This document shows, in pieces, positions 1 through 64,000 of a stretch of 64,000 nt of DNA. Within the stretch, counting starts at the first letter, position 1. Every line of letters begins with the position of its first letter. Made by a program: the position numbers and the translations under genes. The notes beneath the pieces are model-generated. The model was not told the DNA's origin. It ran no database searches and was given only the letters and a program-made list of their open reading frames with translations. Source of the DNA: Candidatus Hadarchaeales archaeon (GTDB lineage Archaea > Hadarchaeota > Hadarchaeia > Hadarchaeales > JAWBSP01); NCBI GenBank assembly GCA_038842485.1, contig JAWBSP010000001.1:1-64000 (forward strand). The letters are read 5' to 3'.

Positions 1-2
1 CT

Positions 3-1052
3 ACCTACTTCTGGAAGGTGAGGGCAGTGCGCAGTTCTGTTTTGGGTGAAAACTCCGACTCTAAAGTTTCCTCCTTCCGGATCCCCGCTTGGTTGGTGAC
101 GGAGGGCTGGAACGGAACAGGGAGGGCACCAGCCGGGGGGCTACCATTGGAACTCTTGAGTGGAGCAGGGAGGGCTCCAGCGGAGGGGCTAGCATTGGAA
201 CTCTGGACGATGAATGCTTCTAGCCCAGCCCCCGCTTCTCCTCCACCGCAGGAAAGCAGTGGAGGCGGGGTGCCGGGAGGCGCGATGTCAAGTCTCCCGT
301 TGGAAAACATCGATAACATCCCGCCATACGTGAGGTGGCTCGAGGTTGGGGGGAATTTGAAGTTTGAGTGCTGGGATGAGTCGGGAATTGCTTCCGTTGA
401 GCTCTGGATTGACCATGAGCGGGTTGCCTTTCTTTGGGACGGCAGAATCGGCGAGGTGAGGTTGGAAAACTTGGCGGAGGGGCCACACACTGCGGTGGTT
501 AGGGTGCAGGATAATTGTGGGAACGAGAATGTCTCGGTCTCGAACTTTTGGATTAGGCCACCTCCTGCCCCTCCTCCCGCTCCTCTTCCACCTGTGGTCT
601 CCTCCATCCAGCTTTCGGGCGATTCTCTGCTCGCAGAGATCACAAATAGGGAGAACAGGAGTATGGTCTTCCAGGTATATGTTTACGTCGATGAGAATCT
701 TTTCATGGTGGTTCCAGTTGAGCTCTCCCCGCTCCAGTCGGTTTCCACACGCCTCGAATTGAAGGGCCTGCCCTCAGGTGACCATTGGATAACCATTCGC
801 GACAGTGAGGGCTCCCTACTCGGTTCCTGCCAGCTTACCATCCCCACTGTTGCCACCGCTCAGAGCTCGGAAGATAGGGGGCTGCCGTCTTCCCACCTGT
901 TTCTTGTAATCCCACCACTGATCATCTTCACAGGAGCACTACTGGGGAGGAAGTTTGTTGGGAGAAAGAGAACTTCCGTGACGGTCAGGGTGGAGGAGAT
1001 CCCAGAAGTGGCCAGGGCGCTCGCACCTCTACTCAAGAAGAAGAATGACTAG
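3..1052 (+). CDS. Membrane-anchored surface protein (Fn3/Ig-like domains, Pro-rich linkers, C-terminal TM); 5'-partial
   Basis: Frame is open from the window edge and reads TYFWKVRAV (Fn3-type strand). Ig-like segments (GPHTAVVRVQDNCGN), a poly-Pro linker and a hydrophobic C-terminal helix followed by basic residues. Confidence 0.65.
   Translation, partial: TYFWKVRAVRSSVLGENSDSKVSSFRIPAWLVTEGWNGTGRAPAGGLPLELLSGAGRAPAEGLALELWTMNASSPAPASPPPQESSGGGVPGGAMSSLPLENIDNIPPYVRWLEVGGNLKFECWDESGIASVELWIDHERVAFLWDGRIGEVRLENLAEGPHTAVVRVQDNCGNENVSVSNFWIRPPPAPPPAPLPPVVSSIQLSGDSLLAEITNRENRSMVFQVYVYVDENLFMVVPVELSPLQSVSTRLELKGLPSGDHWITIRDSEGSLLGSCQLTIPTVATAQSSEDRGLPSSHLFLVIPPLIIFTGALLGRKFVGRKRTSVTVRVEEIPEVARALAPLLKKKND
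118..204 (+). repeat. 48-nt-period tandem repeat (16-aa unit) inside the surface protein
   Basis: 118-156 and 166-204 match at 35/39 nt; units GRAPAGGLPLELLSGA / GRAPAEGLALELWTMN. Confidence 0.8.
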
Positions 1053-1893
1053 TCTAGCCGTCGCGGCCGTGAAGGGTGGGACTGGCAAGAGCACGGTGGC
1101 TCTGAGCTTAGCGGTCGAGCTTTCCAAGTTTAAACCCGTTCTCATTCTTGACGGGGATCGGCATGTCAGGACGACCGAACTCAAGATGATCGAGGTTGGA
1201 AGGGGGGAGCCTAGGCTGAAGGAAGTTCTGGAGGGTGAGGCTGACTGGAGGGAGGCCGTTTACGCCTGCTGCCTGCAGAGGGGTGGCGAATACCTCTTCC
1301 CCAACCTTCATGTTCTCCCCGCCGGCGATGCTTTTCTTCCCGACCTAGAGCTGGGTTTTGATGTCGAGATTTTCAGGGAGAGGGTGGAGAAGCTCGAGGA
1401 AATACTCCGTGAGCTGGAGAAGAGGAACTCCTACCTCATCATCGACACTCCGGCCAGCTTCAGCAGGGAGCATCTAGTGCTCCTCTCGGCCGCCGATGCG
1501 ATTATCCCGGTGCTGAATCCCGATGACGACACCTACCTCTCCACCAGAAAGAAGCTCTCGGAATTGCAGAGTTTGATGGGGGAGTTCCAAATTCTGGGCT
1601 GTGTACTCAACAAAGTTCCGTCGGATTTTGACGAGCAGTATTGGATCAGGAGGGCGGAGAGGGAGATAGGAAAGGTTCTTGGAGTGGTTCACTTCGACGA
1701 CCTGCTGGTCAGGGCTTTTAGCGAGAACTTGCCGATTCAAGTCAGGTTCCCAGACTCAAGGGCCTCCCAAGAGCTGGCATCCATCGCCTCAAAGGTGCGT
1801 GCTCTAAAGGTAAGTCGAAGACGAATGAGGATAATGGAGAGAATAGATTTGGCCCTCAGCAAGCTACAGAGAATAATGGAAGGAAAAAGTTGA
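1045..1893 (+). CDS. MinD/ParA family ATPase
   Basis: Deviant Walker A KGGTGKST, then LDGD, IIDTP and VLNKV motifs. Confidence 0.85.
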   Translation: MTSLAVAAVKGGTGKSTVALSLAVELSKFKPVLILDGDRHVRTTELKMIEVGRGEPRLKEVLEGEADWREAVYACCLQRGGEYLFPNLHVLPAGDAFLPDLELGFDVEIFRERVEKLEEILRELEKRNSYLIIDTPASFSREHLVLLSAADAIIPVLNPDDDTYLSTRKKLSELQSLMGEFQILGCVLNKVPSDFDEQYWIRRAEREIGKVLGVVHFDDLLVRAFSENLPIQVRFPDSRASQELASIASKVRALKVSRRRMRIMERIDLALSKLQRIMEGKS

Positions 1894-3824
1894 TCCAGCG
1901 GCTCAAACCGGAACTGGGGGATTTGGGCAAGGAGTGGTTGCTGGCGAATGGGTTGGGGGGATATTCCTCCTCCACCGTGCTTGGGATAAACACTAGGAAG
2001 TATCACGGTCTCCTCATCGCCACCACTGATCCTCCTTGGGGGAGGAGGCTTGTGCTCTCGAAGCTTGAGGAGGAGCTTCAGGTGGGGGATGAAGTGTACC
2101 CTCTCTCCTCCAATTTTTATCCGGGCGTGATTCACCCCCAAGGTTACCGGTACCTCTCCGAGTTCCAGCTTTTTCCCTTTCCCACCTTCACCTTTACCCC
2201 TCCAGGTGCCCGGGTGGAGAAGAGAATTTGCATGCCCCACGGTTTCAACGCCACTGTGGTGAGCTACCGGGTGGAGTGCAATCGCAAGTTCAGGCTTAGG
2301 ATTTTCCCCTTGGTGAATTCCCGGGATGTCCACTCCCTCAAGCGAAGGGGTGAGGTACTCTTCAAGGAGGAGCAGATAAAGGGAGGGGTGAAAGTGCTGC
2401 CGAGTGAGGGAGGGGAAATCTATCTCGGCTCCGAGCTGGCCGAATATGTGCCCTCTGCTCTGAGTGAGCCTGACAGGTGGTATTTGAACATGCAGTACCC
2501 AGAGGAGAGGGAGCGCGGCTATCCTTTCTCGGAGGACCACTACTGTCCCGGGTTCTTCGAGGTGGAGGGTGAGAAGGTCAGCTTTCACCTTTTGGCGTGT
2601 GGGGGATGGAGGGGAGAGGTGGCATGGCGGTACCTTCGTGGGGACCCCTCCTTGGCTTTTGAGATGGAACTGAAAAGACAGTCGGAGGTAAGCTCAGGGA
2701 AAAGGGAGCCGCTCCTTTTGGCGGCCGACACCTTTTTTGCCAGCGGTCCAAGGGGCACTTTTGTGTTGGCAGGTTACCACTGGTTTTCGAGTTGGCTGAG
2801 AGATGCTTTCATCAGCCTTCCTGGGCTAGCACTGGTTTCAGGACGTCACCTGCTTGCGAGGGAGGTCCTGTTAACTGCTGCGGAGGTGGAAAGGGAGGGT
2901 TTGCTCCCCAATTTTATCGAGGGCGAGAGGGTTGACTTCGGTGCAGCTGATTCCTCTCTCTGGTTTTTCTATGCGCTTCACAAGTATCTCTCTTATACGG
3001 ATGACGTTTCGCTCTTCCGGTCGCTCTCCTCCCTCTTGTGTAGAATTCTGAGGACATACATAGAGGGCAGAGGGCCGGCGAGGATGGAAAGGGATGGTTT
3101 GATATCCGTTCCACCGGGCTACACGTGGATGGATGCGAGGATAGATGGGATACCGGTGACGCCAAGGGGGGGAAAGCCGGTGGAGCTGAACGCTCTCTGG
3201 TACAGCGCGCTCAGGTTCATGGAGCTGATGGGAATATCAGTCCCGGGCGCTCCACAGCTTGAGGAACTTAGGGAAAGGTTCATTCAAGAGTTCTGGAGCG
3301 AGGAACGTGGTTATCTCTGCGACGTGTCGGGGGATTTTAAGGATTGGAGCCTCAGACCGAACCAAGTTTTTGCGCTGAGTCTGCCCTTCGCCCCCATTGG
3401 CGAGAGAGGCATGGCTAAAAGAATTTTGGGTGTTGTGTGGAACAAGCTCCTCACCCCTTACGGTCTACGCAGCCTTTCGCCGGATGATCCTAACTACAAG
3501 GGGAGATATTGGGGGGACGTGGTGGCTAGGGATTGCGCCTACCATCAAGGGACGGTCTGGGCTTGGCTGATAGGCCCCTTCATCACGGCTCTGAGGAGGT
3601 TCGGTTGGGAGCCGGAAGAGTGCAGGAAGTTGCTGGAACCTCTCATGACAAAACATCTGGAGGAGGCAGGACTGGGGAGCATTTCCGAAATTTTTGATGG
3701 TGACCCACCTCATCACCCGAGGGGCTGTATTTCCCAGGCTTGGAGCGTGGCTGAGGTTCTCAGAAGCTATGTGGAAGATATACAAAATCTTAGACCTCCT
3801 TACGAAAGAAAATATATGAGATGA
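1890..3824 (+). CDS. Glycogen debranching enzyme (amylo-alpha-1,6-glucosidase, archaeal type)
   Basis: EWLLANGLGGY, AGYHWF, TWMDA, TPRGGKPVELNALWY, YHQGTVWAWL, QAWSVAE. Confidence 0.92.
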   Translation: MIQRLKPELGDLGKEWLLANGLGGYSSSTVLGINTRKYHGLLIATTDPPWGRRLVLSKLEEELQVGDEVYPLSSNFYPGVIHPQGYRYLSEFQLFPFPTFTFTPPGARVEKRICMPHGFNATVVSYRVECNRKFRLRIFPLVNSRDVHSLKRRGEVLFKEEQIKGGVKVLPSEGGEIYLGSELAEYVPSALSEPDRWYLNMQYPEERERGYPFSEDHYCPGFFEVEGEKVSFHLLACGGWRGEVAWRYLRGDPSLAFEMELKRQSEVSSGKREPLLLAADTFFASGPRGTFVLAGYHWFSSWLRDAFISLPGLALVSGRHLLAREVLLTAAEVEREGLLPNFIEGERVDFGAADSSLWFFYALHKYLSYTDDVSLFRSLSSLLCRILRTYIEGRGPARMERDGLISVPPGYTWMDARIDGIPVTPRGGKPVELNALWYSALRFMELMGISVPGAPQLEELRERFIQEFWSEERGYLCDVSGDFKDWSLRPNQVFALSLPFAPIGERGMAKRILGVVWNKLLTPYGLRSLSPDDPNYKGRYWGDVVARDCAYHQGTVWAWLIGPFITALRRFGWEPEECRKLLEPLMTKHLEEAGLGSISEIFDGDPPHHPRGCISQAWSVAEVLRSYVEDIQNLRPPYERKYMR

Positions 3825-5341
3825 CGGACATATGTCTCGGTTTCGAGGTACACCAGCCCTATAGGATAAGCCGCAAGTTCGAGGAGGACATGGCCAGAGG
3901 CAAGTCCGTGGAAGAGTTATTCGAGCTCTACTTCGACCACCCAAGGAACAGGGAAATTTTGGAGCGCGTGGCAAGAAAATGTTATCTGCCGGCCGGGAAG
4001 ATAATTCTAGAAAACATCGAGAGATTTGAGAGCAGCGGCAAAAAATTCAAGGTTTGCTATAGTCTCTCTGGTGTCCTGCTTGAGCAGCTGGAGCGCTGGG
4101 CACCCAATGTTTTGGAGGTTTTCAAACAGCTGTCCTCCACCGGATGCGTGGAGTTCCTGAACCAGACCTACTACCACTCGGTTGCCAGTCTCTTCTCCGC
4201 CGAGAGGGAGGAATTTGTGGAGCAGGTTTTGCTTCACCGGGCCCTAATCAAGGATCTTTTCGGGCAAGAGCCAAAGGTTTTCGAGAACACTGAGTTCCTT
4301 TACAACAATTCAATAGCCAGAACCGTGCGACTGTTGGGCTTCCAGGGGATCTTCACAGAGGGGGCGGAAAGGATCTTGGGATGGAGGTCGCCGAACTACG
4401 TTTACAGGGCAAAGGATGTGGATCTCAAAGTTTTTTTGAGGAACTGCCAGCTCACGGATGATGTCGCCTTCAGGTTTTCTGCTTGGGACTGGCCAGGTTT
4501 TCCTCTCACGGCAGACAAGTATGCGGCTTGGTTGGCGGCCACGCCCGGTCAGTGTATAAACATCTTCATGGATTACGAGACACTTGGGGAGCACCAGTGG
4601 CCAGAGACGGGCATCCACGAGTTCCTCCGTTGGCTGCCCGGCGAGGTGCTGAAGTGGGAGCATCTGCAGTTCGTTACTCCTTCCGAACTTCTCCGCCACG
4701 AGCCAGTGGGGGAGGTTGATGTTTATGAGTACAGCACCCTGTCTTGGGCGGATGTGGACAAGGGGACGAAGGCCTGGCTGGGGAACAACATGCAGCTGAC
4801 CTGTTTCAGGGCGGTGAAGGAGATGGAACCATATGTGAAAAAGCTGGGGGACGAGAAGTTCCTTGCCCTCTGGAGGTGGTTCCAAATCAGCGACAATATA
4901 TACTACATGTATACGGAGTGGGGAGCTTCTGGGATGGTTCACGGGTATTTCAGTCAAATGTTTCCCACCGATGCCTTTGCGGCCTTCACTAGGGCTTTTT
5001 CAGATTTCCAGAGAAGACTCATGGAGCTTCTCCCCGAGGATTGCCATAAACTCACAGCCCTCCGACTTTTCCCACCGGAAAAAGCCTTCCACTTTTTTGA
5101 GGAGAAGAGGTACATGGGTTCGGTTTTCAGCCTTCTTGAGCTAAAGGAGAAGCTGGAGGAGTTTCCCGAGAGCTGTTTGGTTTCGAACCTTAGCGACTTG
5201 GAGAAATGGATAAGGTGGACAGTTAGCGATCAGGCGCTGGCTGATGAGATTCGCAAGCTGAAGCCGGTTGCTGGACTCAAAGCTGAACTGAGAGAACTGC
5301 TCAAAAAGCGGTTCGAGGGAATCAAGGTGAGGGGACTTTGA
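3821..5341 (+). CDS. GH57 alpha-amylase with a C-terminal DUF5752-like domain
   Basis: FEVHQP, QTYYH, NTEF nucleophile region, MDYETLGEH, QISD; C-terminal PEKAFHF...DLEKWI segment. Confidence 0.9.
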   Translation: MTDICLGFEVHQPYRISRKFEEDMARGKSVEELFELYFDHPRNREILERVARKCYLPAGKIILENIERFESSGKKFKVCYSLSGVLLEQLERWAPNVLEVFKQLSSTGCVEFLNQTYYHSVASLFSAEREEFVEQVLLHRALIKDLFGQEPKVFENTEFLYNNSIARTVRLLGFQGIFTEGAERILGWRSPNYVYRAKDVDLKVFLRNCQLTDDVAFRFSAWDWPGFPLTADKYAAWLAATPGQCINIFMDYETLGEHQWPETGIHEFLRWLPGEVLKWEHLQFVTPSELLRHEPVGEVDVYEYSTLSWADVDKGTKAWLGNNMQLTCFRAVKEMEPYVKKLGDEKFLALWRWFQISDNIYYMYTEWGASGMVHGYFSQMFPTDAFAAFTRAFSDFQRRLMELLPEDCHKLTALRLFPPEKAFHFFEEKRYMGSVFSLLELKEKLEEFPESCLVSNLSDLEKWIRWTVSDQALADEIRKLKPVAGLKAELRELLKKRFEGIKVRGL

Positions 5342-6504
5342 GGGTAGCACACTTCTGCTGGGAATCCTTATATGGCATCAGGTGCGGCGGACTCGCAAGT
5401 GCAGTAACGGGGCTGACGGAGGCGCAGGCTAAGAAGGGCTGCGAGGTTCACCTGTTCACGAGGTGGAGGGAGGGTCTGGAAAGGCACGAGAGGGTCAATG
5501 GCGTCTACATTCACCGATGCGTTTTTGACTATCGGGGGCACATGCTTGAGTTCGCTTGGAAGATGAGCAGGGCCATGTTGGACGACTTTGATGTTGTCGA
5601 GAGGGAATTCGGCAAGTTTGATCTTGTTCACGGTCACGACTGGCACGTGGTGGACGCCATGCATGAGCTGAAGAACAGGGGGTATCCAATTGTCATGACC
5701 TTTCACTCAACCGAGTGGGGAAGGAATGGGAACAGCTTTGGCGAATGGTGGGAGTTCAGGGAGATCTCGGCCAAGGAGTGGTATGGGGGGTACATTGCTA
5801 ACAGAGTCACCACCGTTTCTAGGACGATGAAGGGGGAGCTCATGTGGCTTTACCAGATACCGGACTGGAAAATAGACGTGGTTCCGAACGGAATACATTT
5901 GGAGCGGTACAAGCGGGAGCTGGATCAGGGAGAAGTCAAGAAGAGGTATGGGGTTCATCCCCTAGCCCCTCTCATCCTTTTCGTGGGCAGGATGGCATAC
6001 CAGAAGGGGCCTGAGCTCTTGGTGGAGGCCATTCCTCACGTTCTGAGGCACAGATGGGATGCCGTCTTCTTCTTCGTCGGTGAGGGTGGAGCTAGACCCT
6101 ACTGCGAGCACAGGGCTAGGGAGTTGGGGGTGGCGGGCTCGGTAAGATTCTTGGGGTGGGTTCCGGACGAGGAATACATCCAGTTACTGAACGCCTGCGA
6201 TATCGTGTGCATCCCGAGCAGAAATGAGCCCTTCGGAATTGTCCTGTTGGAGGCTTGGGCGGCTGGTAAGGCTGTGGTGGTGACGGAGGTGGGGGGGTTG
6301 TCGGAGAACGTGGACAATTTCTACAATGGTATTAAAGTTTATCCCTATCCTGAATCAATTGCCTGGGGGATCAACTACATCATCAATGACGCTAACGGCG
6401 TGAGATGGCTTGGGGAGAACGGGAGGAGGAAAGCTCAAGAATTCAGCTGGGACTCGGTGGCGGATAAGATGCTTGCGGTTTACAAAAAGGTCAAAGCTGG
6501 ATGA
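5338..6504 (+). CDS. GT4 glycosyltransferase (glycogen synthase-like)
   Basis: GGLA, HGHDWH, FVGRMAYQKG, PSRNEPFGIVLLEA; glycogen gene context. Confidence 0.88.
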   Translation: MRVAHFCWESLYGIRCGGLASAVTGLTEAQAKKGCEVHLFTRWREGLERHERVNGVYIHRCVFDYRGHMLEFAWKMSRAMLDDFDVVEREFGKFDLVHGHDWHVVDAMHELKNRGYPIVMTFHSTEWGRNGNSFGEWWEFREISAKEWYGGYIANRVTTVSRTMKGELMWLYQIPDWKIDVVPNGIHLERYKRELDQGEVKKRYGVHPLAPLILFVGRMAYQKGPELLVEAIPHVLRHRWDAVFFFVGEGGARPYCEHRARELGVAGSVRFLGWVPDEEYIQLLNACDIVCIPSRNEPFGIVLLEAWAAGKAVVVTEVGGLSENVDNFYNGIKVYPYPESIAWGINYIINDANGVRWLGENGRRKAQEFSWDSVADKMLAVYKKVKAG

Positions 6505-7141
6505 GCGTTGCCTCCGTTTTCTCCCCCACCTTGAGTTCGGCAGCGTAGCCCTTGGAGAGGGGCCCCGGATTTACCACGAGTGTCGAGCCCAAATGTGAGA
6601 TGCTTCTTCCCTCGTGAACGTGGCCGCAGCAGTTAGCAATGGGTTGTGTGCGCTCGATGAAGGCTCTGATGCTTTTGCTACCAATGTGTGTACCGTCGGG
6701 GAGCATGTCGGCGGGGGTACCGAAAGGTGGAGCATGCGTAACTAGGATGAAGTTTCTGCCAGCCTTCTCAACCAGTTTTTCCAGTTCCTCTGTGATTTCA
6801 GCCTCGGTGAACTCCAGAGGAGTATTGAAGGGAGTCACGTTTGAACCTCCTAGGCCAATGAAGGTCAGATTGCCCAGCTTGATGCATTTTTTGTGCAGAT
6901 TTACCCCTCTCGCCTCAAGCACCTGGTCGGTGTTTTTTGGGTCACAATTTCCAGGGACACTTAGGACTGGAATATTCGATTTTTGCACCGTGTTTAGCAA
7001 ATCTTCAATCACTCCCACTGGCCCTAGGTGGCTGAGATCCCCGATGAGAACCACTCCCTCAAATCCTCTCCCTAGCAATTCGATCAGGTGATGCTGTGCC
7101 ACGGGTTGCCCGTGCAGGTCGGCCACCACCAGCAGACGCAT
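6491..7141 (-). CDS. Metallophosphoesterase (calcineurin-like)
   Basis: DLHG, GDL, GNCD, THAPP, GHVHE, VNPG. Confidence 0.88.
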   Translation of the reverse strand: MRLLVVADLHGQPVAQHHLIELLGRGFEGVVLIGDLSHLGPVGVIEDLLNTVQKSNIPVLSVPGNCDPKNTDQVLEARGVNLHKKCIKLGNLTFIGLGGSNVTPFNTPLEFTEAEITEELEKLVEKAGRNFILVTHAPPFGTPADMLPDGTHIGSKSIRAFIERTQPIANCCGHVHEGRSISHLGSTLVVNPGPLSKGYAAELKVGEKTEATLIQL

Positions 7142-7237
7142 CTTTATTAAGATTCACTTTTTTATTCCTTTTCACTTTCTCAACTTTTCGGAGCGAATGG
7201 GCGAGAAAGACTTAAATCACCATGTTAAACAAAACTG

Positions 7238-8497
7238 GTGGACCTCCTAATCAAGAACGGCTTGGTTTTGAGCATGGATGAGAATCTCTCGGTTAGAAAA
7301 GCCTCGATTGCAGTTGAGGACGGCAAGATAAAGAGAATCCGCAAGGATCTCTCTAACCAAGGAGCCGAGGAAGTTCTGGACGCCGGAGGAAAACTTGTGA
7401 TGCCAGGAATAGTCCTTCCCCACTGTCACTTCCAGAGTATCTTCCTCCCCAGTATTGGTGGGGAGGTCTCGTCTGGATGGTCGCCTCTCGAGTGCACTTT
7501 GACAAAGGAGGAGGTGGTTGCTGGCACTGGTTTCGCGTGTGGGCAACTCCTCTCCAGCGGTGTGACCTTTGCAGTTAACATCCTCTCGGTGAAGGGAACG
7601 CCTGCAGGAATTCTGGATGAAGTGTCGAATAAAATGGAGGAAATGGGTATGAGGGGACTGGTCGGGGTGGAGATATGGGACGGTGGGAGTGGAAGCGGTT
7701 CCAAGTTTCTCCGCGAACAGGAGAGGTTCTTTAGGAGACATCACTCAACCAAAGTGGTCCCCCTCGTGAGCGTGCGCGCCTCCTCTTCAGAGGAAATTCT
7801 CGAGTGCGCGCGCGAGCTGGCTGACAGACACGCGGCGAGGTTCTCTGTTAGGGTGTCCAAGACTCCCGAAGAATACTACCTCTCGAGGCAGAGGTTCGGG
7901 GAGGAGCCCGTTGAGAGACTGAGCAAGCGAGGATGGCTCGATGAGAGGACCCTTCTATCGCACTTCACATATCGGGTGACGGAGAAACAGCTTGAGCTCG
8001 TCCAGAAAAATGGGGGAAAAATCGTCCACACTCCCTTCGACTGCATCTATACAGAAAAATTACCACCGCTGATGGAGTCGGTGACGATGGGAATAGGTGT
8101 GGCTCTAGGTACTGATGAGGTATTTGATGTCTTCGAGTTTCTTCGGTTAGTATGTCTCCAGTACAGGTGGATGGGTAAACACATCCCTGCTTCCAAGCTT
8201 TTGGAAATGGTGACCAGCAAGGCCGCCGAGCTTTGCGGGGTGAAGGATGCGGGTACTCTTGAGGAGGGAAAGAGCGCCGATATAATAATTTTGGACTTGC
8301 CCCCCGCGATGAACCTGTACGAGCAGGTGCTTTGGCGGGCTTCCAGCGGGAAAGTGGAAACGGTGATTTCCGGCGGGAGAATTGTGAAGAAACACAAAAA
8401 ACTACTCGTGGAGGATGAAGCTAAGTTGGAGCGGGAGTTCAACAGATTGGTGGCATCCGTGAGCAAGAGGGTGTCTCATGGTAGTACTGTCAGTTGA
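7238..8497 (+). CDS. Amidohydrolase family protein (MTA/SAH deaminase-like), divergent active site
   Basis: N-terminal LIKNGLV...DAGGKLVMPG, HCH, LGTD, GTLEEGKSADIIILD. The usual HxHxxE is replaced by SVRVSKT. Confidence 0.75.
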   Translation: MDLLIKNGLVLSMDENLSVRKASIAVEDGKIKRIRKDLSNQGAEEVLDAGGKLVMPGIVLPHCHFQSIFLPSIGGEVSSGWSPLECTLTKEEVVAGTGFACGQLLSSGVTFAVNILSVKGTPAGILDEVSNKMEEMGMRGLVGVEIWDGGSGSGSKFLREQERFFRRHHSTKVVPLVSVRASSSEEILECARELADRHAARFSVRVSKTPEEYYLSRQRFGEEPVERLSKRGWLDERTLLSHFTYRVTEKQLELVQKNGGKIVHTPFDCIYTEKLPPLMESVTMGIGVALGTDEVFDVFEFLRLVCLQYRWMGKHIPASKLLEMVTSKAAELCGVKDAGTLEEGKSADIIILDLPPAMNLYEQVLWRASSGKVETVISGGRIVKKHKKLLVEDEAKLEREFNRLVASVSKRVSHGSTVS

Positions 8498-9551
8498 GAT
8501 ATGCGGGCTGAAGCTACATAATCCCATCCTGACTGCAGCGGGTCCACCGATGCAAGATGCCTCGGCTCTCCTTGCAGCTGCCGAGAACGGGGCAGGTGCT
8601 TTGGTCACGAATACTATCACAAGAAATCCCTTCCGCTGCTACCCATACCTGTGCAAGCAGAGGGATGGCATTTTAAGTGCAACTTTATCAAGTTCCCTCA
8701 CCCCCCAGACTTGGGCAGGCGAAATTGCGAAGGCCAAGAAAACGGGGATCCCGCTGATAGCGAATGTAGGGTTTACTCTTGAGGATTTGCGGGAGATCGT
8801 TCCCTTGGTGTTGGAGGCAGGGGCGGATGCAGTGGAGGTTTCACCAGCACGTTCTCTTACGCTCTCACAGTTCAGGGAGATGGTGAGGGGGGCACGCAAA
8901 ATCGTGTCGACACCTCTCATCTTCAAGTTGAACCTTCAGATGGGGAACCTGCCAGAATTCGCCCAGGCGGCTCAGCAGGAGGGAGCGGATGCTCTCACAG
9001 TGGTGGACGCAGTTGGACCCTGCGTGGCTGTAAGGGAGGATGGCTTTTCCATGCTTGGAAGCGTCCAAGGAGAGGGGTGGTTGTCTGGTCCCCCTATAAA
9101 ACCCATAGCACTCAGGTGTTTGGCGGAGGTTTGTTCCTCCGTCACCCTGCCGGTTTTAGGTGCAGGAGGGATTACTGACGGCCGTGATGCCGCTGAGTTC
9201 ATCATGATGGGTGCATGGGCGGTGGAGGTGAACTCGGCTGCCATTCTAAGAGGGCCAAAGGTTTACGGGCAGATCGTTAGGGAACTGCTACAGTTCATGC
9301 AGATGAAAGGGCACGAAAGCGTGGAGGGGATGAGGGGAATTGCACTTAGACATTTGCCTAAGACTCCCTTTACCTCACCCAAGGTTCCGGAAATGTTTTC
9401 CTCGCGATGCAATAACTGTGGCCTGTGCATTCGTTTCTGCCTTCGGGGTGCGATGAAACCTGCAGGCAAAGTCCCCAAGCTGGAGGCGAGCAGATGCGAT
9501 GGTTGCGGTCTTTGTATTTCGGTGTGCCCCACAGGTGCTCTTCGGCTATAA
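8478..9551 (+). CDS. Dihydroorotate/dihydropyrimidine dehydrogenase (PreA-like) FMN barrel with C-terminal 2x[4Fe-4S], divergent
   Basis: GLKLHNPILTAAGP, LSGPPIKP, GAGGI, AEFIMMGA; CxxCxxCxxxC twice at the C-terminus. Confidence 0.8.
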   Translation: MVVLSVEICGLKLHNPILTAAGPPMQDASALLAAAENGAGALVTNTITRNPFRCYPYLCKQRDGILSATLSSSLTPQTWAGEIAKAKKTGIPLIANVGFTLEDLREIVPLVLEAGADAVEVSPARSLTLSQFREMVRGARKIVSTPLIFKLNLQMGNLPEFAQAAQQEGADALTVVDAVGPCVAVREDGFSMLGSVQGEGWLSGPPIKPIALRCLAEVCSSVTLPVLGAGGITDGRDAAEFIMMGAWAVEVNSAAILRGPKVYGQIVRELLQFMQMKGHESVEGMRGIALRHLPKTPFTSPKVPEMFSSRCNNCGLCIRFCLRGAMKPAGKVPKLEASRCDGCGLCISVCPTGALRL

Positions 9552-9595
9552 AAATTATTATCTCTTCAGCACATATGACATCACAAACGAATTTC

Positions 9596-9604
9596 GGTTA
9601 AATG
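9596..9604 (+). promoter_or_regulatory. Putative TATA box for the structured RNA
   Basis: TTAAAT at 9598-9603, about 25 nt upstream of the first helix. Confidence 0.4.
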
Positions 9605-9624
9605 ATATCTGGATAAGAAAAGTC

Positions 9625-9856
9625 GGCGGGGACGGAAGCCCGCAAGTGTGGTAGAACCCAAGCCTACGGGCAAGGGGGAACCACCGAAAAACGAGGGTCA
9701 AAAACCTCGGAAGGCGGTGGGTAAGCGCCGGGAGGTTCGGCGCAAAACCACAAGTGCGGGAAAAAGACCCCGGACGCGAAAAAGCAGAAGTCGCAGGGAA
9801 GGTGGTCGAGCTTTCCCGGACTTCTGTCGAGTAGCGGAGGGGTCGAAGTCCCCGCC
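9625..9856 (+). ncRNA. Unidentified large structured ncRNA (~235 nt)
   Basis: Closing helix GGCGGGGAC 9625-33 / GTCCCCGCC 9848-56; at least 8 nested helices; cUACGg tetraloop; A-rich linkers; T7 tract immediately downstream. Confidence 0.75.
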
Positions 9857-9858
9857 AA

Positions 9859-9868
9859 TTTTTTTATA
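9859..9868 (+). terminator. Oligo-T terminator overlapping the probable polB TATA box
   Basis: TTTTTTT 9859-65 right after the closing helix; TTTATA 9863-68 lies about 30 nt before the polB ATG. Confidence 0.5.
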
Positions 9869-9898
9869 GCAGATTTTTGGAATCTCACCGAGTTTGCA

Positions 9899-12298
9899 AT
9901 GCGTGGCTACCTTCTCGATGCGTGGGAGGAAGGGTCCACCGTACGGTTGTTCGTGAAAACGCACGATCGAGTCGTGCTGGCTGTTGAGGAAAATTTCCTA
10001 CCCTACTTCTACGCGCTTCCCTCGACGGAGAAAGATTTAAAAACCCTGGAGAGGGTTGAGCTCACAGAAAAAGGCAGGATTATACGGCCGGTCTCCGTCC
10101 ATTTGGAGAGGAAAAAGCTAAAAGGAGAACCAGTGGAGGCAGCTAAGATTTTGGTTGAGAAGCAAGCGGACATCGAGCCACTGAGGCATTTTATAAGGGA
10201 TGCCATGAAACTCCCTCTCTTTGAGTACGACCTACCCCTCCTCCGCAGGTATTTCATCCTACGCGGTCTCTGGCCTTTCTGCGGTGTGGAGCTGAAGGGA
10301 AAGGAGGAAGCCGGAATCTTTAAGCTCCTCTCTCCACCTAGACCCGTGGATCTTCCAGAACCAGAGCTCAACATACTGGCTTTTGACATCGAGGTCTACA
10401 ATCCGGCTGGTTCCCCCCGTGTGGAGGTAGATCCCGTGATAATGATTAGCCTTGCGGACACAAAGGGCCTCAGAAAGGTTCTGACTTGGAAGGGCTCGGC
10501 GGGACTTGACTTTGTGGAGGAGTTAGGAGGAGAAAAAGAGATGCTGGCGAGGTTTATCGAGCTGGTGAGAGAAAGGGATCCGGACATTTTGGTGGGTTAC
10601 AACACTGATCTCTTTGACTTTCCCTATCTCAGGAGGAGAGCGGAGCTCCTGGGAGTAAAGCTGACGCTTGGTAGAGAGGGCTCTGAACCCTTGGCTAGGA
10701 GGAGGAGATTCGCTTCTGCCACTCGGGTGGAGGGAAGGGTGCACTGTGATCTTTACGCCATGGTGAACTTCCTTGCCCTTACCGGAGCCATAAGGTTGAT
10801 TCACTACACTCTTGGTGAAGTGTATAAGTATCTGACCGGGAAGGAAAAACCTGAGTTAGAATTCACGGAGATTGCAGAGGCTTGGGATGGGGGTGGGGAA
10901 AAGTACAGAAAGTTGCTGGAGTACTCCATGGGCGATGCTCAGGCGGCACTGGAACTCGCGCAGGAGCTCCTCCCCCTCTTCCTGCAGCTGGCGAAGGTCA
11001 TCGGACAGAGTTTGTTTGATGTCTGCAGAATGACCCCCGGTCAAATGGTTGAGTGGCTTCTGATTAGAGAGGCGCACGCAAGGGGGGAGCTGGTTCCTCC
11101 CAGGCCTATTGCCGAGGAGATGGAGGAGAGGGAGGAGGAGACGTACGTGGGGGCATACGTCATGGAACCCGAAAAAGGCATGCATGAGGATCTGGTAGTT
11201 TTTGATTTCCGCTCGCTTTACCCCTCGATCATCATTACGCACCGCATAGACCCTTTCAACCTCAACTGCTCATGTTGCGGGAAAGGTGAGGGCACCATTG
11301 TACCGGAGCTAGGCTACCGCTTTTGTTCAAGAAAGGAGGGCTTCATCGTACCCGTGCTACAGAGGTTGGTGGAGGAACGGTTGAAATTGAAGGCCCAACT
11401 CAAGGGATTAGAGAAAGATTCTGGGGAGTACAGACTGCTCTTCGCCAGACAGAACGCTCTGAAAATCATTACTAACAGTTTCTACGGTATGTTGGGTTTT
11501 TCTAGGGCACGTTGGTATTCCAAGGAGTGCGCTGAAAGCATAACTAGCTTTGGCCGGTGCTACATCCACAAAACCATTGACATGGCTCGGAACTTTGGAT
11601 TTAAGGTGATTTACGGCGACACGGATTCCTTGCATTGTAAACTGGATGGAAAGACGAGAGAAGATGCGTCAAAGTTCTTGAGGCAGGTAAACGAGGAGCT
11701 TCCGGGGATGATTGAGCTTGAGCTTGAGGGATTCTATCCACGCGGTGTGTATCTCACCAAGAAGCGCTACGCCCTAATTGACGAAAAGGGAAGGCTGACC
11801 GTTAAGGGGCTGGAGTTCGTGAGGAGAGACTGGGCCGGGATAGCCAAGAAGACGCAGGAAAAGGTGCTAGATGCCATCCTTCGGGAAGGATCCCCCTCAA
11901 AGGCCTTTGAAATCATCCACAAGACCATCCAAGAGCTGCGCGAGCAGAAGATTCCCCTCGAGGACCTCATCATATACACCCAGCTCAAGATGTCGCTTGA
12001 CGAATACAAAGCCGTTGGACCGCATGTGGCAGTGGCAAGGAAGCTTAGGGAGAGAGGGAAACCAGTCGAGCCTGGAATGATGATTGCCTATGTTGAGGCA
12101 AAGGGGGTGGGAAGCATAAGCGACAGAGCCTTTTCCGTAGAGGAGTTTAAGGAAAAGAAGCTGAAGTATGATCCAGATTACTACATCAACCATCAGGTTC
12201 TGCCGGCCGTGATGAGAATCATGGAGGCACTGGGGTACACGGAGGAGGACCTGAGGTCCGAGGGAAAACAGGTAAGTTTGGGTAAATTCTTGAAATGA
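9899..12298 (+). CDS. polB: Family B DNA polymerase
   Basis: ExoI FDIE, ExoII YNTDLFD, DFRSLYPSII, KIITNSFYG, YGDTDS, KKRY, GLEFVRRDW; C-terminal PIP box QVSLGKF. Confidence 0.97.
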   Translation: MRGYLLDAWEEGSTVRLFVKTHDRVVLAVEENFLPYFYALPSTEKDLKTLERVELTEKGRIIRPVSVHLERKKLKGEPVEAAKILVEKQADIEPLRHFIRDAMKLPLFEYDLPLLRRYFILRGLWPFCGVELKGKEEAGIFKLLSPPRPVDLPEPELNILAFDIEVYNPAGSPRVEVDPVIMISLADTKGLRKVLTWKGSAGLDFVEELGGEKEMLARFIELVRERDPDILVGYNTDLFDFPYLRRRAELLGVKLTLGREGSEPLARRRRFASATRVEGRVHCDLYAMVNFLALTGAIRLIHYTLGEVYKYLTGKEKPELEFTEIAEAWDGGGEKYRKLLEYSMGDAQAALELAQELLPLFLQLAKVIGQSLFDVCRMTPGQMVEWLLIREAHARGELVPPRPIAEEMEEREEETYVGAYVMEPEKGMHEDLVVFDFRSLYPSIIITHRIDPFNLNCSCCGKGEGTIVPELGYRFCSRKEGFIVPVLQRLVEERLKLKAQLKGLEKDSGEYRLLFARQNALKIITNSFYGMLGFSRARWYSKECAESITSFGRCYIHKTIDMARNFGFKVIYGDTDSLHCKLDGKTREDASKFLRQVNEELPGMIELELEGFYPRGVYLTKKRYALIDEKGRLTVKGLEFVRRDWAGIAKKTQEKVLDAILREGSPSKAFEIIHKTIQELREQKIPLEDLIIYTQLKMSLDEYKAVGPHVAVARKLRERGKPVEPGMMIAYVEAKGVGSISDRAFSVEEFKEKKLKYDPDYYINHQVLPAVMRIMEALGYTEEDLRSEGKQVSLGKFLK

Positions 12299-13185
12299 TG
12301 GAGCCGAATGAAATCGAGCTTTACAGGAAGGCTGGCAAGATCGCTGCGCAGGTGAGAGAGCGGCTCAGGGCGGAGGTAAAGCCCGGAGTGAAAATCCTAG
12401 ATATAGCCAAGCGCGCGGAGGATATCATCCGAGAGCTGGGTGCTCAACCAGCTTTCCCAGCCAACATCTCCCTCAATGAGGTGGCAGCTCACTACAGCCC
12501 GCCTCCTTGGGATGAAACGGTAATAAAAGAGGGCGATGTGGTCAAGGTGGACATCGGTGTCCAAGTGGATGGTTACATTGGGGACACGGCCTTCACGGTG
12601 GGAGATGAAAGGCTGGTTAGTGCCGCTGAAAGGGCGTTGGAAGAGGCTGTTAGAGCGACGAGGCCTGGTGTGGATGTTGGGGAAATTGGGGCGGCGGTGG
12701 AGAGGGTGGCGAGGGGGAGCAATCTTAAGCCCATACAAAACCTCACGGGACACTCGCTTGGAAGGTGGGAGCTACATGCTGGTCTTTCGATCCCGAATGT
12801 AGGGGGTGAGACGGGTCAGAAGCTTGAGGTGGGGCAGGTTCTGGCGATAGAGCCTTTTGTGACGGAGGGTGCAGGGTTTGTAGAGGAGGATGAGAGGAGA
12901 ATCTATATATATTCCTTTCTCAGGGAATCCCCCATTAGATCTAGGATGGCTAGAGAGCTGCTGAGGGAGATTAAGAAGAGGTACCCGACCCTGCCGTTTT
13001 CCATACGATGGCTGGCTGAGGGCATGTCAAGACTCAGGCTGGAAATCACCCTCCGTGAACTTAGAGCGGCGGGGGCAATCAGACCTTACCATGTTCTAGT
13101 GGAGCGGGCCAAGGGTAGAGTGGCTCAGGCGGAACATACAGTTATCGTGACTGAGAATGGTTGTGAGATAACCACCCTGACCTGA
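12295..13185 (+). CDS. map: Methionine aminopeptidase type II
   Basis: AAHY, KVDIG, GDTA, LTGH, AIEPF, QAEHT. Confidence 0.95.
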   Translation: MMEPNEIELYRKAGKIAAQVRERLRAEVKPGVKILDIAKRAEDIIRELGAQPAFPANISLNEVAAHYSPPPWDETVIKEGDVVKVDIGVQVDGYIGDTAFTVGDERLVSAAERALEEAVRATRPGVDVGEIGAAVERVARGSNLKPIQNLTGHSLGRWELHAGLSIPNVGGETGQKLEVGQVLAIEPFVTEGAGFVEEDERRIYIYSFLRESPIRSRMARELLREIKKRYPTLPFSIRWLAEGMSRLRLEITLRELRAAGAIRPYHVLVERAKGRVAQAEHTVIVTENGCEITTLT

Positions 13186-13199
13186 GCTATCGAAAGTGC

Positions 13200-13853
13200 T
13201 TATCTTGAGAGGAGAAACATGGCATGATCTTTTTCGAAGGGTTCGAGCGTTCTGAAGTCAATTAAGAGCATTTCCTTTTCAAGCTTTTTTTTCTCCCTCT
13301 CAAAAACCTCCTTAGGTTTGGCTGTGACATCTACCGCTCTCGCTTTTAGAGCAAGCAGAGCGTATCCCCCACGCTTCAGGAAAACTTCAGCATTTTTGAG
13401 CAGGATTTCGGTCTGGTCGGGCTGGGCCACATCTTCGTAGACCACATCCACCTCGCTAACTAGGAAGCGATATTCTTCAGGGCGTCTGGCGTCTGCGAGG
13501 ATGGGGACCATGTTTTTTCTGTTCCCGCAGGAGATCAGGAGGTCCCTCAGTGAGCGTGCCGAGAACTCGATGCAGTAAACCACCCCCCTGACTCCCACCA
13601 AGTCGGAGACGTGGCTGGCGGTGGTGCCCGATGCCGCGCCAAGATAGAGCACCTTGGAACCCTCCCTTATGGGGAGTTTCTCGAGTCCTTTCACCAGGGC
13701 CGCTGCGAGTTTGCTCCTGAAGGGATCCCAAATCCTGTATTCTTTTCCCTCCACGGTGACCAGCTCTTCACCGTATACCTTGGTTCCGGGGCAAAGGTTT
13801 GGGGTGGCCGGTCTCCTTCTTCCCCCCACTTCTACCCATCTCAGCTCACCCAT
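13200..13853 (-). CDS. flpA: Fibrillarin-like 2'-O-methyltransferase
   Basis: WDPFRSKLAA, VLYLGAASGTTASHVSD, DVAQPDQ, LEPFEKDH. Confidence 0.96.
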   Translation of the reverse strand: MGELRWVEVGGRRRPATPNLCPGTKVYGEELVTVEGKEYRIWDPFRSKLAAALVKGLEKLPIREGSKVLYLGAASGTTASHVSDLVGVRGVVYCIEFSARSLRDLLISCGNRKNMVPILADARRPEEYRFLVSEVDVVYEDVAQPDQTEILLKNAEVFLKRGGYALLALKARAVDVTAKPKEVFEREKKKLEKEMLLIDFRTLEPFEKDHAMFLLSR

Positions 13854-14940
13854 GGATTTCCCTCAGTCTCTCCTCGAGTTTTTTGGAGAGTTCATCTCCC
13901 ACGAATCTCCCGGAGGTGGCGTCCACCCTCGCCGCCAGCACTAGCTTTCCTGCCAATGCTCTAGCAATTTTTCCCCGCAGCTGTTTGGGTGCGCCCCGAA
14001 GACTGGGGTGGAGGTATATAATCCCATGCTTGGGTCTTTTGCCTTTCGTTTTGAGTGCTCTGAAATAACTCTTCTCTGCGCCTAGTATTTGCAGATGTCC
14101 CGCGGTTAAGCTTGCGAGTTCCTTCAAACCCCCCGCTTTGGAGATAAGTTTAGCCCCAAGCGTTGCCCCGGCGAGCGCCCGAAGGTTGGGTGCAACCTCC
14201 TTCATCAGTTCGTCCAAGCGATCCTCGATTTTCTCCCTGAGTTCCAAGAGCGAGAGAAGGGATGTTGCTCCCCTTTGTATTACTTCAAGGGTTCCGTCCG
14301 GGAGTTCGGCACCGAGGGAATTCTGAGCTTCTCCTACAATCTGAGCCGCTCTTTTCTTGGAGAATCCAAGCCTCTCCAAGGCACCGAAATCTAGTTGTTT
14401 TCTTCCTCCTAATGAAATTATCTTGAGATTTTCTCGAAGTTCAAGATTTAATCTTAAAAGTTCGGGGAAATGGAGCGCGTACCACTCCGTGAGTAGGGAG
14501 GCAAGCGTGTTGATATACTTATCCAAGTTCTCGAGAACCCTGGTGCCTAGGACGATGGACTCCTCCTTCCGTGAGGCTTCCTTCCTCACCCTCGCGATGG
14601 CAATCGATCTTGCCAGTTCCCAGAGTTCATCGGTAGGACAGAGCTCAGGTAGCAGGGCACGAAGGCGGCTACCCCCCGCACTCGGAAACTTGACTTGGAC
14701 TTCCACTCCTAACTTCTCCCTTAGGGCGGAAGCCAACTGCCTGTCCTCTGAGCTGAAACGCTTGAAGCCCCTCGCGATTAGCTCTTGGGCGAGTTGGAAA
14801 TGCTCCTCAGTGGGCTCGCCTCTAAGCATCTGCTCTAGCCTGCTAAGTCTGGCTTCCTTGGGAAAAAGCTTCCTTCCAACTTCCACCCCTTTATCGAAGG
14901 CGAAGACGCCCAGAAAGCACTCCGTGAGGTCGGCTTCCAT
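13846..14940 (-). CDS. nop5: Box C/D RNP protein Nop5/Nop56
   Basis: EWYALHFPEL, APNL, QILGAEK, PKHGII, GKIARALA. Start moved to ATG 14940 (MEADL) to avoid the divergent gene. Confidence 0.93.
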   Translation of the reverse strand: MEADLTECFLGVFAFDKGVEVGRKLFPKEARLSRLEQMLRGEPTEEHFQLAQELIARGFKRFSSEDRQLASALREKLGVEVQVKFPSAGGSRLRALLPELCPTDELWELARSIAIARVRKEASRKEESIVLGTRVLENLDKYINTLASLLTEWYALHFPELLRLNLELRENLKIISLGGRKQLDFGALERLGFSKKRAAQIVGEAQNSLGAELPDGTLEVIQRGATSLLSLLELREKIEDRLDELMKEVAPNLRALAGATLGAKLISKAGGLKELASLTAGHLQILGAEKSYFRALKTKGKRPKHGIIYLHPSLRGAPKQLRGKIARALAGKLVLAARVDATSGRFVGDELSKKLEERLREIHG

Positions 14941-14964
14941 TTCAGATATAGGGTGAAAGTTAGT

Positions 14965-15681
14965 ATGCGAATTGCGGCAACTGCGGATATCCACTCTCCT
15001 CTTTATCTGGAGCAGTTTAAACTCTCGCTTGAGGCGTTGGATAAAGTTGACTTGTTTCTCTTGGCGGGAGATCTCGTATTGAAAAATCAAATCCAGGAGC
15101 TGGAAAGAGTTCTCTCTGCCATCCGCAAGGTGTATCAGGGTCCCATCCTTTCCTGTTTTGGGAACGAAGAGTACGAACAGGATTGGGAGAAGTACCTAGC
15201 GTTTGGAGAAATGGAGTGGCTTGAGGGGCGCGCACGGGTTTTGGAGACACGGGAGGGGAAGGTGGCCATCGCTGGCTCGAAGGGCTCCCTCGACCGTCCC
15301 ACTTTCTGGCAGAGGAGGAATGTACCGGGAATATGGAAGACCTATGCGGAAAGAGTGAACGTGCTGGATTCCATTCTCGCGGATATCAAGGCCGAGATAA
15401 AAATTGTTCTCACGCACTATTCTCCCACTTATAGAACTCTGGAGGGGGAGAGAGAATCTGCTTGGCCAGAGATGGCTTGCAAAAAGCTAGAGCGGGTGAT
15501 CGAGAGCAGGCAGCCAGATGTGTGGATTCATGGGCACGCGCACAGGGGAAAAGTGCCCAGTTTATACATAGGGAAGACGCTGCTTCTGAATGTTTCCTTC
15601 CCGGCGAGGGGCTCGATCGTGGTTTTTGAGGTTCCGAGAAGAACTGGTTTAGATCTTTTCTTGAGTACCGCTCCAGGCTAG
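14965..15681 (+). CDS. Metallophosphoesterase
   Basis: ADIH, AGDL, GNEE, THY, HGHAH; ATG at 14965. Confidence 0.85.
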   Translation: MRIAATADIHSPLYLEQFKLSLEALDKVDLFLLAGDLVLKNQIQELERVLSAIRKVYQGPILSCFGNEEYEQDWEKYLAFGEMEWLEGRARVLETREGKVAIAGSKGSLDRPTFWQRRNVPGIWKTYAERVNVLDSILADIKAEIKIVLTHYSPTYRTLEGERESAWPEMACKKLERVIESRQPDVWIHGHAHRGKVPSLYIGKTLLLNVSFPARGSIVVFEVPRRTGLDLFLSTAPG

Positions 15682-15716
15682 ATGATTAATCGATAAAACA
15701 TCTGAGGTGGAATGAG

Positions 15717-16484
15717 ATGTTGAGGTTTGATCTCCGAACCGAAAGCCAGAGGCTTAGGCAGCTGATTCAGCGAGTTGAACAGGATGAGGAGCTCGAGCAA
15801 CTCTGGAAGTGTTCAAATGTTATGGCTATAGATCGTCTCGGATACACTGACCACGGACCCGTGCACGCAAAAATCGTGGCAGAGAATTGTTTGCGCCTCT
15901 CTCAGCTCCTGAAGGGCGTGCAGCTGCCAGGGGTTTGCAGAGACTACGGGCTATCTGAGGAGTATTCAGAGATCGTGCTCTTCCTCGCGGCTATTTTTCA
16001 TGATCTAGGAATGGTGATTCAGAGACACGGGCATGAGATGTACAGTGCTTTTCTGGCTTACCCACACTTGGAGAGGTTACTCAGGGATTTCTCCCCGCAG
16101 GAGCGGGCCATAATCATTTCCGAGGTCCTTCATGCCATTACCTCACACTACACTGGGGAGGCCCTAACCAAGGAGGCAGGGATCCTCTGCGTGGCGGACG
16201 CGCTAGATATGGAGAAAGGCAGGGCGAGAATACCCTTTCATGCTGGGAAAGTAGACATCCACTCCGTCTCCGCCTTAGCCATAGAGAGGGTGGAGATTTT
16301 AAAGGGGGAGCGGAAGCCCGTCAGCATAAGGATAGAGATGTCCAACTCTGCCGGGATTTTCCAAGTGGACCAACTGCTGGGAGATAGGATAAGGAGATCG
16401 GGTCTGGCAGACTACCTTGAGGTCGTGGCGGAGGTCACCGAGAGGGAGAAGAAGATTCTTCACAGGTTCGAGCTCAAAGCCTAG
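15717..16484 (+). CDS. HD-domain phosphohydrolase
   Basis: DHGPVH, FHDLG, VADALD, GRARIP. Confidence 0.85.
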   Translation: MLRFDLRTESQRLRQLIQRVEQDEELEQLWKCSNVMAIDRLGYTDHGPVHAKIVAENCLRLSQLLKGVQLPGVCRDYGLSEEYSEIVLFLAAIFHDLGMVIQRHGHEMYSAFLAYPHLERLLRDFSPQERAIIISEVLHAITSHYTGEALTKEAGILCVADALDMEKGRARIPFHAGKVDIHSVSALAIERVEILKGERKPVSIRIEMSNSAGIFQVDQLLGDRIRRSGLADYLEVVAEVTEREKKILHRFELKA

Positions 16485-16494
16485 CAATCCAGCT

Positions 16495-18081
16495 TTAGGC
16501 GAGCAAAGTATTCACAAGCTGTTTTCCAAAGAGTGAGAAAATCGTGAAGACGAGGAGAGATGCGGGGAGGGCCTGTGCCAGCAGGTGGTGTTCTATGGCT
16601 TGGTTCCTACCGTTTTCGAGCCTGCAGCAGAAGACCGAGCACACCCAGACCAGTCCTAGACAGTAGATCCCGAGCGCGAGGAGGAGCAGGGAGGGGTTTA
16701 GCGAGAAGGCAAGTAGCCCGGATCCGCCGCGCTGGAGGAGAAAGAGCATTCTGGAAGTGACGGAGAGGATCGCCGGGCCAAACAGGAGGGAAAGCGAACG
16801 CATGGATGCTGTTATTCCGCTCAGGAGGCGTTTTCCCTCCGCCTCAACCTTCTCCAGATCCCGGAGGTGTTCAGAGAGTTTCACGAGTGCCTGTCCTGCT
16901 TCCAAAGTACTCCGCTCAGCCACCGAGACGGCTAGATGGAGGTTCTCCCTCACTCGTTCGGAGCAGATTTCCGCCAGCACCCCCTTTGTTGGATCGAAGA
17001 GGGACCAGTAGAGCCCCATATTGCCTAGCCTCAGGTTTGTGGATCCCCTTCTTAAAATTCTGGAGAGTTCACCACCTGAGAGGTTTCCCAGCATCTCCTC
17101 CACAGGTTTTCCTCTCAGCATTCCGGTCCCAATTCGTCTCAGCAAATCGGGCAATTCCTTCTCCATCTCAAGGGCCTCCTCCCTTCTTCTGAAGCTCTTC
17201 CGGGAGGCGAGCCAGAGGAAAAGGGAGAGGAATAGGGTAGGGTTCCAGAGCAGGAACCACACCAGTGTCTCTCCTCGGAGCCAGATACAGGGGAATCCGA
17301 GGGTCAAACACAGGGGAAGGAGCCGGTGCTCAGCTGGTAGGGGTTCTTCTTTGGGAGGCAAGGGGTGTTTGGAGAGAAGGAATTGTGCGAGCAGATGGGT
17401 GAGCAAGAGGGAGGCGCCCAAGAACCCGATCACACCAGCAGTTCCCAGGCTGAGACCGAGAGCCGAGAGGACGGGAAGTGCGGGCAGGAGGGCGAGCGGC
17501 AGCAGAATTCCTATTGAGTAGAGAATCAGGGAAGGTGTGTACAGCCAGGTGGAGAAGGAGAGGAGTTCTGCTTTGGTTTCCTCCAGAACTCTGTCGATCA
17601 CTTCCTCGAGCATTTTCTTCCTTTCCTCACCCGCCTCCACGGAGCATCTCATGAGTTCCACCGCCCGCTCGAACCGCTTGAGTCCCCATTTCTTGGAGAA
17701 TTCCCTCAAGGCCTTTTCAAAGGTGGTTCTGCCTAAAATGGCCTTTCTGAGGTAGGGTGCAAGTTCTCGCGAGAGCTCCTCGTCTGAGTGCTCCACCGCG
17801 AGAGTCACAGCCCGCTCAAAGTTGGGGGAGAGTCTGAGGGAGAGAGCTAGGTAGATTAGGAATTTATTGGCACTGGCCGACAGCTGGTTTCTCAGCTCCG
17901 CCTCCCTAAGCTTCATCCGGAGCAGGTGGAGCGGGAGGGGGAGAAAACAAACAAGGGTTCCTAGGCAGAATCTGGGGTCAAGGAAGGAGAGGAGCGAGAA
18001 GACCAGTCCACCAGCCAGGCAGGGGAGGTATGTCTTGGGCCCAACCCTCAATTCACCCTTCCAAGCAGCCAGTGATGCCAC
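16495..18081 (-). CDS. Type IV pilus/type II secretion membrane platform protein (TadC/GspF-like)
   Basis: Two GspF-like cytoplasmic repeats (SPNFERAV; ELPDLL...GKPVE), each followed by TM helices; directly after the secretion ATPase. Confidence 0.7.
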   Translation of the reverse strand: MASLAAWKGELRVGPKTYLPCLAGGLVFSLLSFLDPRFCLGTLVCFLPLPLHLLRMKLREAELRNQLSASANKFLIYLALSLRLSPNFERAVTLAVEHSDEELSRELAPYLRKAILGRTTFEKALREFSKKWGLKRFERAVELMRCSVEAGEERKKMLEEVIDRVLEETKAELLSFSTWLYTPSLILYSIGILLPLALLPALPVLSALGLSLGTAGVIGFLGASLLLTHLLAQFLLSKHPLPPKEEPLPAEHRLLPLCLTLGFPCIWLRGETLVWFLLWNPTLFLSLFLWLASRKSFRRREEALEMEKELPDLLRRIGTGMLRGKPVEEMLGNLSGGELSRILRRGSTNLRLGNMGLYWSLFDPTKGVLAEICSERVRENLHLAVSVAERSTLEAGQALVKLSEHLRDLEKVEAEGKRLLSGITASMRSLSLLFGPAILSVTSRMLFLLQRGGSGLLAFSLNPSLLLLALGIYCLGLVWVCSVFCCRLENGRNQAIEHHLLAQALPASLLVFTIFSLFGKQLVNTLLA

Positions 18082-20087
18082 CTCCTGAGGATGTCCCCTG
18101 ATCCCTTCTCAAGCAGGGAGCGCAGGATCAAGTTGGATTCCACCACAAACCCCACCTCGAGGAGCTCTGGCTTCCTCAGTTTTTGGGAGGTCTCGACAAG
18201 GATTTCAAACATTGCTGTTCTGAGCCTCACCAGCTCCTCCAGCTCCTCGGCTCCCATTCCCCAATGCCTTGAAATTCGGGACAGGAGTTCAGAACCTTCT
18301 AGGCTGACAATGAAGCGATCTTTAAGGTAATCGTACTGAATCAGGTCCCTCAGGGCCAGCCCGGAAGACTTGCGCACCTCCGTTAGCTGTAGCAACCTCC
18401 TCCGCCTGCTTAGGGAACCCTTCTTCCTCACCGGACCTACGCAAACGATGAGGTCGGTTGATTTGAAAGAGTTCTCGGGGATGTGGAGATCATGAACAAT
18501 CCGGTCCAATACATCGGCACTGGAGGAGGCGTGGATGGTTCCAAGCACGGAGTTCCCAACCGCCCCTATTCTCATGGCTTCGAACAATACTTTGGCCTCC
18601 CCTCCACGCACCTCCCCTATGACTAGGACGGACTCCCCCATTCGGAGCACGGTTCTGAGGACATCCTCAGCGGTCAACTCCGTCTGGGAGGTGGAGAGGG
18701 GAGGTTTCGTTCCTAGCGTCTGGATCTTGAAACCCAGTTCCCGCAGGCGGTCGACGGGTAGCTCCGGCGTGTCCTCTACTACCAAGATTCTGGATTTGGG
18801 GTGGAGTTCTGGCAGGAGAGAGCCGAGTAGGGAGGTTTTACCAGATCCCCTGCTACCGGTGATGAGAAGGCAGCAGTGGGCATCCACCGCTAGCGAGAGG
18901 AGAGAGGCTGCCGTTGGGGGGAGGAACCCAACCGCGACGAACTGGGGGAGGGTCCAGGGAGTGGATTTGTGTTTCCTGAAGGAGAAGGCGGTTCCCTCCG
19001 GGCTGAGTGGGCTTCCAACCACGGTGACCCTGGTTCCCTCCCACTCTAGCTCGAGCTCGGGGTCGGCCTCCGAGAAGGGCCTTCCGCTCAAGGCCCTGAA
19101 CTTCGAGACCAACGACTCCGCCACGGCTGGACTGAGGTAGAGGTTGGTGATGCACTCCTCGTAGTGGCGGTGGTAGAGGTGAACGGGTGAAAGCCCCAGA
19201 GGAGCATCCGCGTACAGATCTTGTACCCATGGATCGCTGAGGGGTAGCTCAAGGAGACCCAGCCCCACCGTGTGCCTCAGGAGAATGGAGGTCAGCCTCT
19301 CCTCTTCCTCCTCTTCCAGCTCGATCTCCCCCTCCGCTGCGTACTCTAGAATGAGGGCCTCGATTCTCCTCCTCAATAGCTCTCTGGAGGGAAAGGGATC
19401 CTCTAGGTGAAGGGAGAGGAGGCGCTCTTGGATTTTTCCTAGCAGACAAACCTTTTGGGGAGAAAGCGAGAATTCTGGGGGCATCAGGAAGTAGAGGTGC
19501 TGGAGGTCAGGCAATCGGTATATCCTTACCTCCGTGCCGGAAATTTGGTAGCTCTCCACCAGCTCGCCCTGTGGTGGATTTGGAGAGAGTCTGGCCCCCG
19601 AGAAGGCCCTCAGCAGAGGTGGTTGGATACCAATTCCCTTCGGCGGTAGACACTCCTCCAAGAATCCGCAGATGGAGTCCAGCCTTTCCGACAAAACCTT
19701 TGTGCAAAAGTGATGGTTCTTCCTCCCTCTGGCCTCTTTCAGGGCTAGCAGCGGTTTGGCAGGGATGAGCTCAACTATCTCCAGTAGCTCCTTTCTTATT
19801 TCCTCCCATCTTTCGCAGTTGGCTGGTTTGGCTGTGGCTAGAATCTGGCATTTCTCGAAGGCCTCTGCCAGTTGCTTGAGCCCAGAAAGGGCTTTTCCGG
19901 TGTATATGCCTTCCAGCGGTCCCGGCAGGACGAGTTCTTCCGCGTCGGGGTGCTCCCAGAGGGCTTTCATCATCCCCCTCAGGCACATGTCGGAGGGTTC
20001 AGGAAGGGGACAGAAATTACACTCCTCACAGTCAAACCTGAGGATCTTTCCCAATCCTATCCTGAATACCCTGAAGCTGCAGCTCAT
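18048..20087 (-). CDS. Type II/IV secretion system ATPase (TadA/VirB11-like) with Cys-rich N-terminus
   Basis: Walker A GSRGSGKT, EDTPE, VIGEVRG, GTIHA. ATG at 20087 overlaps the upstream stop (ATGA). Confidence 0.88.
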   Translation of the reverse strand: MSCSFRVFRIGLGKILRFDCEECNFCPLPEPSDMCLRGMMKALWEHPDAEELVLPGPLEGIYTGKALSGLKQLAEAFEKCQILATAKPANCERWEEIRKELLEIVELIPAKPLLALKEARGRKNHHFCTKVLSERLDSICGFLEECLPPKGIGIQPPLLRAFSGARLSPNPPQGELVESYQISGTEVRIYRLPDLQHLYFLMPPEFSLSPQKVCLLGKIQERLLSLHLEDPFPSRELLRRRIEALILEYAAEGEIELEEEEEERLTSILLRHTVGLGLLELPLSDPWVQDLYADAPLGLSPVHLYHRHYEECITNLYLSPAVAESLVSKFRALSGRPFSEADPELELEWEGTRVTVVGSPLSPEGTAFSFRKHKSTPWTLPQFVAVGFLPPTAASLLSLAVDAHCCLLITGSRGSGKTSLLGSLLPELHPKSRILVVEDTPELPVDRLRELGFKIQTLGTKPPLSTSQTELTAEDVLRTVLRMGESVLVIGEVRGGEAKVLFEAMRIGAVGNSVLGTIHASSSADVLDRIVHDLHIPENSFKSTDLIVCVGPVRKKGSLSRRRRLLQLTEVRKSSGLALRDLIQYDYLKDRFIVSLEGSELLSRISRHWGMGAEELEELVRLRTAMFEILVETSQKLRKPELLEVGFVVESNLILRSLLEKGSGDILRRWHHWLLGRVN

Positions 20088-20227
20088 GAGGGATCCGCCA
20101 GCTCGGCTAGGCACAGTTCGAAGGTGCTGATCCTCTTTTCCAAAATCTGAATCCTAAGCTCCAAATTCCTGAGTTCGGTGGCAATCTTCCTTAGCAGCTT
20201 AGCATGTGCTGCAACAATCTCATCCAT
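20084..20227 (-). CDS. 47-aa coiled-coil small protein (not in ORF track)
   Basis: MDEIVAAHAKLLRKIATELRNLELRIQILEKRISTFELCLAELADPS*; overlaps both neighbours (8 nt and ATGA); heptad Leu pattern. Confidence 0.7.
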   Translation of the reverse strand: MDEIVAAHAKLLRKIATELRNLELRIQILEKRISTFELCLAELADPS

Positions 20228-20690
20228 TTCTAACCCTCCTTAGTTCCTGCAAGAGGGAGGAAAGCCGGGCGAGTGCCGTTCTGACCTCCCTCGAGTGGCA
20301 CTTCCGGAGGTCAGGGTGGTTTGCTAGCATGAGCCAAGTTGCCTCGCTCATGGCACCCTCTTGGCGTATCTCCTTCAGAAGCTTTGTGGGATCGAATCTG
20401 GTACTCCTCACTTCCGTGCGTGCAAGCACTTCCTTGAGTCGCAGTAACTCCTCCTTCACCTTTCTCAGGTTGTAGTCGGCTAGCCTGAGCCAGTCCTCCC
20501 TAAGTATCGAGTTACGCGATTGATGGAGATTCTCCAAGAACTTCCAAGCCTCCCTTCTCAAGCGGTGGCGCACCTCCTCGAACTCTTGACCGCCTTCCAT
20601 CTCTTCTAACTCCTGAAGTAGGGCCCTCAGGGGGGAGGAAGCAGTTTTGGGACTGGAAGTCAAAACCTTCTCAATCTTGGTGACGATCAA
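20220..20690 (-). CDS. Hypothetical helical protein in the secretion ATPase operon
   Basis: 156-aa ORF overlapping both neighbours; E/L/R-rich composition like real genes here. Confidence 0.6.
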   Translation of the reverse strand: MIVTKIEKVLTSSPKTASSPLRALLQELEEMEGGQEFEEVRHRLRREAWKFLENLHQSRNSILREDWLRLADYNLRKVKEELLRLKEVLARTEVRSTRFDPTKLLKEIRQEGAMSEATWLMLANHPDLRKCHSREVRTALARLSSLLQELRRVRNG

Positions 20691-20883
20691 GTTCCTTTAG
20701 CCTCCTTTCTATTTCGGGTAGCCTTGGGTGTTTTCTCAGCTTCATCTCCTCCCTCAAGGTTCGGAGGAGGTCGGCCTCGGCGAGGGCGAGCAGTTCAAGT
20801 ATGGACTGTTTGTTAGTCTTCCTCGAGAGCAGAACTAACGCCAGTTGCCAGCTCACCGTCACCGCCAGCAGCGTTTTCCACAC
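20671..20883 (-). CDS. Small hypothetical protein with hydrophobic N-terminus
   Basis: Probable GTG start at 20883 (MWKTLLAV), about 25 nt downstream of TTAAAT on the minus strand. Confidence 0.5.
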   Translation of the reverse strand: MWKTLLAVTVSWQLALVLLSRKTNKQSILELLALAEADLLRTLREEMKLRKHPRLPEIERRLKELDRHQD

Positions 20884-20932
20884 AAGGTTCTTTTTGATGC
20901 GCCCCCATTTAAGGTGGAAAAAATAACCTTGA

Positions 20933-22306
20933 GTGAGACGGGTTCTTTTGGTTTGCGGGCTTGTGCTGTTTCTTCTCCCGGCAAGCCTATCATCGACCAC
21001 TTCAAGTGTATTTAGGATCCGGTGGCAGATACAGCTTCAAAACCCTGGCTACACAGATGCGCAAGATGTGGTTGCGACTATTCTGGTTTTTGATAATCGT
21101 TCGGGCTGGGTTAACCAACAGGTGCTCTGGGAAGATATTCCGGGCGAGGTTTTGCGCAACGCTGACAATAGGATAGCAATTTTTAGGGTTCCTCGGCTTC
21201 GTGCCGGGAGAACGGAGTCCATCAGCTTTGAGCAGTTGGTGAAGGTAGACCGCACGGAACTGGATCTGGATCTCTCGAGAGGCACCTACATACCACCTGA
21301 GTGCCTCTCATTTACCCTCCCGATCGATCATCTCTGGGAGAACCACCCGGACTTGGTTTCCAAGGCTGCGGAGCTGTGCGAGAACGTGGCAACACCTGTG
21401 GAGAAACTGAGGAGGATTTTCGAGTTCGTGAAGGATTATCTGACCTACCGGCCACAGGCGGAGGAGCGTGGAGCCCTCTGGGCATACAGGAACCGGGTTG
21501 GGGACTGCACGGAGTTCACGAATCTGCTGATAGCGCTCTGTAGGCTCTCGGGGATTCCTGCTAAGTTCGTTTCAGCCGTCGGGTATAGCAGGGAAAAAGC
21601 CAACGATCTTTACTCAATGGGCCACGCTTTCGCCTTGGTTTACCTCCCTGGGCTAGAGTGGGTTCCTGTAGATGCCACGTGGTCCTCCCCAAGAGGTGAA
21701 CTCGGAATATCCAGCGAAGACAAGCTGGTGATGCTGGTGAGTGACGGTTGGAACTTACTGAAGGATTCGGGCATCACGGTGCCCAAGGATCGCGTAAACT
21801 ACTCGTATGTGGGCACAGACCCTGGTGTGAGGCTCTTGAGTCAGGCCACCATCTTAAAGGAGGTCGGTCTCGAGGTGAGTTTGGATGCTGCTGGAGAGTT
21901 GAGGGACAGCACTTGGGAGTGGTATGTGACGGTGAGAAATGTGGGATCGGTGACGGTAAACAACTTGAGCGTGAGACTTTCCGCCGACAACGAAATTTTT
22001 GAGATCCCTCCTCCAGTTACCCTCGATGAACTGCCTGGAGGTCACAACAAGGTTTTCACATTGGAGGTGAGAGTGAAGAGGAGTGCGGAGAATCTCCCGG
22101 TGGTGGCGGAGGTGGAGTATGAAACTCCGTATGGGGTCTTTAGTGCTAAGGCGGAGGCCAAGGCCAGTCCCACTCTTTACGAGAGCCCCCTTTCTGGTCT
22201 CGAGAAATACTTCGCGGCAATGAGGAGCTTCCTAGCCGAGCACTCCCTCTTCGTTCTTTTGGTGCTGGTCGGGATGGCGGGGATTCTGCTAGCGCGCCGC
22301 TTTTAA
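20933..22306 (+). CDS. Secreted, membrane-anchored transglutaminase-like protein
   Basis: Signal peptide; Cys-His-Asp triad GDCTEF / HAF / VDAT; CARDB-like Ig domain; C-terminal TM. Confidence 0.82.
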   Translation: MRRVLLVCGLVLFLLPASLSSTTSSVFRIRWQIQLQNPGYTDAQDVVATILVFDNRSGWVNQQVLWEDIPGEVLRNADNRIAIFRVPRLRAGRTESISFEQLVKVDRTELDLDLSRGTYIPPECLSFTLPIDHLWENHPDLVSKAAELCENVATPVEKLRRIFEFVKDYLTYRPQAEERGALWAYRNRVGDCTEFTNLLIALCRLSGIPAKFVSAVGYSREKANDLYSMGHAFALVYLPGLEWVPVDATWSSPRGELGISSEDKLVMLVSDGWNLLKDSGITVPKDRVNYSYVGTDPGVRLLSQATILKEVGLEVSLDAAGELRDSTWEWYVTVRNVGSVTVNNLSVRLSADNEIFEIPPPVTLDELPGGHNKVFTLEVRVKRSAENLPVVAEVEYETPYGVFSAKAEAKASPTLYESPLSGLEKYFAAMRSFLAEHSLFVLLVLVGMAGILLARRF

Positions 22307-22325
22307 TCGGCAGGGGCACAAGTTG

Positions 22326-22937
22326 ATGTACGTCTTCACCGGAACCGTGGTGGGCCTTAGGTTCAAGGAAGGAGTCGTGCTGGCTTCGGATTCTAGGGCG
22401 ACGGCGTACTATTTAGTGCTGAGCAAGAGGCTGAAGAAGATTTTCAGGCTGGGGGATCGGATAGGTGGTGGCTTCACCGGCAGCCCAGGGGATGTTCAGT
22501 CTTTGGTGAGCCTGTTACGTGCCGAGGCTCGCCTCTACCAAGTCACCTACGGCAGACCCATCTCCGTTAGGTCCCTAACGCAGGTGGCCTCTAACTACCT
22601 GTCCGGGAGGAGGATTTTCCCCATGCTGGTCGACGGGATGATAGCAGGTGTCGATGCAGACGGGCCCCATCTATTTTTCATAGATGCCATCGGGGGAAAG
22701 ATAGAGGAAAGCAAGTTTGCAAGCTCAGGCTCTGGAGCGACCGTGGCCTACGGAGTCTTGGAGCGGAGCTACAGGGAGGAGATGAGCAGGGAAGAAGGCG
22801 TCAAGCTGGCTGGGCTCGCCATCAAGACCGCCATCGAGAGAGATGCCGCCACGGGAGATGGACTGGCAATAGCTGTGATCGATGGTGAGGGTTACCGGGA
22901 GCTGTCGGACGAGGAGATTCACAGGTTAGGCATCTGA
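22326..22937 (+). CDS. psmB: Proteasome beta subunit (probably a non-catalytic paralog)
   Basis: GVVLASDSRAT, KKIF, SGSG, AIERDAATGDG. N-terminus is GTVVG rather than TTTVG. Confidence 0.9.
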   Translation: MYVFTGTVVGLRFKEGVVLASDSRATAYYLVLSKRLKKIFRLGDRIGGGFTGSPGDVQSLVSLLRAEARLYQVTYGRPISVRSLTQVASNYLSGRRIFPMLVDGMIAGVDADGPHLFFIDAIGGKIEESKFASSGSGATVAYGVLERSYREEMSREEGVKLAGLAIKTAIERDAATGDGLAIAVIDGEGYRELSDEEIHRLGI

Positions 22938-23019
22938 GGTTCCCAGAGGAGGTATTGGTGTCGCAACCCTAACGCAGGACTTTTCCCCTTTTTAAGGCGG
23001 TTCCGGCCAAACGACCAAG

Positions 23020-23943
23020 ATGGAGTTGAGCAAGCTCGGGATGGGACAGGAGCTTTTGGAGCGTCTGCAGGAGAACGGCTTCACCACCATAGAGAAGCTC
23101 GCCCTTGCCTCCTCGGAAGAGTTGGCGAGGTTACTTTCGCTCAAGTTAACATTCGCAAGACAACTGGTCCAGTCCGCGAGAGAAACCATTGCCTTGAACT
23201 TCAGGACAGCCTTGGAGATTTTTGAGGAGCGCAGCAACATCGAGAGAATTTCCACCGGATCGAAAGCTCTAGACGGAATTCTTGGCGGTGGGGTGGAGGC
23301 AGGGTCTATCACAGAATTCTTTGGTGAGTACGGGTCTGGAAAATCTCAGCTAGTTCACCAGCTCTGTGTCAATGTTCAACTTGGGAAAGAAAAGGGCGGG
23401 CTCTCAAAGAAAGCGATTTTCGTGGACACGGAGGGAACTTTCAGGCCAGAGCGCATCGCTCAGATGGCGGAGGGAGTTGGAGAAGATCCCAAAAGTTTGC
23501 TGGAGGGGATCTTGGTGGTTAGGGCCTACGACACCGACCAGCAGATGCTTCTCGCGAGGAAGCTGGGGGAGGTAGCTGGGCCCGACGTGGGACTGGTGGT
23601 GGTTGACTCGATTACCAATCTCTTCAGAACCGAATATGGGGGAAGGGGGACACTGGCGGAAAGACAGCAGCGGCTCTGTAGACACCTAGCGGACCTCAAG
23701 AGGCTGGCCGATCTCAACCACCTGGCCGTTGTGGTGACTAATCAGGTTTTGGCTAGACCGGAAATCTTTTTTGGAGATCCAACGCAGCCTGTAGGGGGAA
23801 ACGTGCTGGGTCACGCCATCACCCATCGGGTGTATCTCCGCAAGGGAAAGGCCGAGACCCGTACCGCCACGCTTGTTGATAGCCCGAACCTTCCTTGCCG
23901 GAGTGCGAGCTTCAGAATCGTCGACAGGGGCATTTCAGACTAA
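23020..23943 (+). CDS. radA: DNA repair/recombination protein RadA
   Basis: HhH N-terminal domain, GEYGSGKSQ, DTEGTFRPER, LAERQQ, TNQV, GGNVLGH. Confidence 0.93.
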   Translation: MELSKLGMGQELLERLQENGFTTIEKLALASSEELARLLSLKLTFARQLVQSARETIALNFRTALEIFEERSNIERISTGSKALDGILGGGVEAGSITEFFGEYGSGKSQLVHQLCVNVQLGKEKGGLSKKAIFVDTEGTFRPERIAQMAEGVGEDPKSLLEGILVVRAYDTDQQMLLARKLGEVAGPDVGLVVVDSITNLFRTEYGGRGTLAERQQRLCRHLADLKRLADLNHLAVVVTNQVLARPEIFFGDPTQPVGGNVLGHAITHRVYLRKGKAETRTATLVDSPNLPCRSASFRIVDRGISD

Positions 23944-24524
23944 CCTAGGAACACCACCAGCGAGTTGTATATGCAGTGAGAGAGGATCGAGCAGGAGAGT
24001 CCCCTGAAGAGGTAGGCGATTCCCAAAAGTATCCCAGCAACAGTCAGGGGCAGGACGATGGCGGGGTAGGTGCCCGGGTTGGAGAGGTGGAAGAGGCCAA
24101 AGAGCACGGAGGAGGTGAGTACTCCCGCTTTTCTGGATCTGAGGGCGATGGAGAACTCTTCCAGCAGGATTCCCCTGAACAGCCATTCCTCAAGGAAGGC
24201 GAAGAGATTGACGGTCACGAGAAGGAGAGGGATGGGAACTTTCTCTGGTGTGAGGGGGTACTCCTCGGGCTGGAGGATAGGAATCTGCTTCTTCCACAGG
24301 TAGAGGTCGATCTGTTCGGTCAGGAAGAGCAGGGCGGCAGTGAAGGCTGCCGAGAAGATCACCAGCTCCAGCATTCTCCACTTTCTGGTCTCCTTGGCAA
24401 GGGGAATCCAAAAGCTGGGAAGCAGGCGTTCTAGATAGTACGGGCGCTTGGAAACTATCTTCCCTAAGGCCACCCCCAGCAGCACCGCTGGGACAACGAT
24501 TCTGACGGGGAGGAGATAGTCCAA
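23940..24524 (-). CDS. CPBP (Abi/CAAX) intramembrane metalloprotease
   Basis: EEWLFRG, FGLFH, HCIYN. Confidence 0.85.
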   Translation of the reverse strand: MDYLLPVRIVVPAVLLGVALGKIVSKRPYYLERLLPSFWIPLAKETRKWRMLELVIFSAAFTAALLFLTEQIDLYLWKKQIPILQPEEYPLTPEKVPIPLLLVTVNLFAFLEEWLFRGILLEEFSIALRSRKAGVLTSSVLFGLFHLSNPGTYPAIVLPLTVAGILLGIAYLFRGLSCSILSHCIYNSLVVFLG

Positions 24525-24525
24525 G

Positions 24526-24804
24526 CTATTTCACTTTCAGGAGTTCTTGAATGGATTTTATCTCCTCGAGCAGCTTCAGCACGCGCTCGTGGTCGGTTTC
24601 CTTCTCTAGCTGGGAGAGGAGGTTCCGGAGTTTCTCCTTCAGCACCCTTTCGCTCTCGGAAAACTGTTTCTCCCCACAGATGGGGCAGAAGATTTTCCCC
24701 CCCTGCTCAAAGAGGGGGCTCAGGCAGGAGGCACAGTGGAGGGAAAGCATCCTCGCCCCGCCAATTAGCGCCTCGGCAATTTTCTTCACCTTCTCCTTCT
24801 CCAT
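24526..24804 (-). CDS. UPF0148 / autoantigen p27 Zn-ribbon protein
   Basis: GARMLSLHCASCLSPLF...CPIC with a C-terminal coiled coil. Confidence 0.8.
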   Translation of the reverse strand: MEKEKVKKIAEALIGGARMLSLHCASCLSPLFEQGGKIFCPICGEKQFSESERVLKEKLRNLLSQLEKETDHERVLKLLEEIKSIQELLKVK

Positions 24805-24838
24805 CGCTTTAATCTCCAGAACAAATTATTGATTTGAG

Positions 24839-25099
24839 GTGGTCAGTTTGGAGGAGGGGATAAAACAGGTGCTGGAAGTTCTGTCGAGGGTGAGAGGGGA
24901 CACCATGACTCCCCGTGGTGCAAGGGGGCTGGTGGAGCAGGCTATAGGTGCACTCTCCGGTGGGGACCGGGAGCTCGGGGTGGCAACTGCGATAAGCTAT
25001 TTAGATAAGGCGGGTAACCATCCCAACCTTCCCCCCCATATCAGAACCGCCATCTGGAACGCACTCGGCATTCTAGAGGGCCTGAGCAAGAAAGTCTAG
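24839..25099 (+). CDS. UPF0147 family protein
   Basis: DTMTPR...AISYLD...PNLPPHIRTAIW pattern. Confidence 0.78.
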   Translation: MVSLEEGIKQVLEVLSRVRGDTMTPRGARGLVEQAIGALSGGDRELGVATAISYLDKAGNHPNLPPHIRTAIWNALGILEGLSKKV

Positions 25100-25100
25100 C

Positions 25101-25688
25101 TCACTGGACGTTGGCGTGTCTCTTCAGCAGATCTTGCTCGTTCTTTTTGAGCAGGTGCATTAGAGCGGCAATTACCCCATCTAGAAAGACCATGGCTGAA
25201 ATCTCAAAAAGGGTTCCGAGGGGGGCGAGCGAGGCATGCTCCCCAGCCAGCTCTCTCTCAACGTATTCAGAGATAGTTTCGGTTTTAGCTCTTCCTGGCA
25301 GGACGACCACCACATCCGCTAGCCTGCCTAGCCGGGAGTCTGGGAAAGAGGTCACGGCGGCAATCTTCGCCCCCGCACGCTTGGCGATGGAGGCAGCCCC
25401 TACCACCAAGTCGGTTTCCCCAGAACCAGAGACCGCCACTAGCACATCCTCCGGTTGGAGAGAGGGGGTGATGGTTTCTCCCACTACATAAACATTCAAT
25501 CCCAGGTGCATGATTCTCATCGCAAATGCTCTAGCGACCAGCCCTGAGCGCCCGGCCCCTAGTGCGAACACCCTTTTGGCCCTTAGCAAGCACTGGATGA
25601 AACTTTCCACTTGTCCTCTATCTAGCTCACACTTGGTTCTCTCCAAATTAGCCAAGATCTCCTCCATCGCTTTTTGGGTCTCTTCCAA
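25101..25688 (-). CDS. hxlB: 6-phospho-3-hexuloisomerase (RuMP pathway)
   Basis: GAGRSGL, VGETITP, SGSGET, APLGTLFE, RHAN. Confidence 0.93.
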   Translation of the reverse strand: MEETQKAMEEILANLERTKCELDRGQVESFIQCLLRAKRVFALGAGRSGLVARAFAMRIMHLGLNVYVVGETITPSLQPEDVLVAVSGSGETDLVVGAASIAKRAGAKIAAVTSFPDSRLGRLADVVVVLPGRAKTETISEYVERELAGEHASLAPLGTLFEISAMVFLDGVIAALMHLLKKNEQDLLKRHANVQ

Positions 25689-25723
25689 TCCAAATCTAGA
25701 TTAAAACCCCTTTAACCATGTAC

Positions 25724-26293
25724 TTACAGTTCACGTCTGCTAGGCCGGGCGAAGAGGAAATATCTGTCTTTTCCCTGAATTTCCAGCAGGATGCGCTTGG
25801 TCAGGGCTTCCTTCACGTCCAGCCCTTTTACTCTCGCCTCTATGTCCGCGAAGCTGGTGAAGGGGCTCTTCTCCCTCTCCTGAAGGATGGTCTCCATTAG
25901 TTTCTTTCCAACCCCCGGCAGAAGTTCCAGCTGATGGAGCCTAGTGGTGAGGGGACCGGCCTTGTTGAAGAATTCGAGGAACCTGTTCTCGCTCTCCTCA
26001 ATGGTTTTTCTAATGGCATGGGGTAACTCATTTTTGGCCGTTGCCGTCAAGTCTTCGTATCCTACCCGCTGCTTTATTCTGCTGATTTTTTCACGCCTCT
26101 CCCTTCCCAAGTAAACTTTTTCCTGTATCTGGAGGGTCACGTTCTCCATCGGAACCGCCTCCAGCAGGGTGAAGAAGGTGCTCCCCACGATTTGCGCGAT
26201 AGGTTCCCGCAGGTGGATGGGCCTGGGATCAGTGGGGGAACCGTGGGGCAGGAAATCGATGACTATCCCAAAATCCTCATACTTTTTCTGCAT
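25724..26293 (-). CDS. DUF655 nucleic-acid-binding protein
   Basis: FTLLE, RLHQLELLPGVGKK (HhH); usual position after rpo4. Confidence 0.9.
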   Translation of the reverse strand: MQKKYEDFGIVIDFLPHGSPTDPRPIHLREPIAQIVGSTFFTLLEAVPMENVTLQIQEKVYLGRERREKISRIKQRVGYEDLTATAKNELPHAIRKTIEESENRFLEFFNKAGPLTTRLHQLELLPGVGKKLMETILQEREKSPFTSFADIEARVKGLDVKEALTKRILLEIQGKDRYFLFARPSRREL

Positions 26294-26301
26294 CCAAGCG
26301 T

Positions 26302-26637
26302 CTACTCCCTATACTGCTCCAACAACTCCAGAATCTGTGAGGCTAGATTTTCGTCCGGTTTGGTTTTCTCCTTGGCGAAGATCATGTCAAGTTCCGCCTT
26401 TTTTTCAGGCATTAGGTCCACCAGCAGGACCGCTTGGTGGGGGAGAAGTCCCAGCGAGATGAGTTTTTCTAAGAGTTCGGAGGCCTTCTCAGGTTTGAGC
26501 TGGCAGAACTTCTGTCCGTGGTCGTGATCCAATCTTTGCTCGTAGCCCAGTTCCCCCTCTTTTGCTCTCTTGTTCAGAATTTTGAGAGCCTCTGCCATCG
26601 GGATTGGCTTTTCCTGCAGGAGTGCTTTTCCTATCAT
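26302..26637 (-). CDS. rpo4: RNA polymerase subunit Rpo4 (F)
   Basis: ELGYEQR, VDLMP; rpl21e-rpo4-DUF655 synteny. Confidence 0.88.
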   Translation of the reverse strand: MIGKALLQEKPIPMAEALKILNKRAKEGELGYEQRLDHDHGQKFCQLKPEKASELLEKLISLGLLPHQAVLLVDLMPEKKAELDMIFAKEKTKPDENLASQILELLEQYRE

Positions 26638-26924
26638 CCCATCATTCTGAGGTGCTCTGGTCTTGAAATAACCTTCTTCAGCTTTCCTCCCTCCCTCACC
26701 TCCACCACGTAAGCTTTTCCCCTCCTCTCTTTCACCGTGCCAATCCTCCCCTGAAAGCGTGGGTGAGGCATCCCCTTTACCACAGAGGGTTCTAGGATAA
26801 TTGCAACCCTGCTTCCGATGGGGAAAGTCTGGAGGGCCTTGGTAACTGGAATGGCTCCGCGTTTCCTAGGGGGCTTCAGCAGTTTGCTCCTGCTCTTCTT
26901 TCTCAATCCTTTGTGTCTGACCAT
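26634..26924 (-). CDS. rpl21e: 50S ribosomal protein L21e
   Basis: GMPHPRFQGRIG, RPEHL. Confidence 0.96.
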   Translation of the reverse strand: MVRHKGLRKKSRSKLLKPPRKRGAIPVTKALQTFPIGSRVAIILEPSVVKGMPHPRFQGRIGTVKERRGKAYVVEVREGGKLKKVISRPEHLRMMG

Positions 26925-28268
26925 TCACGAGTAACCCAGTTGTTTGAAAAACTTTTTGAGGGGCCCCTTCGGCATCCTGCCCCCTGCAAAGCTTTTAACA
27001 AGCTGTTTCATCATCTCATACTGTTTAAGCATCTCCTTGACCTCGGCCTCGCTGGTCCCAGAACCTTTGGCGATTCTCCTTATCCTAGAGGCATTCAAGA
27101 TTCCGGGGTCCTCCCTTTCCTCAGGGGTCATGGAGTCTATGATTACTTTAAATTTCTTCATCTTCTCTTGGCCGATTTTGAGTTGCTCTTGAGGCAGGGA
27201 GATACCTAAGCCCGGTATCATGGATAGAAGCTTGTCCAGCGAACCCATCTTCTGTGTGGCCTCGAGCATCTCCTGAAATTCTCGGAGATTCATCTTTCCC
27301 AGCGCAATTCTGCTCTCCAAGGTCTTTCTCTCACCCGCCGGTATCTCCTCCATCTTTTTGAGAAGGGTCTCCAGGTCCCCCATCCCTAGGAGCCTAGCCA
27401 CAAATTTCGTGGGAACGAAGGGCTCTACCTCGTCGATGTGCTCTCCGGTACCCACGAATTCAATGGAGGCGCCAGTTGCAGCCACCGCCGACAGGGCCCC
27501 TCCGCCCTTCGCGCTCCCGTCAAGTTTGGAGAGAAAAATGGAGCCCAGAGGCGCCGCTGAATGGAAGGCTTCTGCCTGATCCTTGGCTTGCTGACCAATG
27601 GTTGCGTCCACTACCAGCATGATGTGGTCTGGTTTCACAGCCTCCGCCAGCATCCTCATCTCCTCCATGAGTTCCCTTTCCCGCTTGTGCCTCCCGGCGG
27701 TGTCGATTAGGATGAGGTCACACTTTTCGGTTTTGAGCTTCTCCAAGCCTTCCTTGGCAATTCTCACCGGGTCCCTCGCCTCCGGATCCCCAACAACCTT
27801 CACCCCTATCTGCTCTCCTAGCTGCAGAAGCTGGAGATAGGCGCCCGGTCTATAGGTGTCCGCGCAGACCATTCCAACCCTGAAGCCTTTTTTCTTGTAG
27901 AAGTATGCCAGCTTGGCGGCCGAAGTAGTTTTGCCGCTACCCTGTAAACCCACTAGCAGGAGCACGTTGGGCCTTCCTGGCTGGAGCTGCAATCGGCCCG
28001 ATTTGCCCAAGAGATTCGAAAGCTCCGAGTAAACGATTCCCACGGTGTGTTCTCTCCGGCCAACTCCAGGAGGTGGTTTCTCGGACAAGGCACGTTCCTC
28101 TATCTTGCGGCAGAGGTTGAGTGCCAGCTCCACATTCACATCAGCTTGGAGAAGGGCGGTCTGGATGTCCCTCACCATCTCCTTCACAGCCTTTTCATCC
28201 ACGTAGGCCGCTTTAGTTATCTTCCGGATGGCTGCGTGAAGGCTCCTTCCCAGTTTTTCAAGCACCAT
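26925..28268 (-). CDS. srp54: Signal recognition particle protein SRP54
   Basis: GLQGSGKTT, DTYRPGA, DTAGRH, KLDGSAKGGG; M domain RIRRIAKGSG. Confidence 0.97.
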   Translation of the reverse strand: MVLEKLGRSLHAAIRKITKAAYVDEKAVKEMVRDIQTALLQADVNVELALNLCRKIEERALSEKPPPGVGRREHTVGIVYSELSNLLGKSGRLQLQPGRPNVLLLVGLQGSGKTTSAAKLAYFYKKKGFRVGMVCADTYRPGAYLQLLQLGEQIGVKVVGDPEARDPVRIAKEGLEKLKTEKCDLILIDTAGRHKRERELMEEMRMLAEAVKPDHIMLVVDATIGQQAKDQAEAFHSAAPLGSIFLSKLDGSAKGGGALSAVAATGASIEFVGTGEHIDEVEPFVPTKFVARLLGMGDLETLLKKMEEIPAGERKTLESRIALGKMNLREFQEMLEATQKMGSLDKLLSMIPGLGISLPQEQLKIGQEKMKKFKVIIDSMTPEEREDPGILNASRIRRIAKGSGTSEAEVKEMLKQYEMMKQLVKSFAGGRMPKGPLKKFFKQLGYS

Positions 28269-28751
28269 TTAGTACCAGTATGGGGGCATGCTTTTTTCAG
28301 TACGTTTCAGCTTTAGGGAAACGAAGGCACTCGCCCCGAAGAGGGAGAGGGCGAGGGCCACCAGCCAAAGGTTCGCTTCTCTGGGGATCTCGTACCCACG
28401 TTCGACCAACCACAGGTTTTCGGCATGGAGATCCACATCTCCTCCATGCTCGGGGCAGGCCATGTGAAAAATCCCGACTACTTCAATGATGTCTCCTTTG
28501 TGCCGATAATCGGCCGCCACCTTAAGGTTCTCCGTCATCTCAACCCTGCAGAAGACCCCAATAACTCCGCCGTTCTCAACACTGACCCAAACTTCTCTTC
28601 CCCTCCTTAGAATCCCGAAAACCTCTCCCCTGATGGTTACCTTGGTATTGTTAAAATTCTCTGGGTGGGAGAGGAGGTCACCGACGGTAACGGGCTGGGC
28701 ACAGGCAGGCGGGAGGAGGAGCAGGACCAGAAGGAAAACCCACCTTCTCAT
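28269..28751 (-). CDS. Membrane-anchored OB-fold-like hypothetical protein
   Basis: Signal peptide from ATG 28751 (ATGA overlap with trkH); VTIRGEV...GDIIEVVGIF; C-terminal TM. Confidence 0.65.
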   Translation of the reverse strand: MRRWVFLLVLLLLPPACAQPVTVGDLLSHPENFNNTKVTIRGEVFGILRRGREVWVSVENGGVIGVFCRVEMTENLKVAADYRHKGDIIEVVGIFHMACPEHGGDVDLHAENLWLVERGYEIPREANLWLVALALSLFGASAFVSLKLKRTEKSMPPYWY

Positions 28752-30259
28752 GGGATCCACCTCCTGATTGAGAAGAAAAGAGAGGCAAGGAGAACTAAGA
28801 CGGTAATGATCTCCAATCTCCCCGCCCACATGAGGAAGATGTATGTGAGCTTCAGGGCAGCAGGCATGGAGGGTGAAGTGATTCCACAGCTCAGCCCCGT
28901 GTTGCTGAGAGCCGAGGCGCTCTCAAACATGGCGCCTTGAAGGGGGTATCCAAAGGCCGCCGTTATCATCGTTCCAATCCCAAAAAGAATGAGATAGGAT
29001 AGGAGCACGAGTGTGGCTCCCCTTATCATGGTCTCCGTTATTGGGTTTTCACCCAAATGATAGTATCTCTCCCCCGTTACTGCTGAGCTGGGTAGGAAGA
29101 CCCTCCTCACCTCCAGCAGGAGAGATTTGAACAATATTCCTATTCTTATCCCTTTCACACCACCGGAGGTGGAGTTCGCTGATCCACCAACTATCATTAG
29201 CAGCGAGAGCAGGAAAAGAACGGGAACCGGCCAGAGAAAGAGGAGGAAGGAGGAGGGTACGGTCTGGAAACCGGTTGTAGTCTGAGCGGATAAGAGCTGG
29301 AAGAGGCCCTTCCTGAAGAGAAGGGAGGGGGAGGAGTACAGGCGGGAGAGGGGGAGGGCGGTGAGGATCAGCCCGGTGAGCGTGGCGAAGAGAAAGAACC
29401 TCACCTCGATATCTCTAAGCATCTCCCCTCTTTTTCCGGTGAACGCTGCATAGTGCAGGTTGAAGTTGAGGGATCCCAAAATCATCAGTATTAGGGCCAC
29501 GGTTTCCACCGCTGGGCTGTGGTAGTAGAGAAGGTTCTGGGAGCGCGTGCTGAACCCTCCCGTCGCGTAGGCGGTCATGCTGTGATTAAGGCCGTCAAAG
29601 AAGGACTCGCCAAGCCCCTGCCCAGCACTTAGGCCAGCGAGAGTGAAGAGAACGGTTCCAAGAGCTAGGAAGGTCACTGCAATGCCGAATATCCTTCTGG
29701 AGGTTCTCACCACGCTGGGTCTTATCCCTGCCTCCCTGGTTTCCCCCCTGAAGAGAAGAAAGGAGCTGATGTGTGTCCTTCCAAAAATGCAGAGGGAAAT
29801 CACCACGATTCCTATACCATCCCCGACGAACTGGAGGAGGTGTCTGAAGAAGTTGATGCTCTTGGGAAGAAGTTCCGGCCTAGTGGTTACGGTGAGTCCG
29901 GTACCCGTGAACCCGCTGGCTCCCTCGAACAGGGAGTCGAGATAGGAGTGGTATCCTCCTCCAAGCCAAAGCGGGATGGAACCGATCAGTGGGGCTAGGA
30001 GCCAGAGGAGGGCCGTGACCAAGAGGGCATGTTTTAACTCCATCTCTCGGTCGGTGTAGAAAAAGTGCTCCAGAAGGGAACTGAAGAGCACCGCGAACGA
30101 GAGCCCAGCGAGAAAGACAGGGATCACCTCGAGCTCAGAGCAAGCACAGGCAACCGCAATGGGGGGAATCAGCAGAAGGCTCAGGGCGCGCGAGAACCTG
30201 CCCAAATTGAACCCCACGATTTTGAAATCCTGTAGGGAGAGGAAAATCAACTCAGACAC
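28748..30259 (-). CDS. trkH: Trk potassium uptake permease
   Basis: Four selectivity loops SGFTGTG, ATGGF, TTTGF, SNTGLS; GRLE. Confidence 0.92.
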   Translation of the reverse strand: MSELIFLSLQDFKIVGFNLGRFSRALSLLLIPPIAVACACSELEVIPVFLAGLSFAVLFSSLLEHFFYTDREMELKHALLVTALLWLLAPLIGSIPLWLGGGYHSYLDSLFEGASGFTGTGLTVTTRPELLPKSINFFRHLLQFVGDGIGIVVISLCIFGRTHISSFLLFRGETREAGIRPSVVRTSRRIFGIAVTFLALGTVLFTLAGLSAGQGLGESFFDGLNHSMTAYATGGFSTRSQNLLYYHSPAVETVALILMILGSLNFNLHYAAFTGKRGEMLRDIEVRFFLFATLTGLILTALPLSRLYSSPSLLFRKGLFQLLSAQTTTGFQTVPSSFLLFLWPVPVLFLLSLLMIVGGSANSTSGGVKGIRIGILFKSLLLEVRRVFLPSSAVTGERYYHLGENPITETMIRGATLVLLSYLILFGIGTMITAAFGYPLQGAMFESASALSNTGLSCGITSPSMPAALKLTYIFLMWAGRLEIITVLVLLASLFFSIRRWIP

Positions 30260-30392
30260 CCCAACCTATGAGATAGCACAGGAGGAGGCCGGCCGCTAGG
30301 ATAAGGAGGGCCAATCCTATCTCCTCTGCCATTCCCACTAGGAAGTCAAAGCTCCTTTTAAGCTCTTTCAGGTTCAGCCTCCTGGGAGCCAT
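30252..30392 (-). CDS. 46-aa single-TM small protein between trkA and trkH (not in ORF track)
   Basis: MAPRRLNLKELKRSFDFLVGMAEEIGLALLILAAGLLLCYLIGWGV*; GGGGTG SD upstream; 8-nt overlap with the trkH start. Confidence 0.7.
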   Translation of the reverse strand: MAPRRLNLKELKRSFDFLVGMAEEIGLALLILAAGLLLCYLIGWGV

Positions 30393-30432
30393 CAAAACCC
30401 ACCCCCTATTTCTTTAACGCGTGAGCTTAGGG

Positions 30433-31101
30433 TTATTTGGTGAAAAGTTTGAGGGCCCCCCTTATAGCCTCCTCCTCTCCTATAAGAGCGACTACATCCC
30501 CCCTCTTTAGGACAGTCTTCCCGTGTGGAATGATAATGGTCCTTCCACGATAGATTGCCCCTATCACACAGTTCTTGGGCAGCTCCAAGTCCTTTATCAG
30601 CTTCCCCTCGGCTGGGCAGCCGCCCTGTATAGTGGTTTCCACTGCGCGGGTGAGAGTTCCAGAGGTCAGAATGGAGACAGTGCCAGGGAGTGAAATCGCA
30701 TTCTCTAGGACGAAGGCCGAGACGTGGGAAGGGCTGAAGACGAAGTCTATGCCCGTCTCTTGGGCCGTCTTTGTCATCTCAGGGTTTTCGACCCTCGCAA
30801 GGGTGAGGGGAACCTGAAACATGTGCTTGGCCAAATGGCAGGCGACTATGTTGTGGCTGTCGTCCCCGGTCACGCCTGCGAAGGCATCCGCTTGTCTCGC
30901 ACCTGCGTCCTCCAAGATTTTAGGAGAGGTGCAGTCGCCATTGATGACGAGTGCATTCAGACTGGAGGCTATTCTTTCGCAAACCTCCTTATCCCTCTCC
31001 ACGATGGCTACATCCAATTTCTTTTCAAGCAAGAGCTGTGCCAGCCTATAGCCTACCCTCCCTCCCCCCCCGATGATGACGTATTTTGGCGGTTTTCTCA
31101 T
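30433..31101 (-). CDS. trkA: Trk potassium uptake NAD-binding subunit
   Basis: GGGRVG Rossmann motif, GDCT, RCK_C (IIPHGKTVLKRGD). Confidence 0.92.
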   Translation of the reverse strand: MRKPPKYVIIGGGGRVGYRLAQLLLEKKLDVAIVERDKEVCERIASSLNALVINGDCTSPKILEDAGARQADAFAGVTGDDSHNIVACHLAKHMFQVPLTLARVENPEMTKTAQETGIDFVFSPSHVSAFVLENAISLPGTVSILTSGTLTRAVETTIQGGCPAEGKLIKDLELPKNCVIGAIYRGRTIIIPHGKTVLKRGDVVALIGEEEAIRGALKLFTK

Positions 31102-31130
31102 GTTTTAAATTAGATGCCCCTCTTTAGAAT

Positions 31131-32147
31131 ATGTTGAGGTTTGAAAAAATCTTGGGCTCAGCTGAATTCCTCAGTCCCCTCCTCAATTTCTCCAAGGTCA
31201 CGCAGGTTCTGGAGTACCGGAGGGACCCGCTCACAGGTTTCTGGTCAAGAATTAACGTGGAAAGGTCGAAAAGGGTGAAGTATTCGGTGAGAAAGGAGGA
31301 GATAGACGAGTTCATTGAGAATTCCAGAAGGAGCTGTTTCTTTTGTCCAGAACACATCGAAAATTCAACCCCAAAGTTCAGCTTCGGCGGGGGGAGAATT
31401 AAAGTGGGGGAAGCCACGGTTTTCCCCAACCTTTTTCCCTTTGGGGATCATCACGCGGTAGTTTCCCTCTCTACCGAGCACTTCCTCTATCCCGCCCAGT
31501 TCCAGCCAAAAATCATAGCGGATGGTTTCAGGGCGAGCTTAGAGTTTTTCAGGGGGGTTTTGAAAAGGGATCCCGAGAGCCAGTTCTGCCACCTCAACTG
31601 GAACTTTCTCCCTCCCGCCGCTGCTAGCGTAGTTCATCCCCACTTCCAGATACTGGCGGACAGGAAACCCACCTCCTACTTAGCTCTCATGCTGGAGAAG
31701 AGCAGAGAGTACGCTCGGAATGGCTCCAATTACTGGCTGGACTTGCTGAGGGAGGAGGAGGCTAGGGGTGAGAGGTTCATCTGGGGAAACGATGTCCTAG
31801 GTTGTTTGGCTAGCTTCTCCCCACAAGCCAACAACGAGATCCTTCTGGTGTTCAGGAGGATTTCCTCTCTCTTGGAGATGGAGGAGAGGGAGGTAGAGGA
31901 AGTCGCTCTCGCCGTGACCAAGGTCGTTCGGAGGTATGGAGAGATGGGGATAGACAGCTTCAATATGACCACCTTTTCCGGCCCACCGGGGGCGGAGTAC
32001 TATAGGCTCAATGTGAAGCTGGTCTCCAGGCCGAACCTCAGACACCTCTACATCACCGACGCTGGTTTCATGGAGAGGCTGCACTACGAGCCAGTTATAG
32101 AAACCCTGCCGGAGGAAGTGGCATCCAAGTTCAGGTCAGCGTTTTGA
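31131..32147 (+). CDS. galT: Galactose-1-phosphate uridylyltransferase-like (HIT) protein
   Basis: RRDPLTG, CFFCP, FPNLFP, ASVVHPHFQ, LPEEVA. Confidence 0.8.
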   Translation: MLRFEKILGSAEFLSPLLNFSKVTQVLEYRRDPLTGFWSRINVERSKRVKYSVRKEEIDEFIENSRRSCFFCPEHIENSTPKFSFGGGRIKVGEATVFPNLFPFGDHHAVVSLSTEHFLYPAQFQPKIIADGFRASLEFFRGVLKRDPESQFCHLNWNFLPPAAASVVHPHFQILADRKPTSYLALMLEKSREYARNGSNYWLDLLREEEARGERFIWGNDVLGCLASFSPQANNEILLVFRRISSLLEMEEREVEEVALAVTKVVRRYGEMGIDSFNMTTFSGPPGAEYYRLNVKLVSRPNLRHLYITDAGFMERLHYEPVIETLPEEVASKFRSAF

Positions 32148-32732
32148 GAGGAGGGGGGCAATCAGTTTTCTGATTTCTTCCTCCAGCCGAGCTGGTTCTT
32201 GGCAGGCATCGAGGATGGGAAGGCCCTCTCTCCTGAAAAGCCTCAGGTAGTTCTCCCTTACCCTCTCCTGAAACTCTCGGTCAGCCTCGAACCTGTCAAG
32301 TTTTTTCCCCCTCATTCGTTTCATGGCCACCTCCACTGGGATGTCGAGCAGTATCACTAGGTCGGGCCTCTGGAAGTGCTTGTTGAGTTCCCTCACCACC
32401 TCCTCTGGCACCCCTCTAGCTGGCTGATAGGCGAGCGAGGAGTGGATGTATCTTTCGCAGATGACGATTTTGCCATCCGCGAGGGCAGGTTTCACTTCCT
32501 CTTCTAGGTGTTGGTTTCTGTCGGCGGCAAATAGCATGGCCTCGGTGAGAGGCGAGAACTTCACCCTACCTTTTATCATCTCCCGGAGTAATCTGCCCAC
32601 TGGTCCATTCGTGGGCTCGGCAGTTAGAAGCACCTTCTTTCCAATAGAGTTCAACCAACGGGAGATCGCCTTAGATTGCGTGCTCTTCCCACATCCGTCC
32701 AGCCCCTCCAAACAGACGAAGATTTCCCTCAT
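32136..32732 (-). CDS. tmk: Thymidylate kinase
   Basis: EGLDGCGKSTQ, EPT, FAADR, ERYIHSSLAYQ; start MREIF at 32732. Confidence 0.93.
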   Translation of the reverse strand: MREIFVCLEGLDGCGKSTQSKAISRWLNSIGKKVLLTAEPTNGPVGRLLREMIKGRVKFSPLTEAMLFAADRNQHLEEEVKPALADGKIVICERYIHSSLAYQPARGVPEEVVRELNKHFQRPDLVILLDIPVEVAMKRMRGKKLDRFEADREFQERVRENYLRLFRREGLPILDACQEPARLEEEIRKLIAPLLSKR

Positions 32733-33859
32733 AGCTTGGTGGGGATGGGTACGCACAATATCAGAATGGTGAGAGCAACCGCCGCCATGATCCTGTATTT
32801 TCGTGAAACTTCAGAGACGTCATCGAGGGCCCCAGGATGTTTGGAGCTGAAGGCGAGTAAGATAATCAAACCCCACAGCCAGAGCGGGTACTCAGGGAGA
32901 AAGAAGCCCAAGAAAAGGAGCGAAAACCCCAGCAGGCGCGTGAGCCTGTAATGCTGGTTTGCGCTCATGAGTCCCCGGAGGATGTGTCCGCCATCGAGCT
33001 GTCCCGCTGGCAGGAGGTTTAAGGCGGTGACTATCATCATCGACCAGCCGGAGAGGAGGAGAGGGTTGAGCCTGAAGCTGAGATCTTTTAGAGGGAGGAG
33101 AAAGGCAGGAACGAGCGGGAAGGGAAAGCCACCCACCGAAAACCTGAGCTGGATCATGCCCAAGATTGTTGCGGAGAGGGCTAGGAGGAACCCTAGGAGG
33201 GGGCCTAGGAAACCCATCTCGATGAGGGCCTCTTTGGTTCTTATCGGTTTTTTTATCTTTATCAGGGCCCCAAAAGTTCCCAAAAAGAAGGGGGAGGGAA
33301 GAAAGTATGGGTTCGAGATTTCCACATTGTTTCTTTTGGCCGCCAGCCGGTGTCCCGCCTCGTGGGCCCCTAGGATGGCAAGCAGGGTAGAGGAGAAGAC
33401 TAGGGCCTCTGTTAGGTTTCCAAACAAGTACAGGCCGGCCAGCATTGTGCTGCAGGCGGTGGCGAGGAGAAGGAGGAGGTTTACCCAGAGCTTTTCCCCT
33501 GGGATGGGGGGGAGTTTGGCGGCGAGGAGCCTTATCCCTCCTCCCGCCTTCCTCATGGCGACAATGTATCCCTTGGAGTCCAGCTCCTCAGATAGGGAGA
33601 GAAAGGAGGTTTTGGGGTCCCGGGTTTCTACCTCGGCTTCCAGCTCCTTGTCTGTTCCCACAAAGTCGAAGACCTCGAACCTTTTGGAGATGGATTCCAG
33701 CATCTCGCGTAACGCCTCTGGAACCTCACCAGATGACACCACGACATCCCCGCCACAACGGCAGTTTCCTTCAAGCAGCTCCCCAAACCCCAGCGACGAC
33801 ATCCGGTATTCTGAGCGTCCGCAGGCCAAGCAGGTGAACTTAGCGACCGGGAGGTTCAT
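32729..33859 (-). CDS. Site-2 protease (M50) with N-terminal Zn ribbon
   Basis: HEAGH, GTFGA, NLLPAGQLDGGH; CLACG...CRCG at the N-terminus. Confidence 0.88.
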   Translation of the reverse strand: MNLPVAKFTCLACGRSEYRMSSLGFGELLEGNCRCGGDVVVSSGEVPEALREMLESISKRFEVFDFVGTDKELEAEVETRDPKTSFLSLSEELDSKGYIVAMRKAGGGIRLLAAKLPPIPGEKLWVNLLLLLATACSTMLAGLYLFGNLTEALVFSSTLLAILGAHEAGHRLAAKRNNVEISNPYFLPSPFFLGTFGALIKIKKPIRTKEALIEMGFLGPLLGFLLALSATILGMIQLRFSVGGFPFPLVPAFLLPLKDLSFRLNPLLLSGWSMMIVTALNLLPAGQLDGGHILRGLMSANQHYRLTRLLGFSLLFLGFFLPEYPLWLWGLIILLAFSSKHPGALDDVSEVSRKYRIMAAVALTILILCVPIPTKL

Positions 33860-34409
33860 TCCCCCACCTCTGATAGAGTTCGTGGGTTAGCCCCAGTACC
33901 TCCAAGATTTTCCCAACCACAAAGTCGATGAGGTCCTGCACGCTCTTCGGGTGGTGATAGAAGCCAGGGCATGCGGGCAAGATAACTGCACCGGCCCTTC
34001 CAAGACGTAGCATGTTTTCGAGGTGAATCTGGTTGAGGGGTGTCTCTCTGGGGACCAAGATCAGTTTCCTTCCTTGTTTAAGGGTGACCTCAGCCGCTCT
34101 CGTGATCAGGTTGTTCGAGATCCCGTTGGCAATGCAGGCGAGTGTCTTCATGCTACAAGGAACTATCACCATGCCGTCTGTTGGATAGGAACCGCTGGAG
34201 AGAGGGGAGAGGAGATCGTCTTGGGAATAGGAGCGGGTAGCCAGCGCCTTCACTTCTTCGAGCATTCTCCCCGTTTCCAGCTTGAGAATTTTCTCAGCCA
34301 TTCTCGAAATGATGAGGTCGGTTTCCACTCCCAGCTCACGGAGAACCTCGAGGGTTCTCACCCCGTATGCCACCCCACTGGATCCTGTTATAGCAAGGAC
34401 TAGATGCAC
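33840..34409 (-). CDS. ubiX: Flavin prenyltransferase
   Basis: AITGSSG, SSGS, PCSMKTLA, RAAEVTLK, PRETP; probable GTG start at 34409. Confidence 0.93.
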   Translation of the reverse strand: MHLVLAITGSSGVAYGVRTLEVLRELGVETDLIISRMAEKILKLETGRMLEEVKALATRSYSQDDLLSPLSSGSYPTDGMVIVPCSMKTLACIANGISNNLITRAAEVTLKQGRKLILVPRETPLNQIHLENMLRLGRAGAVILPACPGFYHHPKSVQDLIDFVVGKILEVLGLTHELYQRWGNEPPGR

Positions 34410-34502
34410 ATCAACCTTAGCCGAAAAGACTATAAGCACTGCAGCTCTCGGGGTTGACTCAAACATTGAGACGCGGATATTTTTACTCTTGGGTTATCTT
34501 AG

Positions 34503-36356
34503 ATGCGGCTTCTGCTCATTCACGCTGATTACCTCGAATTTGAGGTAAAGGAGCCCACGCCAGCGGCCGAGAAAGTGGAGGAAAAGAGTGGCAGATTCGA
34601 CGAGGTCTTGGTGGTGTTTGCTACCGCGGAGGAGAGGGATGAGGCAAACCCAGTGGCGGTAGCCGAGAAGGCGGCGGAGGAGATCGAGGAGGTGATGAGG
34701 AGGGTGAAGGCCGAGAGAATAGTTCTCTACCCCTACGCACATCTGAGCTCCTCACTGGCTACTCCCGCTGAGGCTCTCCGGATTCTCGAACTCACGAAGG
34801 AGAAGCTTGTCTCGAAGGGATTCGAAGTTGCACGCCTCCCGTTCGGCTGGTACAAGGCTTTCGCACTTAGGTGCAAGGGGCATCCTTTAAGTGAGCTCTC
34901 CAAGGAAATTCTTCCGGAGGGTGAGGAGAAGCTATTACCCCCACCTAAGGTTCCAAGCGAGCTCCTTCTTCTCGAGCCCGATGGGAAGGAACACCGAATC
35001 GATCTGAGGAGGTTGGATGTTGAACCTCTCAGGAACTACCCAGAGGTGAGACAATTCCTACGCAGCGAGGAGCTAGGGGAAAGAAGCGGGAAGGAGATGG
35101 CTCACCTCAAACTGATGAGGCGGCTGGAGCTGGTGGACTACGAGCCAGCTAGTGACGTGGGGCACTTCAGATTTTATCCCAATGGTCTGCTGATAAAGGA
35201 GCTACTGCAGGATCTGGCCATCCATCTGGCTCACGAGCTGGGAGCCATGAGGGTGGAAACCCCCCTGATGTACAGAGAGAGCGAGCCCGACATCGCCGAG
35301 CAGGCCTCCCGCTTCCACCAGAGGGATTATAGGATAAGACTTCCAAATTACTCTCTCCTTCTTCGCTTCGCTGGGGATTTTGGTCTCTTCAAGATGATGA
35401 AAAGTGCGCTGGTGAGCCACAAGCAGCTCCCCGTGAGGATCTTCGAGCTCTCCCACTCCTACAGGCTGGAGCAGAGCGGGGAGTGCGTGGGTCTGAAGAG
35501 GCTGAGGGCCTTCACTATGCCAGATTTGCACTGTTTTTGTGAGAACATGCAGCAGGCTCTCGGAGAGTACGAACTCCTTTTTAAGAAGTATTTGGAGCTA
35601 ACCCGCTCGTTGGGGGTTGAAGTTGTGGTGGTATTCAGGGTGGTCAGGGAGTTTTACGAGAAGCACAAAGAGTTCATTGTTGGGCTCCTCAAATCTGCTG
35701 GAAAGCCGGCGGTTTTGGAGGTTCTCGATCAGCCCAAGCACTACTGGGTACTGAAGCACGAGTTTCAGTTCATCGATTCAGCGGGGGGAAATGCCCAGCT
35801 GGCAACGGTCCAGCTCGACACGGAAGATTCCGCCAGGTACGGGATAGGCTTTGTGGGTCCAAATGGGAAGAAAAGTGGATTCATTATTTTGCACTCATCC
35901 ATGGGCTCGATTGAGCGCTGGATTTACGCCCTGCTGGAGCAGGCTGCCAAGCACTCCCAAGCGGGGAAGGTCCCCTCGCTACCCGTTTGGCTGGCGCCTA
36001 CCCAAGTGAGGCTCCTCCCGGTGACGGAAAAGTATACGGCTCAATGCCTCCGGCTAGCTGAGGTTCTCAGGCGTCGGGGACTCAGGGTGGATGTGGATGA
36101 TCGGGACATAACCGTTTCCAAGAAGGTGAGGGAGGCTGAAACCGACTGGGTACCCTTTATCGTAGTGGTGGGAGAGAAGGAGCAGAAGTCACGAAAGTTA
36201 AGCGTGAGAATTAGGGGTGAGAAGGGTACTAGGTTGCTCTCCAACCAACAGCTTGTGGAGGAGGTGAGGAAGAGAATTGAAGGGATGCCCTTTAGGCCCT
36301 CCAATCTTCCTATCCTCCTCTCGAAAAGACCGATTTTCGTCTCCTCTTCACATTAG
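34503..36356 (+). CDS. thrS: Threonyl-tRNA synthetase, archaeal type with N-terminal editing domain
   Basis: MRLLLIH, YPYAHLS, PFGWYKAF, CKGHPLSE, RLRAFTMPDLH, HSSMGSIER. Confidence 0.96.
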   Translation: MRLLLIHADYLEFEVKEPTPAAEKVEEKSGRFDEVLVVFATAEERDEANPVAVAEKAAEEIEEVMRRVKAERIVLYPYAHLSSSLATPAEALRILELTKEKLVSKGFEVARLPFGWYKAFALRCKGHPLSELSKEILPEGEEKLLPPPKVPSELLLLEPDGKEHRIDLRRLDVEPLRNYPEVRQFLRSEELGERSGKEMAHLKLMRRLELVDYEPASDVGHFRFYPNGLLIKELLQDLAIHLAHELGAMRVETPLMYRESEPDIAEQASRFHQRDYRIRLPNYSLLLRFAGDFGLFKMMKSALVSHKQLPVRIFELSHSYRLEQSGECVGLKRLRAFTMPDLHCFCENMQQALGEYELLFKKYLELTRSLGVEVVVVFRVVREFYEKHKEFIVGLLKSAGKPAVLEVLDQPKHYWVLKHEFQFIDSAGGNAQLATVQLDTEDSARYGIGFVGPNGKKSGFIILHSSMGSIERWIYALLEQAAKHSQAGKVPSLPVWLAPTQVRLLPVTEKYTAQCLRLAEVLRRRGLRVDVDDRDITVSKKVREAETDWVPFIVVVGEKEQKSRKLSVRIRGEKGTRLLSNQQLVEEVRKRIEGMPFRPSNLPILLSKRPIFVSSSH

Positions 36357-36500
36357 TCAATCCAGCTGGAACCGTGGAGTTTAGGGGCTGCACGCATAGC
36401 GTTCCACACCTGATTGGCTCTATGTATTGTGAAATCCTAACGTCATGTTTGCTCGAAGGATTGTGCAGAAACGCTTTAATTTGCTCTTTCTTCCGATTTG

Positions 36501-36782
36501 ATGCAGAATTGGTCGTGGCCACCTCCACCGTTGGAAGAAGAAGAGGAGGAAGAGGAGGTGGAGTGGGCAGATGAAGTGAGGCTGCAGGTTATTGAGTTCC
36601 TTCTGAGGAGATACGGGAATCTTGCTCCAAACGACATTGCGAAAGCATTAGGATGGAAGGTGAAGGAAGTCAGGGAGCTGCTGGTTCAGCTTGAGCATTC
36701 TGGCAAGGCGGAGAGAATCAAATTAGGAAAAAGACAGGTCTGGGCCTACCGTGAAACTGTCCCAACTCTAATGTACTACTAG
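36501..36782 (+). CDS. Small winged-helix protein with Pro/acidic N-terminus
   Basis: APNDIAKALGWKVKEVRELLVQLEHSGK HTH pattern. Confidence 0.65.
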   Translation: MQNWSWPPPPLEEEEEEEEVEWADEVRLQVIEFLLRRYGNLAPNDIAKALGWKVKEVRELLVQLEHSGKAERIKLGKRQVWAYRETVPTLMYY

Positions 36783-36792
36783 TCAATTTCTG

Positions 36793-37233
36793 ATGAAACC
36801 AGTGAGGATGGTTGACGTTTCCGAGAAGGGAGAGACCACTCGTTTGGCAGTGGCAGAAGGGAAAATCCGCCTCAGGCAGGACACCTTGAGGGCGGTGAGG
36901 GAGAAAAAGGTAGAAAAGGGGGATGTACTAACGGCGGCAGGACTCGCAGCCTTGAACGCGGTCAAAAGAACTTCGGAGATACTCTTTCATTGTCATCCAC
37001 TGGAGCTCACCTCCGTGGAACCACGCTTCAGATTTCTGGAGGATGGGATTCAGGTTTCGGTTGAGGTCAAGGCCGTTGGGAAGACAGGAGTGGAGATGGA
37101 AGCACTTGTGGGTGTCAGCGTCGCCCTGCTCACTATCTGGGACATGGTAAAGGCCTTGGAGAAGGACAGGGAAGGGCAGTATCCTTTCACCCGCATCTCG
37201 GATATAAGGGTGGTCAAGAAGGTGAAAGGTTGA
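36793..37233 (+). CDS. moaC: Cyclic pyranopterin monophosphate synthase
   Basis: MVDVSEK, KGDVL, CHPL, TGVEMEAL, IWDMVKA. Confidence 0.95.
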   Translation: MKPVRMVDVSEKGETTRLAVAEGKIRLRQDTLRAVREKKVEKGDVLTAAGLAALNAVKRTSEILFHCHPLELTSVEPRFRFLEDGIQVSVEVKAVGKTGVEMEALVGVSVALLTIWDMVKALEKDREGQYPFTRISDIRVVKKVKG

Positions 37234-37733
37234 ACTTCGAGAAGCACAGAGCGGAGGCACCCACCAAGCTCAGGATTGCGGTGGTAACCATCAGTGATAA
37301 GAGGGCGAGGGGAGTGGAGGAGGATATTTCAGGAAAACTCCTTCAGGAAGGGCTAGAAAAAGAGGGCTTCACCGTGAGTAGGCATCTGCTCCCCAACGAA
37401 AGTGAGAGGATAGCTTCACTCGTGAGGGAGCTACTGGATCATCAGGACGTGGATGCTATCATCACCATTGGTGGAACCGGAATCTCCTCGAGGGATGTGA
37501 CCATCGAGAGCATCAGGCCCCTTCTCCAAAAGGAGCTGCCAGGATTTGGAGAAATGCTCCGACACTTGGGATATCAGAAGGTGGGCACACCAGCGTTGCT
37601 TTCGAGGGCCTTGGCCGGCTCGGCTAAGGGAAAGCTGGTATTCTGCCTTCCCGGCGCTCCAGCAGCGGTGTCGGTAGCGCTCGAACTTCTTCTTCCCGAT
37701 TTATCCCATTTAGTGAAGCATGCAAGGGAGTGA
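37230..37733 (+). CDS. moaB: Molybdopterin adenylyltransferase MoaB
   Basis: VTISD, GGTGISSRDVT, PGFGE, LSRALAG, LPG. Confidence 0.92.
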   Translation: MNFEKHRAEAPTKLRIAVVTISDKRARGVEEDISGKLLQEGLEKEGFTVSRHLLPNESERIASLVRELLDHQDVDAIITIGGTGISSRDVTIESIRPLLQKELPGFGEMLRHLGYQKVGTPALLSRALAGSAKGKLVFCLPGAPAAVSVALELLLPDLSHLVKHARE

Positions 37734-38934
37734 GGCGAGGGGAGGGTTTCCCCGTTACACTAGACTGGCTCAGGCTCTGACACTTATTCGGGAGAAGCTG
37801 AGAAGGTTGCCGAGCGAGAAAGTTGCACTTGAAGAAAGTTTCAACAGAGTTTCAGCATGTAATATCTATTCCAACATCGATCTCCCTCCCTTCGATCGAG
37901 CTGCTATGGATGGATATGCTGTCAGGGCTCAAGACACGAGAGGGGCTTCAGAGCTCCATCCAGCCCGTTTGAGGGTTATTTCCCGCGGGAACCGAATCAG
38001 GGCGAAGGAAGCGGTGGCAATTGCCACTGGTGAGCCACTTCCTCTAGGCTCGGATGCGGTGGTCCCAGTGGAGAGGACGAGGAGGGAGGGGGATGCGGTG
38101 CTTGTTATGGAACCCATTGCTCCTTGGGAGAATGTTTCCAGAAAAGGGGAGGATGTGAGAGCAGGGGAGGTAATCGTAAGGGAGGGCAAGAGGCTGGGGC
38201 CGGCGGAGGTGGGGCTACTAGCGGCGTGCGGCTATGTGGAGGTGGAGGTGGTGAAGAGGCCCAGCGTTTTCGTCATTCCCACAGGCGGGGAACTCACCAA
38301 ACCCGGTAAACCGCTGGAACCTGGAAAGATTTATGAGTGCAACAGCTACTCCATTCGGGCTTCCCTTCTCAGCTGTGGAGCCGTACCACATGTTTCGAAT
38401 CCTGTTGAGGATGATGTTGGAGTTCTTAAAAGAGCTCTTAGGAGGGGGGCAGTGCATGATATGAGTTTGGTTTTGGGCGGTAGCTCGGTGGGGGACAAAG
38501 ATCTTGTAGCCTCCGCCATAGCCGAGGAGGGGGAGCTCTTCTTTCATGGAGTGGCTATCAGACCAGGATCCCCCACCGCTTTTGGATTCGTGCACGGCAA
38601 GCCAGTTTTTTCCCTCCCCGGATTCCCAGCTGGCTGTCTCGTCGCCTTCGATCTTCTAGTCAGGCCCGCGCTTCAACGGATGCTGGGGTGGAGGGAGGAA
38701 CCGAGGAAAATAACCGCCAAACTTGGGAGGAAGGTGGCCTCGGTACTGGGAAGAGTAGATGTGGTGAGGGTGAAGGTGGAGGAGGTAAACGGGGAGCAGG
38801 TGGCATTTCCTATCAGGGTAACTGGCTCAAGCGTTCTGAGTTCTCTTTCAAAGGCAGATGGTTATCTTCTTATTCCCGAGGATATAGAAAAAATAGAGGA
38901 GGGGGTTCAAGTTGAAGTTATCGCTTACCGATAA
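37720..38934 (+). CDS. moeA: Molybdopterin molybdotransferase MoeA
   Basis: PPFDRAAMDGYA, IATG, TGGEL, GGSSVG, RPGSP, LPGFP. Confidence 0.92.
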   Translation: MQGSEARGGFPRYTRLAQALTLIREKLRRLPSEKVALEESFNRVSACNIYSNIDLPPFDRAAMDGYAVRAQDTRGASELHPARLRVISRGNRIRAKEAVAIATGEPLPLGSDAVVPVERTRREGDAVLVMEPIAPWENVSRKGEDVRAGEVIVREGKRLGPAEVGLLAACGYVEVEVVKRPSVFVIPTGGELTKPGKPLEPGKIYECNSYSIRASLLSCGAVPHVSNPVEDDVGVLKRALRRGAVHDMSLVLGGSSVGDKDLVASAIAEEGELFFHGVAIRPGSPTAFGFVHGKPVFSLPGFPAGCLVAFDLLVRPALQRMLGWREEPRKITAKLGRKVASVLGRVDVVRVKVEEVNGEQVAFPIRVTGSSVLSSLSKADGYLLIPEDIEKIEEGVQVEVIAYR

Positions 38935-39370
38935 GGTCCTAATCAGACCTGCTAGGGAGGGGGATTTGCAGGGGGTTCTGAGAGTGGAGTACGAGTCCTT
39001 CAAAGATCCGTACCCTCTGGACTTGCTCCGGCACCTGCTCGCTAGCAATCCCCTGAGTTTCTTGGTATCAGAGGTTGACGGGAAGATCGTGGGTTACATC
39101 ATAGGAACGGTGAGATGGCTGAACATAGGACACATCCTGGCCATAGCTGTGGATCCCAAGTATAGAAGGAGAGGCATCGGGACCATGCTTATGAAGGCCG
39201 TAATGGACTACTTCGAGAAGAGGGCAGTGAGGAAGGTGAGGCTTGAGGCTAGGGAGAGCAACGTGGTGGCGAGGCGCTTCTACTCCTCCCTTGGTTTTTC
39301 AGAGGTGGGAAGGGTTCCCTACTACTACTCCGACGGGGAAACCGCAATCGTATTCGAGCGCGAGTTGTGA
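38912..39370 (+). CDS. RimI/Ard1-type N-acetyltransferase
   Basis: HILAIAVDPKYRRRGIG, SNVVARRFY, YYSDGETA. Confidence 0.88.
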   Translation: MKLSLTDKVLIRPAREGDLQGVLRVEYESFKDPYPLDLLRHLLASNPLSFLVSEVDGKIVGYIIGTVRWLNIGHILAIAVDPKYRRRGIGTMLMKAVMDYFEKRAVRKVRLEARESNVVARRFYSSLGFSEVGRVPYYYSDGETAIVFEREL

Positions 39371-39380
39371 AAAACAGCTC

Positions 39381-40511
39381 CTAGTGTCTAAAGATCTCCT
39401 CGGGAGTGAGAACCCTGATATTGGGAGGAACCCTCGCTAAATCCTTTCTGACGCAGATGAGATACTCAACTCCTCGCTGGGCCGCCAACTCGGTCAGCTC
39501 CTGTGTAGCCACACCGTCGACGACCAGAGCCCAGACACCCTCCATTTTTGGAAGTTCTTCTTTTACTTCTCTTACCGGTATCTCCTTAAGCACCTCAAGA
39601 GAGCGGTTCAGCAGTCGTGCTTTAAGCGAGCCCCTAAGCTCTGCTGCTATCTCAGAAAGTTTTCTCAGGTTTTTCTCGACCTCTTCTTCCCGTCCGAGCG
39701 CGGCGACCGGTACTCGATTCCTGAGGGCTCTGTAAATCTCTTTGACGGTGAGTTCCTCCACGCTCTTTCCGGGTGGAGGTCTGGCGACGTATTCCACCTC
39801 CGCCACCTGTAGGAGTTCCTTCAAGATGAGATCTCCACCCCTATCGTTGTCCAAGAAAGCTGTGGTGATTTTTCGCTTGGTGAGTTCCACCACTGCAGGA
39901 GGGATGCCCGCCCCCCCAATGGCAATCACGTTTTCTATACCCGCCTTTAAGAGGTTGAGAACATCAGCCCTTCCCTCCACTACGATGATGGAGTCCGAGC
40001 TTTCGACTTTAGGTCCCGCTGGTAGCCCAGCGTACTCTGTTATTTCGGCTTGGTGAATGGACTCCCGTAGGTTTCTAAAGATTTCCAGTGTTTCTGGGGT
40101 TTCCACTTCCCGCATGAGCTCTCTTGCCCTTTTGATCACAAATTCCCTCTTGGAGGCCCTCACGTCTTCGACTCTCTCCACCGTTATCTTAGCCTCGCAG
40201 GGTCCTATTCGATCGACTGTTTCTAGAGCTCCTGCTAGCAGACAGGTTTCCATTTTGTCAAGCCCGGAAGGTAAGAGGATGGTCCCGCTGGTCTTCCCCT
40301 GAGAGGAGGTTATGTTTACCTTGATTCTGCCCACCTTCCCCGTTCTGAGGAGTTCTCTCAGCTCAAGTTCCTCACCCAGCAGGCCTTCAGTCTGTCCGAA
40401 GATAGCTCCTACCACATCCGAGGGCTCCACCACTCCATTAACCTCTAGCTTCGCGTGGACGAGGTACTTTACCGAACCCCTCTCTAACTCCTCGTTTTTT
40501 GGTCTTTCCAC
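39381..40511 (-). CDS. dnaG: Archaeal DnaG (TOPRIM, exosome-associated)
   Basis: DVVGAIFGQTEGLLG, VVEGRADV, DNDRGG. Confidence 0.93.
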   Translation of the reverse strand: MERPKNEELERGSVKYLVHAKLEVNGVVEPSDVVGAIFGQTEGLLGEELELRELLRTGKVGRIKVNITSSQGKTSGTILLPSGLDKMETCLLAGALETVDRIGPCEAKITVERVEDVRASKREFVIKRARELMREVETPETLEIFRNLRESIHQAEITEYAGLPAGPKVESSDSIIVVEGRADVLNLLKAGIENVIAIGGAGIPPAVVELTKRKITTAFLDNDRGGDLILKELLQVAEVEYVARPPPGKSVEELTVKEIYRALRNRVPVAALGREEEVEKNLRKLSEIAAELRGSLKARLLNRSLEVLKEIPVREVKEELPKMEGVWALVVDGVATQELTELAAQRGVEYLICVRKDLARVPPNIRVLTPEEIFRH

Positions 40512-40930
40512 TTTATCCTCTCCAAAACAGTCTTCAATCTTACTAAGCTTTCCACTTCTTTAAACCTTTTCTTCAGTTTCTTCAGCTTCTGGTAGGGTTC
40601 TAGGATGGGCTCCACCCCAAGCTCATTCAGGTGCTTAGAGCAGAAAGAGGCGAGCTCCTCCCCCTTTTCATCAAAGTCCGTCAGGATCACAACTTTCCGA
40701 TCCTTCAGTCCCTCCAAGAAACCGAGCCTCCTCCTCTGACTGGAGAACTCGAGAATCTTGCCGCGAATACCCAAGCTTTCCAGAGCCTCCTTATCTCTTC
40801 TTCCCTCCACAAGGATGGGTATCCCCTCCGAGGCCAGCTCTTGAAGTTCTAGCAGCACCTCTCCCGTCTCGACCAGCTCGGCCTCTAGGTCTCCTCGATC
40901 CAGAGCCCTTTCCTCACGCATCCTTGGCAT
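40484..40930 (-). CDS. Small TOPRIM-domain protein (RNase M5-like); start uncertain
   Basis: LVEGRRD, LTDFDEKG. Overlap with the upstream Zn-finger ORF makes a later start possible. Confidence 0.75.
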   Translation of the reverse strand: MPRMREERALDRGDLEAELVETGEVLLELQELASEGIPILVEGRRDKEALESLGIRGKILEFSSQRRRLGFLEGLKDRKVVILTDFDEKGEELASFCSKHLNELGVEPILEPYQKLKKLKKRFKEVESLVRLKTVLERIKWKDQKTRS

Positions 40931-41046
40931 GTGTTTATATCCGAGAGAAAGCAGGTGGAACACACCATTTTGCCGCAAATCTTGCACCTCTGAAGGTTCG
41001 AAGCGGATTTCCCGCAGGCTTCACAGGTCTCTACAAGCTTTCCCAT
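40885..41046 (-). CDS. 53-aa Cys-rich zinc-finger protein (not in ORF track)
   Basis: MGKLVETCEACGKSASNLQRCKICGKMVCSTCFLSDINTCQGCVRKGLWIEET*; four CxxC pairs; GGAGGAG upstream. Confidence 0.8.
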   Translation of the reverse strand: MGKLVETCEACGKSASNLQRCKICGKMVCSTCFLSDINTCQGCVRKGLWIEET

Positions 41047-41052
41047 CGTTTT

Positions 41053-41553
41053 CTAACTCCTCCTTAAAAGGGTGTTTTTACTTTTCGCCAGCTGTCTGGC
41101 AGTTTCCCTTTTCTCCCAGGGGTAAACAATCCAGCTCCTCACTTCTTGGAGATAGAAATCTGGGATCTTCACGCTCCAAGGTTTGTAGTGGAGCGTTGCG
41201 GTTTTGACCTCCTTGGCCCCCTTTTTCCTTACGTGCTCCTCCGCTACCCTCAGAGATTCCCCTCTGTCAGCCACATCATCCACCACCAACACTTTCTTCC
41301 CCCTCACGTTTGCGTTGAGCGGATAGATGAGTTTGGGTTTTTTTCTAGTCTTGCCTGGGGCAAGGTAGTACTCCACCTGTAGGCTTGCCAGACGTGAAAT
41401 TCCCAGCTCATCGCAGAGAATTCTTGCCACCGGAAAACCACCCCTGCTCACTGCCACCATGACATCTGGCCTGAAGTTGGCCCGCCTTATTTTGAGCGCA
41501 AGCCGATGACAGAGTTTGTCCACATCCTCCCAGCCGAGATGGAGGAGTCGCAT
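41053..41553 (-). CDS. Purine phosphoribosyltransferase family protein
   Basis: SRGG, PRPP-binding motif VLVVDDVADRGESL, WIVYPWE. Confidence 0.9.
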   Translation of the reverse strand: MRLLHLGWEDVDKLCHRLALKIRRANFRPDVMVAVSRGGFPVARILCDELGISRLASLQVEYYLAPGKTRKKPKLIYPLNANVRGKKVLVVDDVADRGESLRVAEEHVRKKGAKEVKTATLHYKPWSVKIPDFYLQEVRSWIVYPWEKRETARQLAKSKNTLLRRS

Positions 41554-42095
41554 CAGTACGGTCTCTCTTTCATTCTAAGTTTGAAGGCCAGCACGTTGGT
41601 TCCCAAGTGAAGCGCAGGAGTGATCAATAGCAGAAAGATTACCATCGGCCGAGAGGGACGGAAAAATGGATAGGCGAAGAGAAGTGCCAGAACCAAAAAA
41701 CCGAGCTGATCCAGCAGGAAGGCTGGATCTCCTCGTGCCATGCCGAGCCTCCGTTTTACGAAGCTCCCCAATAAATCTCCAGTGAGGGCTCCCAGTGAGA
41801 GTAGGGAGGAGAGCCGGAGGTAGGAGGGAAGGGAACCGAGCCCAGGCACCGGTTCCGCGGTTTCGAGAATGAATGGATGGAGGAGATAAAGCACTAGCCC
41901 AGTCACAATTCCCGCAGCGAGCCCTGCTAGGAATCCCCTGATGGTTTTCCCTGGGCCGAAAAGAGGTCTTCCGTCAAGGAACTTTCTGTTGCCGTCAATG
42001 GGTCTGCCACCACCGAAGGCAACGGGCGAAGCGTTGGCTACATACGCTGGGAGAATGAACCAGAGCGCATATCCCACCGTCTCCCAAGCACCCAT
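41553..42095 (-). CDS. carS: CDP-archaeol synthase
   Basis: PAYVAN, DGRPLFGPGKT, GDLLGSFVKRR, LDQL. Confidence 0.92.
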   Translation of the reverse strand: MGAWETVGYALWFILPAYVANASPVAFGGGRPIDGNRKFLDGRPLFGPGKTIRGFLAGLAAGIVTGLVLYLLHPFILETAEPVPGLGSLPSYLRLSSLLSLGALTGDLLGSFVKRRLGMARGDPAFLLDQLGFLVLALLFAYPFFRPSRPMVIFLLLITPALHLGTNVLAFKLRMKERPY

Positions 42096-42144
42096 TTTTT
42101 CTCCACCGAAAGATTTTTAAAGGGGGGCGACTTGAAAGATTTGA

Positions 42145-43776
42145 ATGGTTGCTGAGAGTGCTGTTCCGGTGTTGATACTGCCAGAACGAACGGCTAGATA
42201 TGTAGGTAGAACTGCCCAGCAGATGAATATCTTGGCAGCTAGAGTGGTGGCGGAGGCTATTCGAACCACCTTGGGACCGAGGGGGATGGACAAGATGCTC
42301 GTGGATAGCATGGGGGATGTCACTATAACCAATGACGGTGCCACCATCCTCAAGGAAATGGATGTCGAACATCCGGCTGCCAAGATGATGGTGGAAATCT
42401 CCAAGGCGCAGGATAATGAGGTCGGAGACGGTACCACCACCGCTGTCGTGCTGGCGGGGGAACTCTTGAAGAGAGCCGAAGATTTGCTTGGTCAGAACAT
42501 CCACACTACCTCCATTATTGCTGGTTATAGGCAGGCCGCGCAGAGAGCCATGGAGGTTCTCAGCCGTATCGCCGTTCCGATTTCGAAGGAGGAAAAGGAT
42601 AAACTTCGCTTGGTGGCCCTGACTTCCCTCAGTGGCAAGGGGATAGGGGATTACGAAAAGTTTGCGGATGTCTGTGTGGAGGCCATCCTCCAAGTGGCGG
42701 AGGAGCGGGATGGGAAGATTAAGGCACTCGTAGACAACGTAAAGGTGGACAAGAGAATCGGGGGAAGTGCCATCGACACCCAGCTGGTGAAAGGTTTGGT
42801 TCTGGACAAGGAGGTTGTTCACCCCGGCATGCCCAAGCGCATCACTGATGCCAAGATCGCCCTTCTGAACTGCGCTCTCGAGATCGAGCAGACGGAAACC
42901 AAGGCGAAGATAAATATTGAGAGTCCAGAGCAGATAAAGGCCTTCCTAGATGAGGAGCAGAGGCTACTGAAGGAGATGGTGGAGGAGATCAAAAGGGCTG
43001 GGGCCAACGTGGTGATTTGCCAGAAGGGGATTGATGATGTTGCCCAGCACTTCCTTGCAAAGGCAGGCATCCTAGCGGTCAGAAGGGTTAAGGAGTCGGA
43101 CATGGAAAAGCTAGCCAGAGCCACCGGGGGAAAGATCGTCACGAGCGTGAAGGAGCTTACTCCTGCTGATTTGGGCTTTGCCCAGCTGGTGGAAGAGAGG
43201 AAGGTTTCGGGGGAGAAGATGGTTTTCATAGAGGGTTGCAAGAATCCAAAGTCAGTCAGCATCCTAGTGAGAGGAGGAGCAGAGCACGTGGTGGACGAGG
43301 CAGAGAGAGCCATCCACGATGCCCTCTGCGTCCTGTCAGTGGCACTTGAAGAGGGGAAGATTCTGGGTGGGGGAGGTGCGCCCGAGCTCGAGGTGGCCAA
43401 AGAGCTCAGGAACCTAGCCGAGAGCGTGGGCGGGAAGGAGGCCTTGGCTATTAACGCTTTTGCCGATTCCATGGAGGTCATCCCTCAGACTCTGGCCGAA
43501 AACGCTGGACTGGATCCAGTGGACATTCTGACACAGCTCAGAGCTGAACATGGGAAGCCCAACTCGCAGTTCATAGGCCTCGATGCACAGAGTGGCAAGA
43601 TAGTTAACACCCTCGAGATGGGTATAATCGAGCCGCTGAAGGTTAAAACACAGGCCATCAAATCAGCCAGCGAAGCAGCGGAGATGATCCTGAGGATAGA
43701 CGACGTGATTGCGGCGGGGAAGTTGGAGAAGGAGAAGGAGAAAGAGGAGGGGAAGAAACCGTCGACCCCTGAGTAG
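42145..43776 (+). CDS. Thermosome subunit (group II chaperonin)
   Basis: [36 protein letters not shown]. Confidence 0.97.
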
Positions 43777-43790
43777 CCACGGGTGTTTAT

Positions 43791-44006
43791 CTGATCCCCA
43801 AACTCGATTTTTACAAGGTTAGGCCGTACACCCGCTTCGAGAAGGCCAGGATCATCGGGGCTAGGGCGCTTCAAATCTCCATGGGTGCACCCGTTCTGGT
43901 TGAGGTTCCCAAGGGCATGACCAATCCTATCGACATTGCCTTGTATGAGTTCGAGCAGGGGGCTTGCCCCATAACGATCCTCCGACAAAAGGTAGAGGAA
44001 GAGTAG
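43791..44006 (+). CDS. rpo6: RNA polymerase subunit Rpo6 (K), probable CTG start (not in ORF track)
   Basis: [22 protein letters not shown]...[15 protein letters not shown]. In-frame TGA at 43770 and no ATG/GTG/TTG before the motif; GGGTG 43781-85 precedes CTG 43791. Confidence 0.9.
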
Positions 44007-44017
44007 AGCAGATTTTA

Positions 44018-45043
44018 ATGGGGGTGCAGATCGGGGAGATCGTCCCCAGCTCAGAGATTACCCTGGAACAGCTCTCGGGCAAGGTGATCGCCCTCGATGC
44101 AATGAACATGCTGCACCAGTTTCTCTCCATCATCAGACAGAGGGACGGAGAACTTCTCATGGATTCCAAGGGGAGAGTCACCTCTCACCTTTCTGGAATC
44201 TTCTATCGCACAGCAAACTTGCTCGAGATGGGAGTGAAACCTGTTTACGTCTTCGATGGCAAGCCACCTCCCCTAAAGCACCTTACGCTGAGCCGGAGAA
44301 CCCTAGGAAGGGAGGAGGCGGAGAAAGAGTGGAAAAGGGCCCTCGAAAGAGGGGACCTAGCGGAGGCGAGGAAGTTTGCCCAGAGGGCGGGCAGGGTGAC
44401 GGAAGAAATGGTGGAGCAGACCAAGCAGCTTCTGAACTACATGGGAGTGCCTTGGGTTCAAGCTCCGTGCGAAGGGGAGGCACAGGCTGCATATCTCGCG
44501 AAGAGGGGGGATGCTTGGGCCTCGGCCAGCCAGGATTTTGACAGCCTGCTTTTTGGTACCCCCATTCTGGTCAGGAACTTGGCCCTTACAGGTCGCAGAA
44601 AGCTACCGGGGAAGGATTTCTATGTGGAGGTTAGACCCGAACGGGTGGAACTCAGGGAGGTCCTCAATTCACTGAATCTCACTCAGGAGCAACTGGTGGA
44701 TCTCGGAATTCTGGTGGGAACAGACTTCAACGAGGGGGTGAAGGGGATTGGGCCGAAGCGCGCCTTGGAACTGATCAGGAAGCACGGCTCCTTGGAGAAG
44801 ATTGTAGAGCAGAAACTCTTCGAGTTTGAGGTCGATCCGCTGGAGGTAAAACGGGTTTTCCTGAAGCATGAGGTGACGGACAACTACAGGCTCTCGTGGG
44901 GTGAGCCCAACCCGGAAAAGATCAAGGAGTTTCTTTGCGAAGAGTTTGATTTTTCTGAACAAAGAGTACAGTCAGGCATAGACAAGCTTGTGAAGGGGAG
45001 GAGCAAGGGAGAACAGGTCTCGCTGGAGCGCTGGTTCGGCTAG
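44018..45043 (+). CDS. fen: Flap endonuclease 1
   Basis: MGV start at 44018, QFLSIIRQRDG, FDG, EGEAQ, SQDFD, GTDFN, GIGPK; PIP box QVSLERWF. Confidence 0.97.
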   Translation: MGVQIGEIVPSSEITLEQLSGKVIALDAMNMLHQFLSIIRQRDGELLMDSKGRVTSHLSGIFYRTANLLEMGVKPVYVFDGKPPPLKHLTLSRRTLGREEAEKEWKRALERGDLAEARKFAQRAGRVTEEMVEQTKQLLNYMGVPWVQAPCEGEAQAAYLAKRGDAWASASQDFDSLLFGTPILVRNLALTGRRKLPGKDFYVEVRPERVELREVLNSLNLTQEQLVDLGILVGTDFNEGVKGIGPKRALELIRKHGSLEKIVEQKLFEFEVDPLEVKRVFLKHEVTDNYRLSWGEPNPEKIKEFLCEEFDFSEQRVQSGIDKLVKGRSKGEQVSLERWFG

Positions 45044-45684
45044 CCTTTCCAGCCGAATTTTCCAATCAGGGGAACGAAGGAGCAGCCGCCCCTCTCCTCG
45101 AACTTCATGGAGCCATCCTTCTGCTTCTCCCCCACCGTCCAAGTCTGGAAGAGGTAGTCTGTTCCCACAGGTGCCCCAATTCTGCCACCCACTGCCAGCT
45201 GTTTGATCAGAGGTGGAGGGATTTCAGGGGTGCAGGCCGTCACCAGTATTCGGTCCCAAGTTCCCTCCACCCCCAAGGTACCGTCTCCAACCCTTACCTC
45301 CACCCAGTAATAGCCCGTGCGCTGGAGGTTCTTTCTCCCGAATTCGGCGAGTTCAGGAATTCTCTCCACACTCACCACTCTTCCCCTCTTCCCCACCAGC
45401 TCCGCTAGCAGTGCGGCGTTGTACCCTGACCCAGTTCCTATCTCCAGAACCTTTTCACCACGTTTCACCTCAAGCGACTCCAGCATGATGGCGATCATGG
45501 AAGGGGCGGAAATGGTTTGTCCGTAGCCAATGGGGAGAGGGGTGTCCTCATAAGCGCTGGCTCTCAACTTTTCGGGGACGAACTCCTCTCTGGGAACTTT
45601 TTTGAAGGCCTCAATGATTTCAGGCTTGGTCAGATATCCCCACTTAATCAGGGAATTGAGTAACCTTTCCTTGCTCTCTCCCAT
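45040..45684 (-). CDS. pcm: Protein-L-isoaspartate O-methyltransferase
   Basis: VPREEF, GQTISAP, LEIGTGSGYNAA, FVPLIG. Confidence 0.94.
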   Translation of the reverse strand: MGESKERLLNSLIKWGYLTKPEIIEAFKKVPREEFVPEKLRASAYEDTPLPIGYGQTISAPSMIAIMLESLEVKRGEKVLEIGTGSGYNAALLAELVGKRGRVVSVERIPELAEFGRKNLQRTGYYWVEVRVGDGTLGVEGTWDRILVTACTPEIPPPLIKQLAVGGRIGAPVGTDYLFQTWTVGEKQKDGSMKFEERGGCSFVPLIGKFGWKG

Positions 45685-45753
45685 TACCTAATTGTTCACG
45701 CGCGATTTAGTGCGAGTTCAGCATGCCGCCCAACTTTTCCCGCCTCAATCGTG

Positions 45754-47001
45754 TTAAAGGAAGACGATAGCCTGTAAGACACTCTCTGAGTCGCGTACCG
45801 ATGGTACCACGATCTGCTTCACCCCTCTTACCACTCTCTCCACCGGTTGCTTGGGGTGCTTGTGTCCTGCGATCACCAGTTCCAGTCCTTGAAGGGACAG
45901 AACCTCGTCCCAGCCACCCACTACCCCCAGCTCGTTTTCGGTGGAGGGATAGTGTGTGAACAAGATGACGTTTTCACTCGGAAGGTGTTGCTTCAGCCAC
46001 CGGAGTTGTTCTCTCTCCACCGACCCCTTCTCCGCGTCCGTGAGGCTCCAAGGTCGGCCGGAGTTCACCCCTGCGAAGTAGTAGCTCCCGAGCTGGAAGC
46101 CGAAGGCATCGAAGGAGTTAAGTTCGAGGTAAAAAGGTTCCAGCCACCTCCTCCCAAAGAAGAAGGTGATTCTAGTCCACCAGTCATGGTTCCCGGGCAC
46201 CAAGAAGAGGGGCAGATCAGACTCCGCTAAGATGTCCGAGAGTTTCTCCCAGTTACGCCATCCCGACCAGTCCACCAAGTCTCCAGTCAAGAGAACCAAA
46301 TCCGGCTTCACATTTTCGGCCAGATGGGCAAGCACCGCGGCGAGCTTCTGGGCGTTCAGCGGGTTGCACTTAACGATTCCGTTCTCCACCTTCTTCTTAA
46401 TGGTCTCATTGATGTCCCTGAGGAACTTTCCCACCACTGGTAGGTTCTCAGTCCATCCTGGGAGGGGTTTGGGCCTCATGTCAAAGGGCAACTTGAGGTT
46501 CTCCTCATCGACGTGGATGTCTGAGAGGATGGCCACTAGGGGGAGGTCTGGCTTGTTGGGAATTACTGCCAGCGAATTCCTACCCTTTCTTTCCCCCAGT
46601 GGTTTTCTGTTTGCTCGCACGGCTAGGTCATGCATTCCAGATGCTAGATTTTCTGGAAGCCCAATTCTGATTCTCCAGATTCCATGGTTCTCAGCGGTTC
46701 CGAGGATTGGCACCGGCAGGTTATCGATGAGGACCTCAAACTCTACGGAGGGGGCGCGGTGGAGCACCCAGACCTCTAGCTCCGAGCCGGGAGTTGCCAA
46801 GGTGGGAAACCCTAGGCTGGGCCAAAGAAGGAGTTCATCCCAGCTCTTCTCGAGGACCAGCAATCCAAGCGGGGTATCTCTGAATTCGAACTCGGGGGAG
46901 CGGATCCCAGCAAAAGGCCAGAGAAAGAAGGCGGAAACCGCGGCAAGGGCTAGGAGGCACCCCAGTGCCACGGTATCAGGGGAGGAGGACGGGGATTCCA
47001 T
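45754..47001 (-). CDS. Membrane-anchored extracellular metallophosphoesterase
   Basis: N-terminal TM, SDIH, TGDLVD, GNHD, THYP, GHKH; probable ATG at 47001. Confidence 0.78.
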   Translation of the reverse strand: MESPSSSPDTVALGCLLALAAVSAFFLWPFAGIRSPEFEFRDTPLGLLVLEKSWDELLLWPSLGFPTLATPGSELEVWVLHRAPSVEFEVLIDNLPVPILGTAENHGIWRIRIGLPENLASGMHDLAVRANRKPLGERKGRNSLAVIPNKPDLPLVAILSDIHVDEENLKLPFDMRPKPLPGWTENLPVVGKFLRDINETIKKKVENGIVKCNPLNAQKLAAVLAHLAENVKPDLVLLTGDLVDWSGWRNWEKLSDILAESDLPLFLVPGNHDWWTRITFFFGRRWLEPFYLELNSFDAFGFQLGSYYFAGVNSGRPWSLTDAEKGSVEREQLRWLKQHLPSENVILFTHYPSTENELGVVGGWDEVLSLQGLELVIAGHKHPKQPVERVVRGVKQIVVPSVRDSESVLQAIVFL

Positions 47002-47116
47002 CCTTGATTGGGTACTTCCTCCCGCACCTTCTGCAGACAAGTCCACGCTTCAGTTGCAGGTCACCCCTGCAGACCGGGCAGGCTAGAATCCTGAGGAGTT
47101 CAGGATTGAGCTTCAC
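46976..47116 (-). CDS. Trm112-like methyltransferase activator
   Basis: LLRILACPVCRG...CRRCGRKYPIKDGIPVLL; probable GTG start at 47116. Confidence 0.88.
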   Translation of the reverse strand: MKLNPELLRILACPVCRGDLQLKRGLVCRRCGRKYPIKDGIPVLLP

Positions 47117-49808
47117 GCAGAACCAGCTCCTCGGCTCTCTGGAGGCTCTCCTCAATCTTCGAGGGATCTCCCCCTCCACCTTGACCCAAGTCGGCTTTCC
47201 CTCCCCCCTTTCCACCCGCGGTTTGAGCCAGCTCGGAGGCAATTCTACCACAGTGGACTCCAGCCCGCACCGCCTCCTCCCCAGCCATAACTAAGAAGCT
47301 AGCTTTTCCCTCTTCCTCCGTTGCTAGGACGACGACTAATTTGGGATCTCTTTTGGTCAAGAACTCACCGACCTTTATTAGTTCGGCGGTCCCCAGGTCT
47401 ATCCTCTCGGCAACGAGCAGCAACTCTCCCACCTTCCTGCTCTTAGCCAGCACGGCATGCCCTAACACTGGGGCGAGCCTCCCCCGCAGCCGCTCCATTT
47501 CTTTAGATGCAGCCTTCCACTCGTTGAAGAGTCTCAGCGTTGCTTGGGGGAGTTCCTCCGGCACGCATCTGAGAATCTCCAGGGCTTTCTCCATCCGTTC
47601 GAATCCCTGTCGGAGAAATCTTACCGCCGCCTCTCCCGCCGCGAATTCTAGGCGCTCCACCCCATCTTGAATGCGCTCCGCCCGCACGATGATGATGGGC
47701 CCCACCTCTCCGGTTCTGGAGCAGTGAGTTCCAGCGCAGGCTTGGACGTTCCATCCCTCAATCTCCACCACTCTCAACCTTGCTCCCGGAACCACCCCAC
47801 CCTGGTACAGAACGAAACCGTACTTCGATTCTGCCTCGTTTCGGTCCATCCACCGGCAGTTGACGGGCAGGTTCTGCATGACGATTCGGTTCGCCAGAAG
47901 TTCAATCTCTCTCAGTTTTTCGTCCGGGATTTTTTCATAGTGGGTGATATCCAGTCTCGAGCTTTCGGGTCCCTTCTGGGCTCCATGCTGCCAGACATGT
48001 GGGCCCAGTACTCTCTTGGCCGCCTCAAGCAGGATGTGCGTGGCGGTATGGTGGCGCATTAGGGAAATTCTGCGCTCCCAATCCAAAATTCCCCTCACCT
48101 TCTCTCCTTTTCTGAAGGGGTTGGAATCCACTCTGTGAACCACCACCTCCCCGAACTTTTGGACCTCGAGAATTTTCACCTTTTTCTCCCCTGAGTGCAA
48201 TTCCCCCGTGTCAGAGGGTTGTCCGCCACCTTCTGGATAGAAGGCCGTCCTGTCCAGAACCACCAAGTCCCCCTCGCTTCCCACAACTTCCGCCTCAAAC
48301 TCCTTTAGATAGGGATTCTCGTAATACAGCAACACGGTGGGCGGGGCGGGCAGCTCTCTCACCCTTCCTCCCTCTCGCGCGGCCGGTGCCGAGGAGTGAA
48401 GCTTTGCCAGCCTGATGTAGAAATCCTCCGGTATCTCGAGCTCCACTCCCCTCTTCGAGCAGATCTCCTTCACAATCTCTGGTGGGAGGCCGTGGCTGTC
48501 GTAGAGGAGAGGAAGCTGGCCCGAGAGATCCACACCCTGCTGGAGCAGTCTTTCCACTATCCGCTCCCCCCTCGAGAGCGTTTCTCTGTACCTTTGCTGT
48601 TCTATTTCGCAGAGGTGCAGGATGTGATCCCTCCACTCCCAGAGTTCGGGGAAGTTCGGTTTTAGCATTTTCAGCTGGGTGTCCATCAAACCGATCAACT
48701 CCTCCTCCAGCCCGAGCTCCCTGAGCAGCCTGATGGTTCGCCTGAGGACGAGCCTAGCGAGATACCCCTCGGCCACATTGCTTGGGGTTATCCCGTCCCC
48801 AAACATGAAGGCGAGGCACCTCAGGTGGTCGGCCACTGCGTAAACCGCCTGCATGGGTCTCAGCAACGAATCCACCCTTTCCAGGCTCTCACCCGTTTTC
48901 TCCGCCACCTTCTGCTTGAGCCATTTGAGCCCCCTCCCGGCATCCACATCCATCAATCCGGCTAGCTTCGAACTCACTTCCAAGAACTTCTCGGGAGGGC
49001 GCGGTACTTTAGCCAGCCCACGGATTCGCTCCACAAGTGGACCGAAAATCGAATCATACGAAGTGGGATCCCCCCTTGAGAGCCATACCAGACGTTCAAG
49101 CCCATAGCCAGTATCGACGATGTTGAGGGGAAGAGGCTCGTAGGTACCATTCCTGATGGCATACCTCATGAAGACCAGAGTTGCAACCTCCAGCCCGCGA
49201 ACATTCACCTCAAAATCCTCGCCCGCGTTCCCTCCTCCTTCCCACCTCCCCTCAACATAGTTTATCTCTTCCGCTGGAATTCCCAGACGCTCGGTTAAGA
49301 ATTCGTGACAAAGTTCAACCGTCTCGTGGTTCCAGTAAATTGCTCTTTCCTTTGAGTTGAAGGCATGGTGACCTCCCATGAAGAAGAGGGTAAAGTGCTT
49401 CCCTGAGCACCCCACATTGTCGATATCCTTTAGTCTTATGCTCGGCTGGCTTACCACTAGAGGGTTGGCTGGTGGTGGAACCAGTCCAGAGGTCACCCAA
49501 GGCTGGAAGTTCGCGATGGAGGCAATGGTGAGATAGATGTCATCTCTCCAGCGAGCCACCACCGGATATCTCTTTATCACCTTGTGCCCTCGCTCCTCGA
49601 AGAATCTCAAGAACTCCCGCTCCATCTCGGCCAATTCGTAAGACCTGCTAGTGGGCGGATTACCCAAAAAGGTGTATTCATCGCAGGGGCTGTCCCCACA
49701 CGTCTTGCGTTCACGCTCTAGGGTCCAGAAGTTCCTTCCGCACGAGGCACATGTTTTACGCATAAACCCCTGCCGCTCGAACATTCGAATTCGATAGATA
49801 TCCATCAA
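47100..49808 (-). CDS. alaS: Alanyl-tRNA synthetase
   Basis: RYPVVARWRDD, DTGYGLER, ADH, FYPEGGGQPSD, HTATH, CAGTH, GGKGGG. Confidence 0.97.
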   Translation of the reverse strand: MMDIYRIRMFERQGFMRKTCASCGRNFWTLERERKTCGDSPCDEYTFLGNPPTSRSYELAEMEREFLRFFEERGHKVIKRYPVVARWRDDIYLTIASIANFQPWVTSGLVPPPANPLVVSQPSIRLKDIDNVGCSGKHFTLFFMGGHHAFNSKERAIYWNHETVELCHEFLTERLGIPAEEINYVEGRWEGGGNAGEDFEVNVRGLEVATLVFMRYAIRNGTYEPLPLNIVDTGYGLERLVWLSRGDPTSYDSIFGPLVERIRGLAKVPRPPEKFLEVSSKLAGLMDVDAGRGLKWLKQKVAEKTGESLERVDSLLRPMQAVYAVADHLRCLAFMFGDGITPSNVAEGYLARLVLRRTIRLLRELGLEEELIGLMDTQLKMLKPNFPELWEWRDHILHLCEIEQQRYRETLSRGERIVERLLQQGVDLSGQLPLLYDSHGLPPEIVKEICSKRGVELEIPEDFYIRLAKLHSSAPAAREGGRVRELPAPPTVLLYYENPYLKEFEAEVVGSEGDLVVLDRTAFYPEGGGQPSDTGELHSGEKKVKILEVQKFGEVVVHRVDSNPFRKGEKVRGILDWERRISLMRHHTATHILLEAAKRVLGPHVWQHGAQKGPESSRLDITHYEKIPDEKLREIELLANRIVMQNLPVNCRWMDRNEAESKYGFVLYQGGVVPGARLRVVEIEGWNVQACAGTHCSRTGEVGPIIIVRAERIQDGVERLEFAAGEAAVRFLRQGFERMEKALEILRCVPEELPQATLRLFNEWKAASKEMERLRGRLAPVLGHAVLAKSRKVGELLLVAERIDLGTAELIKVGEFLTKRDPKLVVVLATEEEGKASFLVMAGEEAVRAGVHCGRIASELAQTAGGKGGGKADLGQGGGGDPSKIEESLQRAEELVLREAQS

Positions 49809-49956
49809 GTTTTGCGTTTGGGAGTAAGTGTTTTTATCGTCAATTCCGCGAGATTTCTAGGAGGCTAGCAAGATTGAGGAAACGCTCGTTTATCTTTGAG
49901 GGTTTGGGGATTGAGGATTTTGTCACCGTGATGAAGGGAACAATTATATCAAAATC

Positions 49957-52365
49957 TTATCTGCTCAAGTGTTTCCCAGATTTTAGGTCCAGTCCCTTGC
50001 CCAGATCGATAGAAGAGACAAGCTCAACCCGTGTGGGTTCACCTTTGCTTTTCTCCCTGCTCAGACGATAGAGATACCCGCTCGCCGCCGCCTCGAGGGC
50101 TTCCTCGTGGGTGATCAGGATAACCTGTTTGATCTCCTCGGGCAGGCGTTCTCTCAGCATCTCGGCCACCTCTGCGATCACGTTTCTGTCTAGATTGTGG
50201 GTGGGCTCGTCCAGCACGATCCAACCTAATTTGGGGGAGAGGGCGAGGGCGAAGGCCATGCGCATGGTCAGGCAGGCAGCCGCTCGCTCCCCCCCGCTGA
50301 CCGGCCCCTCTAGATCCACCCAATCCCCTCGTCTGTTTCGAAGCTGGAAGAGGTACTCTCCGTCCTTCACACGCAGGGCCAGCCCCGTGAAGTCCCCATA
50401 GGGATAGATTTCAGACCACAGCCTCCCCATTAGGTCGTTCACCACCTCCACGAACTCCTCTCTCAAAACCGCTTGTGTGTGAGCCAAGGCCTGCTGTACC
50501 TTCAGGAAGTACTCCGAGGCGAGATGCGTGTGCTTCACCTCCGCCTCAAGCCTCCTCATCTCCTTCCTTCCTGCCTCCAGCTCCCGTGCCCGTTCTCTCT
50601 CTAGGGTAAGCATCTCGCGCAGGCCCCTCACGCTACTTTCGAGCTTTCCTCTCTCCTCCCTGAGCCTCGCAAGCTCGGCCTCGAGCGTTCTGAGCCTTCT
50701 CTCGTCAAATCTTTTTCTCTTCTCCACGAGCAGCTGGTTCAGCTTCAGTTCCTCAGCCTGATTTTTCTCTAGCTCCTTCTCAAGGCTCTCAAGCTGCTCC
50801 CTTAGGTGAACTCTCCTCTCCGCCTCCTGGCTCTTGGTTCGCATCTCCTCTTCCTCCCTCCTGAGTCCTGTCAGAGTTGAATTCAGTAAGGCAAGTTCAT
50901 CGCTGGCGATTTTCAGATCTCTCTCCAGCTCGGCCGCTCTCTCCAAGTGCCTAGCTCTCTCCCTCTCAAGTTCCTCCCTTCCTTCCGACTCTATTCTCAA
51001 TCTTTCTGCTTCTCTCCAGAGCTGCTCCTTGGTCCTCCTCTCCCTCTCAACCTGCTCCCCTTCCCTCCTGAGTTCCTCCTCTCTCCGTTTCAGCTCCTCC
51101 AGTTTATCCCGCTTGCTGGAGAGGAGGGAGAGTTTCTTCCCCTCGTCTAGAGGGCTCTCGCACACCGGGCACTTGGCCGAGGCATGCTGGAGTTCCTCTA
51201 AGCTCCTAGCGATTTCCTCGAGCTGTGCTCTGATTTCAGCTTTCTCTCTCACCAGCCTGTTTTCGGTCTCTTGGAGGGTCCGAAGCTCCGCCTCCACTCG
51301 CTCAGGATTTAGTTCTTGAAGTCTCTTCGCGATCTCTAACTTCTTGTTTATCTCCGCCGCGAGCTGCTTGGCTTGGCTTAAATGCATGTCGCGCTCCCCC
51401 TTCGCCCTCTCAACCTCCCCAAGCTTGCGCGCGTGAGCCTCCTCCACCGATTTTTTCTTTTTTGAGACCTCCTCCAGCCCCTCGGAAAGTCGCCGTGCCT
51501 CCTCTTGTAATTGGCTTACCGGGTACTCGGCCTGAGGACCTAGGATTTCCCTGAGCCGGTCCCTCTGTACTCGGTAGGCTCGAACGTACTCTCTGACCCC
51601 ATGCAATCTTTTTTCCAGCCCCACCAGCTCCTCATCGAGTTGCTGTAGGGTGCGGAACTCAGCATCCTTGCTCTGCAGTTCCCTTTCCACCTCCTCCTTT
51701 CTTCGCTCCTCCTCCGCAAGTCTTCTCTCCAAATCCCTGATTCTCTCGCCCAACTCCCTCAGTTTGTCTTCTATTCCCTCTTTCCGGAGGGTTGCAAGCC
51801 TCTCCTCCCCCTTTCCGGCCAGTGTGGCGAGCATCTTGCCCAGCGAGCCAGCCTTCTTCCTCGCCTCCTCCAGCTTGTCGATACCCAGAAGCTCGTCAAT
51901 TTTCCTCTTTCTGTCCTTCTCTGTCAGTAGCAGATCGAGCTGGTCCTGCTCCGAGTACACGGCTCTCTCGTAGAGCTCATAGTCCATCTCCAGCAGCTCC
52001 TGTATGTAGGAGGTTACTCGCTCCGCCCCCTCTGCCAACAGTTCCCCGTCCCGGCGGAGTTCAGCTCGACTTGGGGAACCGCGCCTTATCTCCCTCTTGA
52101 CCGTGAACTCTCCCCCGTCTGGCCCTTGGAAGGAGACTTCAACCGTGGCCCTGTCGACCTGTGGGCTGTCCCTGATAAGTTCCTCCTGCTTGATGGTTCG
52201 CTTCTTGAGCTTGGGAACCGTCCCGAAGAGGGCGAACGAGATGGCTTCAAGCACGCTGGTCTTTCCCCCGCCGTTGGGGCCCACCAAGATGTTGGTTCCC
52301 TCCCCAAAGCGAAGCTCGGTTCGCTCGTGCGACTTCCAGTTCTCGAGCTTGACGCTGGTGATCAA
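49957..52365 (-). CDS. rad50: DNA double-strand break repair ATPase Rad50
   Basis: GPNGGGKTS, coiled coils, Zn hook CPVC, SGGE, LDEPT, ITH. Confidence 0.93.
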   Translation of the reverse strand: MITSVKLENWKSHERTELRFGEGTNILVGPNGGGKTSVLEAISFALFGTVPKLKKRTIKQEELIRDSPQVDRATVEVSFQGPDGGEFTVKREIRRGSPSRAELRRDGELLAEGAERVTSYIQELLEMDYELYERAVYSEQDQLDLLLTEKDRKRKIDELLGIDKLEEARKKAGSLGKMLATLAGKGEERLATLRKEGIEDKLRELGERIRDLERRLAEEERRKEEVERELQSKDAEFRTLQQLDEELVGLEKRLHGVREYVRAYRVQRDRLREILGPQAEYPVSQLQEEARRLSEGLEEVSKKKKSVEEAHARKLGEVERAKGERDMHLSQAKQLAAEINKKLEIAKRLQELNPERVEAELRTLQETENRLVREKAEIRAQLEEIARSLEELQHASAKCPVCESPLDEGKKLSLLSSKRDKLEELKRREEELRREGEQVERERRTKEQLWREAERLRIESEGREELERERARHLERAAELERDLKIASDELALLNSTLTGLRREEEEMRTKSQEAERRVHLREQLESLEKELEKNQAEELKLNQLLVEKRKRFDERRLRTLEAELARLREERGKLESSVRGLREMLTLERERARELEAGRKEMRRLEAEVKHTHLASEYFLKVQQALAHTQAVLREEFVEVVNDLMGRLWSEIYPYGDFTGLALRVKDGEYLFQLRNRRGDWVDLEGPVSGGERAAACLTMRMAFALALSPKLGWIVLDEPTHNLDRNVIAEVAEMLRERLPEEIKQVILITHEEALEAAASGYLYRLSREKSKGEPTRVELVSSIDLGKGLDLKSGKHLSR

Positions 52366-53624
52366 TCCTCCACCTCCGCCCGAACCCGCGCGGCTAGAAC
52401 CTCCTCCACTTTTTTCCCCACTATCTCCTCTTTCTCTTCCGTCAGCAGGTGGTACAGATCGGTGATGCTAAAGAGGGGCTCCCTCACCAGATCCTTGAGG
52501 TATTCCTCGAGCAGCCTAAGGGTCCTATCGCGGAGAGAGAGCGGGCGCTCCCTGAGTTCTCTCACTAGCTCTGCCTTTTTCGAGACAAGCTCCGAAAGGA
52601 GTCTAGTTCTGTCGATTTCTATCAGCGCCCTGTCGGAGAATTCCTCGATTATCCTTTGGGGATCAAACTCGCTTCCTAGTACACCTTTGGCTAGGGTGCC
52701 TATGAGTCTCAGCTTGATTAGGGGAGGCTTTGGATTCCTTCGAGGTCTGGAGAGAACCTCCTCCACCCGCTGTTTTGTCATCTCGGTCAGCTCTCTGAGT
52801 CCCACCCCTTCCACCCTTAGCTCCTCAAAGAAAAAGTCCCTTGGAGTCTCAAGCTCGACGAATTCCCAGCTTGTCACATCTGAGAGGTCAACGAGATAGA
52901 AGCCCTTCACCCTTTCGGTCTCGAGCAACTGTGTGCGTTCGGTTGAGCCAGGGAAGAGGAGGGGTTTTCCCCTAACCTCAATCTCAGCCCTGCAGTGTAC
53001 ATGCCCGCAGACGTAGAGATCAAATCCTTCTGGGAGATCCCCAAGCTGAATCCGTGCTTGTTCCCTATCTTGAAAGACGAAGGAGCCGAGGGACTGATGG
53101 AGCATGAGGACGTTCTTGGCCCCCTCCACTGGTCTGGGCCTCCACTGTTTCAGGGCCTCGAGTGAGTACCGCTCGGGGACGTGGCTCATGCCGTGGACGG
53201 CCAACTTTTCGTCTCCAATTTTGAGGACAATGGTGTCTCGATGGAGGTAGACTAGGGTGCCCGTGGCCTCCAGCATCTCCATGATATTTGTCTGGCCCTT
53301 GGAGCGCAACTCGTGGTTCCCGTGGAGGGAGAGGACCGGCGTGCCCCTAAGGGCCTCAGACCTAACCTCTTTCCCCCCGCACCAGGCAACTGCGGAGTCG
53401 TGTTTGAACCTGAGGTTAAGGATCTTCAGGGTACGGATGACAACCTCCAGCGGCGGAACAGGTTTCTCGAAGAGATCCCCACCGAGCAAGATGAGGTCTG
53501 CCCCCCTTTCAACCGCCTTAGTGAAAGCCTCCTCCGCCTGTATGAAGGCATCCTCGAAGCGTGGCGTTCCCCGCTTGAAACCCAAGTGATTGTCGGAAAT
53601 GATCGCTAGTCTCATGCCATTCAC
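52362..53624 (-). CDS. mre11: DNA repair nuclease Mre11
   Basis: SDNHLG, GGDLF, HGNHE, LHQ, GHVH, PGSTER; overlaps rad50. Confidence 0.9.
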   Translation of the reverse strand: MNGMRLAIISDNHLGFKRGTPRFEDAFIQAEEAFTKAVERGADLILLGGDLFEKPVPPLEVVIRTLKILNLRFKHDSAVAWCGGKEVRSEALRGTPVLSLHGNHELRSKGQTNIMEMLEATGTLVYLHRDTIVLKIGDEKLAVHGMSHVPERYSLEALKQWRPRPVEGAKNVLMLHQSLGSFVFQDREQARIQLGDLPEGFDLYVCGHVHCRAEIEVRGKPLLFPGSTERTQLLETERVKGFYLVDLSDVTSWEFVELETPRDFFFEELRVEGVGLRELTEMTKQRVEEVLSRPRRNPKPPLIKLRLIGTLAKGVLGSEFDPQRIIEEFSDRALIEIDRTRLLSELVSKKAELVRELRERPLSLRDRTLRLLEEYLKDLVREPLFSITDLYHLLTEEKEEIVGKKVEEVLAARVRAEVED

Positions 53625-53683
53625 TTTGCTTCACGTTCTTAAAGGGGTGCAGCAAGATTTTTCACCGTGGCGGAATTTTTTGA

Positions 53684-54865
53684 ATGTTTGAGCCTTGGAC
53701 GGAGAAGTACCGCCCCAGGAGTATGAAGGAAGTGGTCGGGCAACCGGGGGCGGTCTCGCAGATGCTCGATTGGGCCAAAAAATGGGCTAGGGGTAGGGTG
53801 AAACCTCCCGCTCTCCTCCTTTATGGCCCCCATGGAACCGGAAAAACCTCGGCTGCCCTTGCGCTGGCCAGCGAGATGGGATGGGAGGTTTTGGAGCTTA
53901 ACGCGAGCGATGAGAGGACCTACGAGAGCATAAAGAGGTTTGGGGCCGGGGCGACCATGGGCTCGCTGATGGGTAGGAGAAAGCTCCTCCTGCTCGACGA
54001 GGCAGACAACTTGGAGCGTGGGGGACACCGGGCCGTAGTGGAGCTCTTGGAGAGGACGGCGAACCCCGTGATTCTGACGGCAACCTCCAACCGAGACGTG
54101 CCGGAGGGGATTAGGAAGTACTGTTTGGAGATTCAGTTCAGAAGGATCGCTGTTTCAACCATAGTCAACGTTCTGAGAAAGGTGTGCGATGCCGAGAAAA
54201 TCAAGGTGGAGGAGGGGGTGCTTGAAACCATTGCCGAGGGTTCAAAAGGCGATCTGCGGGCGGCCATCAACGATCTTCAAGTCACCTGTTCGGGCGTGGA
54301 ATACGTTTCGAAAAGGGAGGTCTTTACCTCTCCTAGGTTAGCGGAGCTCAACATCTTTCAGGTTCTCGGGGTCCTGCTCAAGGCACGAACCTGCTCAGAG
54401 GCAAGGAACCTGCTCTTCTCCTTAGACATGCCTCCGGAGGACGCACTCAGCTGGATAAGTGAAAACGTACCCAGAATGCTGAAGGAGCCAGAAGACTTGG
54501 AGCGCGTTTACAATTTCCTGTCCGAGGCAGATCTCTTCAGGGCCAGACTTTCTAGGAGGCAGGCATACAGGCTGGAGAAGTACATGTGTGATCTGATGAC
54601 TGCCGGGGTGGCCGTGAGCAGGAGAGGGGAGGTCTCCTTTGTGAGGTTTCAGTTTCCCACCGCCGGGGTGATGTTCGCTAGGGGGAGGGGAGCTAGGGCG
54701 CTCCGGGAGAGCATTTCCGAGAAGCTTGCCCGTCATTGCCACACCTCCGCCCACCATTCCAGAAGGGATCTGCTTCCCTACCTCCTCCTCATCCTGAAGA
54801 AGGCTCCATCCATCGCTGAGGTGCTGCAGCTCACGGAGGAGGAGAGGGACTTCATAGGCGCATGA
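53684..54865 (+). CDS. rfcL: Replication factor C large subunit (short form)
   Basis: WTEKYRP, GPHGTGKT, ELNASDER, DEAD, GDLRAAINDLQ, WISEN. Confidence 0.9.
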   Translation: MFEPWTEKYRPRSMKEVVGQPGAVSQMLDWAKKWARGRVKPPALLLYGPHGTGKTSAALALASEMGWEVLELNASDERTYESIKRFGAGATMGSLMGRRKLLLLDEADNLERGGHRAVVELLERTANPVILTATSNRDVPEGIRKYCLEIQFRRIAVSTIVNVLRKVCDAEKIKVEEGVLETIAEGSKGDLRAAINDLQVTCSGVEYVSKREVFTSPRLAELNIFQVLGVLLKARTCSEARNLLFSLDMPPEDALSWISENVPRMLKEPEDLERVYNFLSEADLFRARLSRRQAYRLEKYMCDLMTAGVAVSRRGEVSFVRFQFPTAGVMFARGRGARALRESISEKLARHCHTSAHHSRRDLLPYLLLILKKAPSIAEVLQLTEEERDFIGA

Positions 54866-55962
54866 GGGTGGTAAAGAGGCCCGAGCTGGGCAAATTGGTC
54901 ACCCCCCTCCCCAACCGTAGGCTTCCCGTCCACAACTGGTTCCTGCCCAAGGAGGGTTTCTCGCGAGATTTGGTGGCGATGTTGATCAACAGCTTCTGGC
55001 TGTACAAGGGGGACCTGGTGCTGGATCCCTTCGTGGGTGGCGGAACCACCTGCCTCACCTGCAAGGAGTTCGGGATAGACTCGCTGGGTCTCGACGTGCA
55101 CCCTCTCATGCTCCTCATGGCCAGGGCCAAAACGCAGGACTATGAGGTCGCGAAGCTTGAGGAAAAGGTACAGGGGGTTCTGAAGGCCCCCCCGGCTGAG
55201 CCACCCGAGAGGCTCTCCAGGTTTTTCCCCCGCCCGGTGCTGCAGGAAATCTGGGGCCTGCGGCAGGAAATCCTGCAGGTCGAGGGGGAGGTCAGGGACT
55301 TTCTGCTGGTGGGCCTGCTCCGGGCTGCCATGGAGTGCTCCTGGGCGTACAAGGATGGGGCAGTGGTTAAAGTCAGAAGAAGACCCCTTCCCTCCTTCCG
55401 GGAAACCCTATCAAAGACTTTGGGGTGGATGCTAGACGACCTGAGGCGGCTCAAGACCAAGCCAGCTCGAACCGAGATCCGCGACTCGGACGCGAGGTTG
55501 GGAATCGAGGAGGAGGTGGATGCGGTGATCACCTCACCCCCCTACCTGAACAAGTCTGAGTACTGCACCTCTTACTGGGTGGAGGAAGAAATCTGTGGGC
55601 TGGAGAGGAGAGGTCCCGAGGTCTTCCTAGGGAGCACGCCGGTCCGGAAGAGCATTCCTGAGGTTGACAAGGTGCTACCTGAGCAAACGGAGGAGGTCAG
55701 GGCCTACTTCTACGACATGTTCCAGGTGTTCGAGCGACTTCAGGTTTCCTGCAGGAGAGGGGCAAAGGTAGCCCTAATCACCTCGGATGCCGGCTTCAGG
55801 GACAGGGTGGTGGAGGTCTGTCTTCCGCTCTGCCAGCTCGCGGAGGAGGTGGGGTTTAAGGCAAGAAAGATGCTGGTGGTCAACGAGAGGTTCTGCACCA
55901 CTCCCTCGAGGAGGAAAATAGGAAAGATAAAGGAAGCCCTGTTGTTTTTTGAAAAGCAGTAG
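54862..55962 (+). CDS. Orphan amino-methyltransferase (N4-C/N6-A type)
   Basis: HNWF...EGFS, DPFVGGGTT, later ITSPPY; no adjacent restriction endonuclease. Confidence 0.8.
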   Translation: MRVVKRPELGKLVTPLPNRRLPVHNWFLPKEGFSRDLVAMLINSFWLYKGDLVLDPFVGGGTTCLTCKEFGIDSLGLDVHPLMLLMARAKTQDYEVAKLEEKVQGVLKAPPAEPPERLSRFFPRPVLQEIWGLRQEILQVEGEVRDFLLVGLLRAAMECSWAYKDGAVVKVRRRPLPSFRETLSKTLGWMLDDLRRLKTKPARTEIRDSDARLGIEEEVDAVITSPPYLNKSEYCTSYWVEEEICGLERRGPEVFLGSTPVRKSIPEVDKVLPEQTEEVRAYFYDMFQVFERLQVSCRRGAKVALITSDAGFRDRVVEVCLPLCQLAEEVGFKARKMLVVNERFCTTPSRRKIGKIKEALLFFEKQ

Positions 55963-55963
55963 T

Positions 55964-56905
55964 TCACCCACCGGCGGGACCCGCACCAGAACACTGGAAT
56001 CCAACAGAAGTTTGTGGTGCCTTGAAGAATGGCTCCTTCAGCTGGGTGGCCCGCAGGAAGGCCCCCCTCGCCGCCTCCAAATCTCCCTTCCTGATAGGTG
56101 TTAGGAGATCTACCAAGTTGTCGTTCCTCATCAGACAGGGTTTGAGGTAACCATCGGGCGTTAGACGCAGACGGGTGCAGTGCAGGCAGAACTCGGTGTT
56201 GTGCATGGAGCGCACCACCTCAACCTCGCATTCGGGGAGGAGGAATTTTCTCCTAAAGTGCATTTCCCTTCTCTCGACCTTAAGAGCCCTCCTCTCCAGC
56301 TTTTTCTCAACCGGGGAGAGGTCGAGCCAGAAGGGTTGCAGGTCGGGACGGATGGGCAGAAGTTCAATCAGCTGCAACACCAACCCCTTCTCGGAGCAGA
56401 ACCGGATCATGGGTTCCACCTCCTCCTCGTTCACTCCCTTGAGAACCACCATGTTGAGTTTCACGGGTTTGAGCCCCGCCTCAACTGCCGCCACGATCCC
56501 CTCCAAGACCCGCTGGAGCAGAGGTCTCCTCGTGATGCGTTCGTAGTTTCTGGGATCTAGCGTGGGAAGGTCGATGTTGACACGCCTCAGGCCGGCTCGT
56601 GCGAGTTTTTGGGCGAGGGGTGCTAGCAGGGTCCCGTTGGTGGTCATGGAGAGATCCAGTCCCGGGTTTCTCTCTAGTACCTCTGGTAGGTCTTTCCTGA
56701 GGAGGGGCTCCCCGCCCGTAAGCTTGATCTCCGAGATCCCGAGTTCTCGGGCGAGCTGCAGGATTTCAGCGAGTTCTTGGGTGCCCATCTGTCTCGGGCC
56801 TGGTGCGCAACCCTCTAGGTGGCAGTAGAAGCAGCTGAGGTTGCACTCCTGGGTGAGGGAGATCCTCAGTCCAGTTACCCTCCTTCCGAGCGGATCAACG
56901 AGCAA
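55964..56905 (-). CDS. moaA: GTP 3',8-cyclase
   Basis: CNLSCFYC, TGGEP, TTNG, KLN, CLHCTRLR...KPCL. Confidence 0.94.
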   Translation of the reverse strand: MLVDPLGRRVTGLRISLTQECNLSCFYCHLEGCAPGPRQMGTQELAEILQLARELGISEIKLTGGEPLLRKDLPEVLERNPGLDLSMTTNGTLLAPLAQKLARAGLRRVNIDLPTLDPRNYERITRRPLLQRVLEGIVAAVEAGLKPVKLNMVVLKGVNEEEVEPMIRFCSEKGLVLQLIELLPIRPDLQPFWLDLSPVEKKLERRALKVERREMHFRRKFLLPECEVEVVRSMHNTEFCLHCTRLRLTPDGYLKPCLMRNDNLVDLLTPIRKGDLEAARGAFLRATQLKEPFFKAPQTSVGFQCSGAGPAGG

Positions 56906-58091
56906 GGAGCTTTACCCTCACCGTTTCGCCCGCTCTGAGTCTCTCGATCTCAACCGGGATGCTGATATATCCGTCCGCCAGACCCAGCAGGTTTATGGCG
57001 TCGGATCCCTGCCTGAGGGGAACGGCTTCCAGTTCCTTTTCCCCGCGTAGCTTCACCAGCACGAATTCTTCCCTTCCCCGCTCGGATGATAGGTCGACCG
57101 AAAGCTTGGCATGAACCATCTCCTCTTTCATCCGTGCCCCCCGCAGTTTGAGGAGGTAGGGGGCCACCAGCTCCCGGAAGACGAAAAAGGCCGAGAGGGG
57201 GTTTCCCGGTAGCCCGAAGACCGGTTTCCCCCTCACCAAGGCGAAGAGGGTGGGCTTGCCGGGTTTGATGGCTAGTCCGTGGAAAAGGGCTGGAAGAATC
57301 GAGGGAAGGAGATCACCAGTGCCCGCGGAGGTACCCCCAGTGATGAGCAAAAGGTCGCACTCCCTCAGTCCTCTCTCTATCCTCCCTCTGAGAACTTTGA
57401 GCTCGTCCGGTGCAATTCCTAACCAAAGTGGGCGGCAGCCAATTTCCTTGAGCGCGGCACAGAGCATAGGACCGTTGACATCGTGGACCTTCCCGGGCGC
57501 CAACCTCCCACCGGCCTCCACCAGCTCGTTCCCCGTCGAGAGCACGCCTACGCGGGGAGGAAGGAAAACGCGAACCCTTCTAACTCCGGCAGCCACGAGC
57601 ACGCCCAGTCTCTGGTGGTTGAGCTCCTCCCCTTTTCTCGCGAGGATTTGCCCCCTCCTGATTCTGGAACCCCTCCTCACCACATTCTCTCCGGGGGCCA
57701 CCGGGCGGTAGATTTTGACCATCGCCTTCTCTTCCGCGAACTCTGAGGGGACCACCGCGTCAGCCCCCCGAGGCATAGGGGCGCCGGTTTCGATTCTCAG
57801 GCAGGTTCCCGGTCTGATTCTTTGCTTGGGGATTTCTCCTGCTTTTACTTTCCCCAGCAGCTTGAGGAGTACTGGTTTTTCCTCGTCGGCCTCCACGGTG
57901 TCGCAGGCTCTGAGTGCGTATCCGTCCATCGCCGCCCGGTCGAAGGGTGGAAAATCAATGGCCGCTCTCACCTCCCGGCTGAGAACCATTCCCGCAGCCT
58001 CCCGCACCTTCACCCAGCCGCTTTTGGGGCGCATCCTCCAGTTCTTTTCAATTTCCTCCCGGGCCCGCGAGAGGTCGACGACCCGAAACAT
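56895..58091 (-). CDS. moeA: Second MoeA paralog
   Basis: PPFDRAAMDGYA, TGAPMPRGADAV, STGNEL, GGTSAG, KPGKP, LPGNP; probable ATG at 58091. Confidence 0.9.
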   Translation of the reverse strand: MFRVVDLSRAREEIEKNWRMRPKSGWVKVREAAGMVLSREVRAAIDFPPFDRAAMDGYALRACDTVEADEEKPVLLKLLGKVKAGEIPKQRIRPGTCLRIETGAPMPRGADAVVPSEFAEEKAMVKIYRPVAPGENVVRRGSRIRRGQILARKGEELNHQRLGVLVAAGVRRVRVFLPPRVGVLSTGNELVEAGGRLAPGKVHDVNGPMLCAALKEIGCRPLWLGIAPDELKVLRGRIERGLRECDLLLITGGTSAGTGDLLPSILPALFHGLAIKPGKPTLFALVRGKPVFGLPGNPLSAFFVFRELVAPYLLKLRGARMKEEMVHAKLSVDLSSERGREEFVLVKLRGEKELEAVPLRQGSDAINLLGLADGYISIPVEIERLRAGETVRVKLLAR

Positions 58092-58140
58092 CAGAAAAAT
58101 GTTTTCCCTCTTCAAACGGGTTCTCAAAACACCCCTCAAC

Positions 58141-58154
58141 AAAAAGTATTAATA
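58141..58154 (+). promoter_or_regulatory. BRE/TATA promoter
   Basis: AAAAAGTATTAATA about 25 nt upstream of ATG 58172. Confidence 0.55.
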
Positions 58155-58171
58155 ACAACGAGGAAGGAAAA

Positions 58172-58534
58172 ATGGTAAAACCGCGTTTTGTGATGTGTAT
58201 TTGTACTGGCGAATGTCCTGGGTTCAAGGACCTTAACGTTTGGAAGCTGATAAACTATGTTAGAAATGAACTCGACGTAGAATATGCCATTGTGCACCCC
58301 CAGCTTTGTGTGGACGATGGAGATAGATTCTGGAGGGATATAATAAAACCTGGGGCCATCTATATAGTCGGCGGCTGCGATCCTAGGATGCAACGAAAAA
58401 TGTTTTCGCAAACTTTCAATGAGAGCGGAGGCGACTTTGATAAGCAGGTTGTAAGTTTGGACTTGAGAGGCCTAACCACGGAAGCCGCTATGGAGAAAGT
58501 GAGGGGCGCTTTTCAGCAGCTTGGGGGTAGGTAA
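58172..58534 (+). CDS. Small Cys-rich protein resembling the HdrA N-terminal/MvhD-like Fe-S domain
   Basis: VMCICTGEC...HPQLC...VGGCDPRMQ...VSLDLR resembles the HdrA VYxCxCG...LC...AACSP...NIR pattern. Confidence 0.55.
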   Translation: MVKPRFVMCICTGECPGFKDLNVWKLINYVRNELDVEYAIVHPQLCVDDGDRFWRDIIKPGAIYIVGGCDPRMQRKMFSQTFNESGGDFDKQVVSLDLRGLTTEAAMEKVRGAFQQLGGR

Positions 58535-58535
58535 A

Positions 58536-58808
58536 ATGCAGCCCATCCCGCGAGAGAAGATCCCGTGGTTTCCCAAGATAGATTATCAAAAATGTATAGG
58601 GTGTAAACAGTGCTTCAATTTCTGTCGTAACCAGGTTTTTGAATGGGAAGAGGGAAATCCTTCGCACCCCAAGGTAGCAAATCCTTACAATTGTGTTGTG
58701 GGATGTAGCGCTTGCGCCAAACTCTGCTCACAGGGGGCGATCCGTTTTCCAACCATGGAGGAACTAAGAACTCTTATAAGAGAACTGCGGGCGGAAGGTA
58801 GGGTCTAA
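58536..58808 (+). CDS. 2x[4Fe-4S] ferredoxin
   Basis: CIGCKQCFNFC and CVVGCSACAKLC. Confidence 0.88.
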   Translation: MQPIPREKIPWFPKIDYQKCIGCKQCFNFCRNQVFEWEEGNPSHPKVANPYNCVVGCSACAKLCSQGAIRFPTMEELRTLIRELRAEGRV

Positions 58809-58890
58809 AGCGGTCAAACATACGGTGTGTTATCACACATTAGTTGAGAGGAGATGTACACGAATTAATCAGGGGCGTCCTAATAATTTT

Positions 58891-58944
58891 GGCGATGATG
58901 AGACCGGGTTAGGGAAACGTGAACGAAACCCAAGCTGCTGAGCC
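58891..58944 (+). ncRNA. Box C/D guide sRNA
   Basis: Terminal stem GGC/GCC, box C ATGATGA 58895-901, box D CTGA 58938-41, degenerate D' GGGA and C' GTGAACGA, 54 nt long; ATTAAT about 25 nt upstream. Confidence 0.78.
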
Positions 58945-59342
58945 TAGACGGTCAGGTCAACACCTAGTTCCTTTGCCTTCTTCAGGAGTTCGGAGTACTG
59001 GGCTTTGATCCTCTCCCTCTCGAGTTCGGTCACTCTCTCGGAAAAGCTCAGGTTTATGCTCTCCTTGGGGGTCAGGTCGAAGATTTCCATCTTCAGCGAG
59101 AGGGGCACGAACTCCCCTTTTGGGCCGAGCTCATAGCTCAGCGATAGCCTGGCCGGCAACTCGGTGGCCCCTCGCTTGTTGAGTTCCTCGATGAGCTTTG
59201 ACACCAGCTCCTTCCAAGCTGTTAGGCTTGCTTCCCTGGCCTCCGTGGGGGTGCTGGAGTAGACCGAGGCGTAGAACCATCTCTTCAGTCTGAAGATGGC
59301 ACCCTTTCCAGTGGGCGAGATCCTAAATCTCTGTTCTGGCAT
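58944..59342 (-). CDS. Hypothetical protein, possibly ThermoDBP/DUF2258-like
   Basis: ATG at 59342; helix, beta-hairpin and C-terminal coiled-coil layout; family resemblance judged by eye only. Confidence 0.5.
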   Translation of the reverse strand: MPEQRFRISPTGKGAIFRLKRWFYASVYSSTPTEAREASLTAWKELVSKLIEELNKRGATELPARLSLSYELGPKGEFVPLSLKMEIFDLTPKESINLSFSERVTELERERIKAQYSELLKKAKELGVDLTV

Positions 59343-59371
59343 CAACGCTTGCGGGTGGGGATAAAAAAGGG

Positions 59372-59446
59372 TGCCCCGGGCGGGATTTGAACCCGCGGCG
59401 GTGGCTCGAGAGGCCACTATGTTTGACCGGGCTACACCACCGGGGC
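59372..59446 (-). tRNA. tRNA-Glu(CTC)
   Basis: Acceptor GCCCCGG/CCGGGGC, anticodon arm GTGGC-CTCTCGA-GCCAC, T loop TTCAAAT; CCA not encoded. Confidence 0.96.
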
Positions 59447-59447
59447 A

Positions 59448-59522
59448 CGGGCCCGGAGGGATTCGAACCCTCGATCTGCGGCTTAGGACGCCGCCGCCCT
59501 ATCCTGGCTAGGCCACGGGCCC
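59448..59522 (-). tRNA. tRNA-Arg(CCT)
   Basis: Acceptor GGGCCCG/CGGGCCC, anticodon arm GCGGC-GTCCTAA-GCCGC, T loop TTCGAAT. Confidence 0.94.
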
Positions 59523-59561
59523 CCAAAATACTTTTAAAGGGAGAAACAAAAGGGGATAAGC

Positions 59562-59885
59562 ATGGGAGCGACAAGAGCGCTGGGAGCTCTGCTGACCTTG
59601 GTGTGCGCAGTGGTTTTCGTTCTGTACGTACTATTCGCAGTGGGGCGAGCTCTCGACCTAAAGAACTCTTTGCCGTCTTGGTTACTTTTCACACAAACTG
59701 CAGAAGTTGTGCCGGTTATGATCTGGTTGCCAGTGACTATAGGGATCTGGGTAGTGTGCGGTCTGGGTGCCTGGCTCGGCTGGATCATGGCCACCACGAA
59801 GGAAGTTGCACCGGTTCCGGTAGAGAAGGAAGAGAAGACAAAGGAGAAAGAAGAGAAGGCAGGGAAGGCGGAGAAAAAAGAGTAA
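59562..59885 (+). CDS. Small two-TM membrane protein with charged tail
   Basis: Two hydrophobic helices, WLGWIMATT, E/K-rich tail; TTTTAAA about 25 nt upstream. Confidence 0.7.
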   Translation: MGATRALGALLTLVCAVVFVLYVLFAVGRALDLKNSLPSWLLFTQTAEVVPVMIWLPVTIGIWVVCGLGAWLGWIMATTKEVAPVPVEKEEKTKEKEEKAGKAEKKE

Positions 59886-59906
59886 TCGTAGGTCTCCAGA
59901 GCTTGG

Positions 59907-62258
59907 ATGAAGGTGAATGTGCGCCGATGGGCTATTTTGATCTATCTGCTGGGGCTGATGGCTTTCTCCCTTCACGTCCTCCTAATTCCGGGTGAGAAGT
60001 ACAAGGTCCTCACCACCTCCGACTCGGGTTACTTCGCCGGAATCGCAGAGGAGCTCGATCAGAAGAATGGTTTTATTGAGCGCTACTCACGCTCTCATTC
60101 GCCCGACGGTTGGCCAATCAGCGTCCAAGATCAAGCACAGCCCCTCCTCGCCGTCCTGCTTCACCGGGGAATCTCCTCCGTTCTTCCGGGGGTGGGGCTA
60201 ATAGATGTTATAAACTGTTGGTCACCCCTCCTCTTCTGCGGGTTTCTTGTGCTGGTTTTCCTCATCACTCAGGAGCTCGCTGGGGATCTCGCTGGGTGCG
60301 CGGCCGCTTTCCTTGCAAGCGTGCTGGCTGGAAGTATCTACTGGTGCAAGTTTGCCGCCTTCGACAGAGAGGCTCTAATCACCGTCCTTTCCTGCGCGAC
60401 GGTCTATCTGAGTATCCTTACCTTCAAGCACTCCAGCCCAGCCATGGGTGTCCTAACCGGTCTCGTTTACTCTCTTCTGGTCCTCTCGTGGGGGGGCTGG
60501 TCATACCTCACCCCGGCCATCTTGGGTGCTCTCCTCCTCCTGTTGCTCCACGACTACCTCTTGGGTTTGTTCAAAGAGAGGCGTTTCTTCTCGCTCATCT
60601 TCTCCACTCTACGCAGGCATCAGAGGCTAATCCTAAGCACAGCATGTCTTTTCATCACCGTGACGGTGGCTTCGAGAATGCTGGGGAACCCTCCTGATTG
60701 GGGCGGAATTGCTAGGATGTTACTCGGATACGTGGGTATTGGGGGCGGTTATGGAGGCGCCGGGATTACCGCGAGATATGCTTCGGAGATGGCGGCCCCA
60801 GGCTCTTTTGGGGAGATCCTTTCCAAGATGTATTTCGATAATGTTCTCAATCGGATAGCGTTGGTTCTCCTCGGGCTCGGCATCCTGAAGGTTCTGTGGA
60901 CGCGCAGAAGGTGGGAGTGGATTCTCTTATCCTGGCTGGTGATTCTCATGGGTCTGGTCTGGCCGGGGAGAGGGCAGGCTAGGTTCGACAGGCTGTGGTG
61001 GCCCTTCGTGGTTGTGGCCGCTGGAGCTGGAGTCGGGGCCCTAGTGTCCGGCTTCAGGTGGTTGGCAAGGGAGTGGCAGGAGGCCTCACGTGTTCTGAAG
61101 GTCCTCCCCTTCCTGCTGGTCTTTCTCTTTCTTCCCTTCGCTAACAACGCAGTCGCTCAAGCCCAGCGCACCACTCCCCCGACCGAGTGGGCCGGACGAG
61201 GGTTCGACCAAGCCTACACCGAACTATGCCGCTGGCTCGAGAACAACACCCCGCCCAACACCACAGTGGCCATCGAGTGGTCGTACGGGCACCTCCTCAC
61301 CGGCGCTTCTAAAAGGAGGAGCGTTTGCGATGGGGTTGAGTGCTTGGGCAGGGAGGGGGAGTGGGAGAATGCCCCCCTTCCCGCCAAGCCCCCTGACTAC
61401 ATCGTTGACCGTCAGGGCCGCATCTATGGGGTGGATACTAGGCTGCTCGATTTGGAGCCCTACAGAATTTATGGGAGGAGGACGGATGTGCTCAGAATAC
61501 CCTACATGGACTCGGCTGAGCTCGCCTGGTTCCTCTGGACATACTGGGATAATTTCGGGGTGAAAATAGACTACCTCGCCCTCGACTTCTGGGATTACTG
61601 GAATGCCTCTTGGGTGGACAGGAACCTGCATTTCCTGTACACGGTTCGGTCCCCTCCCCTCCGGAACTACATACCGCCATCGGAGGAGCGGGAAAACCTC
61701 CTGATTCTTCACTTCGGCGAGAACAGGGAGAACGTGGTAATAAACTACTCCACCCAGACCGCCTACCTTCAAGTGAGAGAAGGTCCGGATCTCCTCTTCG
61801 ACGGGTACATCGAGGCTTCCTTCGATCAGGAGGGTAACTTTCAGCAGTCTACCTTCCACTCACCGCCACGATCCCCAGACTTGCCTGAAACCGTGCTTAT
61901 CTGGAAGGTAGACGGTTCCGTAAGGGGGGCCCAGATCTACCGCTCGAGAGTCCGGGAGGTGGAAGCTCGCGGGCCTAGCATGGGAGTCATAGCCTTTGGA
62001 GGCGGAGGGGAGGGGAGCCGTCCCGACTTCGTGGAACCAGCCTTCTTCAGCAGCAATTTTTTGGTGGTTCTCCTGCGCGTGCTGTGGGATCGGGTTCCAC
62101 TCGCCATGCGGCCACCACCAGCACCCAAGGGAGGAACCGAAAGCTGGTCGGCCGCACTGGCCTCTTCCCCTGGTTGGTTCAAACTTGAGGAACTCTCTTC
62201 CACCGTCCGCTCCACGAGTGGATATTGGTCCACGGTGGAGAGCATGAGGAGTGGCTGA
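59907..62258 (+). CDS. STT3/AglB-like GT-C glycosyltransferase, non-canonical
   Basis: Many TMs, TSDSGY, SHSPDG, FDRE, ASE, WLENNTP...EWSYGH in place of WWDYG, KIDY. Confidence 0.75.
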   Translation: MKVNVRRWAILIYLLGLMAFSLHVLLIPGEKYKVLTTSDSGYFAGIAEELDQKNGFIERYSRSHSPDGWPISVQDQAQPLLAVLLHRGISSVLPGVGLIDVINCWSPLLFCGFLVLVFLITQELAGDLAGCAAAFLASVLAGSIYWCKFAAFDREALITVLSCATVYLSILTFKHSSPAMGVLTGLVYSLLVLSWGGWSYLTPAILGALLLLLLHDYLLGLFKERRFFSLIFSTLRRHQRLILSTACLFITVTVASRMLGNPPDWGGIARMLLGYVGIGGGYGGAGITARYASEMAAPGSFGEILSKMYFDNVLNRIALVLLGLGILKVLWTRRRWEWILLSWLVILMGLVWPGRGQARFDRLWWPFVVVAAGAGVGALVSGFRWLAREWQEASRVLKVLPFLLVFLFLPFANNAVAQAQRTTPPTEWAGRGFDQAYTELCRWLENNTPPNTTVAIEWSYGHLLTGASKRRSVCDGVECLGREGEWENAPLPAKPPDYIVDRQGRIYGVDTRLLDLEPYRIYGRRTDVLRIPYMDSAELAWFLWTYWDNFGVKIDYLALDFWDYWNASWVDRNLHFLYTVRSPPLRNYIPPSEERENLLILHFGENRENVVINYSTQTAYLQVREGPDLLFDGYIEASFDQEGNFQQSTFHSPPRSPDLPETVLIWKVDGSVRGAQIYRSRVREVEARGPSMGVIAFGGGGEGSRPDFVEPAFFSSNFLVVLLRVLWDRVPLAMRPPPAPKGGTESWSAALASSPGWFKLEELSSTVRSTSGYWSTVESMRSG

Positions 62259-63502
62259 TGCAGCGGGCGAAAGGAACTAGGGATCTGTTCGGGAGGGAGC
62301 TCAGGGCCCAGAGGCGCGTGATCGAGGTCCTCTCCGGGGTCTTCAGTAGGTATGGGTTCAGGGAGGTGGAGACTCCCGTGTTCGAGCCCCTTGAGCTCTT
62401 CACCCTCCGGAGCGGGGAGAGCATCGTTAGCCAGCTCTACTCCTTCCAAGATAAGTCAGGGAACTGGTTGGCTCTCAGACCTGAGCTCACCGCCCCCGTG
62501 GCTAGGCTGTACTGCGAGCGGTTCAGGTCGGAGCCAAAACCAGTAAAGCTGTGCTACTTCGGGAGCTGTTTCAGGTATGAGGAGCCCCAAGCAGGGAGGT
62601 GGAGGCAGTTTCACCAGGCCGGGGTCGAGATCATAGGGAGTTCTCTCCCGGCCTCGGATGCGGAGGTGGTGGAAATGGCCGACGAGGCCTTTGAGGAGCT
62701 CGGAATAAGAAGGAGGTTGGTACTCGGTCAGATTGCCATTCTGAGGGAAACCCTCAGGCGGTCGGGGGTGGAGGAGGTCGCCCAAGATCCCATTCTTCGC
62801 GCTATTGACTCGGGCGAGGAGAGGAGACTGGAGGGCGAGCTGGAAAGGGCCAGGGTCCCGCAGGAGGACCGTACCAAGATCAAGCGACTTGTCGCTCTCA
62901 AGGGTGGGAAGGGGATTCTGGAGCAGGCTGAGAGGCTGGTGCAGGATTCTGGCGTGGCGCTCGGGGCCCTGCGGAACCTTAGGGAGATCACAGAACTCTT
63001 GGATGAAGTTGGGGTGAGGTACGAGCTGGATCTTGGGATCGCGAGGGGGCTGGACTACTACACCGGAAGCGTTTTCGAGTTTTACGCGGAGCAGTGGCAG
63101 GTGGCTGGAGGGGGGAGGTACGACGGGCTCATCGGGCTGGTGGGAGGGGAGCAGGTCCCGGCTGTGGGCATAGGATTTGGGATAGACAGGATCTCTCTCC
63201 TGCTGGAGGTGGAGGATGAGCCTGCGCCTGATTTGGTTGTGCTTCCCGCGGGGTCTGGCTTGCTCAAAGAGTGTTTCAAACTGGCGAGGGACCTGAGGCG
63301 AAGGGGCCTCCGAGTGGAGGTGGATTTGCTCGGGAGAAAGCTCGGCAAGGGCCTTGAGTATGCAAGTGCCCGCGGCGCCGCGAGGGTTGTGATCGTTGGG
63401 GCCAAGGATCTGCAGCACGGGAAGGTCACCCTCAGGGACATGCGGACAGGGGAGCAGCTGCTTGTGGGGTTGGACGAGCTGGCCGAGGAGCTTAAAACCT
63501 GA
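62258..63502 (+). CDS. hisS: Histidyl-tRNA synthetase
   Basis: KGTRD, LRPELTAP, FRYEEPQAGRWRQFHQAGVE, RGLDYYTG, GGGRYD; ATG at 62258 (TGATG overlap). Confidence 0.96.
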   Translation: MQRAKGTRDLFGRELRAQRRVIEVLSGVFSRYGFREVETPVFEPLELFTLRSGESIVSQLYSFQDKSGNWLALRPELTAPVARLYCERFRSEPKPVKLCYFGSCFRYEEPQAGRWRQFHQAGVEIIGSSLPASDAEVVEMADEAFEELGIRRRLVLGQIAILRETLRRSGVEEVAQDPILRAIDSGEERRLEGELERARVPQEDRTKIKRLVALKGGKGILEQAERLVQDSGVALGALRNLREITELLDEVGVRYELDLGIARGLDYYTGSVFEFYAEQWQVAGGGRYDGLIGLVGGEQVPAVGIGFGIDRISLLLEVEDEPAPDLVVLPAGSGLLKECFKLARDLRRRGLRVEVDLLGRKLGKGLEYASARGAARVVIVGAKDLQHGKVTLRDMRTGEQLLVGLDELAEELKT

Positions 63503-64000
63503 CCCCCCTTTTCTCGAAGAACTCTCGCATGAGCAGGGAGTCCCTCTCCAGCGCGGGGCTTTCGCTGATGATGGTTATATCCACCTTACGTTTGAGAATT
63601 TCTTCCCCCAGTGGCTCGAAGGGCGGTTTCCCGGCGGGCATCTCGAGGTGGTGGTCCTCATTTCCCTTTCCCGGCCCGACCACCCTGAATTCCACTCCCG
63701 TGAAGTGCGTGTGCAGGTGCTTGAGGTGCCGAACCCTCTCGAACACCTCGCCCCACTTCACCTCCCCCGCCGATCTAGCGTAGAGGTGGGCCCAGTCGAC
63801 CACAGGGACGCATCCCTCCACCTCTCTCGAAACCGTCAAGATCTCCTCCAAGGTACCGAAGGTTTTCTGCTTTCCCATGGTTTCCAGACCTAGGCACACT
63901 TCCTCCATTCTAGCCTTCTCCATCCTTTTTCTGAGGTCGGTGCAGGCTTCCACCACCGCCTCGAGCGCCTGCTGGGGGGTGAGCTTTCCGTAGAAGCCCG
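63492..64000 (-). CDS. Endonuclease IV-like TIM-barrel protein; 5'-partial
   Basis: GLETMGK, FGTLEE, DWAHLYAR, HTHFTG, ISESP. Confidence 0.8.
   Translation of the reverse strand, partial: GFYGKLTPQQALEAVVEACTDLRKRMEKARMEEVCLGLETMGKQKTFGTLEEILTVSREVEGCVPVVDWAHLYARSAGEVKWGEVFERVRHLKHLHTHFTGVEFRVVGPGKGNEDHHLEMPAGKPPFEPLGEEILKRKVDITIISESPALERDSLLMREFFEKRGVRF

Follow-up and report, generated by a model that had tools for sequence, protein, structure and literature searches.

Large structured non-coding RNAs such as OLE, ROOL, GOLLD and raiA of bacteria were recognized by covariation, are much more structured than typical regulators, are abundant and restricted to particular lineages, and had no known function at the time of their discovery. 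ROOL, GOLLD and OLE form RNA-only assemblies (bioRxiv 10.1101/2024.12.08.627333). Here, we analyzed a candidate of this kind in a 64,000-nt stretch of DNA (the window) from a Hadarchaeales archaeon (GCA_038842485.1, contig JAWBSP010000001.1). The locus encodes a 233-nt, tightly folded RNA that is found in 51 of 66 Hadarchaeota genomes and is represented at high depth in an environmental RNA library. It shows no sequence or covariance-model (CM) similarity to the bacterial families mentioned above, which are contained in Rfam, and differs from them in being archaeal, shorter, and present as several paralogs per genome.

Searches with Rfam 15 at gathering thresholds detected only two tRNAs in the window, at 59372-59522 on the minus strand (61.1 and 59.6 bits), which aragorn calls tRNA-Arg and tRNA-Glu with no spacer between them. 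A permissive scan of 9500-9950 (E <= 10) gave two meaningless matches far below their thresholds (mir-2110, 19.7 bits against 90; Vax2os1_2, 8.1 bits against 55), and a scan of five homologous loci at E <= 1 gave none. The locus thus also lacks a match to HgcC, which is probably a G+C-rich orphan RNA of hyperthermophilic Euryarchaeota, and to box C/D or H/ACA sRNAs, whose conserved boxes were likewise not apparent when the alignment was inspected by eye. Archaeal RNase P RNA, including the minimal type T (RF00373, RF02357), is also a multi-junction RNA of 200-300 nt closed by P1 with conserved purine-rich junctions. However, its conserved P4 regions, reported as lacking in the preliminary description of the locus, were not seen by us either. 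The canonical housekeeping RNAs are encoded elsewhere in the same genome (0.94 Mb, 27 contigs, 89% complete; hereafter G000, with contigs numbered C1, C2, etc.), namely RNase P RNA at C3:26295-26576 (226.1 bits, compared to only 33.9 bits with the type T model), SRP RNA (RF01857) at C4:36458-36761 (149.9 bits), and 5S rRNA (RF00001) at C4:54435-54555 (97.5 bits). The 5S rRNA gene is directly followed by tRNA-Asp and tRNA-Lys genes on the same strand (C4:54252-54555, minus strand), in what looks like a 5S-tRNA cluster away from any 16S/23S gene seen here. Literature searches, which did not extend to supplementary transcript tables, revealed no report of a Hadarchaeota ncRNA, and the one passage of PMC12918454 that mentions Hadarchaeota says nothing about this RNA. 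Thus, the RNA appears to represent a previously undescribed family unrelated to any described kind, as far as this can be judged for an RNA of unknown function.

Structure and covariation of the RNA

All helices listed in the preliminary description are present in the sequence, although the RNA is 233 nt rather than ~235 nt long. Its main inference, a standalone large ncRNA that possibly represents a new archaeal class and is less likely a polB leader, is supported by the lack of an Rfam hit, the existence of covarying homologs, the coverage by RNA-library contigs, the presence of RNase P and SRP RNAs elsewhere in the genome, and the absence of a MITE-like multiplicity.

Features of the RNA locus and its flanks in the window. 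Basis refers to the analyses described in the text.
Coordinates	Strand	Feature	Basis
9569..9580	+	Possible upstream promoter element (GCACATATGACA, imperfect palindrome around CATATG), at the position where other families carry TGGA(A/G)ATAT(C/T)TCCA	Aligned upstream regions; any role is inferred
9598..9605	+	TATA-like box (TTAAATGA), 20-27 nt before the RNA 5' end	Sequence
9625..9857	+	RNA gene (233 nt)	R1 match over 9625-9857 (215.6 bits); head-to-tail joints in RNA contigs place the ends at 9625/9626 and 9857
9625..9633	+	P1, 5' strand (pairs with 9848-9856)	9 pairs, 3 with changes on both sides, 99.3% of cells paired
9639..9760	+	Domain 1: long stem (9639-9652/9747-9760) with an AG/AG internal loop, opening into a four-way junction with three hairpins (9657-9676 with UACG loop; 9681-9720 with A-rich internal loops; 9725-9743)	Helices 2-6 all have 3-9 pairs with compensatory changes
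9766..9844	+	Domain 2: stem (9766-9771/9839-9844), tandem GA/GA, 3-bp stem, loop-E-like internal loop (GAAAAA 9778-9783 opposite CGAGUA 9828-9833), stem (9784-9792/9819-9827), distal hairpin (GGGAA/TTCCC)	GAAA and GAGUA at least 92% conserved across long and short forms; the loop-E/bulged-G reading is from sequence alone
9802..9810	+	Distal loop GUGGUCGAG, found in long forms only	Invariant in 33 of 33 long copies
9848..9856	+	P1, 3' strand, followed by the unpaired A9857	Sequence, fold and covariation
9859..9865	+	T7 run, likely the archaeal oligo-T terminator of the RNA gene; overlaps TTTTTTTATAG (9859-9869), which could serve as the polB TATA box	Sequence; the polB promoter role is inferred
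9899..12298	+	polB, neighboring gene (family-B DNA polymerase)	Pfam DNA_pol_B (1.9e-74) and DNA_pol_B_exo1

The unconstrained minimum free energy (MFE) fold of 9620-9862 reproduces this nesting at -130.1 kcal/mol, whereas 200 dinucleotide shuffles gave a mean of -85.1 (sd 4.75; z = -9.47) and none of them folded as well. The same fold is the predicted MFE at 37, 60 and 80 C. Since the minus strand is also structured (z = -8.67), folding energy alone does not reveal the strand. The plus strand is instead indicated by G-U pairs that would be C-A on the other strand (e.g., UG in 11 of 33 sequences at pair 70-103 and GU in 14 of 33 at pair 174-215), by the promoter, and by the T-run.

RNAalifold predicted 64 base pairs in an alignment of 33 copies, 41 of which show changes on both sides that keep the pair. 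With this structure, 96.6% of cells are standard pairs, compared to 83.1% for shuffled partners (0 of 500 shuffles reach the observed value) and 35-46% when partners are slid by 1-3 columns, and the covariation score is 0.463 compared to 0.07-0.09 for slid partners. Each of the 10 helices carries at least 3 compensatory pairs. The genomes are related and the structure was derived from the same sequences, so that these figures overstate the number of independent events, but the margin is very large. The 11 strongest APC-corrected mutual-information pairs among 97 distinct sequences are all predicted pairs, and no pseudoknot emerged. No reading frame is open in all homologs, and the low U content of the RNA (10%) explains the chance ORFs.

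The RNA has a three-way architecture in which P1 is joined to the two domains by a purine-rich junction (GGAAG, AAAAAG, CGAA). Across both long and short forms, 33 unpaired columns are at least 90% conserved, nearly all of them A or G in junctions and internal loops. A search for base-pairing targets of the invariant loop was uninformative, as GTGGTCGAG occurs 24 times in the genome on either strand, which fits a common codon string.

Distribution, paralogs and genomic context

A blastn search with the 273-nt stretch revealed full-length matches of 67-89% identity, and some partial ones, in 25 of 41 related genomes. A CM built from 33 copies (R1) detected the RNA in 51 of 65 genomes of the order and 51 of 66 of the phylum. 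By family (numbered here f1 to f5), the RNA was found in 2 of 2 f1 genomes plus G000, 6 of 6 in f2, 40 of 46 in f3, 1 of 1 in f4 and 1 of 9 in f5, and in 20 of 25 genomes that are at least 90% complete. A broader model (R2) gave 0 hits in the 85 genomes sampled from other archaeal families, although these larger searches were run with stricter filters. G000 itself scores 215.6 bits with R1 and 174.9 bits with R2, but matches by construction because it is among the sequences used to build the models; independent members had first been found by blastn. In addition, 26 of 80 metagenome loci picked by a pattern are true hits, in contrast to 0 of 9 pattern matches in viral contigs.

Five good genomes (90-95% complete) lack the RNA even at E <= 1. 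In two of them, G008 (C2:138695-141042) and G029 (C4:46190-48514), the oxidoreductase and GTPase genes that flank the RNA elsewhere are directly adjacent, 53 and 75 nt apart, indicating that the RNA is truly absent there, whereas G017 of the same genus has two copies. Its loss in two clades shows that the RNA is not indispensable to all Hadarchaeales, and this genus offers a natural presence/absence pair for comparative work.

Genomes carry 1-6 copies. Families f1 and f2 have one copy, whereas most f3 genomes have two long copies (~231 nt) plus one or two shorter ones (197-225 nt), which keep the core but replace the invariant distal hairpin with a short variable stem. In several genomes a short copy lies about 87 nt upstream of a long one. 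Among 52 long-copy loci, a few of which may be the same place fetched twice, 17 have polB as the next gene on the same strand, 30-60 nt after the RNA, and 16 have a convergent FAD-dependent oxidoreductase gene ending about 7 nt after the RNA, 12 of which also have a divergent DRG-type GTPase gene upstream. Others lie near NifU/IscS or ribosomal protein S8e and ScpA/B. Short copies are found in the GTPase/oxidoreductase slot or between glutamate dehydrogenase and a convergent glutamine synthetase gene, a conserved slot next to nitrogen-assimilation genes in several genomes. In the window, the ORF upstream of the RNA, which ends at 9551, encodes a dihydroorotate-dehydrogenase-like protein with a 4Fe-4S tail. 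Pfam scans of 40 neighboring ORFs revealed only unrelated housekeeping genes or no family, and no transposase, integrase or recurring uncharacterized partner, so that the context gives no functional lead. One divergent copy (143 bits with R2; 1501-1722 of locus L080) is located on a 6.5-kb contig of genome G022 (C30) among four ORFs with no Pfam family, with a second, partial copy at the contig start (C30:5-155), and could indicate an island or an extrachromosomal element carrying the RNA.

Transcription of the RNA gene

The RNA gene has its own promoter. In 91 distinct copies with sufficient flank, 84 of 143 TATA-like hexamer hits start at -32..-29, and an A/T-rich octamer is present in 58 of 61 long and 29 of 30 short copies. 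TTTT follows within 10 nt in 57 of 61 long and 18 of 30 short copies. In the window the TATA-like box is 4 nt closer to the RNA. Moreover, a palindrome near -58..-45, roughly TGGA(A/G)ATAT(C/T)TCCA, lies upstream of BRE/TATA in 31 of 61 long but only 1 of 30 short copies, in both the polB and the GTPase contexts, and may be a transcription-factor site specific to the long RNA genes. The sequence GGARATATYTCC with at most 1 mismatch is enriched over its control in 5 genomes (17-46 against 5-12 per strand). However, none of the 12 additional sites inspected showed the arrangement of the palindrome upstream of a BRE/TATA box, about 10 of 12 lie inside predicted open reading frames, and no regulon was found. 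Likewise, the RNase P, SRP and tRNA genes of G000 show no shared element. Because the T7 run is part of TTTTTTTATAG, 30-40 nt before the polB start codon, the terminator of a heavily transcribed RNA gene may double as the polB TATA box, raising the possibility of promoter occlusion or coupling.

One RNA run (X13), a sediment metatranscriptome analyzed as assembled contigs, shares words with the stretch. Contigs without mismatches to the RNA over 9668-9727 and 9703-9850 have word depths of 2,528 and 1,510, compared to 3.8 for the single, 92%-identical contig on the upstream ORF. No RNA contigs cover polB and most of the upstream ORF in this run, and three DNA runs are flat at about 5-24. Contig depth from a single run is a crude measure that sums relatives and cannot show strand or true ends, but the contrast within one library argues for a very abundant RNA rather than DNA carry-over.

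Two joints in the RNA contigs link 9857 back to 9626 (one extra C, depth 113) and to 9625 (one extra G, depth 20), placing the ends exactly where P1 predicts. They reflect either circular molecules or head-to-tail template switching by reverse transcriptase on an abundant RNA, which cannot be separated with contigs, and real circles are possible but somewhat less likely than not. Circularization of stable RNAs, such as C/D box sRNAs, rRNA and tRNA-intron circles and omega-RNA circles, is common in thermophilic archaea (PMC9014305, PMC12558985). However, as judged by eye, no bulge-helix-bulge (BHB) site can form here, because the 3' flank is A/C followed by oligo-T in nearly all copies and cannot pair with the 5' end of the RNA, and the promoter leaves no 5' leader. 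The Pab1020/Rnl3-type RNA ligase that circularizes small archaeal RNAs (PMC9014305) was not found in any of 65 Hadarchaeales genomes, although it was detected in the control genomes. RtcB is present in G000 (C7:42920-44227) but needs 5'-OH and 3'-P ends, which a primary transcript lacks. Any small-RNA circularization in this order would thus need another enzyme or route.

Possible roles of the RNA

Taken together, the RNA very likely constitutes a genuine new family of trans-acting stable RNAs, found only in Hadarchaeales among the genomes searched. We tentatively favor that it forms the core of a particle rather than regulating polB, with the near-invariant purine-rich junctions, the loop-E-like motif and the invariant GUGGUCGAG loop as contact surfaces for one or more unknown proteins or for other copies of the RNA. 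P1 would bring the two ends together, which protects them and may allow ligation into a circle. No partner protein is known, however, and the dispensability of the RNA in some lineages is unusual for the core of an essential machine.

A ribozyme, in which the invariant junction nucleotides form an active site and the head-to-tail joints reflect self-processing or ligation, is less likely. Conservation is concentrated in multi-helix junctions rather than in helices, as in catalytic RNAs, and circles, if they exist, need a route other than BHB processing or Rnl3. On the other hand, the promoter is positioned such that transcription should start at or next to the first P1 base and the T-run follows the last, so that no cleavage is needed to generate the ends. 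Moreover, Rfam searches revealed no known self-cleaving motif, no pseudoknot signal was found, and the joints can equally arise from template switching. Similarly doubtful is a decoy that titrates a nucleic-acid-binding protein, as 6S RNA and CsrB do, with paralogs tuning the dose and the upstream palindrome making its level conditional. The high word depth, the several paralogs per genome, the palindrome of the long copies, which suggests regulated expression, and the dispensability in some lineages, as is often seen for regulators, would fit such a role. However, there are no repeated short binding motifs of the CsrB kind, no candidate protein has been found, and the single compact multi-junction fold with long-range conservation is more elaborate than known sponges. 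An unlikely but more far-reaching possibility is that Hadarchaeota carry a class of very abundant, possibly covalently circular RNAs with long and short forms that is either a new natural ribozyme or the core of a new ribonucleoprotein or RNA-only particle, made without the BHB endonuclease pathway and the Rnl3 ligase.

A cis-acting leader or riboswitch controlling polB by termination or read-through at the T-run is largely refuted by context. Besides the 17 of 52 loci followed by polB, the RNA lies upstream of polB in 4 of 9 polB loci fetched independently, and the T-run overlaps a possible polB TATA box. In contrast, 16 of 52 copies are followed by a convergent gene and others lie in further contexts, the congener G001 keeps the RNA and the upstream genes but has no polB downstream, genomes lacking the RNA still carry polB-type housekeeping with a gene order that closes up cleanly, and the RNA has its own promoter. 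It is therefore not an obligatory polB leader.

A divergent or expanded form of a universal RNA is also not supported. The topology resembles that of 5S rRNA, with a ~9-bp closing helix, a three-way junction, one arm with a loop-E-like purine-rich internal loop, and a stand-alone gene with a strong promoter and a T-run, and the short motifs GAAC, GGAAG and AUAAGC may occur in the same order as in 5S rRNA. However, the RNA is twice as long and has a four-way junction in one arm, a canonical 121-nt 5S gene is present in G000 and in 53 of 65 genomes of the order, and local alignment to the genome's own 5S scores 32, compared to 24.3 +/- 4.1 for shuffles with a maximum of 43. A mobile or virus-derived repeat is not supported either, since, despite up to 6 matches in one genome, some at contig ends, and the divergent G022 copy, G000 has one copy, copies occupy the same syntenic slots across families, and neither transposases or integrases among the neighbors scanned nor true hits among the 9 viral-contig pattern matches were found.

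New large RNA classes supported by covariation are rare, and very few are known from Archaea beyond rRNA, tRNA, RNase P, SRP and the guide sRNAs. The RNA is thermostable by prediction, and two Hadarchaeota enrichment cultures are in print (PMC10811742, PMC11297162). A possible circular form, in a lineage without the usual small-RNA circularizing ligase, would be a second open question. With an elaborate conserved fold, its own conserved promoter, several paralogs and word depths of thousands in an RNA library, this RNA has the profile that the known RNA machines showed before their function was found.
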